Shown in pieces: positions 1-52,187 of a stretch of 52,187 bases of DNA; position 1 is the first letter of the stretch, and each line of letters begins with the position of its first letter. The translations under genes were made by a program, and so were the position numbers. The notes below the pieces were generated by a model. The model did no database searches. It worked only from the letters and a program-made list of their open reading frames with translations, and had not been told where the DNA came from. Location of the stretch: sequence record DRR723986_6770, one strand, 5' to 3'.

Positions 1-2403
1 AGTTGGAGAAGATTCAGCAGAATCAGCTTTGGAGTTCACGGCATCTCTGCTGTGATGATTGCTTTTTCACTTTTTGAGATCATCTACAATCACCGATTTG
101 AGTATTTTTATGCGTATTCCCACAGTTCTGAAGCGCTCCCAGTTCACTACATGATTTCCAGCTTCTGGGAGGGTCAAGAGGGTGCTTTTATTCTTTGGAT
201 CTTTTGGAATGTAGTCTTAGGAACCATCCTTATTTTCACTAATAAATTCTGGGAAGCTCCTGTAATGGTGGTTTTTGCACTAGTTCAGGCATTCTTGGTT
301 TCCATGATTTTAGGTGTGGTGATTGGTGATTTGAAAATCGGTAGTTCTCCTTTCATTCTCTTGAGAGATGCTACTCAGGCGCCGATTTTCCAGATGAATC
401 CTGATTTCGTTCCTGAAGATGGAACAGGCTTAAATCCGCTTTTGCAAAATATCTGGATGGTGATTCACCCGCCAACCTTATTCTTAGGATATGCTTCTAC
501 TTTGGTTCCCTTCGCCTTTTTGATGGGTGGATTGGTGACCAAAAAATACTCTGAATGGATTCGTCCAGCTTTACCTTGGGCGATTTTCTCTGCTATGATC
601 CTTGGTATGGGTATCATCATGGGCGCTTATTGGGCCTATGTGACGCTAAACTTTGGAGGATATTGGAATTGGGATCCTGTAGAAAATGCCGTGTATGTAC
701 CATGGCTAATCTTAGTGGCATCCATTCACACGATGATCACCTATAAGAAAAGCGCAACTGCGCTGAAGACTTCCATTGTCTTGGTGATCATGACTTTCAT
801 TTTGGTACTTTATGCCACTTTCCTAGTGAGATCAGGTGTATTGGGAGATGCTTCAGTTCACTCATTCACCGACCTTGGGCTTTCCGGTCAGTTACTAATT
901 TATATGCTATTTTTCCTTGTGGTAGCAGTGGTTCTTTGCGTGATTCATTGGAAAAATATTCCTACTTCAGAAAAAGAAGCCTCTGTTTACTCCCGTGAAT
1001 TCTGGGTGTTTATCGGTGCAACAACGCTTGCCTTGATGGCGTTTCAGGTAATTCTTCCTACTTCTATTCCTGCATGGAATGCGATGGTGGAAAGCTTTGG
1101 AGGCATTTCCAATATGGCTCCCCCAGCCGATCAGATTGAGTTTTATACAAAATTCCAACTTTGGTTTGCCGTGGCTCTAGCTATGCTTACTGCTGTTGGT
1201 CAGTTTTTCTGGTGGCAAAAAATGGATAAGAAAGCACTAAAAGACGCGCTTTTGACTCCTTACATCATTTCGGTTTTACTTTCTGCAGCGATTATAGTCT
1301 TGGCGAAAGTTTTTGATTGGCAATACATGATCATCGTACTTGCCGGTACATTTACGATCACCGCCAATTCGGTGATTTTAGCCAAAATCCTAAAGAAATC
1401 AACTTTCAAACTAGCAGGTGGTTCTTTGGCACATATTGGTTTGGGTATGATTCTAATAGGTATCATGTTTAGCTCTGGGTATTCAGATACCATTTCCATC
1501 AATATGTCCGGCCTCACTTATAGCAATAGCTGGGAAGACGAACTGAACAAGGAGCATGTGTTGCTTTGGATCAATAAACCAACTCAGATGAAGGACTATA
1601 CAGTGATCTACCGTGGTCGTCAGAAGAAGGTAAAAGGTATCTCAGAATATGTTCCTGCCAAGATTTTGGAACCAACAGGTAAAGTAAATGAAGCCCTCGC
1701 TTTGGAGGATTATAAAGATTACTTCAAGAAAGGCGATAAAGTAGACATCGTCTTGGAAGAAAATGACTACTTCCAGATCGAATATTATCAAAACGAAGTA
1801 CTGAAGTTTTCGCTTAGCCCAATGTCTCAGTTCAATGAAGGCATGGGGGGATTGATTTCGTCCCCAGCGTCTAGGATCTTTATAGACAAGGATCTTTATA
1901 CGTATGTGGCTGCCATGAATGATTCTGAGGATCCGGATTGGAAAGAAGATGAGGTTTATGAAGTTGCTCCAGGTGAGCAGTTCCACATCGCAGATTATGT
2001 TACCTACTTTGACGGAGCTGATGTCCTGAAGGAATTGGATGGATATGTGCTGCAAGAAGGCGACGTAGCAGTACGAGCGAATCTTCGAATTCTTGATTAC
2101 GACGTAGAGAAATCAATTCAGCCAACATTCATTATCAGAAACAACCAAGTTGGGAAGCTACCAGTAGTAGATAATGAGCTTGGCATCAAAGTAAGTCTTG
2201 AAAACATCTTGCCTGAGGAAAATAAGTTTGTCTTCAAGGTCAATCAATATCAAAAAGACTATGTGGTAATGAAGGCTATAGTGAAGCCTTATATCAATAT
2301 CCTTTGGATAGGAACAATCATTATGCTTGCTGGATTCACCGTAGCTATCTTCAGAAGATTTGATGAGTTTAAAAAGATGCGGGATAAAGGAATGGAAGTT
2401 TAA
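1..2403 (+). CDS. ccmF: Cytochrome c biogenesis heme lyase CcmF/CcsA family protein, 5'-truncated
   Basis: Polytopic membrane protein with the WWD motif FGGYWNWDPVEN, plus LNPLLQ..WMVIHPP and VHSF. The frame is open from base 1, so the true start lies upstream of the window. Confidence 0.9.
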   Translation, partial: SWRRFSRISFGVHGISAVMIAFSLFEIIYNHRFEYFYAYSHSSEALPVHYMISSFWEGQEGAFILWIFWNVVLGTILIFTNKFWEAPVMVVFALVQAFLVSMILGVVIGDLKIGSSPFILLRDATQAPIFQMNPDFVPEDGTGLNPLLQNIWMVIHPPTLFLGYASTLVPFAFLMGGLVTKKYSEWIRPALPWAIFSAMILGMGIIMGAYWAYVTLNFGGYWNWDPVENAVYVPWLILVASIHTMITYKKSATALKTSIVLVIMTFILVLYATFLVRSGVLGDASVHSFTDLGLSGQLLIYMLFFLVVAVVLCVIHWKNIPTSEKEASVYSREFWVFIGATTLALMAFQVILPTSIPAWNAMVESFGGISNMAPPADQIEFYTKFQLWFAVALAMLTAVGQFFWWQKMDKKALKDALLTPYIISVLLSAAIIVLAKVFDWQYMIIVLAGTFTITANSVILAKILKKSTFKLAGGSLAHIGLGMILIGIMFSSGYSDTISINMSGLTYSNSWEDELNKEHVLLWINKPTQMKDYTVIYRGRQKKVKGISEYVPAKILEPTGKVNEALALEDYKDYFKKGDKVDIVLEENDYFQIEYYQNEVLKFSLSPMSQFNEGMGGLISSPASRIFIDKDLYTYVAAMNDSEDPDWKEDEVYEVAPGEQFHIADYVTYFDGADVLKELDGYVLQEGDVAVRANLRILDYDVEKSIQPTFIIRNNQVGKLPVVDNELGIKVSLENILPEENKFVFKVNQYQKDYVVMKAIVKPYINILWIGTIIMLAGFTVAIFRRFDEFKKMRDKGMEV

Positions 2404-2416
2404 AGGCTGAAACCAT

Positions 2417-2455
2417 AAAAAAACGAAGCCCGGCGAGATTAATCGTCGGGCTTCG
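2417..2455 (-). terminator. Intrinsic terminator between convergent ccmF and GH3 genes
   Basis: Hairpin CGAAGCCCGGCGA-gattaa-TCGTCGGGCTTCG preceded by an A7 run, which is a U-tail on the minus strand. Confidence 0.75.
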
Positions 2456-2480
2456 ATGTTCTAGGCTAACTAGAAAAGTA

Positions 2481-4016
2481 CTACTGTGCTTCTGCGCTTT
2501 GAATCATTTCCAAAAGCTCGTCAAGGTATTCTCTGGAATTAGACAATCTAGGCACTTTATGTTGACCTCCGAGTTTACCTCGTTTCCGCATCCACTTCTC
2601 AAATAAGCCATGTGGAGCATGATGGATGATTGGTTCTATCAATGCCAGGCCTTTATGGCGCTTGGCATCGTAGTCAGAATTTATTTCTCGTAAATGCTCA
2701 TCCACTAATCTGTTAAACTCATTTGGATCAGCAGGTTCTTTTTGAAATTCCACAACCCATTCATGAGCCCCCTTTGATCCAGAACCATCAAAATAAACTG
2801 GAGCAGCTGTGAAATTAGAAATCATAGCATCTGTATGCTCAGCGGCGAATTGGATCGCTTTTTCGGCATTTTCCACAATCACTTCCTCGCCAAATGCATT
2901 AATGAAATGACGTGTCCGTCCTGAAATTCTAAATCGATAAGGTGAGGTGGAAGTGAATTTCACCGTATCACCAATTTTATATCGCCAAAGTCCACCGTTA
3001 GTAGTTATCACTAAAGCATAATTCTTACCAACTTCTACTTGAGACAAAGGAATCACTTCTGGATTTTCATTATCCCACTCTTCCATGGAAATAAATTCAT
3101 AGAAAATCCCATAATCCAACAACAGTAATAACTCATCAGAATCTTTCTGATCCTGAATCCCAAAAAATCCTTCCGAAGCATTATAGGTTTCCATATAACG
3201 CATCTTTTCTGAAGGAATAAGCTCCTTGAAAAGACTTCTATATGGCCCAAAAGCAACCGCACCGTGGAAGAAAATCTCAAGATTTGGCCAAACTTCTGTA
3301 ATGTTCTTGGCTTTCTTGAGCTCCAAGACTTTTTGCAAAAGAACAATAGTCCAAGTAGGAACTCCAGCCATGCACGTCACATCTTCATCCATGGTTTCGC
3401 GAGCCATTTTTTCAATCTTGGCTTCCCATTCTCCCATCAAAGCAGTTTCCTTGGATGGAGTTCGGACAAAATACGACCAAAATGGTAGGTTCTCCATGAT
3501 CACCGCAGAGATGTCTCCAGCTCTTGCAGTTCCTTGAGGATTCAGTGGGTTGTTATCAAGAGTTCCACCTATGGTTAATGTCTTTCCGGCAAACATTCTG
3601 GAGTCAGGATAATTGGCCATGTAAAGCGCCACCATGTCCTTTCCTCCTTTATAATGACATTCTTCCAGGCTTTCATGTGTCACTGGAATGTACTTGCTAC
3701 GACTTGCAGTTGTTCCCGAAGACTTAGCAAACCATTCTATTTCCCGATTCCATATCACATTATCCTTACCTTCCATCGTCTTATCGATGAATGGCTTGAA
3801 GCTATCGTAGTTTCTTATAGGTACTCTGCGTGCAAAATCTGCATAGGACTTTATCTCCGAAAATCGATGCTCAACTCCAAAATCTGTATTTTTTCCAGCT
3901 TCCAAAAGCTCCTTAAAAATTGCCTCCTGAACAGCAATTGGATTGTGCTTGAAATTTTCGATTTGACCAAGACGACTCCTAAAAATCCAGGTCATAAAGG
4001 AATTCAGAACCGCCAT
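2481..4016 (-). CDS. GH3 (auxin-responsive promoter family) acyl-adenylate-forming enzyme
   Basis: Motifs SSGTT, YNASEG and WRYKIGD, with C-terminal GGQHKVPR; 511 aa. Confidence 0.88.
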   Translation of the reverse strand: MAVLNSFMTWIFRSRLGQIENFKHNPIAVQEAIFKELLEAGKNTDFGVEHRFSEIKSYADFARRVPIRNYDSFKPFIDKTMEGKDNVIWNREIEWFAKSSGTTASRSKYIPVTHESLEECHYKGGKDMVALYMANYPDSRMFAGKTLTIGGTLDNNPLNPQGTARAGDISAVIMENLPFWSYFVRTPSKETALMGEWEAKIEKMARETMDEDVTCMAGVPTWTIVLLQKVLELKKAKNITEVWPNLEIFFHGAVAFGPYRSLFKELIPSEKMRYMETYNASEGFFGIQDQKDSDELLLLLDYGIFYEFISMEEWDNENPEVIPLSQVEVGKNYALVITTNGGLWRYKIGDTVKFTSTSPYRFRISGRTRHFINAFGEEVIVENAEKAIQFAAEHTDAMISNFTAAPVYFDGSGSKGAHEWVVEFQKEPADPNEFNRLVDEHLREINSDYDAKRHKGLALIEPIIHHAPHGLFEKWMRKRGKLGGQHKVPRLSNSREYLDELLEMIQSAEAQ

Positions 4017-4753
4017 TAATTAAAAACTTTTCGTTTCAACTCGAAATTAGATCCTAAATACACTTTTCTCACTTGCTCATCGGCGGCAAGTTCTTCCGCC
4101 GTTCCAGCCTTTAGCAACTTACCTTCAAACATTAAGTATGCTCTATCAGTGATGGACAAAGTCTCATTCACATTGTGATCAGTGATCAAAATACCAATAT
4201 TTTTGGTTTTTAGCTTTGCAACGATAGTCTGGATTTCCTCCACAGCAATGGGATCCACACCTGCAAAAGGCTCATCCAACAGCACAAATTTCGGGTCAAC
4301 AGCCAATGCTCTCGCAATTTCAGTTCTTCGTCTTTCACCGCCCGAAAGTACCATTCCCAGATTTTTGCGAACGTGTGTTAAGCTGAATTCCTCCAGAAGG
4401 CTCTCTACTTTTTCTTTGCGTTGTTGCTTTGGCATTTTGGTCATTTCCAAGACAGCCATGATATTTTCTTCTACCGAAAGTTTACGAAAAACCGACGCTT
4501 CCTGAGCCAAATATCCTATTCCCTGCTTTGCTCTGCGGTACATAGGAAGACTCGTGATATCATCATTTTCGAGAAAAATTTTGCCTTCATTCGGCTGAAT
4601 CAAGCCTACAATCATGTAAAATGAAGTGGTTTTTCCAGCACCATTAGGTCCTAAAAGTCCTACAATTTCACCTTGACTAACTTCCACAGAGATGTCATTC
4701 ACCACCCGGCGACCTTTGTAGATTTTTACTAAATGTTCGGCTCGAAGAATCAT
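4016..4753 (-). CDS. lptB: LPS export ABC transporter ATP-binding protein
   Basis: Walker A GPNGAGKT, signature [19 protein letters not shown] and ITDHNV. The ATG at 4753 was preferred over the TTG at 4762. Confidence 0.95.
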
Positions 4754-4754
4754 A

Positions 4755-6479
4755 TCAATCAAATTTGATGTCTTTCACGTAGAGTTGCAAACTGCTCTTA
4801 TCGCGAAATACATTTTCTCTCATTTCAGCAACTATATCAAATCGCATTTTTCCGCGAAGCATATTTACGGTGGTCAAGTCAGGATCTTTGGTCCGATCTG
4901 CCATTCCAAATCCCAGACAAACCGGTGTAGTCACCTGACCATCCTGTACTATTTTGAACCTCAGATGCTTATCCTTTAAGACTGTCACATCTTCCGCGTA
5001 AACATTTGAGATTCGGAAAATTGGCTCTGTATTTCCTGGACCAAATGGCGCCATTTGCTTCAAGATATTATAAAACTTGTAATTAATCTGATCTAAAAGC
5101 AATTCATCGTCAACTTCTATCACTGGCTTGCGATGAACTTCCTCGATTCTACTCTTCACCACCGCTTCAAATTTCTCCTGAAATGCTGGTACATTTTCCA
5201 CCGGAAGTGTCAATCCTGCCGCATACATATGCCCTCCAAATTGGTCAAGCAAATCAGCACATTCTTCTATTGCTTCGTAAATATTAAAGTCCACAACCGA
5301 TCTGGCGCTTCCTGTAGCTTTGCCATTTGACTCCGTCAAAATAATAGTAGGTCGATAATACTTTTCAATACAACGACTAGCTACGATTCCAATTACGCCT
5401 TTGTGCCAATCATCTTTGAAGAGTACGGTAGAATTCCATTCTACCAATTCCTCCCGGGAAGCAATCATTTCAAAAGCTTCCTTAGTAATATTTTCGTCAA
5501 AATTCCTTCGGGTTGCATTCACTTCATCCACGACTTTGGCTCGCTCCATGGCGCCTTCTAAGTCTGAAGAAATGAGTAATTCCACCGAAGCTTTTGCATG
5601 CTCGAGTCGTCCGGAAGCGTTAATTCTCGGACCAATTTTGAAAACCACATCAGAAATCCCAATGTCCTTTTCGAGATTGCTACTTAGCATTAATGCCTTC
5701 AATCCTGGACGTGGAGTATTATTCAATCGATCCAGGCCGTAATAGGCAAGAATTCTGTTTTCTCCTGTAATAGGAACGATATCGGCAGCGATACTCACCG
5801 CAACCAAATCCAAATAGGCGTCCAACTGGGAACTTTCCATCCCGCGCTTCATGGCAATAGCTTGAATCAGTTTGAAACCAACGCCCGCACCACTCAATTC
5901 CTTATATGGGTAATCACAATCCTTACGCTTGGCATCCAAAACTGCCACTGCCGCGGGAAGCTCCTCGCCAGGCGTATGGTGATCACAAATGATAAAATCA
6001 ACACCTAATTTAGTAGCCAAAGCCACCTTTTCAATTGCCTTGATCCCGCAATCGAGCGCGATAATCAACTTAATATCATTATCTGCTGCGAAACGAACGC
6101 CCTTCTCAGAAATACCGTAACCCTCTTTGTAACGATCTGGAATATAAAATACCACATCAGGGTAGAAGGTTTTCAAAAATCCATACATCAGCGCAACTGC
6201 AGTCGTGCCATCCACATCATAGTCTCCATAGACCATAATCTTTTGCTCCATAGCAATGGCTTCCTGAATTCTATCCACAGCCTCCCTCATATCCTTCATC
6301 AGAAAAGGATCGTGAAGCATCACTAAGGAAGGGCGGAAGTAACTCTTCGCCTGCTCAAAACTCTCCACCCCTCGGTTTATCAGCATATTGGCCAATGTCG
6401 GATTGACATTGATCTCCTTGCTCAGCTGATCTATCGCTGGTTGTGAGGTTTTGGGCTTTTGTTTCCAGAGGTACTCCAT
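4755..6479 (-). CDS. recJ: Single-stranded-DNA-specific exonuclease
   Basis: DHH family motifs GDYDVDG, DCG, DHH, RINASGR, GSARS and GGH. Confidence 0.95.
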
Positions 6480-6582
6480 GAAGCTAATTTAGTAAACTAA
6501 GTTTCTTGTAATTTTATAATTAAAAGTATTGGTTCTATAATCGGCTATGGCAGCCTAAAAGTTTACTTGAAAGCAAAAAATA

Positions 6583-6771
6583 CTAGCTTTTTGCTTTTTT
6601 ATATTTTCCCCAAAAATATACCGGGAAAATAAGTGCTTTAAGCTTCCAGTCGTTTTTCTCAGTCAAAGTTAAGCTGGAATCCTCATGCACAGCACGATAC
6701 ATTTTTCCTGCAAAAAGACAATGTCCAATTAGCAAGACAAAAACGATGGCGTAAATAATCAGTTCGGTCAT
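6583..6771 (-). CDS. Small hypothetical membrane protein (62 aa)
   Basis: ATG start, N-terminal hydrophobic helix, and co-orientation with its neighbours. Confidence 0.7.
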   Translation of the reverse strand: MTELIIYAIVFVLLIGHCLFAGKMYRAVHEDSSLTLTEKNDWKLKALIFPVYFWGKYKKAKS

Positions 6772-6944
6772 TTTGGGGAAAAGAGTGGTAAAGTTTTAAA
6801 GTGGTAAAGTGTGTCAAATACTAAGGTTAATTAAGACTTTTACCCTTTATTTAAGATTTTTGATTTACGATTTACGGCGGCAAAGCAGAGTTGAAGAATG
6901 GGATAATCTAAACCATACAACTCACAAATGTTACAACTTACTTT

Positions 6945-6972
6945 TTTTACTTCCAACTTCGGTCTGCTGTCT
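6945..6972 (-). repeat. Degenerate heptamer array immediately after the prmA stop codon
   Basis: The sense strand reads TGA-AGACAGC-AGACCGA-AGTTGGA-AGTAAAA. Confidence 0.45.
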
Positions 6973-7803
6973 TCAAGCGTTCTTCTGTAAAATCAACGCT
7001 GCCCAGTTGTCCTTGCTTTGCTGAGAAATCAACTCCAAGCCAAGTGGCTTTGCGCAAGCATCCAAATCATCAATATCCTCTGTGTAAAACCCACTGAGTA
7101 ACAAAAACCCTTGTGGCTTCAACAAACCAGCATAAATCCCCATTTCATCAAGTAATACATTCTTATTGATGTTAGCTAGAACTATGTCGAATTCACCCTG
7201 CGGATTTACTTCTCTGATCGTCCCCAACTCCATTCGGGTGGTTAATCCATTCAAGTCAAAATTTTCATTTCCATTATCCACACACCAATCATCGATATCA
7301 AAAGCTTCGATTTCCCTAGCTCCGAGTAAATGCGCCATTACAGCAAGAATTCCAGTTCCCGAACCCACATCCAACACACGCTTTCCTTGGTGGTCTATCT
7401 GACCTTGATGACGAAGCATCTGGAAAGTAGTCGCATGATGACCTGTCCCAAAAGACATTTTGGGATTGATTACAATCTCGTGTTTGAACTCAGGCTTGCT
7501 TGGGTGAAAAGACGCTCTCACGTAAACCAGATCGTCAACAGCAATGGGATCGTAATTCTTTTCCCATTCCTCATTCCAGTTGACCTTCGGCATCACTCCT
7601 TCTTCCAAAGTGATTTCAGCATCCACTTTATATTGGGCGATCACTTCATCGAAAGCTGCACGATCAAAATCTGACTCTAGCGTATAAGCGTCGATTCCTT
7701 CCTCAGTTTCGAGGAAGGAATCAAAGCCTATCATGGATAGTTCGGCGATAAGGATTTCCCGGAATTGCTCCAGGCACTTGATTTTAAACTCCAGGTAATC
7801 CAT
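6973..7803 (-). CDS. prmA: 50S ribosomal protein L11 methyltransferase
   Basis: Motifs INPKMSFGTGHHATT, VLDVGSGTGIL and LANI. Confidence 0.95.
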   Translation of the reverse strand: MDYLEFKIKCLEQFREILIAELSMIGFDSFLETEEGIDAYTLESDFDRAAFDEVIAQYKVDAEITLEEGVMPKVNWNEEWEKNYDPIAVDDLVYVRASFHPSKPEFKHEIVINPKMSFGTGHHATTFQMLRHQGQIDHQGKRVLDVGSGTGILAVMAHLLGAREIEAFDIDDWCVDNGNENFDLNGLTTRMELGTIREVNPQGEFDIVLANINKNVLLDEMGIYAGLLKPQGFLLLSGFYTEDIDDLDACAKPLGLELISQQSKDNWAALILQKNA

Positions 7804-7809
7804 TTTTTC

Positions 7810-8571
7810 TTAGAATGATTTGATAATATCTACGAAGTCACGGGACTTCAACGATGCTCCACCGATCAATCCTCCATCTACATCAGGCTTTGCGAAAAGC
7901 TCCTGAGCATTCTTTGGATTACAGCTACCTCCATAAAGGATGGAAGTGTTATCAGCAATGTCTTTTCCGTATTTAGAAGCGATGTGTCTTCTCAAGGCCG
8001 CATGCATGTCCTGAGCTTCCTCAGAGCTTGCTGTTTTGCCCGTACCAATTGCCCAGATCGGCTCATAAGCAATTACGATCTTGGAGAAATCCTCAGGACT
8101 CAAGTCAAAAAGACCTTCTGTCAATTGGAATTTCACATTTGGCTCATGGGTACCTGCAGTTCTGATTTCAAGAGATTCCCCACAGCAAAAGATTGGAGTC
8201 AAGCCATTGGCAAGCGCAAGCTTTACCTTGGTAGCAAGCATCTCATTGCTTTCTTTGAAATATTCACGGCGCTCGCTATGACCAATGATCACATATTGTG
8301 CTCCAAAAGAAGCTAGGATCTTTGCAGAAACTTCACCTGTGAATGCTCCAGCTTCCTTATCAGAACAGTTCTGAGCTCCGATGAAAACACCTTTTGCTTG
8401 TCCTATAAGTTTTTTGACTGGGAAAATATGTGGGAAAGGTGGGTTAAGCACAGCGATAGCTTCGCCAGAATGCTCGTCCTTCATCATGTTTAATATTTCG
8501 GAAGTAAGGGTCTGACCTTCTTCGAAGGTCATGTTCATTTTCCAGTTGCCGGCTACGATTTTCTTACGCAT
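7810..8571 (-). CDS. tpiA: Triosephosphate isomerase
   Basis: Motifs [24 protein letters not shown] and GGASL. Confidence 0.98.
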
Positions 8572-8643
8572 AATGAGTTTTGAAAATTTAATAAGGTTTG
8601 ATAAAAAAGGGATTCGCTATAATTTGGTTTAAAATTACGGAAA

Positions 8644-9159
8644 ATGTCCAGTTGGGGAAAATATAAGCCAAATGAGTCAGGAAAAAACTCCTGGTCGCAG
8701 GAAGAAGCTTTTGAAAAGCTAACAACTTTCTGTGCTTATCAGGAGCGTTGTCCCTGGGAAGTTCGGCGGAAACTTTATGAAAAAGGTATCAAAGATGAGC
8801 CTGCGGAGAAAATAATTTCGGAATTGATAGCAGCCGAATTTTTGAATGAGGAGCGTTATGCGAGATCTTTTGCACGTGGCAAATTCAGGCTGAAAAAATG
8901 GGGCAGGAACCGAATTCGGATAGAACTGAAAATGCGGGAAATCTCAGAAGACCTCATCCGAAAAGGCATGACTGAAATCGATCCTGAAGAATATTACGAC
9001 ACACTTTTATCCCAGACAGAAAAAAAGTGGGAAACCACAAGTGAACCCGATACTTACAAGAAGAAATTTAAAGTCACGCAGTATTTGATGAGCAAGGGGT
9101 TTGAGATGGATTTGGTGAAGGAAGCGATTGAGAGTTTGATTAGTGATCAGTCGCAGTGA
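8644..9159 (+). CDS. recX: Regulatory protein RecX
   Basis: Motifs CAYQERC, FLNEERYA, KWGRNRIRIEL and YLMSKGF. Confidence 0.9.
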   Translation: MSSWGKYKPNESGKNSWSQEEAFEKLTTFCAYQERCPWEVRRKLYEKGIKDEPAEKIISELIAAEFLNEERYARSFARGKFRLKKWGRNRIRIELKMREISEDLIRKGMTEIDPEEYYDTLLSQTEKKWETTSEPDTYKKKFKVTQYLMSKGFEMDLVKEAIESLISDQSQ

Positions 9160-9185
9160 TCAGTCGCAGTTTTGTAGTCCGCAGG
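9142..9185 (+). repeat. AGTnnnC 6-8-mer array spanning the recX stop codon
   Basis: AGTGATC-AGTCGC-AGTGATC-AGTCGC-AGTTTTGT-AGTCCGC, including a perfect 13-bp duplication at 9142-9167. Confidence 0.7.
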
Positions 9186-9228
9186 TGACAATGCCTAAAA
9201 AACGTTGACCGATTTGCCTAACTGGTTA

Positions 9229-10179
9229 TCATTGTAATCGATCATATTCCAGAGTGATATTTGATCCTAAGGATGTTTTCCCACAGCCCAGAGGGCTGTT
9301 ACTTTCCCTCTGGTTGCTGTTTTGATATTCCGTCATTGACTTCTCTCCGTCGGATGTTTTCCCGCATTGAATATACATCTTTTCGAAAGTTAATGGGCTA
9401 ACTCTTTTAAGTGCTTTGTGAGGTTTTTCTTCGTTGTACAGTTTCACCGAACGGTCAACTTGTTTGACCAGTTCACTAAAGCATCCAATTGATCTATGTC
9501 TTAGATAATTATTCTTGATCACTCCATTGATCCGCTCAGCTTTGCCATTGTCCCAGGGGTACTCACACATACTGTTGACCATTCCTATACTTTGAGTTTT
9601 CTTTAAAAACTCCTTATCATAATATTGCCCTCCTCCGTCAGAATGAAGGATCGTTCCTGTCAGATCAATTCCCTTCCTACAACTAATGGCCATCTCCAAA
9701 GCGGTAAGTGTAGTCTGCTCAGTAAACAGCCGTTTCGAGACACTATACCCTACAATAAATCTCGAATATGCATCAAGAATAAAGGTCAGGTAATAGAACC
9801 TTCTGTTCACTTCAAAATAGGTAATATCACTCACCCATAACTGGTTAATTCTACTCAATTTTAAATCGATAGTAAGATTCTCAAACCGAATAACACCCTG
9901 ACTATCCGTAGTTCTACTGTAATTAACCGGTCTTTCAGAAACTAGCCCATACCCCCTGCAGAACCCCTCAAAAGCATCTCTGCCTATACACTCCGGACGC
10001 AGTAAATAGTACATATCTCTAACCCCCATCGTTGGGTGGTCAGCCCGCACTTCATAAACCAGAAACAGCAGCTGATGGTAATAGGATTCTTCCAGTATCT
10101 GGCGATTTAAACGCTGATGAAAAGCTTGCTTGCTGATTCCCAATGTGCGGTAAAGCTGATTTAAACTCTGATCCATCAC
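9229..10179 (-). CDS. IS3-family transposase OrfB (DDE integrase core)
   Basis: DDE motifs WVSDITY, LHSDGGGQY and NGKAERING; lies in the -1 frame relative to OrfA. Confidence 0.92.
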   Translation of the reverse strand: MMDQSLNQLYRTLGISKQAFHQRLNRQILEESYYHQLLFLVYEVRADHPTMGVRDMYYLLRPECIGRDAFEGFCRGYGLVSERPVNYSRTTDSQGVIRFENLTIDLKLSRINQLWVSDITYFEVNRRFYYLTFILDAYSRFIVGYSVSKRLFTEQTTLTALEMAISCRKGIDLTGTILHSDGGGQYYDKEFLKKTQSIGMVNSMCEYPWDNGKAERINGVIKNNYLRHRSIGCFSELVKQVDRSVKLYNEEKPHKALKRVSPLTFEKMYIQCGKTSDGEKSMTEYQNSNQRESNSPLGCGKTSLGSNITLEYDRLQ

Positions 10180-10586
10180 TTGGCGGCTTTTCCAGTAGTA
10201 CTCGACGGTTCTCCAGAAAATTTTTTTTTAATATCAACCTGATATTCCTCTTCTGCCAGCTCGATCATCTTTTGCTGAAAATCAATCAGAAGCTGCTTCT
10301 GTCCGACTACACGTTCTAATTCTGCTACTTTCTTCTTGAGTTCCAACAGCTGAACAGTGTCACTTTGGCTCTCTACGATTAGACGCTCTTTCTTCGCTTT
10401 CATACTGCCGAATTTAAGTATCCAGCGCCGCACTGACATATCAGAAACCTGATATTGTTGACGAAGATCTCGGATACTTACTATCCCTAGCTCCAGATCC
10501 CTAACTTTTTCCTTTCTGAAATTGTCACTAAACCTGCGAACTCTGCGCTCCGGCTCACTCATTGTAAATTGTTCTCGTCTTGCCAT
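10176..10586 (-). CDS. IS3-family transposase OrfA (HTH plus coiled coil)
   Basis: RRFSDNFRKEKV..SVRRWI HTH-like segment, LKKKVAELERVVG coiled coil, and an A9 slippery run near the 3' end. Confidence 0.88.
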   Translation of the reverse strand: MARREQFTMSEPERRVRRFSDNFRKEKVRDLELGIVSIRDLRQQYQVSDMSVRRWILKFGSMKAKKERLIVESQSDTVQLLELKKKVAELERVVGQKQLLIDFQQKMIELAEEEYQVDIKKKFSGEPSSTTGKAAK

Positions 10587-10646
10587 TTTTTGATTAGTTT
10601 TAATCAGGCAAAAACGGTCAACTTATTTCAGGCACTGACAAACGTG

Positions 10647-10670
10647 GTCACCCTGAACGAAGTCAAAGGG
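10647..10670 (+). repeat. REP-like 24-bp motif, copy 1
   Basis: GTCACCCTGAACGAAGTCAAAGGG, 18/24 identical to 27290-27313. Confidence 0.55.
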
Positions 10671-10860
10671 CAACACTGCTTGAAGAGTTCAGACTTAGAC
10701 CTAAAAAAATGAAGCCTTCAGCCTTCTATTTCCTTACATATACATTGGCAGTCTGAAGACTGCATTGAAAAAGGCATAAATCAAGAAACTTGAACCAACG
10801 GAGTTTGCCACATCGCCATACTTCCTCCTCGCAATGAAGTAAAAACTATTTCTCCCTGTT

Positions 10861-10888
10861 CTGTGACTGAGACTGAAAACTGCCTACT
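10861..10888 (-). repeat. AGTnnnC heptamer array after the crtD stop codon
   Basis: The plus strand reads CTGTG-ACTGAG-ACTGAAA-ACTGCCT-ACT and shares CTGTGACTGA and ACTGAAAACTG with 31163-31199. Confidence 0.6.
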
Positions 10889-12353
10889 ACGCTTCTATCA
10901 TCTCACTCATAATCTTCGCCGAAAGCAAACAAAGAGGAATACCTCCGCCCGGATGCACAGATCCTCCGCAGAAGTATAAATTTTTTATCGAAGAAGAATA
11001 ATTCGCATGGCGAAGGAAAGCCGCAAACTTGTTATTGGAGCTATTACCATAAAGTGCACCTTGAGCTGAGGATGTTTTCGATTCAATTGTCCTTGGATCA
11101 AGGATTTCCTCCACTTCGATCAGCGACTCCACATCAGTTCTCAGGATACGATTAAGTTTGTGCAGAATGTTTCTTTTGGCCTCTTCAATCATTTTATCCC
11201 AATCCTGACCTTGGTTATTAGGAACATTGATCATGGTAAACCAATTCATGCATCCCGCTGGAGCATCGTCAGATTTATGCGTAGAAGTGATATTCACATA
11301 GATCGTGGGATCGTCGTAGATCGTACCGCGTTTGAAAATATGCTCGAATTCCAAGGAGTAATTATCCGAAAAGAAAATATTATGCAGATCCAACTCAGGA
11401 AAATCCCGCTTTATTCCCCAATAGAAAATAAGAGCAGAACTAGATTTTGGTTGCTTGAGTAAAAGCTTAGGTTGCTTCTCTTCTTTCAAAATGGTCTTAT
11501 AGGCATTGACCATATCCATATTATTCACCACCAGATCCGCGAACTCATCCTTCCCTTTTACCCTAATACCTTTTGCCTCGCCATTTTCTACCCAGATCTT
11601 TTCCACTTTATGGCCAAAATGATATTTCACTCCAAGTTCTAATGAAAGCTTATAAAGACTTTGCGTGATATCATGCATGCCTTTTTTTGGGAAAAATGCC
11701 CCAATATTAAATTCCAAGTGAGGAATAATATTCAGCGTCGCCGGTGTCTCAAAAGGATTTGACCCGTTATAAGTAGCATATCGATTGAATAGCTGCACCA
11801 ATTTCGGATGAGAAAATTGCTTTCTATTCGCCTCATTCATAGTAGAGAAAATCCCCAACTTTCCCATCTTCATATAGGATTTCAATGCTTGGGGATTAGT
11901 CCAGGTATCCAACTTATGAAGCGATCGATTCATAAAAAGTGGAGCTAAGCTGCCGTAAATAAAAGCCGATTGCTTGAGCGCTTCACGGATATTTTGTGCA
12001 GGTTCGCCCAGTTTGGTTTGTACTTCCTCTGCAAATCGATCCAAATCAGCATAAGCTTTCAGGTATGTTCCATCCTCCCAAAAGTATTGGCAGGTAACTT
12101 CCAATTTTTCATAGGCAAAGTATTCCTCAGGTCTTTTATCAGCCAATCGAAACAGCTCATCCACTTGCTCAGGAAGTGTGAAAAGTGAAGGTCCAGCATC
12201 GAATCGATAGCCTTCTATTTCAATTTCAGAAAGCTTTCCGCCAGGATACGAGTTAGCTTCAAACACTTCAACGTGGTAGCCTTTTATCGCTAATCTTATT
12301 GAAGCTGCAATACCAGCTATTCCCGAACCTATGATGAGTGCTTTCTTAGTCAT
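10887..12353 (-). CDS. crtD: 1-hydroxycarotenoid 3,4-desaturase
   Basis: CrtI-superfamily FAD oxidoreductase (IIGSGIAG, FDAGPSLFTLP, FNRYATYNGS, GGSVHPGGGIP), distinct from the crtI at 45708. Confidence 0.85.
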   Translation of the reverse strand: MTKKALIIGSGIAGIAASIRLAIKGYHVEVFEANSYPGGKLSEIEIEGYRFDAGPSLFTLPEQVDELFRLADKRPEEYFAYEKLEVTCQYFWEDGTYLKAYADLDRFAEEVQTKLGEPAQNIREALKQSAFIYGSLAPLFMNRSLHKLDTWTNPQALKSYMKMGKLGIFSTMNEANRKQFSHPKLVQLFNRYATYNGSNPFETPATLNIIPHLEFNIGAFFPKKGMHDITQSLYKLSLELGVKYHFGHKVEKIWVENGEAKGIRVKGKDEFADLVVNNMDMVNAYKTILKEEKQPKLLLKQPKSSSALIFYWGIKRDFPELDLHNIFFSDNYSLEFEHIFKRGTIYDDPTIYVNITSTHKSDDAPAGCMNWFTMINVPNNQGQDWDKMIEEAKRNILHKLNRILRTDVESLIEVEEILDPRTIESKTSSAQGALYGNSSNNKFAAFLRHANYSSSIKNLYFCGGSVHPGGGIPLCLLSAKIMSEMIEA

Positions 12354-12457
12354 GAAACTCTATTCAAACCCTAAACTAGGAATTTTTAAAAAAGTTAGGC
12401 CGATTGTAGCGGGCGAGCTATCAGTTCCGTATGAATAATATACCTAACTGCTTTTTT

Positions 12458-12796
12458 ATGAAAAACTTACTACTGCTTTCTCTTTTAGGATTAATTTTCT
12501 TTTCCTGTGAAAAAATAGACGAGCCGGAGATCTTAGGAACCTATACCTACATTCCTGAAGGATGTAATCCAGCCGATAATCCTGAATTAGGTTGTGCTAG
12601 CACCTTGACACTTTCTCCTGATGGAGTTGCAGACATCCTCCCAAGTGGAGACATCATCTTTAGAACTACTTTTAAAATAAGAGGAGAAAAAATCATTGTA
12701 GCCAAAGCCGATGAGGTGATAGACCAATTCGTATTTCGATATATCGATAATTCTACACTGAAAAACGAGCGGGATGGTGCTTTGTGGGTAAAGTAA
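12458..12796 (+). CDS. Hypothetical lipoprotein
   Basis: Lipoprotein signal MKNLLLLSLLGLIFFS-C; the ATG at 12458 was preferred. Confidence 0.75.
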   Translation: MKNLLLLSLLGLIFFSCEKIDEPEILGTYTYIPEGCNPADNPELGCASTLTLSPDGVADILPSGDIIFRTTFKIRGEKIIVAKADEVIDQFVFRYIDNSTLKNERDGALWVK

Positions 12797-12855
12797 TGAA
12801 ATAGTGAAATAATTTGCCAAATAGTATACTTAGCTCAATCTGACATAGAGTCTAC

Positions 12856-12888
12856 AAAACCTCCCTAAACTAATTTGGGAGGTTTTTT
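12856..12888 (+). terminator. Intrinsic terminator
   Basis: AAAACCTCCC-taaactaattt-GGGAGGTTTTTT. Confidence 0.75.
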
Positions 12889-13203
12889 CATTTGATTAAA
12901 GAGTCACTAAGACCCTATTAATGCTAGTTTCTTCAGCGATTCTTCCCTACAAAATGAATACGATGATACCTTCCTATTTATTAAAGTGAAAAATTAGAAA
13001 TATTAGTCCTGGGTTTACTATTTATGAAATCAGGCTAGCATATGAATGCTAACATAGAAATTTCCTTTTTTCCAGATTAGGATAGAATTACTTAGACAGA
13101 AAGCATAATAGGTTAGATAATTTTAAGAAAATATTATGAATGGCATTTTTTTACATTTAAAAAACATTTACATTCGGTTGTACCTAAAATAACACTGTCC
13201 TAT

Positions 13204-14070
13204 ATGAAAATTTTTAACACAAAATTGCTGGCGTTGGTGACGTCAGCAATGCTCTTAGGAGCCTGTAGCCAAATGGCTACCTACGAAAATGAAGATCTTA
13301 CTAATTCCTTGGAAAAAACAGATCAGGCGGGATTCAAATTGAGTCCTTATGGAACGAGTAGTGGATATGAGAATGCCAAGATCTCTGAAAGTGGCAATTT
13401 GAATTTGACCTTTACTGAAAAAATTTGTTTAGGAGAGGATATATCATTCGTTTTTGGAGGAGTCGGCTTCACAGGTACCCGTACTGTACAAGTCCAAGAA
13501 TTTGTAAATGGCGAATGGGTTCAGGTATTTCAACAACCTCAAGCATCTAAAGGAGTTAGTGGATCCCTTTCTGGATATGCAGTAGGAACCTACACTTTCA
13601 GATGGAAAGTTGGTGGACAAGGTGGCGTTCAAAATGTTGAGTTTACTGTCGAAGTAGAGGATTGTGAAGTAACCTGTGAATTTGAATATGAAACGGGATA
13701 TGTTGGCAATACCGTAGGTGAAACAGAACCAGGACAAGGAAATGGAAATAATAATGCTTGGTGGTATGCATTTGACATTGAAGGACCGAATACCCAAGAT
13801 GTTTATCAAAAAGATAATGTGATTGGTACAGCAGTTTACAATGCAAATGCCGGAACAATTACAATTAATTTTAACTCTGGCTATTCCTTAAAAGAAGGAG
13901 AATCGGAATCCGTAAAGTGGTCTAGTTATGCTGATGGATCTTTACCTACAGGAGGAAGACCTACTCCAGGCCAATCATTAAATAAGGGCACTGACTTGGT
14001 GATTGATACAAACAGTGACAGGTTTTACGTGATTCACTTAGATGTTCAGGTTTGTATATCTGGAAGCTAA
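13204..14070 (+). CDS. Hypothetical lipoprotein (288 aa, beta-rich)
   Basis: Lipobox LLGA-C; composition rich in Gly, Asn and Thr. Confidence 0.8.
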   Translation: MKIFNTKLLALVTSAMLLGACSQMATYENEDLTNSLEKTDQAGFKLSPYGTSSGYENAKISESGNLNLTFTEKICLGEDISFVFGGVGFTGTRTVQVQEFVNGEWVQVFQQPQASKGVSGSLSGYAVGTYTFRWKVGGQGGVQNVEFTVEVEDCEVTCEFEYETGYVGNTVGETEPGQGNGNNNAWWYAFDIEGPNTQDVYQKDNVIGTAVYNANAGTITINFNSGYSLKEGESESVKWSSYADGSLPTGGRPTPGQSLNKGTDLVIDTNSDRFYVIHLDVQVCISGS

Positions 14071-14090
14071 GTTTGAATGCATATCTTCAT

Positions 14091-14128
14091 TAAAAAACCT
14101 CCTGAGAGCGATCTCAGGAGGTTTTTTA
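14091..14128. terminator. Bidirectional intrinsic terminator
   Basis: Perfect inverted repeat TAAAAAACCTCCTGAGA-gcga-TCTCAGGAGGTTTTTTA between convergent genes. Confidence 0.88.
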
Positions 14129-14142
14129 TGCCTTTTCGATTT

Positions 14143-15609
14143 TTATAACTTTTCGAATACTCTTCTGAAGCTAGTAGCTTCAGCAATTCTGCCATGAAGC
14201 TCAGAAATAGGAACTCGTTCCTGCTCAGTAGTATCTCGGTGACGAATAGTAACCGTATTGTCTTCTAAAGTCTGATGATCCACAGCGATACAGAATGGCG
14301 TTCCGATCAGATCCTGACGTGCGTATCGCTTGCCGATAGAAGCTGCGTCTTCATAGATGATATTGAAATCATATTTCAACATCTCCACAATCTCTTTTCC
14401 TTTTTCTGGTAAGCCGTCTTTCTTCGTAATTGGAAGTACTGCTGCTTTTACTGGAGCAATAGCTGGATGAAGTTTTAAGTAAGTTCTGCTCTTTTCCTCA
14501 GTATTTTCTTCAGTATAGGCATTGCATAGTGTCAATAAAAACAAACGATCTGCGCCAATAGAAGTCTCAATTACATAAGGAATATAATTCTGATTCACTT
14601 CCGGATCAAAGTATTGCTGCTTCTTTCTGGAGAACTCCTGGTGTGATTTCAAATCAAAATCAGTTCTGGAGTGAATACCTTCCACTTCTTTGAATCCAAA
14701 TGGGAAATCAAACTCGATATCCATCGCTGCATTAGCATAATGAGCCAACTTCTCGTGATCATGCTTTCTCAACTTTTCGGCAGGAGTTCCAAGTGCCAAA
14801 TACCACTTCATACGCATATCAGCCCATTTTTGGTACCATTCCAACTCAGTGCCAGGACGGACGAAGAATTGCATCTCCATCTGCTCAAACTCACGCATAC
14901 GGAAGATAAACTGGCGGGCTACGATTTCATTTCTGAAAGCTTTTCCGATCTGAGCAATTCCAAAAGGAACCTTCATTCTGGCAGTTTTCTGCACATTCAG
15001 GAAGTTCACGAAGATACCCTGAGCTGTTTCTGGTCTCAGGTAAATCGTCGTAGAATCCTCAGCCACGGAACCCACTTGCGTAGAGAACATCAGGTTGAAT
15101 TGACGAACATCTGTCCAGTTGGAAGTACCGCTGATAGGACATTTGATGCCTTCGTTAGTAATCAAATCTCTCACTCCATCTAAATCCTCAGCCTCAAGTA
15201 ATCTTGCCAATGCGCCTGTTAATGCATTTGCTTTTTCTATATCGCCAGCTCTTTCGAAAACTGCAGCATGCTCTTCCACCAAAACATCCGCACGGTAGCG
15301 CTTCTTGGAGTCCTTGTTGTCAATCATAGGATCGTTGAATGAATCTACGTGACCGGAAGCTTTCCAAGTGGTAGGGTGCATAAAAATCGCTGCATCGATC
15401 CCTACGATATTATCCTGAACTCTTGTCATGGTTTCCCACCACAGGCGTTTCAGGTTGTTTTTCAACTCTACACCATAAGCTCCATAATCATAAACAGCCT
15501 GAAGGCCGTCGTAGATTTCAGAACTAGGGTAAACAAATCCATACTCTTTGGCATGGGAAATAATATCTTTCAATTGCGCGTTTTCCGCAGGAGTTTCTGT
15601 TTTTGCCAT
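14143..15609 (-). CDS. glyQS: Glycine--tRNA ligase (alpha2 type)
   Basis: Motifs YDYGAYG, WKASGH, YLRPETAQGIF, GKAFRNEI and FRMREFEQME, plus an anticodon-binding domain. Start placed at the ATG at 15609, just after a TAnnTTTG box. Confidence 0.95.
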   Translation of the reverse strand: MAKTETPAENAQLKDIISHAKEYGFVYPSSEIYDGLQAVYDYGAYGVELKNNLKRLWWETMTRVQDNIVGIDAAIFMHPTTWKASGHVDSFNDPMIDNKDSKKRYRADVLVEEHAAVFERAGDIEKANALTGALARLLEAEDLDGVRDLITNEGIKCPISGTSNWTDVRQFNLMFSTQVGSVAEDSTTIYLRPETAQGIFVNFLNVQKTARMKVPFGIAQIGKAFRNEIVARQFIFRMREFEQMEMQFFVRPGTELEWYQKWADMRMKWYLALGTPAEKLRKHDHEKLAHYANAAMDIEFDFPFGFKEVEGIHSRTDFDLKSHQEFSRKKQQYFDPEVNQNYIPYVIETSIGADRLFLLTLCNAYTEENTEEKSRTYLKLHPAIAPVKAAVLPITKKDGLPEKGKEIVEMLKYDFNIIYEDAASIGKRYARQDLIGTPFCIAVDHQTLEDNTVTIRHRDTTEQERVPISELHGRIAEATSFRRVFEKL

Positions 15610-15740
15610 AGGCGCAAAAATAGGGAAAATGAATGAATTCACGTAGAAAAATGAAAGTCTTAAGGGTTTGGAAGAATATGCTATAACTAAAAAACTATAG
15701 ATATCGTGTAACTCTGAAACCTAAACTAAATCCTTTACCA

Positions 15741-16442
15741 ATGAAAAGATTCTTACTTGGCTTACTCGTATTTCAACTCTTCACTTTTGCAGCTAATGCC
15801 CAGATCGAAAAGGGTAGTGTTTTTTTGGGAGGAAGAGTAAACTACAACCATAACAAAACCGATTCGGAATCCAGAATTTATGATCCTTCGGTAGTTACTA
15901 CAAACGAAATTCAAAGCAATCAATTCACTTTCAACCCTCAGATAGGATATACTTTAAATAATAGTTTAGTCATTGGCACCTACCTTCAAATCTATTCTTA
16001 TAAAGCAACTTCAGATAGAATTCAAATATCAGACGGAGCCACAACAGGCTTTGAATATTTGGATAAAAATAATTCCTTTATCGTGGGTTTTTTTGTCCGA
16101 AAATATGTTCCATTTAGTGAAAGGTTTTCAGCATTTGGCGAATTGGATGCTGGTATCGGCAAGATTAACGAGAAGCATTTCGTAGGGAATTCATCCGGAA
16201 CTCAGGAAGAGACAGAGCAAAAATTCAATAAATTCGAAAGTAATCTTAACATCGGCCTTTCCTATTTTCCGAAAAAATGGATGGCAATCGAGCTATCATC
16301 AAACGTGTTAAGTTTTATCCATGAAGGAGAGAATAGGGAAATAGAAAACCAAAAATCGGAAGTAAATTCAAATGGCTTTCACATTGGTCTCAACGCATCA
16401 GCCATCAATCTCGGCGTCTCTTTTTTCCTAAACAACAAATAA
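15741..16442 (+). CDS. Outer-membrane beta-barrel protein
   Basis: Signal peptide ending ANA-Q, alternating hydrophobic strands, and a terminal LGVSFFL strand. Confidence 0.8.
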   Translation: MKRFLLGLLVFQLFTFAANAQIEKGSVFLGGRVNYNHNKTDSESRIYDPSVVTTNEIQSNQFTFNPQIGYTLNNSLVIGTYLQIYSYKATSDRIQISDGATTGFEYLDKNNSFIVGFFVRKYVPFSERFSAFGELDAGIGKINEKHFVGNSSGTQEETEQKFNKFESNLNIGLSYFPKKWMAIELSSNVLSFIHEGENREIENQKSEVNSNGFHIGLNASAINLGVSFFLNNK

Positions 16443-16458
16443 GCCTTCTTTAAAACTG

Positions 16459-16492
16459 AAAAAGGTCAACTCAGCGATGAGTTGACCTTTTT
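16459..16492. terminator. Bidirectional intrinsic terminator
   Basis: AAAAAGGTCAACTCA-gcga-TGAGTTGACCTTTTT. Confidence 0.88.
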
Positions 16493-16514
16493 GGTTGGTT
16501 GGTGGTTATGTGTG

Positions 16515-16952
16515 TTATCTAAAGGTATATTTTACTCCTACTCCTCCTCTTAGATAAGTATCGCTGTGGTTTGCTATAACCGGAGCTGCTTCTATCAAAA
16601 AGCCTAGGTTTTTGGTATTAAACGGTTTGATCAATACGCCTACAGGGATAGCAACATAGATATCATTGTGATCGTCATGATGCTTGTGGTGATGGTCTCC
16701 CAGCAATCCAAGGCCTGCCCCTACATAGGCATTGACTTCGCTTTTTCGAACGAAGTTATAGCCGCCCATCAATTCCAGTCCGATATCATGGCCGATTCCA
16801 AGTCTAGCTTCTCCGAAGAATTCTTTATCTGGATCGGTACCAACTGTAATAAATGTATCTGAAGTCTGAAAATTAAGACCTACTGAAACTTGGGCTTGTG
16901 AAATCGAGATAAATGCAAAAACTGTGAATACTAATAAGAATACTTTTTTCAT
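16515..16952 (-). CDS. Small outer-membrane beta-barrel protein with a His-rich loop
   Basis: Signal peptide ending SQA-Q, C-terminal GVKYTF, and internal DHHHKHHDDHND. Confidence 0.78.
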   Translation of the reverse strand: MKKVFLLVFTVFAFISISQAQVSVGLNFQTSDTFITVGTDPDKEFFGEARLGIGHDIGLELMGGYNFVRKSEVNAYVGAGLGLLGDHHHKHHDDHNDIYVAIPVGVLIKPFNTKNLGFLIEAAPVIANHSDTYLRGGVGVKYTFR

Positions 16953-17007
16953 GGTGTATTAGATTATTTCTATTCCCCTACCCCATAAAAGAGCCAAACT
17001 TAATTCC

Positions 17008-18054
17008 TTACCAATTCCCTTCTTCCTTTGTAATCGTACGTTTATCTTTTGAGCTTAAAAAAGAGGCCTCAATTATCTTCAAAACGCTGATAGCTTGAGG
17101 TATTTTGATAAATAAATCAGAACCTTTCAGAATTGCATCAGCTACATTTTGGTAAAGAATTCTATAATCTCCCGGAATTGTTTCGTAAAGTTTAATTTCC
17201 TCACTGAGGAATAATTTCCCCCACTTCTCCTCAGTTTCCACACCCCAGTCAGGCCCTTCCGGTTTTTTACCTAGCTTAAATTCTGCCTCTTGCACGTCCA
17301 AACCGAACTTTTGATAGGAACCATTTTTCCCTAAAAGTAAAAACTTAGGAGTCGGCGCATTCACCAAAGCTCCAGCAGTTACTCTCGCTTTGAGCGAACC
17401 ATAATCCATCGTAATATCAAAGTAATCGTCAGCAACCGCACCTTTTCTTTGCTTTCTTATATCAGCCTGAATCCAGTTGGGCAAACCAAAAAGCAATACA
17501 ACTTGATCGATCAAATGGGCTCCAAGATCATAGGTGATGCCATTTCCAGGAACTTCTTTCTCTCTCCAATTTTCCGAAACATCAGGGCGAAAACGATCAA
17601 AATGTGATTCCAAATAGACTAAATCCCCAAGATCTCCTTCTCGAACTAACTTCTGCAAGGTCATGAAATCTCCATCGTAGCGACGGTTATGAAAGACTGA
17701 GCAAATCAACCCTTTTTCGTCTGCCTTCTTATTTAAAGCCTCGGCTTCGTGGGAATAGATTGTCACGGGTTTATCCACCACAACATGCTTTCCAGCATCC
17801 AAACATTGCATGGCCATTGGAAAATGAAATTCATTCGGAGTAGTAATCACAATTAAATCCGCGACGTCAGCATCAAGCAATTCCTCAAGACTTCTATACG
17901 TAGTCACACCTGAATACAATTCCTCACATCGATTGGTGCGTCGCTCAACTGATGCTACGAGATCAAGGTCTGGGCACACATCAATAAGTGGTGCATGCAT
18001 TTTTTCAGCTACAGAGCCGAAGCCAACGATAGCTGTCCTTATAGAATTACTCAT
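17008..18054 (-). CDS. Gfo/Idh/MocA-family oxidoreductase
   Basis: Motifs IVGFG, GKHVVVDKP, FHNRRYD and DLGAHLID. Confidence 0.9.
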   Translation of the reverse strand: MSNSIRTAIVGFGSVAEKMHAPLIDVCPDLDLVASVERRTNRCEELYSGVTTYRSLEELLDADVADLIVITTPNEFHFPMAMQCLDAGKHVVVDKPVTIYSHEAEALNKKADEKGLICSVFHNRRYDGDFMTLQKLVREGDLGDLVYLESHFDRFRPDVSENWREKEVPGNGITYDLGAHLIDQVVLLFGLPNWIQADIRKQRKGAVADDYFDITMDYGSLKARVTAGALVNAPTPKFLLLGKNGSYQKFGLDVQEAEFKLGKKPEGPDWGVETEEKWGKLFLSEEIKLYETIPGDYRILYQNVADAILKGSDLFIKIPQAISVLKIIEASFLSSKDKRTITKEEGNW

Positions 18055-18056
18055 AA

Positions 18057-18683
18057 TTAAATATTCATTTCATGTGCCTTATTCACCAGCTCGATTCTCG
18101 AGCTAACCTGCAGCTTCAAGTGGATGTTTTTGCGATGGGTCTCTATAGTTTGCTTGCTCAAATTGAGCATTTGAGCAATTTCTTTATTTTGAATACCATC
18201 TTTGATCAGATGAATTATTTCTGTTTCGCGACGCGAAAGTTTATAGCGGGAGCGGAATGCATCAAAATATGCACCTTGTAGAGCCTGTTTTTTTACTCGG
18301 TCAAAATTCAATACATGGCGACCTTCATAAACTTCACGAATAGTAAAAATTAACTCATCCGGATCAGCATCTTTTAGTATAAAGGCATCAGCCCTCTGAT
18401 CGATGCATTTTTTGTAAATCTTCTCCTCATCGTACATCGAAAGGACAATCACCTTTAGATGGGATAAGTTTTCTTTGCAATATTCCAAAACTCCAAAGCC
18501 ATCCATGATTGGCATATTCAGATCGGTAAGAACCACATCTACCTCATTTTCTTGCAGATAATTGCATAGCTCTTTGCCATTGGGGAATATATCGGTAACT
18601 AAAAGATCATCCTCTTCTTCGAGAATTCCTTCAATTCCTTTTGCAAATAATTTGTGGTCATCAGCCAGGGCAATCCTGATCAT
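18057..18683 (-). CDS. NarL/LuxR-family response regulator
   Basis: Receiver domain (ADDH, LTDLNMP, LSM, FILK) followed by a LuxR HTH (LSRRETEI..NKEIA..TIETHRKNI). Confidence 0.93.
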   Translation of the reverse strand: MIRIALADDHKLFAKGIEGILEEEDDLLVTDIFPNGKELCNYLQENEVDVVLTDLNMPIMDGFGVLEYCKENLSHLKVIVLSMYDEEKIYKKCIDQRADAFILKDADPDELIFTIREVYEGRHVLNFDRVKKQALQGAYFDAFRSRYKLSRRETEIIHLIKDGIQNKEIAQMLNLSKQTIETHRKNIHLKLQVSSRIELVNKAHEMNI

Positions 18684-18738
18684 TGGTAGGGGAGATTAGT
18701 ACTTCAGGGTAATTCAACTTCAAATTATATCCTAAAAT

Positions 18739-19494
18739 CTAATTTGGCAAGGTTAAAGTGATTTCTGTTCCTTTCCCAATAACAGAATTCAGTTCAAATT
18801 GACCCCCAATAGTCTCCATTCTTTTCCTGAGATTGAACATTCCACTGCCCTGCGAGTCTTGGGAAGTATCAAAGCCTTTTCCATCGTCTTTGATTAAGAT
18901 ATGCTTACTATTCCCATTTTCATAGATGCTAACGTGAATTTTATCAGGAGATGCATGTTTGATCGCATTATTGAGAGATTCTTGGATTACTCGAATTAAC
19001 ACAAGTTTGTGGTCTTTGGGTAAATCCAATAGTTCCAAATCAGCCTCTAGAGACGCTTCACAGAAGCCTGTATTTTGAATCCTCTCCAATTGCTGGGCTA
19101 TGAATTCATTGATACTAAGCGTTTCTACCCAATCAAGATTCAGTTGTTTGGATAATCCACGCACTTCTTGAATAGCCTGACTGAGGATTTCTTTCCCTTC
19201 TTCCCGTTTGTTTTCTTTGAGAGAACCAAAGTTCAGCTTAGCAAGAGAAAGTAATTGACCTATGTTGTCATGCAGCTCTCTACCTATATATGTTAAAGTT
19301 TCCTGTTGGATTTCATTTTCAATATTTAGTAAGGTTTTTTCATGCTCAGATTTGATTTGATCCATTTTTTGACGGTTTTGTACCTGCCGCTGTCTGTGGA
19401 TAAAAACCATGGAAATAACGAAAGTGGACATGATCCCACCCAGAAATAAGGTGGCAAAAATGATAACGTAAATCTGGTCTTCAGTTGGATTCAT
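18739..19494 (-). CDS. NarX/DesK-class (HisKA_3-type) histidine kinase with one N-terminal TM helix and no sensor domain
   Basis: H-box RELHDNIGQ, N-box ESLNNAIKH, DDGKGF and GSGM. The ATG at 19494 overlaps the 3' end of the upstream membrane-protein gene. Confidence 0.9.
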   Translation of the reverse strand: MNPTEDQIYVIIFATLFLGGIMSTFVISMVFIHRQRQVQNRQKMDQIKSEHEKTLLNIENEIQQETLTYIGRELHDNIGQLLSLAKLNFGSLKENKREEGKEILSQAIQEVRGLSKQLNLDWVETLSINEFIAQQLERIQNTGFCEASLEADLELLDLPKDHKLVLIRVIQESLNNAIKHASPDKIHVSIYENGNSKHILIKDDGKGFDTSQDSQGSGMFNLRKRMETIGGQFELNSVIGKGTEITLTLPN

Positions 19495-20239
19495 AAGATG
19501 GTTCTTTTTCAAATTGTATTGGCAAAAAAGGAGAGGCAATAGTCAATGTCAAAACTCCCAGATTCATTAAGGTCATAAAATTGCCAATATCCTGGAGGAA
19601 TTTACCTAACACAGGGTTGACAAAATATAGGTATAACAAAGTAACGGAGGAGATATATGACAAAGAAAATGTGAACATAATAAATGTCATCAGCCAAAAG
19701 GAGATCAGTTTCAATGGATTGCTTTCCAAATATTGCTCTTGGGTGATAATTCCAATGAAATAAAGGCCGCATCCAATTAAAATCATATTTGCACCTAAAG
19801 CAAATATGATGGGTTGATGTAGATACAGCAATTCCATGCCTGTAAGCTGAAGAAATAAGATAACGGCTAAGAAGGCATACATCATCCAGGTAATATATCT
19901 CTTTTGGGAGGGAGCCAACCACATTCTGATCAGTCCTAAAAAAAGCAATGCACCAATCTGCCTTTCTGAAACATTATAAAGCCATAGATTAAACCGTGGA
20001 TATTCAATGTTTCCTAAAAAGGCATTAACTGATTTTTTAAACTCAAAGTTATAGTTTGTATAAGCACCTAGGTTCTCATAAGAAACTGTAAACGCCAAAA
20101 TAATAAATGGAAACAAAAACTTAATGTTGGTTTTCTGACTCTTGGGTAGCTTGATAAAAAAAATCAATCCCACCATCACTAATAGGTTTGAGGAGATGGT
20201 GAACCAGTGGTTAAATGCCTCCAACAATCTACTGTCCAT
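19481..20239 (-). CDS. Hypothetical polytopic (about 7 TM) membrane protein, paralog B
   Basis: About seven hydrophobic segments; aligns end to end with 20318-21097. Confidence 0.85.
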   Translation of the reverse strand: MDSRLLEAFNHWFTISSNLLVMVGLIFFIKLPKSQKTNIKFLFPFIILAFTVSYENLGAYTNYNFEFKKSVNAFLGNIEYPRFNLWLYNVSERQIGALLFLGLIRMWLAPSQKRYITWMMYAFLAVILFLQLTGMELLYLHQPIIFALGANMILIGCGLYFIGIITQEQYLESNPLKLISFWLMTFIMFTFSLSYISSVTLLYLYFVNPVLGKFLQDIGNFMTLMNLGVLTLTIASPFLPIQFEKEPSYESN

Positions 20240-20317
20240 AAGTCAATGCTGGATTAAATGGTCTTAAATTTTTGCCAAATACCACTTAAAACAACTCAAG
20301 TTTCAACCCTAAAATAA

Positions 20318-21097
20318 TCATGAAATTAAATCGGATTTTCGACTAGGCACATAGAATGGTTCTCTGTCAAATACCTTATTAAGAAATGGTGAAATAATTA
20401 TCAACAAGAGCATTGCTCTAACAGAAATCCCTAAAACTCTATCAATATTTGCCATGTTAATTGCTAACTCTCTGCTAATGCCAAAAATATAGATCCGAGC
20501 CACGGAGTTTATATATATCAAGGAATAAGTGAATAAGAGTATGGTAGTTTGCCAAAAAGAGATTAATCTAAGCGGATGGGAATCTAAATAGTGATCATTG
20601 GTGATCATTCCTATAAAATATAATCCACAGCTAACCAAAACTATATTAGCAGCCAAAGCTGCAATAAAAGGCTGATCTAAATACAATGGTTCGACGCCTG
20701 TCAGTTGAAAAACTACAGCTGTGATCAAAAATATAGAAATCATCCAATTGATGTATTTTTTCTTGGAAGGTTCAATCCATATTTTAATTAAAAACAGGAA
20801 CAGAACTGTAGTGATTTGTTTATTGGAAATGTTGTATAACCAAATATTATACATGGGATTCTCGGTATTTCCTAAGAATTCATTTACAGCTTTTTTAAAC
20901 TCGAAATTGGAATTGACATATCCTCCTAGGGCTTCATAAATAACAGAAAAGCCCAAAATCACTAAAGGAAGCCAATAGAGACTATTGGCCTTTTTCTCCT
21001 TCGGCAGTTTCAAGAAGAAATAGATTCCGATTAAAAGTAGGACATCCACCGTAATTGTATAGTAATTTACATAAGCATGCCAAAATTTACTTTCCAT
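20318..21097 (-). CDS. Hypothetical polytopic (about 7 TM) membrane protein, paralog A
   Basis: Shares KLPK, YExLGxY, NFEFKKxVNxFLGN, NxWLYN, QLTGxExLYLxQP, GLYFIG, PLxLISFW and SPFL with paralog B. Confidence 0.85.
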   Translation of the reverse strand: MESKFWHAYVNYYTITVDVLLLIGIYFFLKLPKEKKANSLYWLPLVILGFSVIYEALGGYVNSNFEFKKAVNEFLGNTENPMYNIWLYNISNKQITTVLFLFLIKIWIEPSKKKYINWMISIFLITAVVFQLTGVEPLYLDQPFIAALAANIVLVSCGLYFIGMITNDHYLDSHPLRLISFWQTTILLFTYSLIYINSVARIYIFGISRELAINMANIDRVLGISVRAMLLLIIISPFLNKVFDREPFYVPSRKSDLIS

Positions 21098-21099
21098 AC

Positions 21100-21495
21100 T
21101 TAGGAATCAGTTGGTTCTGGATCACAATATGGAGGGCATAATACACCATTGTTTTGATAATCCTCTTCGGGATTTTCCAAGGTAATTTGATCTTCGTTTA
21201 GGTTAGCCGCTCTCATTACTACAGTTAAAGCACCCGTTAATTGTTCCACTTCGTTTGGGTGATATTTAGCTGCTACTTCTTCTGTATATTCAGTGATATA
21301 AAACTGAATACCTCCTTTTTTAGGATCTTTATCAGCTTTTGCCAATAAACCCTCTAGAGTTTCTCTGTTGAAAAAAATCCAATTTGTTTGGTCGATTTTA
21401 TCCTTGCCTTTTTTGTCCTTGGCTGGCTTTCCTTTCTTCACTTCCTTACTATACTTTAACTTCATACTTTCGAAGTCTTCTTTTGAAATTTTCAT
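21100..21495 (-). CDS. Small hypothetical protein with C-terminal CPPYC motif
   Basis: 131 aa with no signal peptide; ends NNGVLCPPYCDPEPTDS, 2 nt before paralog A. Confidence 0.85.
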   Translation of the reverse strand: MKISKEDFESMKLKYSKEVKKGKPAKDKKGKDKIDQTNWIFFNRETLEGLLAKADKDPKKGGIQFYITEYTEEVAAKYHPNEVEQLTGALTVVMRAANLNEDQITLENPEEDYQNNGVLCPPYCDPEPTDS

Positions 21496-21584
21496 GTAAA
21501 ATTACGTTTGTAAAAATTTTAGATAATTAAAAGCTGTAGAAATAATTCCCCAAAAGATAAGGATTTTATCTCCTATAAGACAAT

Positions 21585-21616
21585 AAAAAAGGAGCGAGTA
21601 CACTACCCGCTCCTTT
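21585..21616 (-). terminator. secDF terminator
   Basis: Hairpin AAAGGAGCG...CGCTCCTTT with an A6 run (U-tail on the minus strand). Confidence 0.75.
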
Positions 21617-21641
21617 AAAAAAACGCTGCTATTCTGGAGAA

Positions 21642-24614
21642 TTAAGCAAGCTTTTTAGCTTCTTTCGAAGCAGTTTCATTTTCGATTTCTCTTTTCATCA
21701 AATCCACTACAATTGGCGTAGCGATGTAGATAGAAGAATAAGTACCTACCAATACACCAATAAATAATGCAAATGAGAATCCTCTCAACACTTCACCACC
21801 AAATATCAACAAGACAATCACTACGATCAACGTAGTAAATGAAGTAATCAAGGTACGGCCTAAGGTTTGATTGATTGCGTCATTGAAGACTTTTACCAAT
21901 TTATGTGTTCCTCTGCTTTCGATATTCTCACGAATACGGTCAAATACAATCACGGTATCGTTAATAGAATAACCAATCACTGTCAATACCGCTGCAATAA
22001 ACACCTGATCAATCTCAAATGTAGCTCCAAAAGCACTCGCGATAGCAAAGGCTGCAATCACAAATAAGGTATCGTGAATCAAGGCAATGATAGACGCCAA
22101 GGAGAATTGCCACTTACGGAATCTTAGCAAGATGTATAGGAATATCGCAATCAATGCTACAACCATAGCTTCAACGGAAGATGCTTTAATATCATCCGCT
22201 ACTGTAGCACCTACTTTGGAAGAACCTGTGATGGCAAATTGACCTGAAGCTAAAGCTTCAGCATCTTCAGTAAATGATAGTCCAGTAACTGAGGCAATTC
22301 CTTCTTTCACTTTACTTTCAACTTCTAGGTTAGATTCAGCATCATCTTCGTTTACCAAATAGGAAGTTGTCACTTTCAAGACGTTGTTTGAACCGTAAGT
22401 TTTCACTTCCACAGATCCGTCAAACTCCCTATCCAAACCTGATTTTAAATCTGAAGCTGCCATTGGCTCATCAAATGCAACGATATAAGAACGTCCGCCT
22501 GTGAAATCAACCCCGAATTTCAAGCCATTCACAGCAGCTATTCCCAATCCAATCACAATGATGGAAGAGGAAATAAGGTAAGCAACTTTTCTTTTACCCA
22601 AGAAATCAAGATTCAATGAGCTCAATGAATTTTTTGCAAATGGAGTCGCAAAACTGATGGAGCTCTTATCGCCTTTCTTACTCATCCAAGATACAATCAC
22701 TCGAGTGATAAATACAGCAGAGAAGAAGGAGGAAGCAATACCAATCATCAATACGATTGCAAAACCTTTTACTGGGCCTTGGCCTAATGCATAAAGAATA
22801 GCACCTGTAAGGAAAGTCGTTACGTTTGAATCGAGAATCGCTGAGAAAGCTTTGTTGTAACCTGCATTGATCGCAGCGATCAAACCAACGCCATTTCGAA
22901 GCTCCTCTTTGATACGTTCAAAAATCAATACGTTCGCATCAATGGACATACCTATCGTCAAAACGATACCTGCTATACCTGGCAAGGTCAAGGCAGTTCC
23001 TAACTGAGCTAGGATACCTAGGATAAAGAAGATGTTGAACACCAATGCTGCGATAGCTACCAAGCCACCTTTTGAATAATAAGCCATCATGAATAACACC
23101 ACAATACTTAATCCTGCCACCATGGAGATCAAACCTTGGTTCAATGCTTCTTTACCTAAGGTTGGACCGATGATGCTTTCTTCTACGATTTGCGTAGGAG
23201 CTGGAAGAGAACCTGATTTTAGGATGTTTGCCAAATCCTGAGCCTCTTGTAGGGTGAAGTTGCCGGAAATTTCAGATTGTCCTGAAGGAATTTCGCCATT
23301 TACTACCGGAGCGGTGTAAACATAGTCATCTAATACCACGGCAATTCGTCTTCCGATATTCTCAGAAGTTAATTTTCTCCATTTTCTAGCACCATCTGCA
23401 TTCATCTGCATGGAAACTGCAGGTCTGGAAGTCTGATCCAAAGCCTGACGAGCATCAGTCACTACATCACCTTCAAGCGGTGCTTCGTCCGTTCCTCTTT
23501 CAGCTTTAATTGCAAAAAGCTCCAACGTTTCAGTACCATCTTCTGCCTCGAAAGGCTTAACTGCCCATAGGAGCTTAATATCTCTTGGTAATAGGTTTTT
23601 GTAATCCTCATTTTTGATGATACGGTTGATTGCCATCGTATCACGAAGCTCATATGCTAGTCCGTAATTAGGCTTAAGTAAGCTGAAGAGAGGAGAAACA
23701 CTGTTATCACCAGATCTAGACGGATCGATCTCTGCCAATTGCTTTTCTAAGGCATTTCTTAGAGAATCCTCACCCGTCAGATTTTCTGTAGATACAGTGT
23801 CTGCAGCTGCAGGTTCTGCTGATTGATTGGCAGCTACCCAGGCACTATTCACAGCTTCTAGCGCTGCACCGATTTCATTTGTTTCAGCTACTTCCCAAAA
23901 CTGTAGCTTTGCTACGCCTTGAAGCAAGTTTCTTACTCTTTCTTGATTGTCAACACCTGGTAATTCGATCTGGATACGACCAGATCCTTGAATTCTCTGA
24001 ATGTTTGGTTGAGAAGTCCCGAATCTATCAATACGAGTTCTAAGGATGTTGAATGAACGCTCGATTGCGTTTTCAATCTCGTTATCGATGATCTCCAAAA
24101 TTTCAGAATCAGAAGACTCCAAAGAAATTCGGCCTCTATTGGCTGCAGTAGCGAAGATTCCGCTCAATTTTTGACCTGGGCTATTCTTCTGAAAAGCTGC
24201 ATAGAATAGATCCACATATTTTGCAGTCGAAGTCTTAGCTTCTTCACGAGCTTCTTCTACAGATTTGTTGAAAGCCGCATCCTTAGGATTACCAGCAAGT
24301 CCTTTTACGATTTCCACCGGGGAAACTGCCAAAGTAACGTGCATACCGCCTTGAAGGTCAAGACCTAATCCTAGTTCGGTTTCCTTTACTTCTTGGAAAG
24401 TATAATCAGCTCCTAAGAAGCTGTAAACCGGAGCTCTCCAGATAGAATCAAGATAGCTTTGTCTTTTAGAAAAATCCACGTTGCCAGATGCGTCAGTCGC
24501 ATATTCCTGAGCCCCTTTTTGGATATTGTTTGATACAAATGTGAATGACAGATAGTACAAGCATAATGCTGTAACAATCACTGTCAAAAACACAATGACA
24601 CCTTTGTTTTGCAT
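21642..24614 (-). CDS. secDF: Protein translocase subunit SecDF
   Basis: Motifs LGLDLQGG, IGPTLG, IDANVLIFERI, GVDFTGG and GYSINDTVIVFDRIRE. Confidence 0.97.
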   Translation of the reverse strand: MQNKGVIVFLTVIVTALCLYYLSFTFVSNNIQKGAQEYATDASGNVDFSKRQSYLDSIWRAPVYSFLGADYTFQEVKETELGLGLDLQGGMHVTLAVSPVEIVKGLAGNPKDAAFNKSVEEAREEAKTSTAKYVDLFYAAFQKNSPGQKLSGIFATAANRGRISLESSDSEILEIIDNEIENAIERSFNILRTRIDRFGTSQPNIQRIQGSGRIQIELPGVDNQERVRNLLQGVAKLQFWEVAETNEIGAALEAVNSAWVAANQSAEPAAADTVSTENLTGEDSLRNALEKQLAEIDPSRSGDNSVSPLFSLLKPNYGLAYELRDTMAINRIIKNEDYKNLLPRDIKLLWAVKPFEAEDGTETLELFAIKAERGTDEAPLEGDVVTDARQALDQTSRPAVSMQMNADGARKWRKLTSENIGRRIAVVLDDYVYTAPVVNGEIPSGQSEISGNFTLQEAQDLANILKSGSLPAPTQIVEESIIGPTLGKEALNQGLISMVAGLSIVVLFMMAYYSKGGLVAIAALVFNIFFILGILAQLGTALTLPGIAGIVLTIGMSIDANVLIFERIKEELRNGVGLIAAINAGYNKAFSAILDSNVTTFLTGAILYALGQGPVKGFAIVLMIGIASSFFSAVFITRVIVSWMSKKGDKSSISFATPFAKNSLSSLNLDFLGKRKVAYLISSSIIVIGLGIAAVNGLKFGVDFTGGRSYIVAFDEPMAASDLKSGLDREFDGSVEVKTYGSNNVLKVTTSYLVNEDDAESNLEVESKVKEGIASVTGLSFTEDAEALASGQFAITGSSKVGATVADDIKASSVEAMVVALIAIFLYILLRFRKWQFSLASIIALIHDTLFVIAAFAIASAFGATFEIDQVFIAAVLTVIGYSINDTVIVFDRIRENIESRGTHKLVKVFNDAINQTLGRTLITSFTTLIVVIVLLIFGGEVLRGFSFALFIGVLVGTYSSIYIATPIVVDLMKREIENETASKEAKKLA

Positions 24615-24707
24615 GAGAAATTGAAATTATTAATTGATTGTAAATACAGATTTATAGCTTAACCTATAAAAAGGTAAGCGTTTGGATGATTCGGGATGTA
24701 CTTGGAA

Positions 24708-25064
24708 TCAGGGTCCTTTGGTGGATATTATTCGCTCAAAAAGTATTTCTACGAGCTGGTTTGCTTGAAAAACTGAGGTGGACTCGGTGATGAATGTACC
24801 TCCATCAAATCTTACGATATCCTGAATTAGGTAAAGTAAGCTGTGAGATACATGAACTACAAATGGGACCACGGCATCCACCGCCACATTTAAAAAAGTT
24901 TGATCCTGATCATTTGAGGAAGCTTTGTCTTGTTTTTCAACTTTGACTACTGCACCATTTTCAGGTACATATTCTACGCTTGAAATAAATAAACAGAACA
25001 GCAAAGCCAGCATCACAGTAATGCGCTGTTGAAATAAGTTGCTATTTCGTTTTGTTGCTTTCAT
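24708..25064 (-). CDS. secDF upstream ORF (118 aa), candidate translation-arrest/monitoring peptide
   Basis: N-terminal basic region plus TM segment (ITVMLALLFCLFISSV) and C-terminal LFERIISTKGP-stop. It ends 93 nt before secDF. The ATG at 25064 follows TATATTTG. The CDS is well supported; the function is inferred. Confidence 0.7.
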   Translation of the reverse strand: MKATKRNSNLFQQRITVMLALLFCLFISSVEYVPENGAVVKVEKQDKASSNDQDQTFLNVAVDAVVPFVVHVSHSLLYLIQDIVRFDGGTFITESTSVFQANQLVEILFERIISTKGP

Positions 25065-25176
25065 GCGGCGCAAATATAGCCAATTATTTAAATTGACCAT
25101 TTCTCATCTTAGATTTTCTGATTATGGATTACGAATTCAGAACAAAATGATGTAAATCAGGCAATTAACAGTATAA

Positions 25177-25794
25177 TTAAGATGTCCTAACACGCAAGTA
25201 GGTGCGGATAACCTCGAGTGCTTTATCAAAATTATGATTATTAGGGACGATCAAATCGGCATCGTTCATAAATGGCTTGATGTATTTCTCGTAAGTAGGC
25301 ATCACGTGCTGCTCATAGCGATACAGCACATCATCCAAATCGTATCCGCGTTCCACTTTATCACGAATAATTCTTCGCTTCAGCTTAATGTGATCTTTGG
25401 CATCTATAAAAACCTTAAGGTCTAGAAGACTAGCCAATTCTGGGTAATACAACACAAAAATACCTTCCACAACTACCACAGGTGCTGAGGAAAAAGTTAA
25501 CATTTTTGGCTTTTTAGCTGCGTTATTGAAAGTGTATTCCTCTCTGTAAACCGTTTCTCCAGCCTGAATTTTACGGATATCAGCTGCGTACTCTTCAAAA
25601 TCTATGCTTTCCGGCCGATCAAAATTATGAACTCCATGATCGTCTATCGGCTGCATCTCTCTCGGCTTGTAATAATTATCCTGAGAAATCAGACAAACCT
25701 CACCAGCCTCGAATGAACTAAGCAATCGCTCTAAAAAAAGTGTTTTCCCTGAAGCTGATCCTCCTGTGATACCGACGATGAATGGTTTTTGCAT
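25177..25794 (-). CDS. udk: Uridine kinase
   Basis: Motifs GITGGSASGKT, SQDNYY, NFDRP, VEGI and RD..ERG. Confidence 0.9.
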   Translation of the reverse strand: MQKPFIVGITGGSASGKTLFLERLLSSFEAGEVCLISQDNYYKPREMQPIDDHGVHNFDRPESIDFEEYAADIRKIQAGETVYREEYTFNNAAKKPKMLTFSSAPVVVVEGIFVLYYPELASLLDLKVFIDAKDHIKLKRRIIRDKVERGYDLDDVLYRYEQHVMPTYEKYIKPFMNDADLIVPNNHNFDKALEVIRTYLRVRTS

Positions 25795-25831
25795 GAGGCA
25801 AAGTTAAGGTGATTTTCTTCTTTTAACAGAA

Positions 25832-26407
25832 TTATATATGGCTCAAAAAGGAAATAAGCTCAGCGACGGCTTTTCCGCGATGAGAAATTGCGTTCTTTTC
25901 GGATAAATTCATCTCAGCAAAAGATCTTGGATATCCCATCGGAAGAAAAACAGGATCATATCCAAATCCTCCCGCTCCAGTTCTGCTTCGCAAAATCTCT
26001 CCCTCAGCAACTCCCTCAAATTTGTACTCTTCCTCACCAAGCAAAAGCGCAATGACCGTCTTAAATCGAGCCGTTCTCAATGAAGTATTCTCAAGCATTT
26101 TAAGCAAGAGATCTATATTTCGCTCATCACTTCTAGGCTCACCGGCATAGCGCCCGGAATAAACTCCTGGTTCGCCTTCCAATGCATCTACTTCCAACCC
26201 TGTGTCATCTGCAAAGCAGTCCACCCCAAAATGCTCCTTGATATACTTTGCCTTCTGAAAAGCATTATGCTCCAGCGTATCGCCAGTCTCAGGGAGCTCA
26301 TCCAGACAACCAATATCTTTCAATGATACAATTTCAAAGCTATCACCCAGGGCAGCCTTTACTTCTTCAATTTTCTTCGGGTTGTTTGTAGCAAAGCAAA
26401 TTTTCAT
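25832..26407 (-). CDS. rdgB: Non-canonical purine NTP pyrophosphatase (Ham1 family)
   Basis: Motifs ATNNPKK, ADDTGL, GFGYDP and KNAISHR. Confidence 0.95.
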   Translation of the reverse strand: MKICFATNNPKKIEEVKAALGDSFEIVSLKDIGCLDELPETGDTLEHNAFQKAKYIKEHFGVDCFADDTGLEVDALEGEPGVYSGRYAGEPRSDERNIDLLLKMLENTSLRTARFKTVIALLLGEEEYKFEGVAEGEILRSRTGAGGFGYDPVFLPMGYPRSFAEMNLSEKNAISHRGKAVAELISFLSHI

Positions 26408-26677
26408 ACCTCAAAAATAGTGGATAATGAATACCTGCCATGATACCATTAAATATAATTCCCTTGATTGATGGGCTAGAAGAGCGAAGGCGGACTCAAT
26501 ATGAGTATTTACTACCAATGAAGACGCTTTTCAGGATACTTTTGAAAACTTTTATATTCAATACTAATCCCAAACACCATTTCATTCAGTACCATTAAGC
26601 TTTTGTAAAACCTTCCTTATGCCTGTGAATTAAAAAATAGAAACATGTAATTTCGAATTTAACGTTTGATCAAAATC

Positions 26678-27244
26678 ATGAAGAAAATCACCATTTATTG
26701 CGGATCCAGAAAAGGCAAAAGTTCAGTTTATGAAGAAGGAGCAAAAGCACTTGCTCATGAAATGATCAAACGGGATCACTCACTAGTATATGGAGCGGGA
26801 AGAGTAGGTTTGATGGGTGTGATCGCGGATGAAATGCTTGGAGCTGGAAAGGACGTGTTAGGGATCATTCCCCAGAAATTGGTAGATCGAGAGGTAGCAC
26901 ACCGAGGATGTACTGAACTTATCATAGTTGAGACTATGCGGGATCGAAAATGGCTGATGGCAGAGCGAGGTGATGCGTTTATTGCAATGCCGGGCGGGAT
27001 AGGCACCCTGGAAGAACTTTTTGAAATCATGACGCTAAACCAACTTCATTACATCCAGAAGCCTCTGGCACTCTATAATGTGAATGGGTATTATGATAAA
27101 CTCCTAGCTTTTTTGAGCCATGCAATGGAAGAAGGGTTCATGTACCCTGAGCAGGATGAGTTACTGATTGTCTCGGACGATCCAGTGGATTTACTAGATC
27201 AGATTGAAAAGTATGAAGCGAGGAGACCAGCAGATTGGGGGTGA
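26678..27244 (+). CDS. LOG-family (TIGR00730-type) nucleotide phosphoribohydrolase
   Basis: Motifs YCGS, VYGAG..GLMG, MRDRK and PGGIGTLEE. Confidence 0.9.
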   Translation: MKKITIYCGSRKGKSSVYEEGAKALAHEMIKRDHSLVYGAGRVGLMGVIADEMLGAGKDVLGIIPQKLVDREVAHRGCTELIIVETMRDRKWLMAERGDAFIAMPGGIGTLEELFEIMTLNQLHYIQKPLALYNVNGYYDKLLAFLSHAMEEGFMYPEQDELLIVSDDPVDLLDQIEKYEARRPADWG

Positions 27245-27293
27245 GATGCTGGGTGCCGGATGCCCGATGTCGGGTGTTGGATGTCTGGTGTCT
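27245..27293 (+). repeat. Seven-unit GRTGYYN heptamer array directly after the LOG stop codon
   Basis: GATGCTG-GGTGCCG-GATGCCC-GATGTCG-GGTGTTG-GATGTCT-GGTGTCT. Confidence 0.8.
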
Positions 27294-27313
27294 GCCTGAG
27301 CGAAGTCGAAGAC
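27290..27313 (+). repeat. REP-like 24-bp motif, copy 2
   Basis: GTCTGCCTGAGCGAAGTCGAAGAC; matches 10647-10670. Confidence 0.55.
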
Positions 27314-27466
27314 AGCCTTAGTAGTTTCTTCTTCTGGAGAAGGTTTTTAATAATAAATGTAAAATGTTGAAGTTCGAATAATGAAGTTTGGGAAAGGCAC
27401 GGGGCATCGAGCAAAAAGAATAATTTAAAACCATCCTAAAAAGATAATTTCGTATTTTTGCGCAGC

Positions 27467-27970
27467 ATGATCCAAAAACTCTTTCCATTAGACAAAAATT
27501 ACATCCTTCGTCAGGCACAGTCTGTGCTTGAAGAAGAACTAATTGATAGAATGGTTTTTGAATTGAAGCTATCTTATACGTCCCTGTATAATCCGCTTCA
27601 GTTGATGGATGAGACTTATGTTCAGATACTTGATACTTTCGAATTCCCTAGAGATCGGGTTCGCTTAATCTACCGTCAACTTTGTGGTATCTATCGCTAT
27701 AAGCATGGAGATAATCAATTGGAAATGCTTTTTGATGGAAGAACTCACTTGGAGAAATTTCAAGAGGATTGGTCGGCTGCTTTAGTAGTTTATGCCCGTG
27801 AGCTTGGGATCTATGAGCAGTATGTGAAAACCATGCTTAGAATGACTTTACTTTTTGATACCGAATCCAGAGCGGAATGGGCAGAAAATCATTGCAAAGC
27901 TTTTATCAACCAACACTACGAATTGAAGGTGGTAAAAAGACAAGGGGAACTTCGTTTGAAAGTTGGGTAA
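27467..27970 (+). CDS. Hypothetical protein
   Basis: 167-aa ORF with an ATG 6 nt after TATTTTTG; no recognised motif. Confidence 0.75.
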   Translation: MIQKLFPLDKNYILRQAQSVLEEELIDRMVFELKLSYTSLYNPLQLMDETYVQILDTFEFPRDRVRLIYRQLCGIYRYKHGDNQLEMLFDGRTHLEKFQEDWSAALVVYARELGIYEQYVKTMLRMTLLFDTESRAEWAENHCKAFINQHYELKVVKRQGELRLKVG

Positions 27971-27985
27971 ACCAAATTTGCTGTC

Positions 27986-28915
27986 TCAACGCCATTTTAC
28001 TTTGATGTATTGATCTATCTTTTGAAATCTTTCTGGGATTGATTTTAATATACTCGCTCGTAAAACTTCGATCAAAGCTTCCTTGGTAAAGCTACTGTGT
28101 ACAACGAGACTGATTTCACGAACGGGCTCCGGAGAGTCAAATCTTCGGATTCTTTCATTCCCAAATTCAGATAGGACTGCCATCTCCGGTACAAGTGTGT
28201 ACCCAACTCCTTTGTCCACCAATCGAATCAAAGACTCAATCGATCCACTTTGATATTCAAAACCAAAGTTATTCCTAGTTCTATCACTTTCGCAGATCGC
28301 TAAGGTCTGCTCTCTAAAACAATGTCCTTCATCCAAAACCAGCATTTGATTTAGATCCAAAACTGACGGGGTAATATGCCATTTTTTACAAAGCGGATGA
28401 TCTTTTGGTAAATAGAGCAAGAATGGCTCATTGAAAAGTGAAATCTCCCGAATGGATTTCTCCTCAATCGGAGTGACCAAAATCCCGATGTCCAGTGTGC
28501 CTTTTTGAAGTTCTGAGATGATTTCCACAGTCTGAAGCTCCCGGATCTTCAGTTTTGTCTTTGGATTTGCGCGGACAAATTCTGGCAAAAACAGCGAAAG
28601 TAAGTAAGGGGCAATCGTGGGAATCACCCCAATGGTAAAGGTGCCATCTAAAGACTCCTTTTCATCTTGGACAAATTCATTTAAATCGGCTACTTCACTA
28701 AGAATTTGGCGGGCTTTTAGAAGGATTTGCTCGCCAGCTGTTGTGGGTTTTACCGGCTTGGCATCGCGATCAAAAATTTTGACTCCAATCTCTTCTTCCA
28801 ATTTTTTTATCTGCGTAGTCAAGTTTGGCTGGGAGACATGGCAGCTTTCAGCAGCTTTCACAAAATGGCGATGATTATCTAAGGCGACGATATACTCTAA
28901 TTGATACAGGGTCAT
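27986..28915 (-). CDS. oxyR: Hydrogen-peroxide-responsive LysR regulator
   Basis: LysR HTH, redox motif GHCFREQTLAIC with two Cys, and divergent from ahpC. ATG at 28915. Confidence 0.92.
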   Translation of the reverse strand: MTLYQLEYIVALDNHRHFVKAAESCHVSQPNLTTQIKKLEEEIGVKIFDRDAKPVKPTTAGEQILLKARQILSEVADLNEFVQDEKESLDGTFTIGVIPTIAPYLLSLFLPEFVRANPKTKLKIRELQTVEIISELQKGTLDIGILVTPIEEKSIREISLFNEPFLLYLPKDHPLCKKWHITPSVLDLNQMLVLDEGHCFREQTLAICESDRTRNNFGFEYQSGSIESLIRLVDKGVGYTLVPEMAVLSEFGNERIRRFDSPEPVREISLVVHSSFTKEALIEVLRASILKSIPERFQKIDQYIKVKWR

Positions 28916-28951
28916 ATAACTCAAAGTTATAAAGAGATAACAATTATTAAT
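28916..28951. promoter_or_regulatory. Putative OxyR binding site
   Basis: ATAA-N7-TTAT-N6-ATAA-N7-TAAT, resembling the ATAG-N7-CTAT-N7-ATAG-N7-CTAT consensus, in the oxyR-ahpC spacer. Confidence 0.6.
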
Positions 28952-29016
28952 TTGATTAATGAGAAAATGTGAGACAACTTTGTGTAACAAATTTGAAAAC
29001 TAAACCTTACAATATT

Positions 29017-29574
29017 ATGACAAGCCGTATGCTTGGTTTGGGAGCTGAATTCCCAGCCTTCGAAAAAACCGCAGTAGTTTCTAGAGAAAAAGGACAAGAA
29101 TTCAAGACGATCAGCAACGATATACACACTGCCGATGGCAAGTGGATGGTGATGTTCTGGTGGCCAAAGGATTTTACTTTTGTATGTCCAACTGAAATCG
29201 CTGAATTCAACAATAACGCAGGTGAATTTGCAGACAGAGATGCAGTATTGGTAGGAGCTTCTACTGATTCTGAATTTGTTCACCTAGCTTGGAGAAACAA
29301 CCACGAAGATCTTCGTGATCTTAAGTTCCCAATGCTAGCCGATACTTCTAAGTCTCTTGCAGAAGAGCTAGGTATCCTGGAAGCATCTGAAAAAATCGCT
29401 TACAGAGCTACTTTCATCATCGATCCTCAAGGAATCGTTCGTTGGGTATCCGCATACGATCTTTCTGTAGGAAGAAATGTAGAAGAAGTATTGAGAGTGC
29501 TTGACGCGCTTCAGACTGACGAGCTTTGCCCATGCAACTGGGAAAAAGGAGAAGCTACATTGAACCTGAACTAA
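29017..29574 (+). CDS. ahpC: Peroxiredoxin AhpC
   Basis: Motifs PKDFTFVCPTE and ELCPCNW; ATG at 29017. Confidence 0.95.
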   Translation: MTSRMLGLGAEFPAFEKTAVVSREKGQEFKTISNDIHTADGKWMVMFWWPKDFTFVCPTEIAEFNNNAGEFADRDAVLVGASTDSEFVHLAWRNNHEDLRDLKFPMLADTSKSLAEELGILEASEKIAYRATFIIDPQGIVRWVSAYDLSVGRNVEEVLRVLDALQTDELCPCNWEKGEATLNLN

Positions 29575-29596
29575 TTCAGATCTCAAACCTAAAAGC

Positions 29597-29631
29597 AGCA
29601 AAGGAGGTCTTAAGGTCTCCTTTGCTTGTTT
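29597..29631 (+). terminator. Intergenic hairpin between ahpC and ahpD
   Basis: AGCAAAGGAG-gtcttaaggt-CTCCTTTGCT followed by TGTTT. Confidence 0.55.
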
Positions 29632-29650
29632 CAAACCTTAATCTGACACC

Positions 29651-30241
29651 ATGGAAGTATTAAATATTAATCAATCAGTAGCCGAACTATTAGAGGTAGT
29701 TGGCTTGAATGAAGAATTTACCAATGAATCTTTGAGAAATCTGGGCGATGCTGATTCCAGATATGTGAAAGATTTGAAACTTAACTTCAAGACTATCCTC
29801 AAAGGGGATAAGCTAAACCAAAAGGAAGTTGCTTTGATGGGCTTGGCACTTGCAGCTAACGCGGCAAACAATCCCCTTCAGGTATTTTTTAGAAAATTAG
29901 CCGAGGAAAACGAAGCTACTATTGCCGAGATCGGTGAAGCAGTAGCTTGTGCTTCCTTGCTTAGCAGCAATAACGTATTGTACAGATTCCGCCACTTTGT
30001 GGAAAAGGAAAAGTACGGTCAAATCCCTGCCAGACTTCGCATGAACATTATGATGAATCCTGTGTTAGGAAAAGAGTTCTTCGAATTGATCTCTACGGCA
30101 GTTTCTGCTGTAAATGGCTGCCAAATGTGCGTGGCTTCTCACGAGAATCACCTAATCGAATTGGGAACTACTGAAGAAAGAATCTTCGAATCCATCCGTA
30201 TGGCTTCTGTCATCACGAGCATGGTAAAAGTGATCTATTAA
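29651..30241 (+). CDS. ahpD: Alkylhydroperoxidase AhpD (CMD family)
   Basis: NNVLYRF and AVSAVNGCQMCVASH (CxxC); directly downstream of ahpC. Confidence 0.9.
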   Translation: MEVLNINQSVAELLEVVGLNEEFTNESLRNLGDADSRYVKDLKLNFKTILKGDKLNQKEVALMGLALAANAANNPLQVFFRKLAEENEATIAEIGEAVACASLLSSNNVLYRFRHFVEKEKYGQIPARLRMNIMMNPVLGKEFFELISTAVSAVNGCQMCVASHENHLIELGTTEERIFESIRMASVITSMVKVIY

Positions 30242-30265
30242 GAATTATAGTCCGGTATATAAATG

Positions 30266-30299
30266 CAAAAACCTCCTGAGCGATCGGGTGGTTTTTTTG
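30266..30299 (+). terminator. Intrinsic terminator
   Basis: CAAAAACCTCCTGA-gcga-TCGGGTGGTTTTTTTG. Confidence 0.65.
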
Positions 30300-30452
30300 T
30301 TGCTTTAACCGCAGAGAGCACAAGGAGATATTTTGTAGCTGTTGTCCTGTTTCTCCTGAAGCTGGAAACCACCAATCTCTAAAACCTATCTTGCACAAAA
30401 CGAGGTACTTGAAATGAGTAAATTCAAGTTCCGGCTACTACTATCATAATTT

Positions 30453-30797
30453 TTATACAGCCAACAGCTCTTTAATGTCAGCTTTTAGCTTCGGTAAATG
30501 ATTAATAAGAATCGACCAGATGTTTTCATCTGATATATTGTCATAGGCATGAATTACTTGATTTCTAAGTCCAACAATGGATCTTGCAGTTTTGATTTTA
30601 TCTTCAAAAGAAGGATCTCTTTTCAAAATGCGATTAAATGCTTCACCAATTATTTCAAGATGTCTCTCTACAGCTCTTTTTCGCATTGAGTTTTTCCTAT
30701 AATCAAAAAAATTCTTTTCTTCAGATGGGAAATAACTCTCAATTTCCTGAATCGAAAAATGAATATCATATAACCATTTTTCAATTCTCTCATCCAT
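30453..30797 (-). CDS. HepT-like HEPN RNase toxin (DUF86)
   Basis: AVERHLEIIGEA and RNQVIHAY (Rx4HxY); overlaps the MNT gene. Confidence 0.9.
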   Translation of the reverse strand: MDERIEKWLYDIHFSIQEIESYFPSEEKNFFDYRKNSMRKRAVERHLEIIGEAFNRILKRDPSFEDKIKTARSIVGLRNQVIHAYDNISDENIWSILINHLPKLKADIKELLAV

Positions 30798-31089
30798 ATA
30801 TCTGCTGCTTATTGCGATCGATTGACCTTATTAGTACTGGGTTTTTTAGTGTTTGTTCTTCGACTAAGTCAACTTTTCGTTTGAGCAGCTTCTCCAATTT
30901 ATTTTTCAGATCTAGGTAATTTTCAAAATAATTGAACAAATCTATCTTTTGGAAGGACACCAGTAGATCAATATCACTTTTGGGATTAAAGGAATCAGAT
31001 ACGACAGAACCAAAAACATAGAGTTTATCTACTTTATGGCTGACACAAAGCTGCTTGATCTTATCAATATTGGTTTGGATAATTCCCAT
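30790..31089 (-). CDS. MntA-like minimal nucleotidyltransferase antitoxin
   Basis: FGS-x10-DID motif and KVDLV; 99 aa. Confidence 0.9.
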   Translation of the reverse strand: MGIIQTNIDKIKQLCVSHKVDKLYVFGSVVSDSFNPKSDIDLLVSFQKIDLFNYFENYLDLKNKLEKLLKRKVDLVEEQTLKNPVLIRSIDRNKQQIYG

Positions 31090-31126
31090 GCTTAAAAATA
31101 CGAAATACTCTGAAATAGACTAAACA

Positions 31127-31159
31127 CAAAAGCTCGCAAATATTTTTAGCGAGCTTTTG
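31127..31159 (-). terminator. gnd terminator hairpin
   Basis: CAAAAGCTCGC...GCGAGCTTTTG. Confidence 0.7.
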
Positions 31160-31162
31160 CAT

Positions 31163-31199
31163 ACTGTGACTGAAAACTGATCACTGACCACTGCCAACT
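31163..31199 (-). repeat. AGTnnnC heptamer array after the gnd stop codon
   Basis: The sense strand reads AGTTGGC-AGTGGTC-AGTGATC-AGTTTTC-AGTCAC-AGT. Confidence 0.75.
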
Positions 31200-31200
31200 C

Positions 31201-32613
31201 CTATTTCCCCCATTCTGTATGGAAAATTCCCTCACGATCAGTTCGCTCGTAGGTATGTGATCCGAAGTGATCTCGCTGAGCCTGGATCAGGTTTAGCGGA
31301 AGTTTGGTAGAGGTATAGGCATCAAAATAACTCAATGCAGAGGAAAGTCCCGGAACAGGAATTCCGTTTTTCGCAGCAAAAGCAACTACCTCACGAACTG
31401 CTGGCAAAGTACCTTGCACCTTAGGAACGAAAGAAGGAGAAAGCAGCAAATTTGGAATGGAATTATCCGCAGTGTAAGCTTCCGCGATATCGGCCAACAA
31501 TCCAGCACGGATGATACAACCTGCTCTCCAGATCTTCGCTATAGTGGACATATCCAGATCATAGCCGTAATCTTTGGAAGCATACATCAACTGATGCAAT
31601 CCTTGTGCATAAGCGATGATAAAGGAGAAATATAAGGCTTGTTCTGCTTGAGCGATTAAATCCTCTTTCTTGATATGAGCTACTTCTGGTCGAGTATACA
31701 ATTCGTCCGCCTGAACTCGCTCGTCTTTCAACGCAGAAATCTCACGCATACTTACCGCCATATCAATGGTTGGAACAGGAATTCCCAAATCCATCGCATT
31801 CTGAGAAGTCCATTTACCTGTGCCTTTTTGCTTGGCTTTATCCAAAATCATATCCACCAAATCAGCTGAAGTCAACTCATCTTTTTGGGTGAAGATCTCT
31901 GCTGTGATTTCTACCAAAAATGATTGCAAACGGCCTTTGTTCCACGTGTCGTAAACTTGATGAAGTTCTTCATTCGATAGATTACAGGACTTTTTCAGCA
32001 AATCGTAAATCTCTGAAGTCAGCTGCATCATGGCGTACTCTATGCCATTATGAACCATTTTCACATAGTTACCAGCTGATTTTGGACCTAGGTAAGCCAC
32101 GCATGGTTCGCCTTTGTATTTTGCAGAAACTGCTTCGAAAATTGGCTTCACATATTCGTAAGCTTCTTTGTCCCCACCTGGCATGATGCTAGGGCCTTTT
32201 CTCGCACCCTCAGCTCCACCAGAAACTCCAGATCCAAAGAAGTGAATTCCTTTCTCTTTCAAATAAGCTTCTCTTCTATCTGTGTCCGTGAAAAATGAAT
32301 TTCCGCCATCTATAATGATATCACCTTTGTCTAAAAGCGGAAGTAGGTTTTCTATCGCACTATCTACGATTTTTCCAGCTGGCACTAGAAGCATGATTTT
32401 CCGCGGAGTGGATAAAGCCTGAATAAAAGTCTTGACATCCGTAGTAGCTTTCACATTGTCCATGCCCTCAGCTTCCACTTCCATAGCCTTCACTTGAGCT
32501 TCGCTTAAGTCATATCCAAAGGCGCTGAAATTATTGTCAGCAACATTCAAAATAAAATTTCGCCCCATCACTCCAAGGCCAACTAATCCAAAATCGTAAT
32601 TCTTATACTCCAT
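31201..32613 (-). CDS. gndA: NADP-dependent 6-phosphogluconate dehydrogenase
   Basis: Motifs GLGVMG, KMVHNGIEY, QKGTGKWT and IQAQRDHFGSH; ATG at 32613. Confidence 0.96.
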   Translation of the reverse strand: MEYKNYDFGLVGLGVMGRNFILNVADNNFSAFGYDLSEAQVKAMEVEAEGMDNVKATTDVKTFIQALSTPRKIMLLVPAGKIVDSAIENLLPLLDKGDIIIDGGNSFFTDTDRREAYLKEKGIHFFGSGVSGGAEGARKGPSIMPGGDKEAYEYVKPIFEAVSAKYKGEPCVAYLGPKSAGNYVKMVHNGIEYAMMQLTSEIYDLLKKSCNLSNEELHQVYDTWNKGRLQSFLVEITAEIFTQKDELTSADLVDMILDKAKQKGTGKWTSQNAMDLGIPVPTIDMAVSMREISALKDERVQADELYTRPEVAHIKKEDLIAQAEQALYFSFIIAYAQGLHQLMYASKDYGYDLDMSTIAKIWRAGCIIRAGLLADIAEAYTADNSIPNLLLSPSFVPKVQGTLPAVREVVAFAAKNGIPVPGLSSALSYFDAYTSTKLPLNLIQAQRDHFGSHTYERTDREGIFHTEWGK

Positions 32614-32808
32614 CGTTTCTTTCTGTTGTTTTTCAAATTTGCTTCTAAGCCTACCAGCTTGCAAGGTTAGAAATAAATATGGGTTATTTTTGCGTCTATT
32701 GCCTCCAAAATTAATGGATTGAAGGTTGGCTTTCTAGTAAGATTGATAAATTTGTGACCGCCCAAAGCAGGGTTTTGATACAAAAACCATAAAAATACGC
32801 CTCAAGAA

Positions 32809-34335
32809 ATGAAAAAAACACAAAACCAGATGCTTATAATTTTTGGTGCGTCAGGTGATTTGACTGCACGAAAACTGGTTCCGGCAATATATAACCTCTA
32901 TAAGGGAAAGCATCTTCCAGAAAATTTTGTGGTTTTGGGTGCTAGCCGAAGTGCGATGACGGATGAGGAATTCCGTCAGAAAGTAGTTCAGGAAAGCGAG
33001 TTTTTGAAGGATAAAATCAGTAAGGAAGAAAAAGACTACATCTCAGCTTTTGCAGAAAAGCTATTTTATGAAGACTTAGGAGACGATTATGATAGCAAAT
33101 ACAATGGTTTAGCTAAACGAATTAAAAAGCTGAACGAAGAAAAAGGCTGTGACCATAATTACATATTTTACCTTTCCACACCTCCAAGTTTATACGAAGT
33201 AATAGCTAAGAATCTTTGTGAAGCGGATCTTACAACGGAAGAAAATGGATGGAAACGAATCATTGTTGAGAAACCATTTGGATACAGTCTGGCAACTGCC
33301 CAGGAGTTGAATGCAGGTTTGCACAAGTATTTTAATGAACCTCAAGTCTATAGAATTGATCATTATTTGGGCAAGGAAACTGTCCAGAACTTATTGGTTA
33401 CTCGTTTTTCCAATTCCCTCTTCGAACCTACCTGGAACCGCAGATACATTCATCATGTGGAAATCACCAATGCCGAGACCGTAGGCGTAGAAAAGCGTGG
33501 AGGCTATTATGATAAGTCTGGCGCACTTCGGGATATGTTCCAAAGCCATTTGCTTCAGGTGGTATCACTGATCGTGATGGAGCCGCCAATCAACTCAAGC
33601 GCCGAAGAAATCCGTGATGAAAAAGTCAAGGCGCTGAAATCACTTCGAATAATGACAAGTGATGAAGAGCTCTCAAGGCATACCATGAAGGGCCAATATG
33701 TAGCTTCGACTATCAACGGTGAAAAAGTTAAAGGCTATAGAGAAGAGGATGGAGTTGATCCTGATTCTAAAACAGAAACTTTTGCTGCAGTTAAGTTTTT
33801 TGTAGACAACTGGCGCTGGAAAGATGTGCCATTCTACGTGCGAACAGCTAAATATATGCCGACAAAAGTGACTGAAGTGGTAATCCACTTTAAGTCTCCA
33901 GCGCATGAGGTTTTCAAAAGCCAAGATGCCTATAAAAAAGACAACAAAATCATCATCCGTATTCAGCCAGACGAGGGAATCCTGATCAAATTTGGAGTGA
34001 AAGTCCCTGGCCTAGGCTTCCATGTGGAGCAGGCAAATATGGATTTCTACTATTCCGATCTTGACTCTGCAGAGATTATGGATGCCTACGAAAGATTACT
34101 TCTGGATGCTATGCAAGGAGATGCAACTCTCTATGCTCGTGCTGATGAGGTGGAAGCTGCCTGGAGGTTCGTGGACCCAATTTTGAAATACTGGCAAAAT
34201 GAGGATGTTCCAACCTATGGCTATGCAGCAGGAACTTGGGGACCAAGAAATTCAGACGATATGTTTGAAGGGCATTTTGGCTGGAGAAATCCTGGAAAAC
34301 GTCTTACCGACGAAACTGGCTTCTGCATTCTCTAA
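32809..34335 (+). CDS. zwf: Glucose-6-phosphate 1-dehydrogenase
   Basis: Motifs GASGDL, EKPFG, RIDHYLGKE and AYERLL. Confidence 0.97.
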   Translation: MKKTQNQMLIIFGASGDLTARKLVPAIYNLYKGKHLPENFVVLGASRSAMTDEEFRQKVVQESEFLKDKISKEEKDYISAFAEKLFYEDLGDDYDSKYNGLAKRIKKLNEEKGCDHNYIFYLSTPPSLYEVIAKNLCEADLTTEENGWKRIIVEKPFGYSLATAQELNAGLHKYFNEPQVYRIDHYLGKETVQNLLVTRFSNSLFEPTWNRRYIHHVEITNAETVGVEKRGGYYDKSGALRDMFQSHLLQVVSLIVMEPPINSSAEEIRDEKVKALKSLRIMTSDEELSRHTMKGQYVASTINGEKVKGYREEDGVDPDSKTETFAAVKFFVDNWRWKDVPFYVRTAKYMPTKVTEVVIHFKSPAHEVFKSQDAYKKDNKIIIRIQPDEGILIKFGVKVPGLGFHVEQANMDFYYSDLDSAEIMDAYERLLLDAMQGDATLYARADEVEAAWRFVDPILKYWQNEDVPTYGYAAGTWGPRNSDDMFEGHFGWRNPGKRLTDETGFCIL

Positions 34336-34381
34336 GTTGAAAGCCTTGAATTAATACATTTTTAAGAAAAACTATCCTAAA

Positions 34382-35110
34382 ATGAATATCATCGTTTCAA
34401 GTTCGAAAGAAAGCCTTGCAGAAGAATTTGCATACATGCTCAAAGACATGTCTGATACTGGAGAAAAAATCCATGTGGCTCTTTCAGGCGGAAGTACTCC
34501 AAAAGTTATTTTTGATTACATCGCTGAGGAGCTCGGTGAGGAAATCTTTTGGGATAATATCAATTTTTATTGGGGAGATGAGCGTTGTGTTCCTCCTACT
34601 GACTCTGAAAGCAATTACAAAATGACAGTGGATCATCTATTGTCCAAAATTGATATGCCGGAGGAAAATATCTTTCGGGTTTTGGGAGAAAATGACCCTG
34701 AGGAAGAAGCAATTCGATATAGCGAAGTCTTAGAAAGTGAATTACCCATAGTCAACGGTATTCCACAATTTGACTTGGTCATGTTAGGGATGGGAGATGA
34801 TGGACATACGGTTTCTATCTTTCCTTACAATATTGAATTATGGGACTCGAAAGAGAATTGCGTGGTCGCAGTTCATCCGGATTCCGGGCAAAAGCGTGTG
34901 ACGATTACAGGAAAAATTGTGAATAACGCCAAAGCAGTTGCCTTCCTTGTCACTGGAGCGAACAAAGCGGATAAGGTGAAAGAAATTGTCATGTTGGAAG
35001 GAGATTATGCCAACTATCCAGCATCCTTGGTTAAACCATCTAGTGAGGAACTCACCTGGTACCTCGATCAAGATTCTGCTAAAAATTTAGAGTTCACTTC
35101 AGAGGATTAA
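34382..35110 (+). CDS. pgl: 6-phosphogluconolactonase
   Basis: Motifs LSGGSTP, WGDERCVP and LGMGDDGHT. Confidence 0.95.
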   Translation: MNIIVSSSKESLAEEFAYMLKDMSDTGEKIHVALSGGSTPKVIFDYIAEELGEEIFWDNINFYWGDERCVPPTDSESNYKMTVDHLLSKIDMPEENIFRVLGENDPEEEAIRYSEVLESELPIVNGIPQFDLVMLGMGDDGHTVSIFPYNIELWDSKENCVVAVHPDSGQKRVTITGKIVNNAKAVAFLVTGANKADKVKEIVMLEGDYANYPASLVKPSSEELTWYLDQDSAKNLEFTSED

Positions 35111-35128
35111 CCTGAAAATGGACTAGCT

Positions 35129-35168
35129 AAAAAGCGACTAAGATTAGATTCCCGGTCGCTTTTTTTTT
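35129..35168 (+). terminator. Intrinsic terminator
   Basis: AAAAAGCGAC...GTCGCTTTTTTTTT. Confidence 0.65.
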
Positions 35169-35352
35169 GTTTACGCAGTTTCATTGGTATTAAGCATGCA
35201 GGACTAATGACGCCTACGACAGTTGAATGACAAGGTGTGCAGCAAATAAGCACCTTTTCACAGGACACTACCTGATAGCAAAGACAGGTTTTATACTAAT
35301 CTTGTAAATTGACTATCAGTTTCTAGATAACTAATCAAAAAATAAACCCTAA

Positions 35353-36678
35353 ATGCGGACCCTACTTTCGGCATGTTTGTATATGCTATTGTTATTTCAG
35401 ACTGCCTTTGCTCAACAGCAATCCACTGAAAACTGGCCAGATGGAACGCCAATATCTTCATGGTTTCATGACTATTCCAAAGTCAAATTGGAAGACTTAG
35501 GCAAGCAATATGTGTTGACTGATTTCGGAGTAAAGAATGATAGTAGCATTTTACAAACGCAGCAAATCCAAGCAGTAATAGATCAAGCAGCGCAAACTGG
35601 TGGAGTGGTGATTGTACCAAAAGGAACGTTTTTAAGCGGTGCTCTATTTTTCAAACCTAATACGCATTTGCATGTAGTAGAAGGTGCGGTATTGAAAGGT
35701 TCGGACGATATCGCTCATTATCCTTTGATTCCCTCACGAATGGAAGGTCAAAACTTGGACTATTATGCTGCTCTCGTAAATGCCTACGGAGTCGATGGCT
35801 TTACAATTTCTGGACATGGAACAATCAACGGAAATGGGCTAAAATTCTGGGAGGCTTTCTGGCAAAGAAGAAAAGAGGATCCGAACTGTACCAATCTGGA
35901 AGTATCAAGACCACGCTTAGTATTCATTTGGAAAAGTAATGATGTTCAAGTTCAGGATGTAAGCCTCATCAATGCAGGTTTTTGGAGCAGTCATTACTAT
36001 CAATGCAAAAACATCAAATTACTCGATCTCACGATCACTTCGCCTCATGAACCTGTGAAGGCTCCAAGCACCGATGCCATTGATCTAGATGTAGTATCAA
36101 ACGTGTTGATCAAAGGATGCTATCTCGCCGTAAATGATGATGCCATAGCGCTCAAGGGCGGTAAAGGTCCATGGGCAGATGAGGATCCAAACAACGGGGA
36201 AAATACCAACATCATCATAGAAGACAGCGAATTTGGATTTTGCCATGGTGCGCTAACCAATGGAAGCGAATCGATTCACAACAAGAATGTGATCATGCGG
36301 AATATCAAAGTGCAGGATGCTGTTCGATTACTGTGGCTGAAAATGCGCCCAGACACCCCGCAGCATTATGAATACATAACTCTGGAGAATATTACGGGAA
36401 AAGTTCGCAGCTTCATTTATGTTAAGCCGTGGACTCAGTTCTTTGATCTCAAAGGAAAAGAGGAAGTACCGCTTTCCTACTCCGATCATATCACTATGAA
36501 AAATATGGACTTGGAATGCGAAATATTTTTTGATGTAGCGATCACAGAGCATGATAGACTTTCAGACTTTACCTTCGAAAATCTGAATATTCGTGCAGCA
36601 AAAGCTGATTTCGAACCAGATTTTGTAAAAGGTTTTGAAGTGAAAAATGTGGTAGTAAACGGTAAAAAATTGGACTAA
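35353..36678 (+). CDS. Secreted glycoside hydrolase family 28 (polygalacturonase/rhamnogalacturonase-like)
   Basis: Signal peptide, beta-helix repeats, and STDAID, NDDAIALK, CHG motifs. Confidence 0.88.
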   Translation: MRTLLSACLYMLLLFQTAFAQQQSTENWPDGTPISSWFHDYSKVKLEDLGKQYVLTDFGVKNDSSILQTQQIQAVIDQAAQTGGVVIVPKGTFLSGALFFKPNTHLHVVEGAVLKGSDDIAHYPLIPSRMEGQNLDYYAALVNAYGVDGFTISGHGTINGNGLKFWEAFWQRRKEDPNCTNLEVSRPRLVFIWKSNDVQVQDVSLINAGFWSSHYYQCKNIKLLDLTITSPHEPVKAPSTDAIDLDVVSNVLIKGCYLAVNDDAIALKGGKGPWADEDPNNGENTNIIIEDSEFGFCHGALTNGSESIHNKNVIMRNIKVQDAVRLLWLKMRPDTPQHYEYITLENITGKVRSFIYVKPWTQFFDLKGKEEVPLSYSDHITMKNMDLECEIFFDVAITEHDRLSDFTFENLNIRAAKADFEPDFVKGFEVKNVVVNGKKLD

Positions 36679-36737
36679 CTACTGTATACAAGCGATCGTT
36701 AAAATGCGGAAATTCGCGCGGTTATAACTACTCGCAA

Positions 36738-37106
36738 ATGAAGGCCCTCCTCACGATTGTACTGCTTATTCTTTCCAATACCTTCATGACTTTGGCATGG
36801 TATGGCCATCTGAAGTTTGCTGAATGGAAATGGTTTAGCAAGCTTGGCTTGGTATCGATCATCTTAATCTCGTGGGGAATTGCGCTCTTCGAGTATTGCT
36901 TCCAAGTTCCTGCCAATAAAATTGGTTTTGATGGAAATGGCGGTCCATTTTCATTAGTACAACTGAAAGTGATTCAAGAAGTAGTCACGCTAGTAATCTT
37001 TATGATCTTTTCCCTAATCGCATTTAAAACCGAAACCTTCCGCCTGAATCACCTTATTGGCTCTATATTCTTAATTTTAGCAGTTTACTTTTTTTTCAAA
37101 AAGTAG
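36738..37106 (+). CDS. DMT-superfamily small membrane protein (DUF486-like)
   Basis: Motifs SNTFMTLAWYGHLK, EYCFQVPANKIG and QLKVIQEV. Confidence 0.85.
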   Translation: MKALLTIVLLILSNTFMTLAWYGHLKFAEWKWFSKLGLVSIILISWGIALFEYCFQVPANKIGFDGNGGPFSLVQLKVIQEVVTLVIFMIFSLIAFKTETFRLNHLIGSIFLILAVYFFFKK

Positions 37107-37116
37107 CAATACCTGC

Positions 37117-38160
37117 TCAAAGATTAAAAATGAGCGTATGGATAAATTTCATTTTAGTCACCACAGCAGAGCTTACCACAAACGGATACGCATCTGGTAC
37201 TCCCATGCTTCTATTCAGACTATTAATAGCAAATGAGATAGGTGCCCAACTTTGGTAGACTTTTTCAAAGTCTCTTTTTTCATAGGGATCGAAAGTGAAT
37301 GACCCGCTTAAACTCTTTTCTTTCACGTTTGGATTAACGGATATTCCATAATAATAAGCAGTCTCGGCCATGTCCATAATGTGTAAATAATGCGCCCATG
37401 TCTCAGCCCAATCCTCCCAAGGATGCGAGCTGGCATATTGGCTGATATATCTCTGTTGCCAATTTGCAGGAGCCCCCGTTTGGTAATAATTCTTTAGCGC
37501 TTCCCCATAATCTAAGCGGTCATCACCAAATAGTTCTCTGAATTCTGTGAGTCTTTTTTCATTGGTAGCCACCAATCTATCCCAAAAGTAATGACCTACT
37601 TCATGGCGAAAATGCCCGATTAGCGTACGATAAGGTTCAGACATTTGCTTTCTCATCTGCTCTCTATGGACAGAATCCGCCTCAGAAAGCAAGATTGTGA
37701 TCAATCCATTTGCATGGCCAGTCATGATCTGATTGTCTCCCTGCCGGGAAATAAAATCAAAGGAAAGCCCAATCTCGGGATTTGTCTCCTGAGGTGGGAT
37801 GGCTAGTCCAAGTTTGAGTAATTGATAGACAAGTCGGTGTTTTGCAACCTCAAGCTTCTGCCATTTGGGAAAATTTTCTGCATCAGATAAATCTGGAATA
37901 GTCCGATTGAGCTCACAGGCCGTGCAAAACTCATGGTCTTCCTCTGCTGGAATCAGCCAATTGCATACTCCCAGATCTTTGTTTTCGCAGTATTTATAAG
38001 CCTTCCCATTTCGATCAGAAATAAGAGGAAATTTGCTGGGATCAAAAGTGAGCATTGTAGAGGTAATGCTGGAATAACCAGTAAGATGTCCACATTTTTC
38101 ACAGTGATCGTTTTCGAAATACAGGGGGTGAGCACAATTCCCACATTCAAAAATTTTCAT
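37117..38160 (-). CDS. Putative zinc-binding metallopeptidase (zinc ribbon plus HExxH; DUF2248-like)
   Basis: N-terminal CxxC pairs, HFRHEVGHYFW and YASSHPWEDWAE. Confidence 0.85.
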   Translation of the reverse strand: MKIFECGNCAHPLYFENDHCEKCGHLTGYSSITSTMLTFDPSKFPLISDRNGKAYKYCENKDLGVCNWLIPAEEDHEFCTACELNRTIPDLSDAENFPKWQKLEVAKHRLVYQLLKLGLAIPPQETNPEIGLSFDFISRQGDNQIMTGHANGLITILLSEADSVHREQMRKQMSEPYRTLIGHFRHEVGHYFWDRLVATNEKRLTEFRELFGDDRLDYGEALKNYYQTGAPANWQQRYISQYASSHPWEDWAETWAHYLHIMDMAETAYYYGISVNPNVKEKSLSGSFTFDPYEKRDFEKVYQSWAPISFAINSLNRSMGVPDAYPFVVSSAVVTKMKFIHTLIFNL

Positions 38161-38427
38161 ATTGTTTTACTAGTCTTGGTAGGATAGGTAGGTAGAAGTA
38201 TTACTCACATTTCGAGCCATCTAAATAGAATGTTGGAACTCAGTCAGCAATTCCATGGAGAAGCCTTATAAAGCTAAAAATAGTAATCAGCAAATAGAGA
38301 AACTTAACAGAAAGAAAACCAAACCATAAATCGCTAAATAGTATTTTACAAAATTTTAAGCATACATATAGACTATATTACAAATATTATTTTTAAATTA
38401 TCTACACTAACAATAAACCATATTTTT

Positions 38428-39111
38428 ATGAAAAAACTCGTAGCAGAATTTATCGGGACTCTCTGGCTGGTGCTTGGGGGTTGTGGCAGTGCCGTTTTAG
38501 CGGCAGGTTTCCCCGAATTGGGAATTGGGTTTGTCGGCGTCTCATTTGCATTTGGTCTCACTGTATTGACCATGGCCTATGCAATCGGCCATATTTCAGG
38601 TTGCCATCTCAATCCAGCTGTGACCGTTGGGCTCTGGATAGGTGGGCGATTCGAGAGTAAGGATGTTCTTGGCTACATCATTGCCCAAGTATTAGGTGGA
38701 TTGGCAGGTGCATCTATTTTATACCTGATCGCTACCGGCAAAGCAGGAGTTGAACTAGGTGGATTTGCAGCAAATGGCTATGGTGAAGCATCTCCAGGAG
38801 GATATAACTTAACTTCAGCACTCATCACAGAAGTAGTGATGACTTTTATGTTTTTAACGATAATACTTGGGTCAACTTATCCTAAATCACCAGCTGGATT
38901 CGCTGGAATTGCTATAGGTTTAGCCTTAGTTTTAATTCATTTAATCAGCATTCCTGTGACAAACACCTCAGTAAATCCTGCTAGAAGTACATCTCAGGCT
39001 ATTTTCGCAGGAGGCATTTATTTACAGCAATTATGGGTTTTCTGGATAGCTCCTATAGTAGGGGCCGTTTTAGCTGGAATTGTTTATAAATATCTATCCC
39101 CAAACGAATAA
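38428..39111 (+). CDS. aqpZ: Aquaporin Z
   Basis: Two NPA motifs ([17 protein letters not shown]). Confidence 0.96.
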
Positions 39112-39173
39112 TTAAAGAAAAAAGTGAATATTTGTAAGTAGTATTTTCTATTTATAATATATCCCATATTAAA

Positions 39174-39626
39174 ATGAAGTATTTAAAGATTTTAACTCTG
39201 GTATTGTTTTTTGGATTGGGAGCATCTCTTGAAAGTAATGCTCAGGAACTAGGTATCCGTTTTGGTCAATTCGGTGGAAATAACGTGGCTATCGATGGTG
39301 TATTTGCACTTGGGGAATTCAGTAGAATTCACGGCGACGTAAGTTTTGGTTCAGGTGTAGGCATTGACCTAATTTGGAACCCCTTGTACAGACCTGTAGG
39401 CTCAAGTGAATTCAATTGGTATGCAGGTTTTGGTCCTTCACTCTACATCGATGATCCATTTTCTTTGGGAGTGGCTGGTGAAGTAGGTATTGAATATGCT
39501 TTTGATGATGTGCCTATCGTAATTGGAGCTGACTGGAGACCTACACTTCGTATAATTGAGGATACAGATTTTTTCGCAGATGTATTCGGACTCAATATCA
39601 GATGGCGATTTGGTAATATAAACTAA
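39174..39626 (+). CDS. Small outer-membrane beta-barrel protein
   Basis: Signal peptide ending SNA-Q, WYAGFG, GIEYAF and terminal LNIRWRF. Confidence 0.78.
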   Translation: MKYLKILTLVLFFGLGASLESNAQELGIRFGQFGGNNVAIDGVFALGEFSRIHGDVSFGSGVGIDLIWNPLYRPVGSSEFNWYAGFGPSLYIDDPFSLGVAGEVGIEYAFDDVPIVIGADWRPTLRIIEDTDFFADVFGLNIRWRFGNIN

Positions 39627-39631
39627 TAAGT

Positions 39632-39658
39632 AGAGCAGGTAATACCTGCTCTTTTTTT
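39632..39658 (+). terminator. Intrinsic terminator abutting the next start codon
   Basis: AGAGCAGGTA-a-TACCTGCTCT followed by a T run; the next ATG is at 39659. Confidence 0.75.
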
Positions 39659-40117
39659 ATGCTACTATTAGTTGAAGGAGATTTTTTTATTGAGCGAATG
39701 GAGGGAAAAGGTGGCTGGAGCTATGTGAAATTTCCCCAAGAAATTATGACCTCTTCCAAAGCTTTTGGAATGATGAAAGTCTCAGGTAGGATCGATGATT
39801 TTTCCTTTGAGGGGAAACACCTTATGCCGATGGGAAATGGATATATTTTCCTGCCTCTAGCTAAAGTCATTCGGTCAAAAATCGGTAAAAATGAGGGAGA
39901 TACCGTTTTTATACGATTGTACAAAGAAGAAGTCCCAGATAGACTTCCTCAAGAACTTATTGCTTGCCTCAAAGATGATCCTGGGAAGTATGACCATTTT
40001 TTAAACTTGCCCAAACCGGAGCAAAAGCATTGGATAGAATACATCTACAGCAGCGATAAAATCGAGGTAAGATCCGATCGAATACTAAAATTACTCTACC
40101 AACTAGGATTAACTTAA
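39659..40117 (+). CDS. DUF1905 plus YdeI/OmpD-associated domain protein
   Basis: GKGGWSYV, VSGRID and LMPMGNG..FLP, with C-terminal LPQEL..F..L...QK.WI.YI..R. Confidence 0.75.
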   Translation: MLLLVEGDFFIERMEGKGGWSYVKFPQEIMTSSKAFGMMKVSGRIDDFSFEGKHLMPMGNGYIFLPLAKVIRSKIGKNEGDTVFIRLYKEEVPDRLPQELIACLKDDPGKYDHFLNLPKPEQKHWIEYIYSSDKIEVRSDRILKLLYQLGLT

Positions 40118-42516
40118 AACTCTACAATTAACCCTACGGTTGGTAAAACAGTACCTGCTGGATTGTTGATAAATTTCAATTGGTATCTACTTGGGTCCGC
40201 TGGATCTACTAAAATATTTCCTTCAGCGTCTCGTGTCGGCACTAATAGAGGCGGTTGCTCAGCTTTGAAATTGTACACATTCTGAATATCCACATACCAA
40301 TTCAAATTCCATTTATTGAAATAATACTTCTTATCCAATCTTAGATCCAACTGATGAAAACCATTCAATCGAATGGCATTGATTTGAGAATAATCCAAAA
40401 TAGGTTGGTTTCTCAAATCCCAATTGCTAATCAAACTTGATTCATCATAATCATATGGCGTGTAAGGTGTGCCACCTAAAAATCTCCATCGCGCCCCAAT
40501 TTCCCAATTCTTCCCAAAACGCTTACCGGCTGTCAAACTGACGATGAATCTATTGTCCCAAGAGGAGGGCACATAGCCATCTGTATTAGGATTGGTAAAT
40601 TCACTGCGAACCAATGTAAGTGCAGCTATTCCATAGAAATTATTGAAAAGACGCTGCTGGGCAAGCATTTCCAGTCCATAGGCTCTACCTTCTGAGTTGG
40701 ACTCCACCGGCTCATTTCCAATTACCCCAAAATCAGCGCCTAGGTTTGCCAGAGAAATTCCATTTCGAAGGGAGGATGGGTAATTACTGTATTTCTTATA
40801 AAATACCTCTGCGGTAAAACGACGGTTTTTCTCAGGGACCAGCCACTCTATTCCACCGATCAATTGAGAATTTCTAATAAAAAGCACATCATTGAGCTGA
40901 TTGACTAGCTGCCCATCATTATCCTGATATCCCAAAACAGTATACGAAGGCTTCTGATAATAAATCCCTGCATTGGCAGTAGCAAAGAGATTAGGCTTCA
41001 ACTGATAAGAAAAAGAAATCCTAGGGCTGACCTGATTGAGGGGATTTTGGGCGGTTTCTCCAAAATCAGCTCCGTCCATTCTTATTCCTCCCGTGATCAA
41101 TAATCGCTCGTCATAGAGATTTTTACTGGCTGATAAAAAGCCACCGTACGTGTTGTAGTTGCTAGTAGACTCAACAGAAATCACCTGTCCGCTACCTGCA
41201 AGAGTGGCTCGGTCAAAATTATTTATGTAATACCTGGAGTACTCGTAGTTAACTCCATATTTGAACGTATATCCATTTTTGAAAATACTGTTCTCCGCCC
41301 GAAATTTATTTTCAGATTCTTGAGACAGGTAGTTATAAAGCAAATTGTCTTCGCTGCTGTTGTCATTGCCGGCATACTTCACCGACTGATTGTTGAGCAT
41401 ATTCCTGCTGAGCACAAACGTCCAAAAACCATTTTCTCTAAATCTCTTCAACCTGACTCCCGTCGCATAGTTCCACTGATTCTGAACAGGTAGCACATTC
41501 AAAAGATAAAGGCGGTTTTCCCGCTCCTCCTCCGTTTCATCATCGGGAATATCCTCATTCAACACAAACTTGTCTATTGCTCCCACTCCGATGAAAGTAA
41601 GCTCTGTTTTATCGTTGATTTTAGTAGTGGTTTTCAGTTGAAAATCATTGAAAGTTGGGAGAAAGGGTAAACCAATCAGCTTGAACAGACCTTGTAAATA
41701 GGAACGTCGAGCTGATAGCAAATACGTTGTTTTTTCTCCAAGTGGACCTTCATTAGACAAAGTCAATTCTGAAGCTCCCACAGTCAACTGAGTAGCCATT
41801 TTATCTCTACGTCCTTCTTTAAGTTGAAATTCAAAAAAAGAGCTGAGCGCATTCATACGATTGGCGGGAAATCCACCCGCAATCAAGTCCACATTTTTAA
41901 TCAGATTGACATTCAATATCCCAACTGGTCCTCCAGATGATCCTTGGGTGGCAAAATGATTGATGACCGGAACTTCTATCTCATCGACAAAAAACTTATT
42001 CTCATTTGGCGCACCTCCACGAATCAATATATCATTTCTGAAGCTAGGCGTACTCGCCACCCCAGGCAAAGACTGTATTACTCTTGAAATATCTCTATTA
42101 CCTCCAGGATAACGTTCAATCTCATTAGAATTAAGTCTTCGGACTGAAAGAGGCGTTTCTTCTGATCTGGAAAACTCAGAACTGACTACTACCTCTGAGA
42201 GCTCAGAAGCATCCTCCGCAAGATCAAAGTCTAATTGAACCGGGCGGGCCAACGTGACTTGGATTTCGAATTGCGTTTTGGTTTTGAATCCAACAAAACT
42301 CGCTCGCACATTATATAAACCGGGAGGAACATTTGAGATTTCATATAAACCATTTTCATCTGAAATGGCTCCTAATTCAGTATTTAATACAAGCACATTT
42401 GCAAAAGCAACTGGCTCGTTGTTGACTGGATTAGTGATTTTACCACGAATGATGCCTTGGGAAAGAGCTATCGTTGATATAGAAAAAAGAGATAATACAA
42501 GCAGAAATGACCTCAT
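40114..42516 (-). CDS. TonB-dependent receptor with N-terminal carboxypeptidase-regulatory-like domain
   Basis: Signal peptide, LSEVVV, plug-like LPGV..IRGG, and terminal GLIVEF. Confidence 0.9.
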   Translation of the reverse strand: MRSFLLVLSLFSISTIALSQGIIRGKITNPVNNEPVAFANVLVLNTELGAISDENGLYEISNVPPGLYNVRASFVGFKTKTQFEIQVTLARPVQLDFDLAEDASELSEVVVSSEFSRSEETPLSVRRLNSNEIERYPGGNRDISRVIQSLPGVASTPSFRNDILIRGGAPNENKFFVDEIEVPVINHFATQGSSGGPVGILNVNLIKNVDLIAGGFPANRMNALSSFFEFQLKEGRRDKMATQLTVGASELTLSNEGPLGEKTTYLLSARRSYLQGLFKLIGLPFLPTFNDFQLKTTTKINDKTELTFIGVGAIDKFVLNEDIPDDETEEERENRLYLLNVLPVQNQWNYATGVRLKRFRENGFWTFVLSRNMLNNQSVKYAGNDNSSEDNLLYNYLSQESENKFRAENSIFKNGYTFKYGVNYEYSRYYINNFDRATLAGSGQVISVESTSNYNTYGGFLSASKNLYDERLLITGGIRMDGADFGETAQNPLNQVSPRISFSYQLKPNLFATANAGIYYQKPSYTVLGYQDNDGQLVNQLNDVLFIRNSQLIGGIEWLVPEKNRRFTAEVFYKKYSNYPSSLRNGISLANLGADFGVIGNEPVESNSEGRAYGLEMLAQQRLFNNFYGIAALTLVRSEFTNPNTDGYVPSSWDNRFIVSLTAGKRFGKNWEIGARWRFLGGTPYTPYDYDESSLISNWDLRNQPILDYSQINAIRLNGFHQLDLRLDKKYYFNKWNLNWYVDIQNVYNFKAEQPPLLVPTRDAEGNILVDPADPSRYQLKFINNPAGTVLPTVGLIVEF

Positions 42517-42543
42517 TTAAAATTTTAGATAAGTGATGTGGAA

Positions 42544-43257
42544 CTATCCTTTTTCAATAATTTGAGCCTCTTTTACCCGCCATAGTCTCCACCATGGCGT
42601 ACCGGGAGAATCATGATGTTCGTAGTGATATCCAAAGAAATAGCAAGTAATAAAAGCCCAGAAGTGATTTTTAGATTGTGTTGTTGAATGATGCTTGTTG
42701 TCATTTTCACCTTTATGGGGGAGGTAGGTTCCAAAATAAAAAAGTTGAAATGTAGCAAGCACAGCTGGAAGCATCCAGAATACGATCAAATTCTCGGTAG
42801 GAAGATAAAGTTTCAGAATATTGAACGTCACCGCCATCAGGAAAATTTGCCAAATAGTCACGTATTGTTTGATGAAGCTGAAATACCAGGCAAAGAAATT
42901 GTCAGAATCATGGTAATCCGGGTCTTGATCAGTAGCTACAAAACGATGATGTTCGTGGTGCTTTGGAAAGAGCCTGCTGTAGAAATTATAGGAGAAAAGT
43001 AAGGCAGTAAACCAACCTATCGCTTTGTTAAGTTTTTTATGAGAAGATACTAGTCCATGCATCGCATCATGTGCCGTGATAAAAAGCCCAGTGTAGAGGT
43101 GCATTTGAATTAAAACCCCAAAATAAACAAGGGGATCGAGCCAGGAAATCTGATAATTCAAAAGAAAAATTAAGCTTGAAAACCACAGGCCTATAATTAC
43201 TAAAGCAATCAAAACACCTTTGGGGTCAACAGTCTCATCGTTGATTTTTGACTTCAT
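42544..43257 (-). CDS. crtW: Beta-carotene ketolase (fatty-acid-desaturase family)
   Basis: His boxes TGLFITAHDAMH, KHHEHH and YHYEHH, plus QLFYFGTYLPH and PWWRL; ATG at 43257. Confidence 0.88.
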   Translation of the reverse strand: MKSKINDETVDPKGVLIALVIIGLWFSSLIFLLNYQISWLDPLVYFGVLIQMHLYTGLFITAHDAMHGLVSSHKKLNKAIGWFTALLFSYNFYSRLFPKHHEHHRFVATDQDPDYHDSDNFFAWYFSFIKQYVTIWQIFLMAVTFNILKLYLPTENLIVFWMLPAVLATFQLFYFGTYLPHKGENDNKHHSTTQSKNHFWAFITCYFFGYHYEHHDSPGTPWWRLWRVKEAQIIEKG

Positions 43258-43280
43258 ACTGGCAAGTTGGGAATGTTTTC

Positions 43281-44126
43281 TCAAAAAGTCAGAATTCTTT
43301 CCTTCACCTGCTCCATGAGCCACATAGGCGTCGAAGTAGCGCCACAGATTCCAACTTGATCATTTTCGGTGAACCAATCGCTTTCTATTTGATCAGAGTT
43401 AGAAACGAAATAGGTATTTGGATTGGTGTCTTTGCAAACGTTGAAAAGCACTTTACCATTGGAAGATTTCGTGCCGCTGACAAATACAATCTTATCAAAC
43501 TTTGTAGCAAAGTCGCGAAGCTCCTTGTCCCGATTGGACACTTGCCTACAGATGGTATCGTTGGTATTGACAGTGATACCATTGTCCTTAAGAATACCAT
43601 TAATCTCGTAAAATTTATCTGTGCTCTTGGTAGTTTGGCTGTACAGCGTGATGTTTTTAGGAAGAGTTTCTAAGTCAAGCTCAGAAATATCCTGAAATAC
43701 CACCGCCTCATTATTTGTTTGACCTAAAAGCCCTATCACTTCAGCATGAGCGTGCTTGCCATAGATATAAATGGAATCTCCTTTATCGAATGAATTCTTG
43801 ATTCTATGCTGCAACTTCAACACTACAGGGCAACTTGCATCGATCAGCGTAAGATTATTTTTGATAGCCAACTCATAAGTAGTTGGAGGCTCGCCATGAG
43901 CTCGAATCAATACATTTTCATCACGCAAGTCCTTTAAGACTTCATGATCAATAATCTTCAACCCTTTTCTCTTGAGACGGTTTACTTCTTCGTCGTTATG
44001 GACAATATCTCCAAGACAATACAAATGGCCTGACTCATCAAGAATATCTTCTGCCATCTCGATAGCATAAACTACCCCAAAGCAGAAGCCTGAATGCATA
44101 TCAATTTGAACGTGAAGATTCTTCAT
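43281..44126 (-). CDS. ispH: 4-hydroxy-3-methylbut-2-enyl diphosphate reductase
   Basis: Motifs GFCFGV, IVHN, RAHG, DASCP, SQTT, DTIC, SSN and GATSTP. Confidence 0.95.
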   Translation of the reverse strand: MKNLHVQIDMHSGFCFGVVYAIEMAEDILDESGHLYCLGDIVHNDEEVNRLKRKGLKIIDHEVLKDLRDENVLIRAHGEPPTTYELAIKNNLTLIDASCPVVLKLQHRIKNSFDKGDSIYIYGKHAHAEVIGLLGQTNNEAVVFQDISELDLETLPKNITLYSQTTKSTDKFYEINGILKDNGITVNTNDTICRQVSNRDKELRDFATKFDKIVFVSGTKSSNGKVLFNVCKDTNPNTYFVSNSDQIESDWFTENDQVGICGATSTPMWLMEQVKERILTF

Positions 44127-44144
44127 AATCAAATAACTTAAAGC

Positions 44145-44840
44145 TTATTGAATTGTTTTTTTCTTTCTGAAAAATTCAAAAAACGAAACATTCATGAGAA
44201 GCATTGTCATAGAATAAATCGTATCCTCTATTGGTACTGTCCATATTCGAATACCCAGATTTTCAGCATTGTTATAAATAACTACAGGTTCCGGGGTAAA
44301 ACCTCCCGTTAATACACCATTACAAAGGATAAAAGGAATGAGGTGAACTAAATAGGCAAATAAGAATCTACCCATGTACTTATCCTTGAAAATCAACCAG
44401 TGAACTGCTAATGCTACTGCGCCTAAACTAAAATTAACTGCTGTATACATCTTATCAAAATTCACAAATGCAAGAAGCAGCAAGAACGGTATCATAGTGA
44501 AAATGAAGTACTTTCCAACCGGTTTGAAAATATCCTTTGGAAAAAAGTAAATCAATACTTCATAAATGAACATGCAAGCATATGGCACCGTGAAAAAGAA
44601 CAGCCATTCTTCAATCGGTAGTTCGAATAGATATATCCCAAGAATGTAGCGTGGATTGAATTCCCAAACTCCAATAACTGTAAACCAGTGATCCCAGATC
44701 AAAAAGAAAATAGCAGTGATAAGTATGGCTGGAAACAAGGCGTACCACTTTGTGGCAAACTTGATTCTCGGCTCGAAAGATCGAACTAAGGGAAAGGAAA
44801 TTGCGAAAATGTTTACCGCCAAATAGAGGTATTTTTCCAT
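44145..44840 (-). CDS. crtYcd: Fusion-type membrane lycopene beta-cyclase
   Basis: Two membrane repeats with PIEEWLFF and PIEDTIY; lies between crtB and ispH. Confidence 0.85.
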   Translation of the reverse strand: MEKYLYLAVNIFAISFPLVRSFEPRIKFATKWYALFPAILITAIFFLIWDHWFTVIGVWEFNPRYILGIYLFELPIEEWLFFFTVPYACMFIYEVLIYFFPKDIFKPVGKYFIFTMIPFLLLLAFVNFDKMYTAVNFSLGAVALAVHWLIFKDKYMGRFLFAYLVHLIPFILCNGVLTGGFTPEPVVIYNNAENLGIRIWTVPIEDTIYSMTMLLMNVSFFEFFRKKKTIQ

Positions 44841-44842
44841 TG

Positions 44843-45685
44843 TCAACTTAGTCCTAATTTACTTCCGAAATAAGTGCCAATGAGCAAGCTAAATTTTTGT
44901 GAATTCGGTATTCTGATACGCTCATGAGTGATTTTTGCGGCAGAAAGCCCCTTGATTTTATCGAAAAGTTTCTGATAATATAAGTATGCTACTTTTACAC
45001 CGAGTTTGGCTCCATCGGGAAGTTGAGCTATACCTAGTAAGGCCTCGTCAAAATCCTTCTGAATATCTTCTTCGATCAGTTCCTTGGCCGATTTATCAAA
45101 CTGCTCAAAAGCAACTCCAGGGAAATAAACTCTACCTCGTTCTTCAAAATCACTCTTGATATCGCGAAGGAAATTGACTTTTTGAAAAGCAGACCCAAGC
45201 ATTTGAGCAGGTCTCTTCAATTTTTGGTAAGCTTCTTCGTCCCCATCTACAAATACTTTAAGACACATCAAACCAACTACCTCAGCCGAACCATAAATGT
45301 ATTCTAAGTAACGATCGTCATTGTAAGTATTGAAATCCAGATCCATTGCCATGCTTTTAAAGAAGGATTCAATGAGCTCGTGGTCAATATCATATTTATT
45401 CACAATCATCTGAAAACCATGCAATACTGGATTCAAAGAAAGCCCAAGTTCAATAGACTTATAGGTTTCATGCCTGAACTCAGCCAACAATTGGGATTTG
45501 TCATGAGTGTGAAAAGTATCAACGATCTCGTCCGCAAAACGGACAAAACCATAAATAGCATAGATGGACTGGTGGAATTTTTTGTCTAGGGTTTGAATAC
45601 CAAGGGTAAAGCTGGTACTGTAGCGCTGCGTGATTAGCTTGCCACACTCCAAACTAGTTTGGTCGAATAATTCCTTTGCGTCCAT
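44843..45685 (-). CDS. crtB: Phytoene synthase
   Basis: Motifs YSTSF, YGFVRFADEIVD, YIYGSAEVVG and FQKVNFLRDI. Confidence 0.95.
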   Translation of the reverse strand: MDAKELFDQTSLECGKLITQRYSTSFTLGIQTLDKKFHQSIYAIYGFVRFADEIVDTFHTHDKSQLLAEFRHETYKSIELGLSLNPVLHGFQMIVNKYDIDHELIESFFKSMAMDLDFNTYNDDRYLEYIYGSAEVVGLMCLKVFVDGDEEAYQKLKRPAQMLGSAFQKVNFLRDIKSDFEERGRVYFPGVAFEQFDKSAKELIEEDIQKDFDEALLGIAQLPDGAKLGVKVAYLYYQKLFDKIKGLSAAKITHERIRIPNSQKFSLLIGTYFGSKLGLS

Positions 45686-45707
45686 GAAACTTAATATACT
45701 TAATTAA

Positions 45708-47186
45708 TTACGAATTTTCCCGAATGACCTCTTTTGCAACGACATAGCCGGATATTAAAGACGGAGGAACGCCTGGCCCCGGAACAGTAAGCTGACCAGT
45801 GTAAAACAGGTTATTTACTTTTTTGTTTTTAAGTGAAGGTTTTAGAATAGCAGTTTGCTTCAAAGTGTTGGCCAATCCATAAGCATTTCCTTTATAGGCA
45901 TGATAGTCAGCTTTAAAGTCTGAATGTGCATAAGATCGCTTGTAGATTACATGAGAACGTATTTCCTGACCAGAAATTCTTTCAAGTCGGTCCATGATTA
46001 TGTGGTAGTACTTTTCTCTAGTCTCTTCAGAATCCTCCAAATCAGGAGCTAACGGAACTAGCAGAAACAAATTCTCCATTCCTTCAGGTGCGACTGTAGA
46101 ATCAGTTATAGAAGGTACGCATGCATAAAACAAAGGGGCTTCTGGCCATCTTGGATTGGTATAGATTGCATCAGCATGAGGTCCAAGGGGCTCATCGAAA
46201 AACAGATTATGATGGCGTAGATTATTTAGTCGCTTATCCACCCCTAGGTAAAACAATAAACTGGAAGGCGCCATTACTCGCTTATCCCAGTATGCTTCAC
46301 TGTAATTACTATATTTCGGATTGATCAGATGCTTATCCACATGGTGATAATCCGCACCAGCTATCACCACATCTGCAGATACTACTTCTCCAGATTTCAG
46401 TCGTACACCACTTGCAAGCCCATCTACAATTTGTATTTCCTCAACTTCAGCGTTATATCTTATTTTCACCCCTTTTTCTTCTGCCAAGGCTACCATCCCC
46501 GCGATGATTTCATGCATTCCTCCTTTCGGATACCAAGTTCCCAAAGCAATATCTGCATAGTTCATTAAGCTGTAGAGGGCAGGAATATTCTCAGCAGTTT
46601 CTCCAAGGAAAAGCACTGGAAATTCCATCAAACGAATGATTTTATCAGATTTGAAAAACTTTCGAACGTGGGAGGACATGGATTGAAAAACATCCATACG
46701 CATGATATCTTTTAAAAGCGATAAAGATGTAAATTCTAAAAGGGAACGACTTGGCTTTTTCACCAAATCGTGAATTCCAACCTGATATTTATATTTTGCT
46801 TGCGCCAAAAACTCGTCAAGTTGAACTGCTGAACCTGGCTCTATTTCTTCAAGCTTTGCCTTGAACTCGTCCAAGTTTGCAGGAATATCCAAAACATCAT
46901 CTTGACCATAAATCACTGCATAGGAAGGGTCAAGACGAATTAAATCATAATAATCGGATGGCTTTTTACCAAAATGAGAAAAATAATCTTCGAACACATC
47001 GGGCATCCAATACCAACTTGGCCCCATATCGAAGGTGAACCCATTACTTGAAAATTTCCTTGCTCTACCTCCTGGAGATTCATTTTTCTCCAGAAGAGTA
47101 ACCGAGTAATTATTGTCAGCAAGATGGGTTGCAGCAGAAAGGCCTGCAAAACCAGATCCTATTACCACCGCATGCTTTTGATTCAT
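45708..47186 (-). CDS. crtI: Phytoene desaturase
   Basis: Motifs IGSGFAGL, FDMGPSWYWMPD and GQLTVPGPGVP. Confidence 0.93.
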   Translation of the reverse strand: MNQKHAVVIGSGFAGLSAATHLADNNYSVTLLEKNESPGGRARKFSSNGFTFDMGPSWYWMPDVFEDYFSHFGKKPSDYYDLIRLDPSYAVIYGQDDVLDIPANLDEFKAKLEEIEPGSAVQLDEFLAQAKYKYQVGIHDLVKKPSRSLLEFTSLSLLKDIMRMDVFQSMSSHVRKFFKSDKIIRLMEFPVLFLGETAENIPALYSLMNYADIALGTWYPKGGMHEIIAGMVALAEEKGVKIRYNAEVEEIQIVDGLASGVRLKSGEVVSADVVIAGADYHHVDKHLINPKYSNYSEAYWDKRVMAPSSLLFYLGVDKRLNNLRHHNLFFDEPLGPHADAIYTNPRWPEAPLFYACVPSITDSTVAPEGMENLFLLVPLAPDLEDSEETREKYYHIIMDRLERISGQEIRSHVIYKRSYAHSDFKADYHAYKGNAYGLANTLKQTAILKPSLKNKKVNNLFYTGQLTVPGPGVPPSLISGYVVAKEVIRENS

Positions 47187-47190
47187 CTTT

Positions 47191-47703
47191 TTAATTTACG
47201 TGCTTATAAACTGTTAAGTCCTCTTTTAGGTATTTGCGAGCAATATGAATTCGATTTTTAACAGTTCCAATCGGAATATTCAATCTATCCGCAATTTCGT
47301 GATACTTAAAACCTCTATAATATAATAAAAAGGGAGTACTGAAAATTTCGTCCAATCTATCTATTGCCTCATAGATATCATCCATGGCAAAATCTCCATA
47401 CGCAGAATTCTCAATCAATGCGCCACTTGAATTAATGAAGTGCAGATTATCAGTGGTATCTACGAAAGTAGCCCTTCTCACCATTTTCTGATAATTGGTG
47501 ATGAAGGTGTTTTTCATGATCGTGTAAAGCCATGCTTTTAGGTTAGTACCTTCAGCGAATTTATCCTGATTCGTGTATGCTTTCACCATTGTATCCTGAA
47601 GCAAATCATTTGCATCATCGAGATCCCGTGTCAATTTTAGCGCGAATGGCTTTAATACACCTGAAAGCTGATTTAATGAGTAACTGAATTCAATTGAAGT
47701 CAT
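47191..47703 (-). CDS. ECF-type RNA polymerase sigma factor
   Basis: DANDLLQDT, AWLYTIMKN and YHEIA..IPIGTVKNRI; ends 4 nt before crtI. Confidence 0.92.
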   Translation of the reverse strand: MTSIEFSYSLNQLSGVLKPFALKLTRDLDDANDLLQDTMVKAYTNQDKFAEGTNLKAWLYTIMKNTFITNYQKMVRRATFVDTTDNLHFINSSGALIENSAYGDFAMDDIYEAIDRLDEIFSTPFLLYYRGFKYHEIADRLNIPIGTVKNRIHIARKYLKEDLTVYKHVN

Positions 47704-47715
47704 GGTTTTGCCCTT

Positions 47716-47795
47716 TTTGTTTAAACAAACCTAACATTCGTTAAACAAATATCCAAGCCTTTGTTTAATTATTTTTTCTTTTTGTTAAACAAAAA
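47716..47795. promoter_or_regulatory. Putative operator array overlapping the sigma-crtI promoter
   Basis: Palindromes TTTGTTTAAACAAA (47716-47729) and TTTTTGTT-A-AACAAAAA (47779-47795), half-sites at 47741 and 47761, and a minus-strand -7 box TAGGTTTG at 47726-47733. Confidence 0.6.
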
Positions 47796-47863
47796 TGATT
47801 GCCAAGGCCTTGGGAAAGGTCATAAAATCAACATTAAAGGCCATTTTGGCAATATTTGGACAT

Positions 47864-47891
47864 AAAAAAAGTATTCACTAGGAATACTTTT
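47864..47891 (-). terminator. Terminator after the MerR/B12 regulator
   Basis: AAAAAAAGTATTC-actag-GAATACTTTT. Confidence 0.55.
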
Positions 47892-47913
47892 GTTTAACAG
47901 TTTTGTGCTTTGT

Positions 47914-48804
47914 CTAAACAATCTGTTCTTCCAATTGGACTAAAAAGCGCTTTATCTCTTTAGCATAAGCTAGTACAGAAATGTTGGAAGGAAGAGATAA
48001 GGGATGCTCCGTGGCATTCAATCCAGCAACGAAAACCTTTGCCTCTGGAAACTCATTCCCCAGCATATCCACATATTCTTGTACTTTCTCGCCTGATGGA
48101 GAAGTGGTAATCACCGTGAGTAAATAGTCAGGTCGCTGCATATTATAGACCGAAACCAAATCTGCATCTGGAGTATTTTGTCCCAAGTAGATGACCTTAT
48201 GCCCATGTTTTTTGATCAAATACGAACTGAAAAGAAGGGATATTTCGTGTAACTCACCTTCTGGAAGAAAGAGCATAAAGGTTTTACCGGTATTATTTCC
48301 CACTTCTCCATCAATAGCGACAATCAACTTTTGTCTGATCAAATTAGAGATGAAATGTTCTTGAGCAGGAGTAATCGCTCCTGTGAGCCAGAGAATTCCA
48401 ATTTTGGTTAGGAAAGGATAGACTACTTTTAGAATAGTGTCTTCAAATCCCAATTTGATGATACTGGTGGAGAGGACTTTCTCAAATCTATCCTCATCCA
48501 TTTCTATCATGCAAATGGTGAGTGCTTGGATCTGGTCATTATGATCTAAGGATTGGTCTGTGAGTCTAATGATTTCTTCACTGACCTCATTACAGGTCAT
48601 CGCGGCGATTTTGCTGATTTTCATACCATGGGCATTCAGCATCGCGACATTTAAGATACGCTTGAGATCTTCATCGTCATAGTAGCGGATATTCGTATCC
48701 GTCCTTTTGGGAGTAACCAAATTATAACGTTGCTCCCAGATCCTAAGCGTATGCGCTTTTATTCCTGACAGTTGCTCTAGATCTTTTATCGAGTAGTTGC
48801 TCAC
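47914..48804 (-). CDS. MerR-family regulator with cobalamin-binding domain (CarH/LitR-like)
   Basis: MerR HTH (YSIKDLE..TLRIWEQRY), W-x9-EH (WLTGAITPAQEH), ELHEIS and YLG..TP; GTG start. Confidence 0.9.
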   Translation of the reverse strand: MSNYSIKDLEQLSGIKAHTLRIWEQRYNLVTPKRTDTNIRYYDDEDLKRILNVAMLNAHGMKISKIAAMTCNEVSEEIIRLTDQSLDHNDQIQALTICMIEMDEDRFEKVLSTSIIKLGFEDTILKVVYPFLTKIGILWLTGAITPAQEHFISNLIRQKLIVAIDGEVGNNTGKTFMLFLPEGELHEISLLFSSYLIKKHGHKVIYLGQNTPDADLVSVYNMQRPDYLLTVITTSPSGEKVQEYVDMLGNEFPEAKVFVAGLNATEHPLSLPSNISVLAYAKEIKRFLVQLEEQIV

Positions 48805-48809
48805 CTTTC

Positions 48810-49247
48810 TTATTTCTTAAAATATTTCTTCGGCACCAAAAACAGCCCAAACGAAACTGCTCCGTCCCTTTTTCTACTGTGATGATGAGCTTGGTGTGCT
48901 GCAAATATACCTTTTAAAAAGCCGTTGCGAGGTCGATCGAGCCATTTCAATCTACGATGGATAAGCACATCATGTAGAAAGAAATACAACATACCATATA
49001 TACTTATCCCTATGCCTAACCAAAACCTATAGTCAAACTCTTCAACTCCAAGGAGAATCAGCGCTACAGCAATGCTTCCAAACAAAAGAGAAAATAAATC
49101 ATTCAGTTCAAAAAATGAATCTGAATGTTCATGGTGTGTTTTATGAATCGACCACAACGGACCATGCATTAGGAATTTATGAATTGCCCAGCCTGACAAT
49201 TCCATCAAGACAAAACCTAAAATGCTGAACCCTATAGCTTCAATCAT
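48810..49247 (-). CDS. crtZ: Beta-carotene hydroxylase
   Basis: Motifs HKFLMHG, HKTHH, FELND, HDVLIH, HQAHH and SFG. Confidence 0.9.
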   Translation of the reverse strand: MIEAIGFSILGFVLMELSGWAIHKFLMHGPLWSIHKTHHEHSDSFFELNDLFSLLFGSIAVALILLGVEEFDYRFWLGIGISIYGMLYFFLHDVLIHRRLKWLDRPRNGFLKGIFAAHQAHHHSRKRDGAVSFGLFLVPKKYFKK

Positions 49248-49319
49248 CTTTGTAATAACCTTAGTGGTGAATTTTTGTTTAAGGATCTGTCAAAATAAAC
49301 GGCCACTTTGATAGAAAAA

Positions 49320-49988
49320 TTAAACACCCAATGTGAAATTAAGAATTGTAAAAAAAAGTATCATCGCGGTAAGCATCAATGCCGCTAAGGGATTACCTTT
49401 TTCAAAATTGCCTTTTCTATAAATCAAATGAATCAAAAAGGCTACTACAAACCAAGTCAGGTAGTTACTTGTAGGAATAACATCCGATTTCCAATACCAA
49501 AAATCCAACGCTACCGCTACAGGCTCCATGATATAATCGACCACAGTCATTGCACCTGCGCCGAGGAAGGCAGCAAACACATCATTGTCTGTAACCTTAT
49601 AGAATACTGCCCCTGTAAGGTAAACTAGTAAAAACCAGTTGATCCCAATCACTATTGGAACCTGCCACAGCATAGGGCCAAGTGTAGGACCATAGACATA
49701 ATCTCCGAAAATATAACCGGTATGAATTCCTATGAGTTCTGCTCCAAAACCAATCCAAAAAGCAACGGCTGCGAAAATCGGGAAAGCCTCAGCCCACCCT
49801 CGATGAAATCCCAAAACCAACAGCAAGGTAACAATCAGCTGCGCTGGAGTAAGCATCAGAAAATATTCGCGGTATTCTGGCAAACTCAATCCTATAGCAC
49901 CCACTGCATAGAGCGCCACTAGTACTACCTTCGCAATAATCACGCTTTTATTTTGTGCCTCTGGAGGTGCCTTGGCTATTTTGTGCAT
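49320..49988 (-). CDS. cruF: Carotenoid biosynthesis membrane protein, CruF-type 1,2-hydratase (DUF422)
   Basis: E.IG..TG..FG.Y.Y, VP..IG.NW, D..MEP.A...FW.W and P..NY..W motifs, within the crt cluster. Confidence 0.78.
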   Translation of the reverse strand: MHKIAKAPPEAQNKSVIIAKVVLVALYAVGAIGLSLPEYREYFLMLTPAQLIVTLLLVLGFHRGWAEAFPIFAAVAFWIGFGAELIGIHTGYIFGDYVYGPTLGPMLWQVPIVIGINWFLLVYLTGAVFYKVTDNDVFAAFLGAGAMTVVDYIMEPVAVALDFWYWKSDVIPTSNYLTWFVVAFLIHLIYRKGNFEKGNPLAALMLTAMILFFTILNFTLGV

Positions 49989-50099
49989 TTATTAGGGTGC
50001 TTTGATGGATGATTATTCACTTTTTCGGGTTTGGATTCCTAACTTTGGAATCTCAAATCTGTTTGCAAAAAAACGAAATTCCTTCCAAAATCCCCTGAT

Positions 50100-50405
50100 A
50101 TGATTCTTTACAACATCACTTTTACTGTAACCAACGACATCGAAGAGGATTTTGTCCAGTGGATGAGAGGCACTCATATCCCTGATATTTTCGCAACAGG
50201 TCTATTCTTAGAACATAAATTCTTCAGGCTGCTCAATAGTCCAGATGACAGTGTAACGAATTATGCTGTCCAGTTTTTTGCTGAAAACACCCGCAAGCTC
50301 ATTGAATACGAAAGCCGCTTTGCCAATGCACTTCGCTACGAAACACAGGCTAGGTACGGCGAAAAGGCAATGCCTTTCCGCACTTTGATGGAGTCGGTGG
50401 ATTAG
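50100..50405 (+). CDS. DUF4286-family protein
   Basis: MILYNIT..WM..HIP..TG.F..Y.VQ..F.TLME pattern. Confidence 0.8.
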   Translation: MILYNITFTVTNDIEEDFVQWMRGTHIPDIFATGLFLEHKFFRLLNSPDDSVTNYAVQFFAENTRKLIEYESRFANALRYETQARYGEKAMPFRTLMESVD

Positions 50406-50426
50406 GGGAATAGTAGAGAGACACTA

Positions 50427-50709
50427 GTTTCGCCCCATTGGGGCTATCTTACAAGTCCTACCGAAATACCCCCGGCTTTGCCGAGGGTTATGAAAAGTCA
50501 CAATCCTTCTGATTTTTTTTGAATAAATTGGGTCATCCAAGAAATTATGAGGTTGCAAATCTTTCTGTGGAAACATCATAATCTGTTTATCTTGAAAACA
50601 TAAGAACTAATCCTCAGCCAGCTCCGAAGGAGCCAAACCATTCATGACCCTGTACGAAGTGCGTTGTAGCTTGCAATGAGTTAGTTAAGTAGCCCTGAAG
50701 GGGCGGAAC
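50427..50709. repeat. Cluster of REP-like palindromes
   Basis: GTTTCGCCCCATTGGGGCT (50427-50445), with inverted relatives AGCTCCGAAGGAGCCAAAC (50620-50638) and AGCCCTGAAGGGGCGGAAC (50691-50709). Confidence 0.6.
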
Positions 50710-50910
50710 TTTTATTTACAAGGCTTCCCTTTACTAAAAAAAGAAACTATACGCTGAAGGCAAATTTAAATCACACATACTTATGGTTTCCAGATCATAA
50801 ATATCACACCTCATTTTATTGCCATATCCCACTAAATTTTTGATTAATTAACATTTGAGGGTCGGTTTTCATTTACAGTTTTTTTAGTTTTATAGCTAAC
50901 CCTACTGTAA

Positions 50911-52053
50911 ATGAAGCGACTATTTTTTCCATTAGCACTTATTATTTCATTTTCTTCCTGCGAAACCAAGAACAACTCAGAATCCTCCACCACCACGAGC
51001 CTACTTGAAAACTTCTCTTTCTCTGTTGACACTGTAATGGTGGACATCGGAGATGAACTCTTCATGCCGGGGGCTTATTACAAATTTGAGCTGAGTGAGT
51101 CCAGCGATCATGTCTTCACCTATTTTGAGCCTGAGTTTGAAGTTCACGAAATCGACCTGAATGCGATGAAACTTGTGAATCGCCACAAATTTGAAAAAGA
51201 CGGGCCAAATATGATTCCTATGTATTTAAACTACATGCAGAATCTCAATGAAACTGAACTATTTTTTGCAAATTCTAATCAAGCTGGTGTATTCAAAAAG
51301 ACTGGAGAAAAAGTAAAATCTATCTCTCTAAAACCAGAAGATTACACTGGCCTTGATCCTGAATTTCCTTTTGAGCTGGGAAACTCCATACAAATCAGTC
51401 CTGACCAAAAAACAGTATTGACTTTACCTAATCAGAATTTGGGAACAGCAGAAGGTCTTGCAATTCTGAATTTGGAAGATAAGAGCGGCAAATTCCTCAA
51501 GCTTCCAGCCTTAGAATTGACCAAAAATTTTAGGGTGCTTTTCAAACAAGGAAATGGAGCCATTTCCTCAGGTGAAAATCAGAGACTTTATATAATCAAC
51601 GGGCATTTTATCATAGATAGCGGTGCTACCTCAGATATCTATTTCTATGATCAAGTCAGCGGTTCCTTGCGACTAGTGACCTTTCCTCATCAGCTGGTAC
51701 CAAAGGCAAAGACAGGAGAATTTCCTCCCGAAGTTGATTCAAATGAAAGACGTAGAGAGGTGATGAATGAGATCCGTAAGCAAATCAGTTTTTCTCAATT
51801 TTTCTGGAACGAAAAGCATCAGATTTATTTCAGAATGGGTGAAATGAACAGGGAATTGAATGAAGTAACTAAAACATATTCGTCAGACACTTATCTATTT
51901 ACCTATGATAAAGATTTTAACCTGACTGGAGAAACCGAAGTCCAGGGTTTGGACTTCATGCCTACTTACGGTTTTGCCAGAGACAACAAACTCTATATGG
52001 AGTGGGTAGTCGATGAAAACCCTGCATTTATTGTCTACACCTTTAATTTTTAA
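50911..52053 (+). CDS. Lipoprotein, DUF4221-like (probable beta-propeller)
   Basis: Lipobox FSS-C, DTVMVD, FEKDGPN and YDKDFNLTGE. Confidence 0.75.
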   Translation: MKRLFFPLALIISFSSCETKNNSESSTTTSLLENFSFSVDTVMVDIGDELFMPGAYYKFELSESSDHVFTYFEPEFEVHEIDLNAMKLVNRHKFEKDGPNMIPMYLNYMQNLNETELFFANSNQAGVFKKTGEKVKSISLKPEDYTGLDPEFPFELGNSIQISPDQKTVLTLPNQNLGTAEGLAILNLEDKSGKFLKLPALELTKNFRVLFKQGNGAISSGENQRLYIINGHFIIDSGATSDIYFYDQVSGSLRLVTFPHQLVPKAKTGEFPPEVDSNERRREVMNEIRKQISFSQFFWNEKHQIYFRMGEMNRELNEVTKTYSSDTYLFTYDKDFNLTGETEVQGLDFMPTYGFARDNKLYMEWVVDENPAFIVYTFNF

Positions 52054-52058
52054 CCAAC

Positions 52059-52187
52059 ATGAAGAAACTATTTCCTGTACTATCTCTCATTCTCCTCGCT
52101 TCCTGCGGAGACAAAGGCAGTTCTGAATCCAACGAACAAGTAAACATTCTAGAAAATCTCACCTACTCTGTGGATACGGTGGTGGTG
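52059..52187 (+). CDS. Paralogous DUF4221-like lipoprotein, 3'-truncated
   Basis: Reads MKKLFPVLSLILLAS-CGDK...ILENLTYSVDTVVV, matching LLENFSFSVDTVMV of the previous gene; absent from the ORF track. Confidence 0.8.
   Translation, partial: MKKLFPVLSLILLASCGDKGSSESNEQVNILENLTYSVDTVVV

Follow-up and report, generated by a model that had tools for sequence, protein, structure and literature searches.

A conserved gene module of Bacteroidia joins a CPxxC-tail protein and 7TM proteins to a HisKA_3 kinase without an input domain and a NarL-type regulator

Histidine kinases that lack a sensing domain pose the general question of where their signal comes from, and for the kinase described here the answer would be two uncurated protein families. 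The kinase is encoded in a 52,187-nucleotide stretch of DNA (sequence record DRR723986_6770; hereafter the window), in which a preliminary description had placed five co-oriented genes behind the secDF terminator. The ORF coordinates agree exactly with the spacings proposed there, namely 2 nt, 78 nt, a 14-nt overlap (19481-19494) and 55 nt. The five module genes encode, in order, the CPxxC-tail protein, 7TM-a, 7TM-b, the kinase and the regulator, all on the minus strand. In the direction of transcription the locus reads as follows:

21642-24614, minus strand: secDF (SecD/SecF Pfam domains)
21588..21616, minus strand: intrinsic terminator of secDF (13-bp stem with 6 GC pairs, then a T-run)
21551..21560, minus strand: motif TTATCTTTTG between the terminator and the first gene, candidate -7 promoter box
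21100..21495, minus strand: CPxxC-tail protein, first gene of the module, 131 aa (ORF; C-terminus NNGVLCPPYCDPEPTDS)
20318..21097, minus strand: 7TM-a, 259 aa (ORF), proposed membrane sensor or transducer
19481..20239, minus strand: 7TM-b, 252 aa, paralog of 7TM-a; its 3' end overlaps the kinase start by 14 nt
18739..19494, minus strand: HisKA_3 histidine kinase with a single transmembrane (TM) helix, 251 aa from ATG 19494 (ORF, Pfam)
18057..18683, minus strand: NarL/FixJ-type response regulator, 208 aa (Response_reg and GerE)
17008..18054, minus strand: Gfo/Idh/MocA oxidoreductase (Pfam), beginning 2 nt past the regulator stop

The locus, its borders and the kinase-regulator pair

The secDF terminator is the upstream border of the module, and its hairpin is kept through compensatory changes in 11 Algoriphagus loci. 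An alignment of 11 Algoriphagus intergenic regions shows the TTATCTTTTG block to consist of invariant columns and columns conserved to at least 90%. The Bacteroidetes -7 box has the consensus TAnnTTTG, and the block is a candidate promoter box of this type. A search of positions 16000-25500 against Rfam gave no match. At the downstream end, the Gfo/Idh/MocA oxidoreductase is a sixth gene that had been overlooked and is probably co-transcribed with the module. It lies 3' of the regulator on the same strand in all 12 Algoriphagus loci that include the regulator and is missing from this position in two other Cyclobacteriaceae genera; it is a neighbour within the genus only, outside the core module.

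The kinase ORF opens at TTG 19539, and the ATG at 19494 yields a protein of 251 aa, a length shared by 13 of the 17 kinase ORFs called in 14 Algoriphagus loci (the other four have 249-253 aa). Its only Pfam domains are HisKA_3 at residues 70-116 (PF07730, 30 bits against a cut-off of 24, E 7.8e-7) and HATPase_c at residues 166-250 (PF02518, 48.5 bits against a cut-off of 26.4, E 1.4e-12). These are preceded by a single hydrophobic helix at about residues 8-32, as the claim of one TM helix and no sensing domain had anticipated. The phosphoacceptor, read from the sequence, is His75 in ELHDNIGQ. All catalytic elements of a HisKA_3-class two-component kinase are thus present, and the input domain is absent. 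Intramembrane-sensing kinases have two TM helices with a very short outer loop and no other sensor domain; the window kinase shares the lack of a sensor domain but has only one helix before HisKA_3 and falls outside that definition. The nearest solved relatives of its cytoplasmic part are VraS and DesK. The best NCBIfam match is UhpB at 88 bits, far under the cut-off of 408, and LiaS is also among the matches.

The regulator combines a receiver domain (PF00072, 83.5 bits, E 1.5e-23), with the phospho-acceptor Asp54 read from the sequence in VVLTDLNMP, and a GerE helix-turn-helix (PF00196, 60.8 bits, E 9.6e-17), which identifies it as a member of the NarL/FixJ type. It resembles MctR, NarL and UvrY below their NCBIfam cut-offs, and the failure to reach any equivalog cut-off sets it apart from NarL, UhpA, MctR and the other named regulators.

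Recurrence of the gene order in Bacteroidia

Profile searches combined with inspection of gene neighbourhoods showed that the order co-occurs elsewhere, in several groups and many genera. The succession CPxxC-tail protein, 7TM protein, single-TM HisKA_3 kinase and NarL regulator is a conserved module of many Bacteroidia, and its recurrence in many genera places the arrangement far beyond chance. In the window all genes lie on one strand and the 7TM gene overlaps the kinase gene; in the recurring module the 7TM partner has about 215-260 aa. The suggestion in the preliminary description that CPPxC-tailed genes stand beside kinases in other Bacteroidota was borne out by the neighbourhood searches.

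Within Algoriphagus (14 loci), SecDF is followed by a small-7TM(-kinase) block that may be repeated, and then by kinase, regulator and oxidoreductase. The block of small protein, 7TM protein and kinase is duplicated in two of these loci (L016 and L023), and a third (L025) also has a second kinase. The two other Cyclobacteriaceae genera have small protein, 7TM protein, kinase and regulator without the oxidoreductase. The full order is found in 79 of 80 Flavobacterium loci, including that of F. johnsoniae, with median gaps of +7, -28 and -11 nt; the listed 7TM/kinase overlaps in the 79 loci range from -28 to -121 nt, as given by first-start ORF calls. Used alone, the small-protein profile matched 21 of 401 genomes of the phylum sample, and 17 of its 18 loci outside Cyclobacteriaceae show a small protein, a multi-TM protein, a one-TM kinase and a NarL regulator in this order on one strand. 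The 7TM profile alone matched 114 of 401 genomes of the class sample, in 63 of 199 genera and often several times per genome. From these matches, 20 loci were chosen across family labels with their neighbours unseen beforehand. A one-TM kinase came next in 20/20 and a regulator after the kinase in 18/20, and the upstream same-strand ORF carried a CP-containing tail in 19/20 (16 CPxxC, 1 CPxxxC and 2 CPP); 11 of the upstream ORFs were recognised by position and tail alone, with no profile. The order is incomplete in L166, where the upstream ORF is absent, and in L081, which has a small protein followed by two 7TM genes with no kinase nearby. Comparison of distant and window-type families by hhalign gave a probability of 96.9% for the 7TM protein (E 1.4e-10) and 94.6% for the small protein (E 7e-8). 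One scan for related loci with a single protein gave no relative.

The genes thus make up one conserved unit, in which, as had been proposed, a sensor-less kinase is paired with a 7TM gene that overlaps or abuts its start, and we consider it very probable that they work together as a single signalling module. The 7TM protein is likely to be the input partner of the kinase. The CPxxC-tail and 7TM genes could instead encode outputs, i.e., co-transcribed effectors of a kinase that reads the membrane through its own helix like a minimal DesK. That membrane state can in principle be read through one helix is known from work on DesK; DesK and VraS are also the families nearest to the kinase, and autoregulated operons often carry effectors. 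However, in nearly all loci the kinase gene starts within the 7TM gene, which fits a stoichiometric complex better than a regulated effector, and the two genes are adjacent in all 20 loci found with the 7TM profile, none of which places the 7TM gene away from such a kinase. This makes the effector explanation improbable.

We further looked for proteins in which these components are joined. No fused 7TM-kinase was found in 26 representative clusters or among the 150 class-sample matches listed, and a search of longer proteins for fused forms found none, which is weak evidence. The term split receptor used in the preliminary description, taken as a broken fused protein, therefore does not apply: the pair consists of two genes. 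A fusion of small protein and 7TM protein was found once, as a 516-aa ORF with a signal-like N-terminus, two small-like domains and a 7TM domain. Its source is a single metagenome-assembled genome. In its relatives the two genes are separate, in one instance sharing a reading frame and divided by a TGA, so a sequencing error is possible. Sequence identities of small proteins and adjacent 7TM proteins are correlated (r 0.76, reached in 0/2000 permutations), a covariation that linkage alone can explain.

The 7TM and CPxxC-tail families

7TM-a and 7TM-b share 49% identity (E 1e-88). In its AlphaFold2 model (pLDDT 92), 7TM-a folds into seven long helices, and where seven helices were called the distribution of K/R residues indicates an N-out, C-in topology. 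Characteristic residues of the family are found in the window, namely the Glu of helix 2 (YEALG/YENLG), YN at the start of helix 3 (LYN) and FW at the start of helix 6 (SFW). In the wide 7TM alignment, conservation of F181 is 90% or more. The best-conserved motif, NPLRL.SFWQ, of which FW is kept across the wide family, is found where TM6 begins on the cytoplasmic side. In locus L018 the 7TM proteins are 52-64% identical compared with 89-97% for the flanking genes.

At E <= 1 neither 7TM protein has a match in Pfam or NCBIfam, and the CPxxC-tail protein reaches no family threshold in the same collections. Curated models of LiaF/VraT type match neither the 7TM proteins (E <= 1) nor the CPxxC-tail protein (threshold), and PADLOC assigns no defence-system family to the accessory proteins. 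HisKA_7TM (PF16927), a label that one source puts on a homologue, was rejected, with no match at E <= 1 in 7TM-a, 7TM-b and six further polytopic partners (five distant ones and one paralog); in the nearest genome it matches only another gene and not this locus, even at E <= 10. A fold search with the 7TM model found resemblance only to generic 7-helix bundles. Microbial rhodopsins were the top matches but non-significant (E 0.08-0.35, TM 0.41-0.51), and an identity with them was dismissed on this ground and for the lack of a conserved helix 7 Lys in a 22-sequence alignment.

The expectation that no characterised system would be matched held in the profile searches (Pfam, NCBIfam and PADLOC) and in the full-text literature. 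The literature search, whose coverage ends short of subscription journals and supplements, returned no description of the module, and the kinase of PMC10197871 is of the LytTR type and unrelated to it.

The first gene encodes G/P-x-x-C-P-x-x-C close to the C-terminus of its product, only a few residues from the stop codon (NNGVLCPPYCDPEPTDS), and G117, C120, P121 and C124 are invariant in an alignment of 16 CPxxC-tail proteins. Its AlphaFold2 model is an alpha/beta domain (pLDDT 90.1) in which the tail packs against its own fold and the strand preceding the tail belongs to the sheet; a PDB search gave no relative. Homologues have 105-346 aa. Among 46 diverse homologues the tail is CPxxC in 28, and G..PP takes its place in 12. 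In the Flavobacterium subfamily G..PP likewise replaces the cysteines (tail NYG[NS]IGRPP in 79/80 loci). Since the cysteines are missing from 12/46 diverse homologues and from 80/80 Flavobacterium homologues, a thiol switch is not general.

The gene order brings to mind agrBDCA and comQXPA, which are likewise units of four genes, for a membrane protein, a kinase, a regulator and a small product encoded first or second; ComP/ComA are of the HisKA_3/NarL type. The small protein could accordingly be a precursor that the 7TM protein processes or exports, with the C-terminal CPxxC peptide sensed outside. First genes that are otherwise very divergent have only the short tail in common, and the 7TM proteins evolve faster than their flanks in L018, as in pheromone/receptor pairs. 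In contrast to a short propeptide, the small protein of the window is a folded domain of 131 aa, and the pre-tail strand lies within its sheet. No leader, double-glycine or cleavage motif was noted on inspection by eye, and genes for a protease, an ABC exporter or a modifying enzyme are absent from the module. Since the kinase has no polytopic receptor domain like that of AgrC or ComP, processing and reception would both fall to the 7TM protein. Unlike strain-specific pheromones, the tail hardly varies within subfamilies. Signalling by agr-type peptides was also rejected for want of any AgrB, AgrD or ComQ Pfam match. The peptide or quorum-type circuit suggested earlier is therefore unsupported, because the small protein is confidently folded and no processing or export genes lie nearby, and the replacement of the cysteines in Flavobacterium also speaks against it; we regard it as very improbable.

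Where the small protein acts depends on its export. A signal peptide is absent from the window protein, from 16/16 Algoriphagus, 79/80 Flavobacterium and 29/46 diverse homologues; a lipobox-like signal occurs in 12/46 of the latter and a hydrophobic N-terminus in 6 more (about 40% together). By ordinary rules the signal-less proteins would be cytoplasmic, and with homologues of both kinds one binding face is hardly able to serve all. A flip of 7TM topology between homologues with and without signal peptides was ruled out, as the K/R bias is N-out in both groups wherever the helix count came to seven.

The small protein may thus be a cytoplasmic modulator (an anti-kinase, a scaffold or an intracellular ligand or redox sensor) acting on the 7TM loops or on the DHp/CA part of the kinase rather than an extracytoplasmic co-sensor. 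The prevalence of signal-less homologues agrees with such a role, as does the position of the best-conserved 7TM motif on the cytoplasmic side. The lipobox-like signals do not, nor does the fusion, which puts the domain behind a signal-like N-terminus and before the N-out end of the 7TM part, nor the constant 7TM topology in the two groups of homologues; we consider cytoplasmic modulation rather unlikely. We give about even odds to a direct action of the CPxxC-tail protein on the 7TM protein. Complex prediction for the CPxxC-tail protein and 7TM-a, run without controls or custom alignments, gave an uninformative score of 0.00.

Proposed mechanism and relation to known systems

We propose a four-component signalling module built around the HisKA_3/NarL pair, a model to which we assign as a whole a probability of roughly 0.55. 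The 7TM protein, N-out and C-in, would pack against the single kinase helix in the membrane and set the kinase/phosphatase balance, comparable with BceB, LiaF or UhpC, or with sensory rhodopsin II and its transducer. The CPxxC-tail protein would be a co-sensor acting on the 7TM protein, and the 7TM proteins would either respond to the small protein or sense jointly with it. In homologues with lipoprotein signals and in the fusion it would sit at the outer, N-terminal 7TM face, and the tail (hydrophobic-D-hydrophobic..PCPxxC) would be the likeliest contact or switch, possibly through a thiol/disulfide. The phosphorylated regulator would alter transcription, its targets in Algoriphagus probably including its own operon and the adjoining oxidoreductase. 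Two 7TM paralogs with one kinase in the window suggest two input specificities and one output. As for the stimulus, an envelope or redox cue is a guess.

Among the closest parallels are LiaFSR and VraTSR, cell-envelope stress systems of Firmicutes, which likewise combine a HisKA_3 kinase lacking an extracytoplasmic sensor and a NarL regulator with a membrane protein of the same operon that controls the kinase. LiaS, however, has two TM helices, compared with one here, and in the present module the accessory protein is a 7-helix bundle with no LiaF-type model match, a CPxxC-tail protein is added and the host phylum is Bacteroidota. In BceRS-BceAB and UhpABC the kinase also receives its signal from a polytopic membrane protein encoded alongside, in the latter with a UhpA/NarL-type regulator as output, but the 7TM proteins show neither ABC nor MFS features and lack a Pfam match, and there is no ATPase gene. 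Sensory rhodopsin II/HtrII offers a 7-helix receptor in lateral contact with a separate membrane-anchored transducer; there the partner is a chemotaxis transducer and not a histidine kinase, and the 7TM proteins show neither the conserved helix 7 lysine nor any sequence similarity. The Rcs route from a cysteine-bearing lipoprotein (RcsF) over a polytopic inner-membrane protein (IgaA) and a kinase to a NarL/FixJ regulator (RcsB) fits the lipoprotein-type homologues of the small protein. The window protein has no signal peptide, the kinase is a simple single-helix HisKA_3 protein and not a hybrid relay, and the accessory proteins reach no Pfam threshold.

In a more speculative and doubtful version of the model, a stand-alone 7-helix receptor would read the PCPxxC tail of its partner and signal sideways in the membrane to a single-pass kinase, constituting a widespread and undescribed input class of Bacteroidia. 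The tail could then be a tethered agonist or a thiol-disulfide switch. This would be a division of labour between receptor, co-receptor and kinase that has no characterised bacterial counterpart. In a bolder form, signal-less partners would be cytoplasmic cargo that meets the outer receptor face upon lysis of a neighbour, which would make the module a kin-damage alarm.

Public annotation misnames the accessory families as 'histidine kinase' and 'molecular chaperone DnaK'. The module is common and occurs in Flavobacterium johnsoniae, where genetics is routine, so direct testing is feasible, and the role of the cysteine-proline tail, whether redox switch, docking peptide or other, could be settled. 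Working out the module would add a new input architecture to two-component signalling, and hundreds of genes now labelled 'hypothetical' in Bacteroidia of soil, freshwater and the sea would gain a function.

Gene layout and the kinase-regulator pair

All five open reading frames (ORFs) that the preliminary description placed downstream of the secDF terminator were recovered on the minus strand with identical coordinates and spacings, i.e., gaps of 2 nt and 78 nt, a 14-nt overlap and a gap of 55 nt. A sixth gene, missing from that description, encodes an oxidoreductase at 17008-18054.

Features of the module region
21642-24614, minus strand: secDF, SecD/SecF domains
21616-21588, minus strand: secDF terminator, upstream of the five module ORFs
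21100-21495, minus strand: ORF, small CPxxC-tail protein, 131 aa, C-terminus ...NNGVLCPPYCDPEPTDS
20318-21097, minus strand: ORF, 7TM-a, polytopic, 259 aa
19481-20239, minus strand: ORF, 7TM-b, polytopic, 252 aa
start 19494, minus strand: ORF, kinase, 251 aa with an ATG start codon, HisKA_3 and HATPase_c
18057-18683, minus strand: ORF, regulator, 208 aa, Response_reg and GerE
17008-18054, minus strand: Gfo/Idh/MocA oxidoreductase (domain match), start 2 nt past the regulator stop

The kinase length of 251 aa is shared by 13 of the 17 kinase ORFs of the Algoriphagus loci (range 249-253 aa). A Pfam search returned only HisKA_3 and HATPase_c for the kinase, and its description as sensor-less held, since Pfam gave no further domain and reading of the sequence gave a single hydrophobic helix near residues 8-32. 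His75 was read from the sequence within ELHDNIGQ, and among solved structures those of VraS and DesK are closest to the kinase. The regulator consists of Response_reg and GerE domains with Asp54. No NCBIfam equivalog reached its cut-off for either protein. The two form a complete HisKA_3/NarL pair without an input domain in the kinase.

The oxidoreductase follows the regulator at -4 to +12 nt in 12 of 12 Algoriphagus loci, with 97 nt at one locus. Because two other Cyclobacteriaceae genera carry the small protein, 7TM, kinase and regulator genes without it, the oxidoreductase is a genus-level neighbour outside the core; it may be a candidate for a genus-specific regulated target. At 16515-16952 (minus strand), a 145-aa protein with a signal peptide contains the histidine-rich run HHHKHHDDHND; the surrounding sequence looks small beta-barrel-type, and no Pfam family was found for the protein.

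An alignment of Algoriphagus intergenic regions revealed a strongly conserved TTATCTTTTG block (21551-21560) in the stretch that separates the secDF terminator from the first gene. Its sequence is similar to the Bacteroidetes -7 promoter box, which suggests a promoter of the module's own, with TTATCTTTTG as the candidate site. The terminator hairpin (21588-21616) is maintained in 11 Algoriphagus loci via paired changes in its two arms (alignment A9, which includes the terminator), the arm pairs seen being GGAGCGGG/CTCGCTCC, GGAGTGGG/CTCACTCC and GGAACGGG/CCCGTTCC. No Rfam families were found in the module region.

Conservation of the gene order

The 14 Algoriphagus loci comprise SecDF, one to three copies of a small-7TM unit (at times small-7TM-kinase), kinase, regulator and oxidoreductase. 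Small-7TM-kinase blocks have been duplicated as units in loci L016 and L023, a second kinase is also present in L025, and L014 has three 7TM genes with one small gene. A single 7TM query matched 13 of 25 Algoriphagus genomes, those without a match being mostly small, incomplete assemblies. Among 301 genomes of the order, the small-protein profile matched eight from a single family, comprising 6 of 6 sampled Algoriphagus genomes and two other genera.

Weak matches in a sample of the phylum turned out to have the same architecture, and profile-profile comparison with these distant versions supports homology at 96.9% probability (E 1.4e-10) for the 7TM protein and 94.6% (E 7e-8) for the small protein. 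A wider small-protein profile matched 21 of the 401 phylum-sample genomes. Outside Cyclobacteriaceae, 17 of 18 loci show, on one strand, a small protein gene followed by genes for a polytopic protein of ~215 aa, a single-helix HisKA_3 kinase and a NarL regulator. The exception, L081 (5752-7897), combines a lipoprotein-type small gene with two 7TM genes downstream of it, and the next 5 kb contain neither a kinase nor a regulator gene; it may represent an orphan input pair or have its partner encoded elsewhere. A search with an alignment of the Flavobacterium subfamily retrieved 124 relatives, of which 80 loci were kept, all from Flavobacterium or Flavobacteriaceae (F. johnsoniae CI04 included) plus one [Flexibacter] record; the full order is present in 79 of these 80 (median gaps +7, -28 and -11 nt).

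A wide 7TM profile matched 114 of 401 class genomes (a tally that takes in one unpublished genome, G863, on which no other result depends) and 63 of 199 genera, with several matches in many of the genomes. From these matches, 20 loci were selected across family labels, their neighbours unseen beforehand. In all 20, a single-helix HisKA_3 kinase directly follows the 7TM gene; a NarL-type regulator comes next in 18, lies on the opposite strand in one and is not in view in another. The upstream ORF was matched by the small-protein profile in eight (counting a fusion ORF), and 11 more have an upstream same-strand ORF with a PCPxxC or near-variant tail, recognised by position and tail only. L166 is the only selected locus lacking an upstream CP-tail ORF. 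This locus also contains an extra 219-aa kinase-like ORF with no membrane helix (2140-2799), which separates the single-helix kinase gene from the regulator gene.

The profile searches and neighbourhood analysis called for at the outset thus recovered the same gene order across many genera, and the suggestion that CPPxC-tailed genes lie next to kinases elsewhere in the Bacteroidota proved correct, both in profile-matched loci and in the 11 with PCPxxC-type tails. Across many genera, two uncharacterised accessory genes share inheritance, duplication and gene order with a kinase-regulator pair.

The two accessory protein families

Neither the 7TM proteins nor the small protein matched a Pfam or NCBIfam model above threshold, and no defence-system families were found for them. 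AlphaFold2 predicts the small protein with confidence (pLDDT 90.1) as a small alpha/beta domain, whose sheet includes the strand immediately preceding the CPxxC motif; the variable acidic segment ahead of that strand forms a loop. No PDB relatives were found by structure or sequence, and its only Atlas neighbours are unnamed Bacteroidota entries. G117, C120, P121 and C124 are invariant across Algoriphagus, and the C, P and C of the tail are also invariant in a minimal subfamily of ~105 aa; the Flavobacterium subfamily ends in a cysteine-free NYG[NS]IGRPP. Among 46 diverse homologues, the tail is CPxxC in 28, G..PP without cysteine in 12 and of another kind in six. The first gene is very divergent (104-346 aa), and no other part of its sequence persists as well as the tail. 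The homologue at L043 (7379-7735) abuts the 7TM gene start and ends in ...PLNHGVLNP, with neither of the tail cysteines; in this lineage the tail seems to have been truncated or replaced.

The proposal that the first gene supplies the ligand of a peptide or quorum-type circuit is weak, given that its product is modelled as a folded domain and that the module includes no processing or export gene. The near invariance of the tail inside subfamilies and the absence of a receptor of the kinase's own also argue against such a circuit.

Lipobox-like signals are present in 12 of the 46 diverse homologues and a hydrophobic N-terminus in six more, while 28 have neither; signal-less forms account for all 16 Algoriphagus small proteins and for 79 of the 80 from Flavobacterium. 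Lipoprotein-type signals occur in L042, L071, L073, L075, L078, L081, L174, L188 and L192, as opposed to the window, L074 and the F. johnsoniae module (L118, 4001-6486), so that presence differs even between L073 and L074, which belong to one genus-level group. The topology of the 7TM proteins is the same with and without such signals. Signal-less small proteins may get to the outer face via some other route, may act from the cytoplasm, or may work differently from signal-bearing ones. A cytoplasmic modulator would suit the signal-less majority but is at odds with the lipoprotein forms and with the fusion ORF described below.

The paralogs 7TM-a and 7TM-b are 49% identical. The AlphaFold2 model of 7TM-a consists of seven long helices (pLDDT 92), and its structural matches are generic seven-helix bundles only (rhodopsins, GPCRs; E >= 0.08). 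PF16927 gives no match, and the alignment contains no conserved helix-7 lysine. Widely conserved are a helix-2 Glu, YN where helix 3 starts and FW where helix 6 starts, and K/R counts place the N-terminus on the outer side of the membrane and the C-terminus on the inner side. The sequence family is narrow, with 26 clusters among 1.84 billion representatives, every one of at most 265 aa and with all named members from Algoriphagus or Cyclobacteriaceae. The names attached to close homologues assign the window to Algoriphagus. Public names of homologues (P0005, P0009, P0010, P0130, P0131, P0138) include 'histidine kinase' for kinase-less 7TM proteins and 'molecular chaperone DnaK' for small proteins; as domain searches support neither, these look like propagated misannotations.

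Within the module, the 7TM proteins change fastest. Those of L018 (6503-8543) are 52-64% identical to the 7TM proteins of the window (19481-21097), compared with 97% for SecDF, 89% for the kinase, 94% for the regulator and 92% for one small protein, a contrast that indicates either that paralogs have been replaced or that the putative sensor is under diversifying change.

Divergence of small and 7TM proteins is correlated (r 0.76; 0 of 2000 permutations), a correlation that linkage alone could explain, and the two genes have been duplicated together in Algoriphagus loci. At L181 (2965-4515), a single ORF of 516 aa starts with a signal-like N-terminus and contains two small-like domains, with tails CQPVC and CPPHC, as well as the 7TM domain. 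This fusion is the only one among the 150 7TM matches listed, and its sole match in a named collection is L193, the same sequence from a Sediminibacterium MAG. Its relatives keep two genes, the first encoding a ~310-aa lipoprotein ending in CPPxC, and in one case the two share a reading frame and are separated by a TGA; an assembly error is therefore possible. Correlated divergence, joint duplication and the one fusion ORF tie the small and 7TM proteins closer to each other.

Proposed mechanism and relation to known systems

Overlap of a gene with the start of a kinase gene is the usual signature of translational coupling, and the 7TM gene overlaps the kinase start. On the basis of this overlap, the input-less kinase and the co-inherited accessory genes, we infer that the 7TM protein would be the membrane partner of the kinase and the entry point of the signal, and that the CPxxC-tail protein would act on the 7TM protein. 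That the accessory genes encode effectors rather than sensors fits poorly with the overlap of 7TM and kinase genes in nearly all loci. Our confidence in the CPxxC-tail protein as a co-sensor is only moderate, mainly because signal-less and lipoprotein-type homologues coexist with an unchanged 7TM topology.

The logic of the module is that of three- and four-component systems such as LiaFSR/VraTSR, BceRS-AB, UhpABC and RcsF-IgaA-Rcs, and the closest physical analogy is sensory rhodopsin II with HtrII, in which a seven-helix receptor works with a separate membrane-anchored transducer. Judged by profiles or defining residues, the module belongs to none of these. A literature search, with supplements and subscription journals outside its reach, found no description of it. 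The module thus adds two new accessory families to a two-component system, and its four-gene architecture is fixed. Among environmental Bacteroidia it is common, and one of its hosts, F. johnsoniae, is a genetically tractable model organism.

Follow-up and report, generated by a model that had tools for sequence, protein, structure and literature searches.

A family of small Bacteroidota proteins with a conserved C-terminal Gly-Pro hook, encoded with a seven-helix membrane protein in a four-gene signalling cassette

The window, a stretch of 52,187 nucleotides, carries on its minus strand a compact group of genes that begins with a small-protein gene and ends with a response regulator gene. We use FAM as the label for the family of the 131-aa small protein and 7TM for the seven-helix membrane proteins encoded next to it. 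The features are listed below in the direction of transcription.

21588..21616, minus strand: terminator-like hairpin, located past the secDF stop and ahead of the FAM start (13 pairs, 6 of them G-C, and a T-rich tail; a consensus match only)
21100..21495, minus strand: FAM small-protein gene, an ORF of 131 aa whose product belongs to an unnamed Bacteroidota family
21124..21153, minus strand: codons of N115 to C124 (N-N-G-V-L-C-P-P-Y-C), the C-terminal hook with its cysteine pair, as read from the codons
20318..21097, minus strand: gene for the cognate, stand-alone 7TM protein of 259 aa, starting 2 nt past the FAM stop
19481..20239, minus strand: gene for a second 7TM paralogue (252 aa; 48% identity with the first) that no FAM gene precedes
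18739..19539, minus strand: gene for a single-pass, sensor-less histidine kinase of 266 aa (Pfam HisKA_3, 9.3e-07, and HATPase_c, 1.6e-12)
18057..18683, minus strand: gene for a NarL/LuxR-type response regulator (Pfam Response_reg, 1.5e-23, and GerE, 9.6e-17)

Since the terminator-like hairpin separates secDF from FAM, the cassette is probably transcribed as a unit by itself. The two 7TM genes are 78 nt apart, and the kinase ORF overlaps the end of the second; the true kinase start is probably an internal Met (MNPTED...), with which the overlap is retained. The kinase has one hydrophobic segment, and LiaS is among its weak NCBIfam matches, at 1.4e-15 and well short of the cutoff. The other neighbours in the window encode SecDF, uridine kinase, Ham1, a LOG-like protein, a class II tRNA synthetase and a GFO/IDH/MocA oxidoreductase, and there is no protease, ABC exporter or RiPP maturase among them. 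A long-leader RiPP precursor of the NHLP or Nif11 type was rejected for FAM, given the housekeeping character of the neighbours and the lack of any NCBIfam family at E<=1.

The original prediction, made from the sequence of the small-protein gene, had placed its only two cysteines in a C-terminal NNGVLCPPYC that follows an acidic linker, and the ORF and its codons bear this out. Residues N115 to C124 read N115-N116-G117-V118-L119-C120-P121-P122-Y123-C124, the codon of C120 lies at 21136-21138 and that of C124 at 21124-21126, no other Cys is found in the 131 aa, and the acidic stretch LENPEEDYQ stands just ahead of the motif. The spacing of the pair is C-x3-C, not C-x2-C. The description of a Lys-rich N-terminus without a signal peptide was equally accurate, the N-terminus of FAM containing no hydrophobic segment.

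No Pfam or NCBIfam family was recognised for FAM in searches at E<=1; the sub-threshold Pfam rows were at chance level (DUF4374, whose 14 bits fall short of the cutoff of 25, and cyclophilin at E 0.13). A word-indexed search yielded 130 homologous proteins at E<=0.001 among 139 candidates, the named ones all from Algoriphagus or Cyclobacteriaceae, and their public names are "hypothetical protein" or "molecular chaperone DnaK". HSP70 proteins consist of an ATPase and a substrate-binding domain and reach about 600 aa or more. An identity of FAM as DnaK/HSP70 was rejected on account of its 131 aa and the absence of HSP70 among the Pfam matches at E<=1, and for the same reasons the "DnaK" names are a propagated misannotation. 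An exhaustive HMMER scan of 1.84 billion representatives returned just 28 proteins at E<=0.001. The named members of these distant clusters, all "hypothetical", came from Echinicola, Penaeicola, Belliella, Mongoliitalea, Cyclobacterium and a Lewinellaceae metagenome-assembled genome (MAG); their consensus was N-G/A-G-x-h-C-P-P-x-C, frequently at the extreme C-terminus, and two distant members carried S-P-P-N in place of the motif and no Cys. Structure searches of the ESM Atlas with FAM and with the 7TM protein gave unnamed Bacteroidota clusters only.

Among the matches listed, 117 of 120 family members contained C-P-x-x-C, and the three others were two fragments, of 107 aa and 81 aa, and a protein in which Trp takes the place of the first Cys. 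The motif lay 1 to 8 residues from the C-terminus in 116 of these 117 members, and its pair constituted the sole Cys residues in 99 of them. Gly was found three positions before the first Cys in 111/117 and Tyr seven positions before it in 109/117. The residue after the motif Pro was P in 56, Y in 42, F in 17 and H in 2, so that the second Pro is not invariant. Comparison of homologues for an invariant N-x-G..CPPxC, as had been proposed, supported the Cys-Pro-x-x-Cys core within the listed members and not the second Pro, and in wider homologues both Cys were missing from 11 of 25. The Asn-Gly dipeptide, near which cleavage of the tail had been envisaged, was present in only 18 of the 117 members, which speaks against processing at that site.

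In the genus alignment G117, C120, P121 and C124 were invariant or nearly so, and the remainder of FAM was equally conserved from Met1 onward; in the wider alignment G117 and P121 were invariant. The C-terminal motif is the most widely conserved portion of FAM. Within the genus, C-P-x-x-C occurred in the last 16 residues of 80 of the 83 proteins encoded just upstream of 7TM genes, against 4 of 725 other ORFs of the same loci, and its occurrence is far from chance.

AlphaFold2, with a 42-sequence alignment, modelled FAM as a single confident domain (mean pLDDT 91.3, pTM 0.81), in agreement with the alpha/beta core previously proposed. The Lys-rich N-terminal part lies within this predicted domain (pLDDT 92-95). 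Towards the C-terminus, pLDDT was 85 for residues 101-110, 89 for 111-120 and 74 for 121-130, and a short strand was predicted at residues 118-120. Since residues 111-120 are ordered, the model packs the tail against the domain as far as the first Cys, and this part would not be a free peptide. The idea that the tail is released as a cyclic peptide found no support, as the motif region is part of the confident predicted fold and genes for a protease, exporter or maturase are lacking nearby.

Searches with the FAM model returned no convincing relative. The best Foldseek E value was 1.2 against the PDB and 0.33 against BFVD, VIA-align gave no match at Z>=2 among 48,161 representative chains or in the re-alignment of 627 Foldseek candidates, and in profile searches of PDB sequences FAM had no match better than E 0.34 and the 7TM protein had no match at all. 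The absence of a fold match does not prove that the predicted FAM fold is new. Since the fold has no known relative, no function could be borrowed from structure. A thioredoxin- or glutaredoxin-like C-x-x-C protein was rejected in view of the C-x3-C spacing, the absence of a thioredoxin-type Pfam match, the different order of secondary-structure elements and the lack of a fold match.

FAM, a stand-alone 7TM protein, a single-pass HisKA_3 kinase and a NarL-type regulator form a four-gene signalling cassette that is conserved in several families of Bacteroidota. The genus collection comprised 74 loci, the best of them 100% identical, from Algoriphagus winogradskyi DSM 15360. The 7TM gene directly followed FAM for 76 of 80 Algoriphagus FAM genes, mostly at a gap of 2-17 nt. 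Exceptions in the genus were a locus with a gap of roughly 700 nt ahead of the kinase, an artefact in which a run of N merged the FAM and 7TM ORFs, a locus in which FAM is followed by an N-terminally deleted second FAM copy and then by the 7TM gene, and one contig with FAM in a different context. With HK for the kinase and RR for the regulator, the commonest architecture was FAM-7TM-HK-RR, the window belonging to the type FAM-7TM-7TM-HK-RR; FAM-7TM-FAM-7TM-HK-RR and cassettes with up to four 7TM genes were also found.

At the scale of the phylum, the FAM profile matched in 25 of 401 sampled genomes, among them 5/5 from the genus. The order FAM, multi-TM protein, HisKA_3 kinase was found in 20/20 loci sampled across the phylum; a simple ORF picker gave 19 of these, and the 7TM gene of locus L042, whose ORF had been dropped, was recovered by the 7TM profile. 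In the 19 the membrane protein after FAM had 5-7 segments and about 205-275 aa, and a NarL-type regulator came next in 18 of the 20. The genes flanking the cassette otherwise differed by lineage. All 21 cassette kinases inspected (21/21) had a single hydrophobic segment. The 7TM profile matched in 83 of the 401 genomes, including 24 of the 25 that were FAM positive. A full-text literature search, judged from its listings, yielded no description of the cassette.

Neither of the two 7TM proteins had any Pfam or NCBIfam match at E<=1. The neighbour of FAM had been called a 7TM protein, and the product of the gene 2 nt downstream is indeed modelled as a seven-helix membrane protein, AlphaFold2 giving seven long helices (pLDDT 91.3, pTM 0.88). 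The helix arrangement of the model was like that of GPCRs and microbial rhodopsins at Z 11-13, values that may mirror just a common helical layout, and the best Foldseek match had an E value of 0.064. An N-out/C-in topology was assigned to the window protein by the Lys+Arg loop count (12 vs 4). Similarly, 21 of 22 partner 7TM proteins had more Lys+Arg in loops 1, 3 and 5 plus the C-tail, with one tie, regardless of the N-terminus of the partner protein. In a 22-sequence alignment the 7TM family had no invariant residue of catalytic type, including no invariant His or Cys, and F181 and W182 were the only near-invariant residues. In an ESM Atlas structure search, the membrane part at the N-terminus of one hybrid kinase cluster could be aligned with the 7TM model (TM 0.57). 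No FAM-7TM or 7TM-kinase fusion was found for either family, which is weak evidence.

C-P-x-x-C was present in 14 of the 25 FAM profile matches across the phylum. The 11 without both Cys keep N-x-G-x-h-x-P-P, or a close variant, and the cassette. A further sample consisted of 20 loci around 7TM matches without a strong FAM match. In 17 of these a kinase followed the 7TM gene, and in 17 a same-strand gene for a protein of 125-367 aa lay just upstream of it. In this small search, eight of those 17 upstream proteins matched the FAM profile, with E values from 4e-7 to 3e-4. Of four non-matching upstream proteins compared with the FAM profile by hhalign, the one of locus L144 was supported (92%, E 5e-7), and those of L139, L128 and L142 were not.

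Upstream proteins from outside the genus showed Pro-Pro in the last 16 residues in 19/32 cases (11/380 among other ORFs), C-P-x-x-C in 9/32 (0/380) and [N/D]-x-G-x3-P in the last 20 residues in 16/32 (4/380). Because the Cys-less homologues keep the Asn/Gly...Pro-Pro motif, the Gly...Pro(-Pro) hook is the phylum-wide hallmark of the protein encoded ahead of the 7TM gene, and the Cys pair is a lineage-specific addition to it. Two homologues, at 7961-8476 of locus L036 and 7977-8465 of L046, share an extension of about 23 residues past C-P-P-x-C that ends in ...IVDKG..G...V, so the hook is not always terminal.

Export signals were not uniform. Judged by eye, 7 of the 25 wider homologues had a lipoprotein signal, one had an N-terminal TM segment and 17, the window FAM included, had neither; the extra upstream proteins split likewise. 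Hook proteins with a lipoprotein-type signal or an N-terminal TM segment were seen in other families, in loci L037, L041, L047, L050, L051, L126, L130, L136, L142 and L144, and none in the Algoriphagus proteins. Cys-bearing forms were found both with and without export signals. Since the export signals differ and the predicted topology of the partner 7TM proteins looks the same, hook homologues seem to lie on opposite faces of the membrane, and this compartment mismatch lowers confidence in a single docking mode.

The distances between FAM proteins and those between their 7TM neighbours were correlated over 74 FAM/7TM/kinase triples (r 0.76), and the partial Mantel r with the kinase partialled out was 0.60, a value reached in 0 of 999 permutations; the related genomes in these tests are not independent. 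When the type of upstream tail (CPP, CP[Y/F/H] or none) was placed on a maximum-likelihood tree from a quick search with 103 7TM proteins, 18 changes were required, against a mean of 42.8 for shuffled labels, and 0 of 200 shuffles were as low. Where a locus has two pairs, their order could be swapped among species, each tail type remaining with its 7TM clade. FAM-7TM pairs thus duplicate and diverge as units. Conserved gene order, small gaps and co-divergence uphold the tie to the adjacent 7TM protein that had been proposed. Co-divergence and the clustering of labels fit cognate pairing, and tandem co-duplication alone could also yield both. Of the 20 7TM columns with the highest mutual information with tail type, about 12 lay on the predicted outer face, an exploratory measure that is confounded by phylogeny and loop variability. 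The second 7TM protein of the window (19481..20239) sits in a clade elsewhere preceded by FAM genes of the CP[Y/F]xC type; as this FAM-less protein groups with partnered ones, a second FAM gene was probably lost in the window lineage.

In gene content, the cassette agrees with accessory-dependent (intramembrane-sensing) two-component systems, having a sensor-less kinase, a membrane accessory protein and a NarL-type regulator. In LiaFSR and VraTSR of Firmicutes, a HisKA_3 kinase with almost no extracytoplasmic part relies on membrane or accessory proteins from separate genes and signals to a NarL-type regulator. The cassette resembles them in that its kinase has no sensor domain and is encoded with a membrane accessory protein and a NarL-type regulator. 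It differs in its accessories, one of them receptor-like with seven helices and the other a hook protein that is soluble or lipid-anchored, both without a known family, as well as in the one TM segment of the kinase and in the phylum. The 7TMR-DISM and 5TMR-LYT modules are 7TM receptor modules fused to bacterial signalling domains. The proposed use of a multi-helix membrane bundle as input to a histidine kinase is common to them and the cassette, whereas in the cassette the bundle is a polypeptide by itself, for which neither a Pfam match nor a fused form was found, and has a dedicated hook protein. MgrB, a membrane peptide of roughly 47 aa, acts directly on PhoQ, and its conserved Cys could link signalling to redox. 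As in MgrB-PhoQ, a small Cys-containing protein is encoded with a signalling system, for which a modulator role is proposed here; unlike MgrB, FAM is a soluble domain of 131 aa paired with a 7TM intermediary, and the two share no sequence or fold relation.

Our preferred reading, which we regard as probable though by no means assured, is that FAM is an accessory or co-sensor subunit of the four-component cassette, paired with the 7TM protein through the hook, and that the 7TM protein relays to the kinase and on to the regulator. FAM would bind its cognate 7TM protein at roughly 1:1, a ratio suggested by the tight translational coupling of the two genes. The C-terminal hook (Y-x-N-x-G-x-h-C-P-P/Y/F-x-C) may be the contact or tuning element. 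The 7TM protein would then signal to the kinase inside the membrane, and the kinase would phosphorylate the NarL-type regulator. In Algoriphagus and some other lineages, the Cys pair may staple the hook through a C-x3-C disulfide or a shared metal site, and a hook so stapled could make the FAM-7TM contact sensitive to redox state or metal.

A more daring form of this idea, to which we give only tentative credence, sees the 7TM protein as a GPCR-like receptor with a protein-borne ligand. The Gly...Pro-Pro hook would insert into or cap the 7TM bundle, and its occupancy would be relayed in the membrane to the kinase; the partner would be cytoplasmic or exported depending on the lineage, and in Algoriphagus the C-x3-C staple would be gated by redox or metal. 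If the mechanism of the preferred reading holds, a receptor-like 7TM protein with a dedicated partner would be a widespread means of supplying a sensor-less kinase with its input, and the cassette would offer a tractable model, in bacteria, of signalling by ligand hooks and 7TM proteins. At minimum, the "DnaK" annotation error is corrected, and two new protein families are defined together with their linkage.

Among other explanations, the Cys120/Cys124 pair may itself be the input, through a reversible disulfide or through binding of Cu, Zn or Fe across a dimer, which would make the cassette a redox or metal sensor. We consider this doubtful. The near-universal C-P-x-x-C of the listed members (117/120), its invariance in the genus alignment and the frequency with which it holds the sole Cys pair (99/117) all favour it, as does the absence of an export signal from FAM, which would leave the cysteines normally reduced and available; an oxidoreductase gene also follows the regulator in Algoriphagus. 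However, 11/25 wider homologues do without both Cys and keep the cassette, Cys forms occur both with and without export signals, and the genes downstream of the cassette vary by lineage. Moreover, zinc-ribbon and zinc-hook sites employ four Cys/His ligands, in one chain or across a dimer, and two Cys alone are insufficient for a usual Zn or Fe-S site.

FAM might also be a co-transcribed passenger that has its own function and stands outside the sensor, as an output of the two-component system or simply as its neighbour. This would accommodate the compartment mismatch of the homologues, which argues against a single docking mode, and the binding of FAM to the 7TM protein is one that we infer. 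We judge it unlikely all the same, because FAM is the first gene and not a downstream target, because the FAM-7TM adjacency holds across families while the other neighbours change, and because the pairs duplicate together, with swaps of order in which the tail type stays with its 7TM clade.

A role at the level of translation is very improbable. Arrest peptides tune the translation of secA, yidC or secDF, and those of the SecM/MifM/VemP/RAPP type carry a C-terminal arrest motif that unmasks a downstream start through mRNA structure. By analogy, Pro-Pro codons near the end of FAM might stall ribosomes, with relief by EF-P, and so tune the coupled translation of the 7TM gene. The motif lies a few codons before the stop, with the 7TM start mostly 2-17 nt beyond, and the Pro-Pro tail is common to otherwise divergent upstream proteins, with or without signal peptides. 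Against this, the junctions had no excess of RNA structure relative to shuffles (z -0.11 for the window junction and an average z of -0.14 across 76 loci); in the minimum free energy structures, base pairing involved the 7TM start codon at 19/76 loci and joined it to motif codons at 12/76. In addition, Y, F or H replaces the second Pro in 61/117 members, some homologues continue for about 23 residues past the motif, and the conservation of the flanking Cys, Gly and Tyr, together with the modelled packing of the motif, points to a role of the protein itself.

The Agr locus consists of the precursor AgrD, the membrane peptidase AgrB, the kinase AgrC and the regulator AgrA; Agr-type systems have a LytTR-type regulator and a multi-pass kinase of the AgrC type. 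The gene layout of the cassette superficially recalls agrD-agrB-agrC-agrA, since each combines a small protein that carries Cys in its C-terminal region with a polytopic membrane protein, a kinase and a regulator, and the conserved motif of FAM lies 1-8 residues from the C-terminus in 116/117 members. A FAM tail that is cut, cyclised through Cys, exported and sensed by the 7TM-kinase pair is nonetheless highly unlikely, and the idea of a cyclic-peptide precursor fails every available test: a Pfam search at E<=1 gave no family for the 7TM proteins, hence no AgrB or peptidase family, and these have no conserved catalytic-type residue; the kinase is a single-pass HisKA_3 protein and the regulator is of the GerE type, not LytTR; no exporter or maturase is encoded nearby; Asn-Gly is rare (18/117); all 131 aa are conserved and are modelled as one fold, motif region included; the motif shows conservation, unlike the hypervariable cores that determine pheromone specificity; and the Cys pair is dispensable, being missing from many homologues.

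Some further variants of the cassette were noted. In A. lutimaris a second hook gene (5471-5893 of locus L119) adjoins the first and lacks the segment from the Lys-rich part to the GGIQFY strand; this copy may be decaying. Two kinase genes were present in the cassettes of loci L061, L065, L100, L051 and L137, arranged as FAM-7TM-HK-7TM-HK-RR in A. boseongensis and as tandem HK-HK elsewhere. Algoriphagus-like cassettes were also found in MAGs labelled Planctomycetota, Limnohabitans and Reyranella (loci L062, L076, L083, L114, L116, L121 and L122), where they most likely reflect binning contamination rather than transfer.
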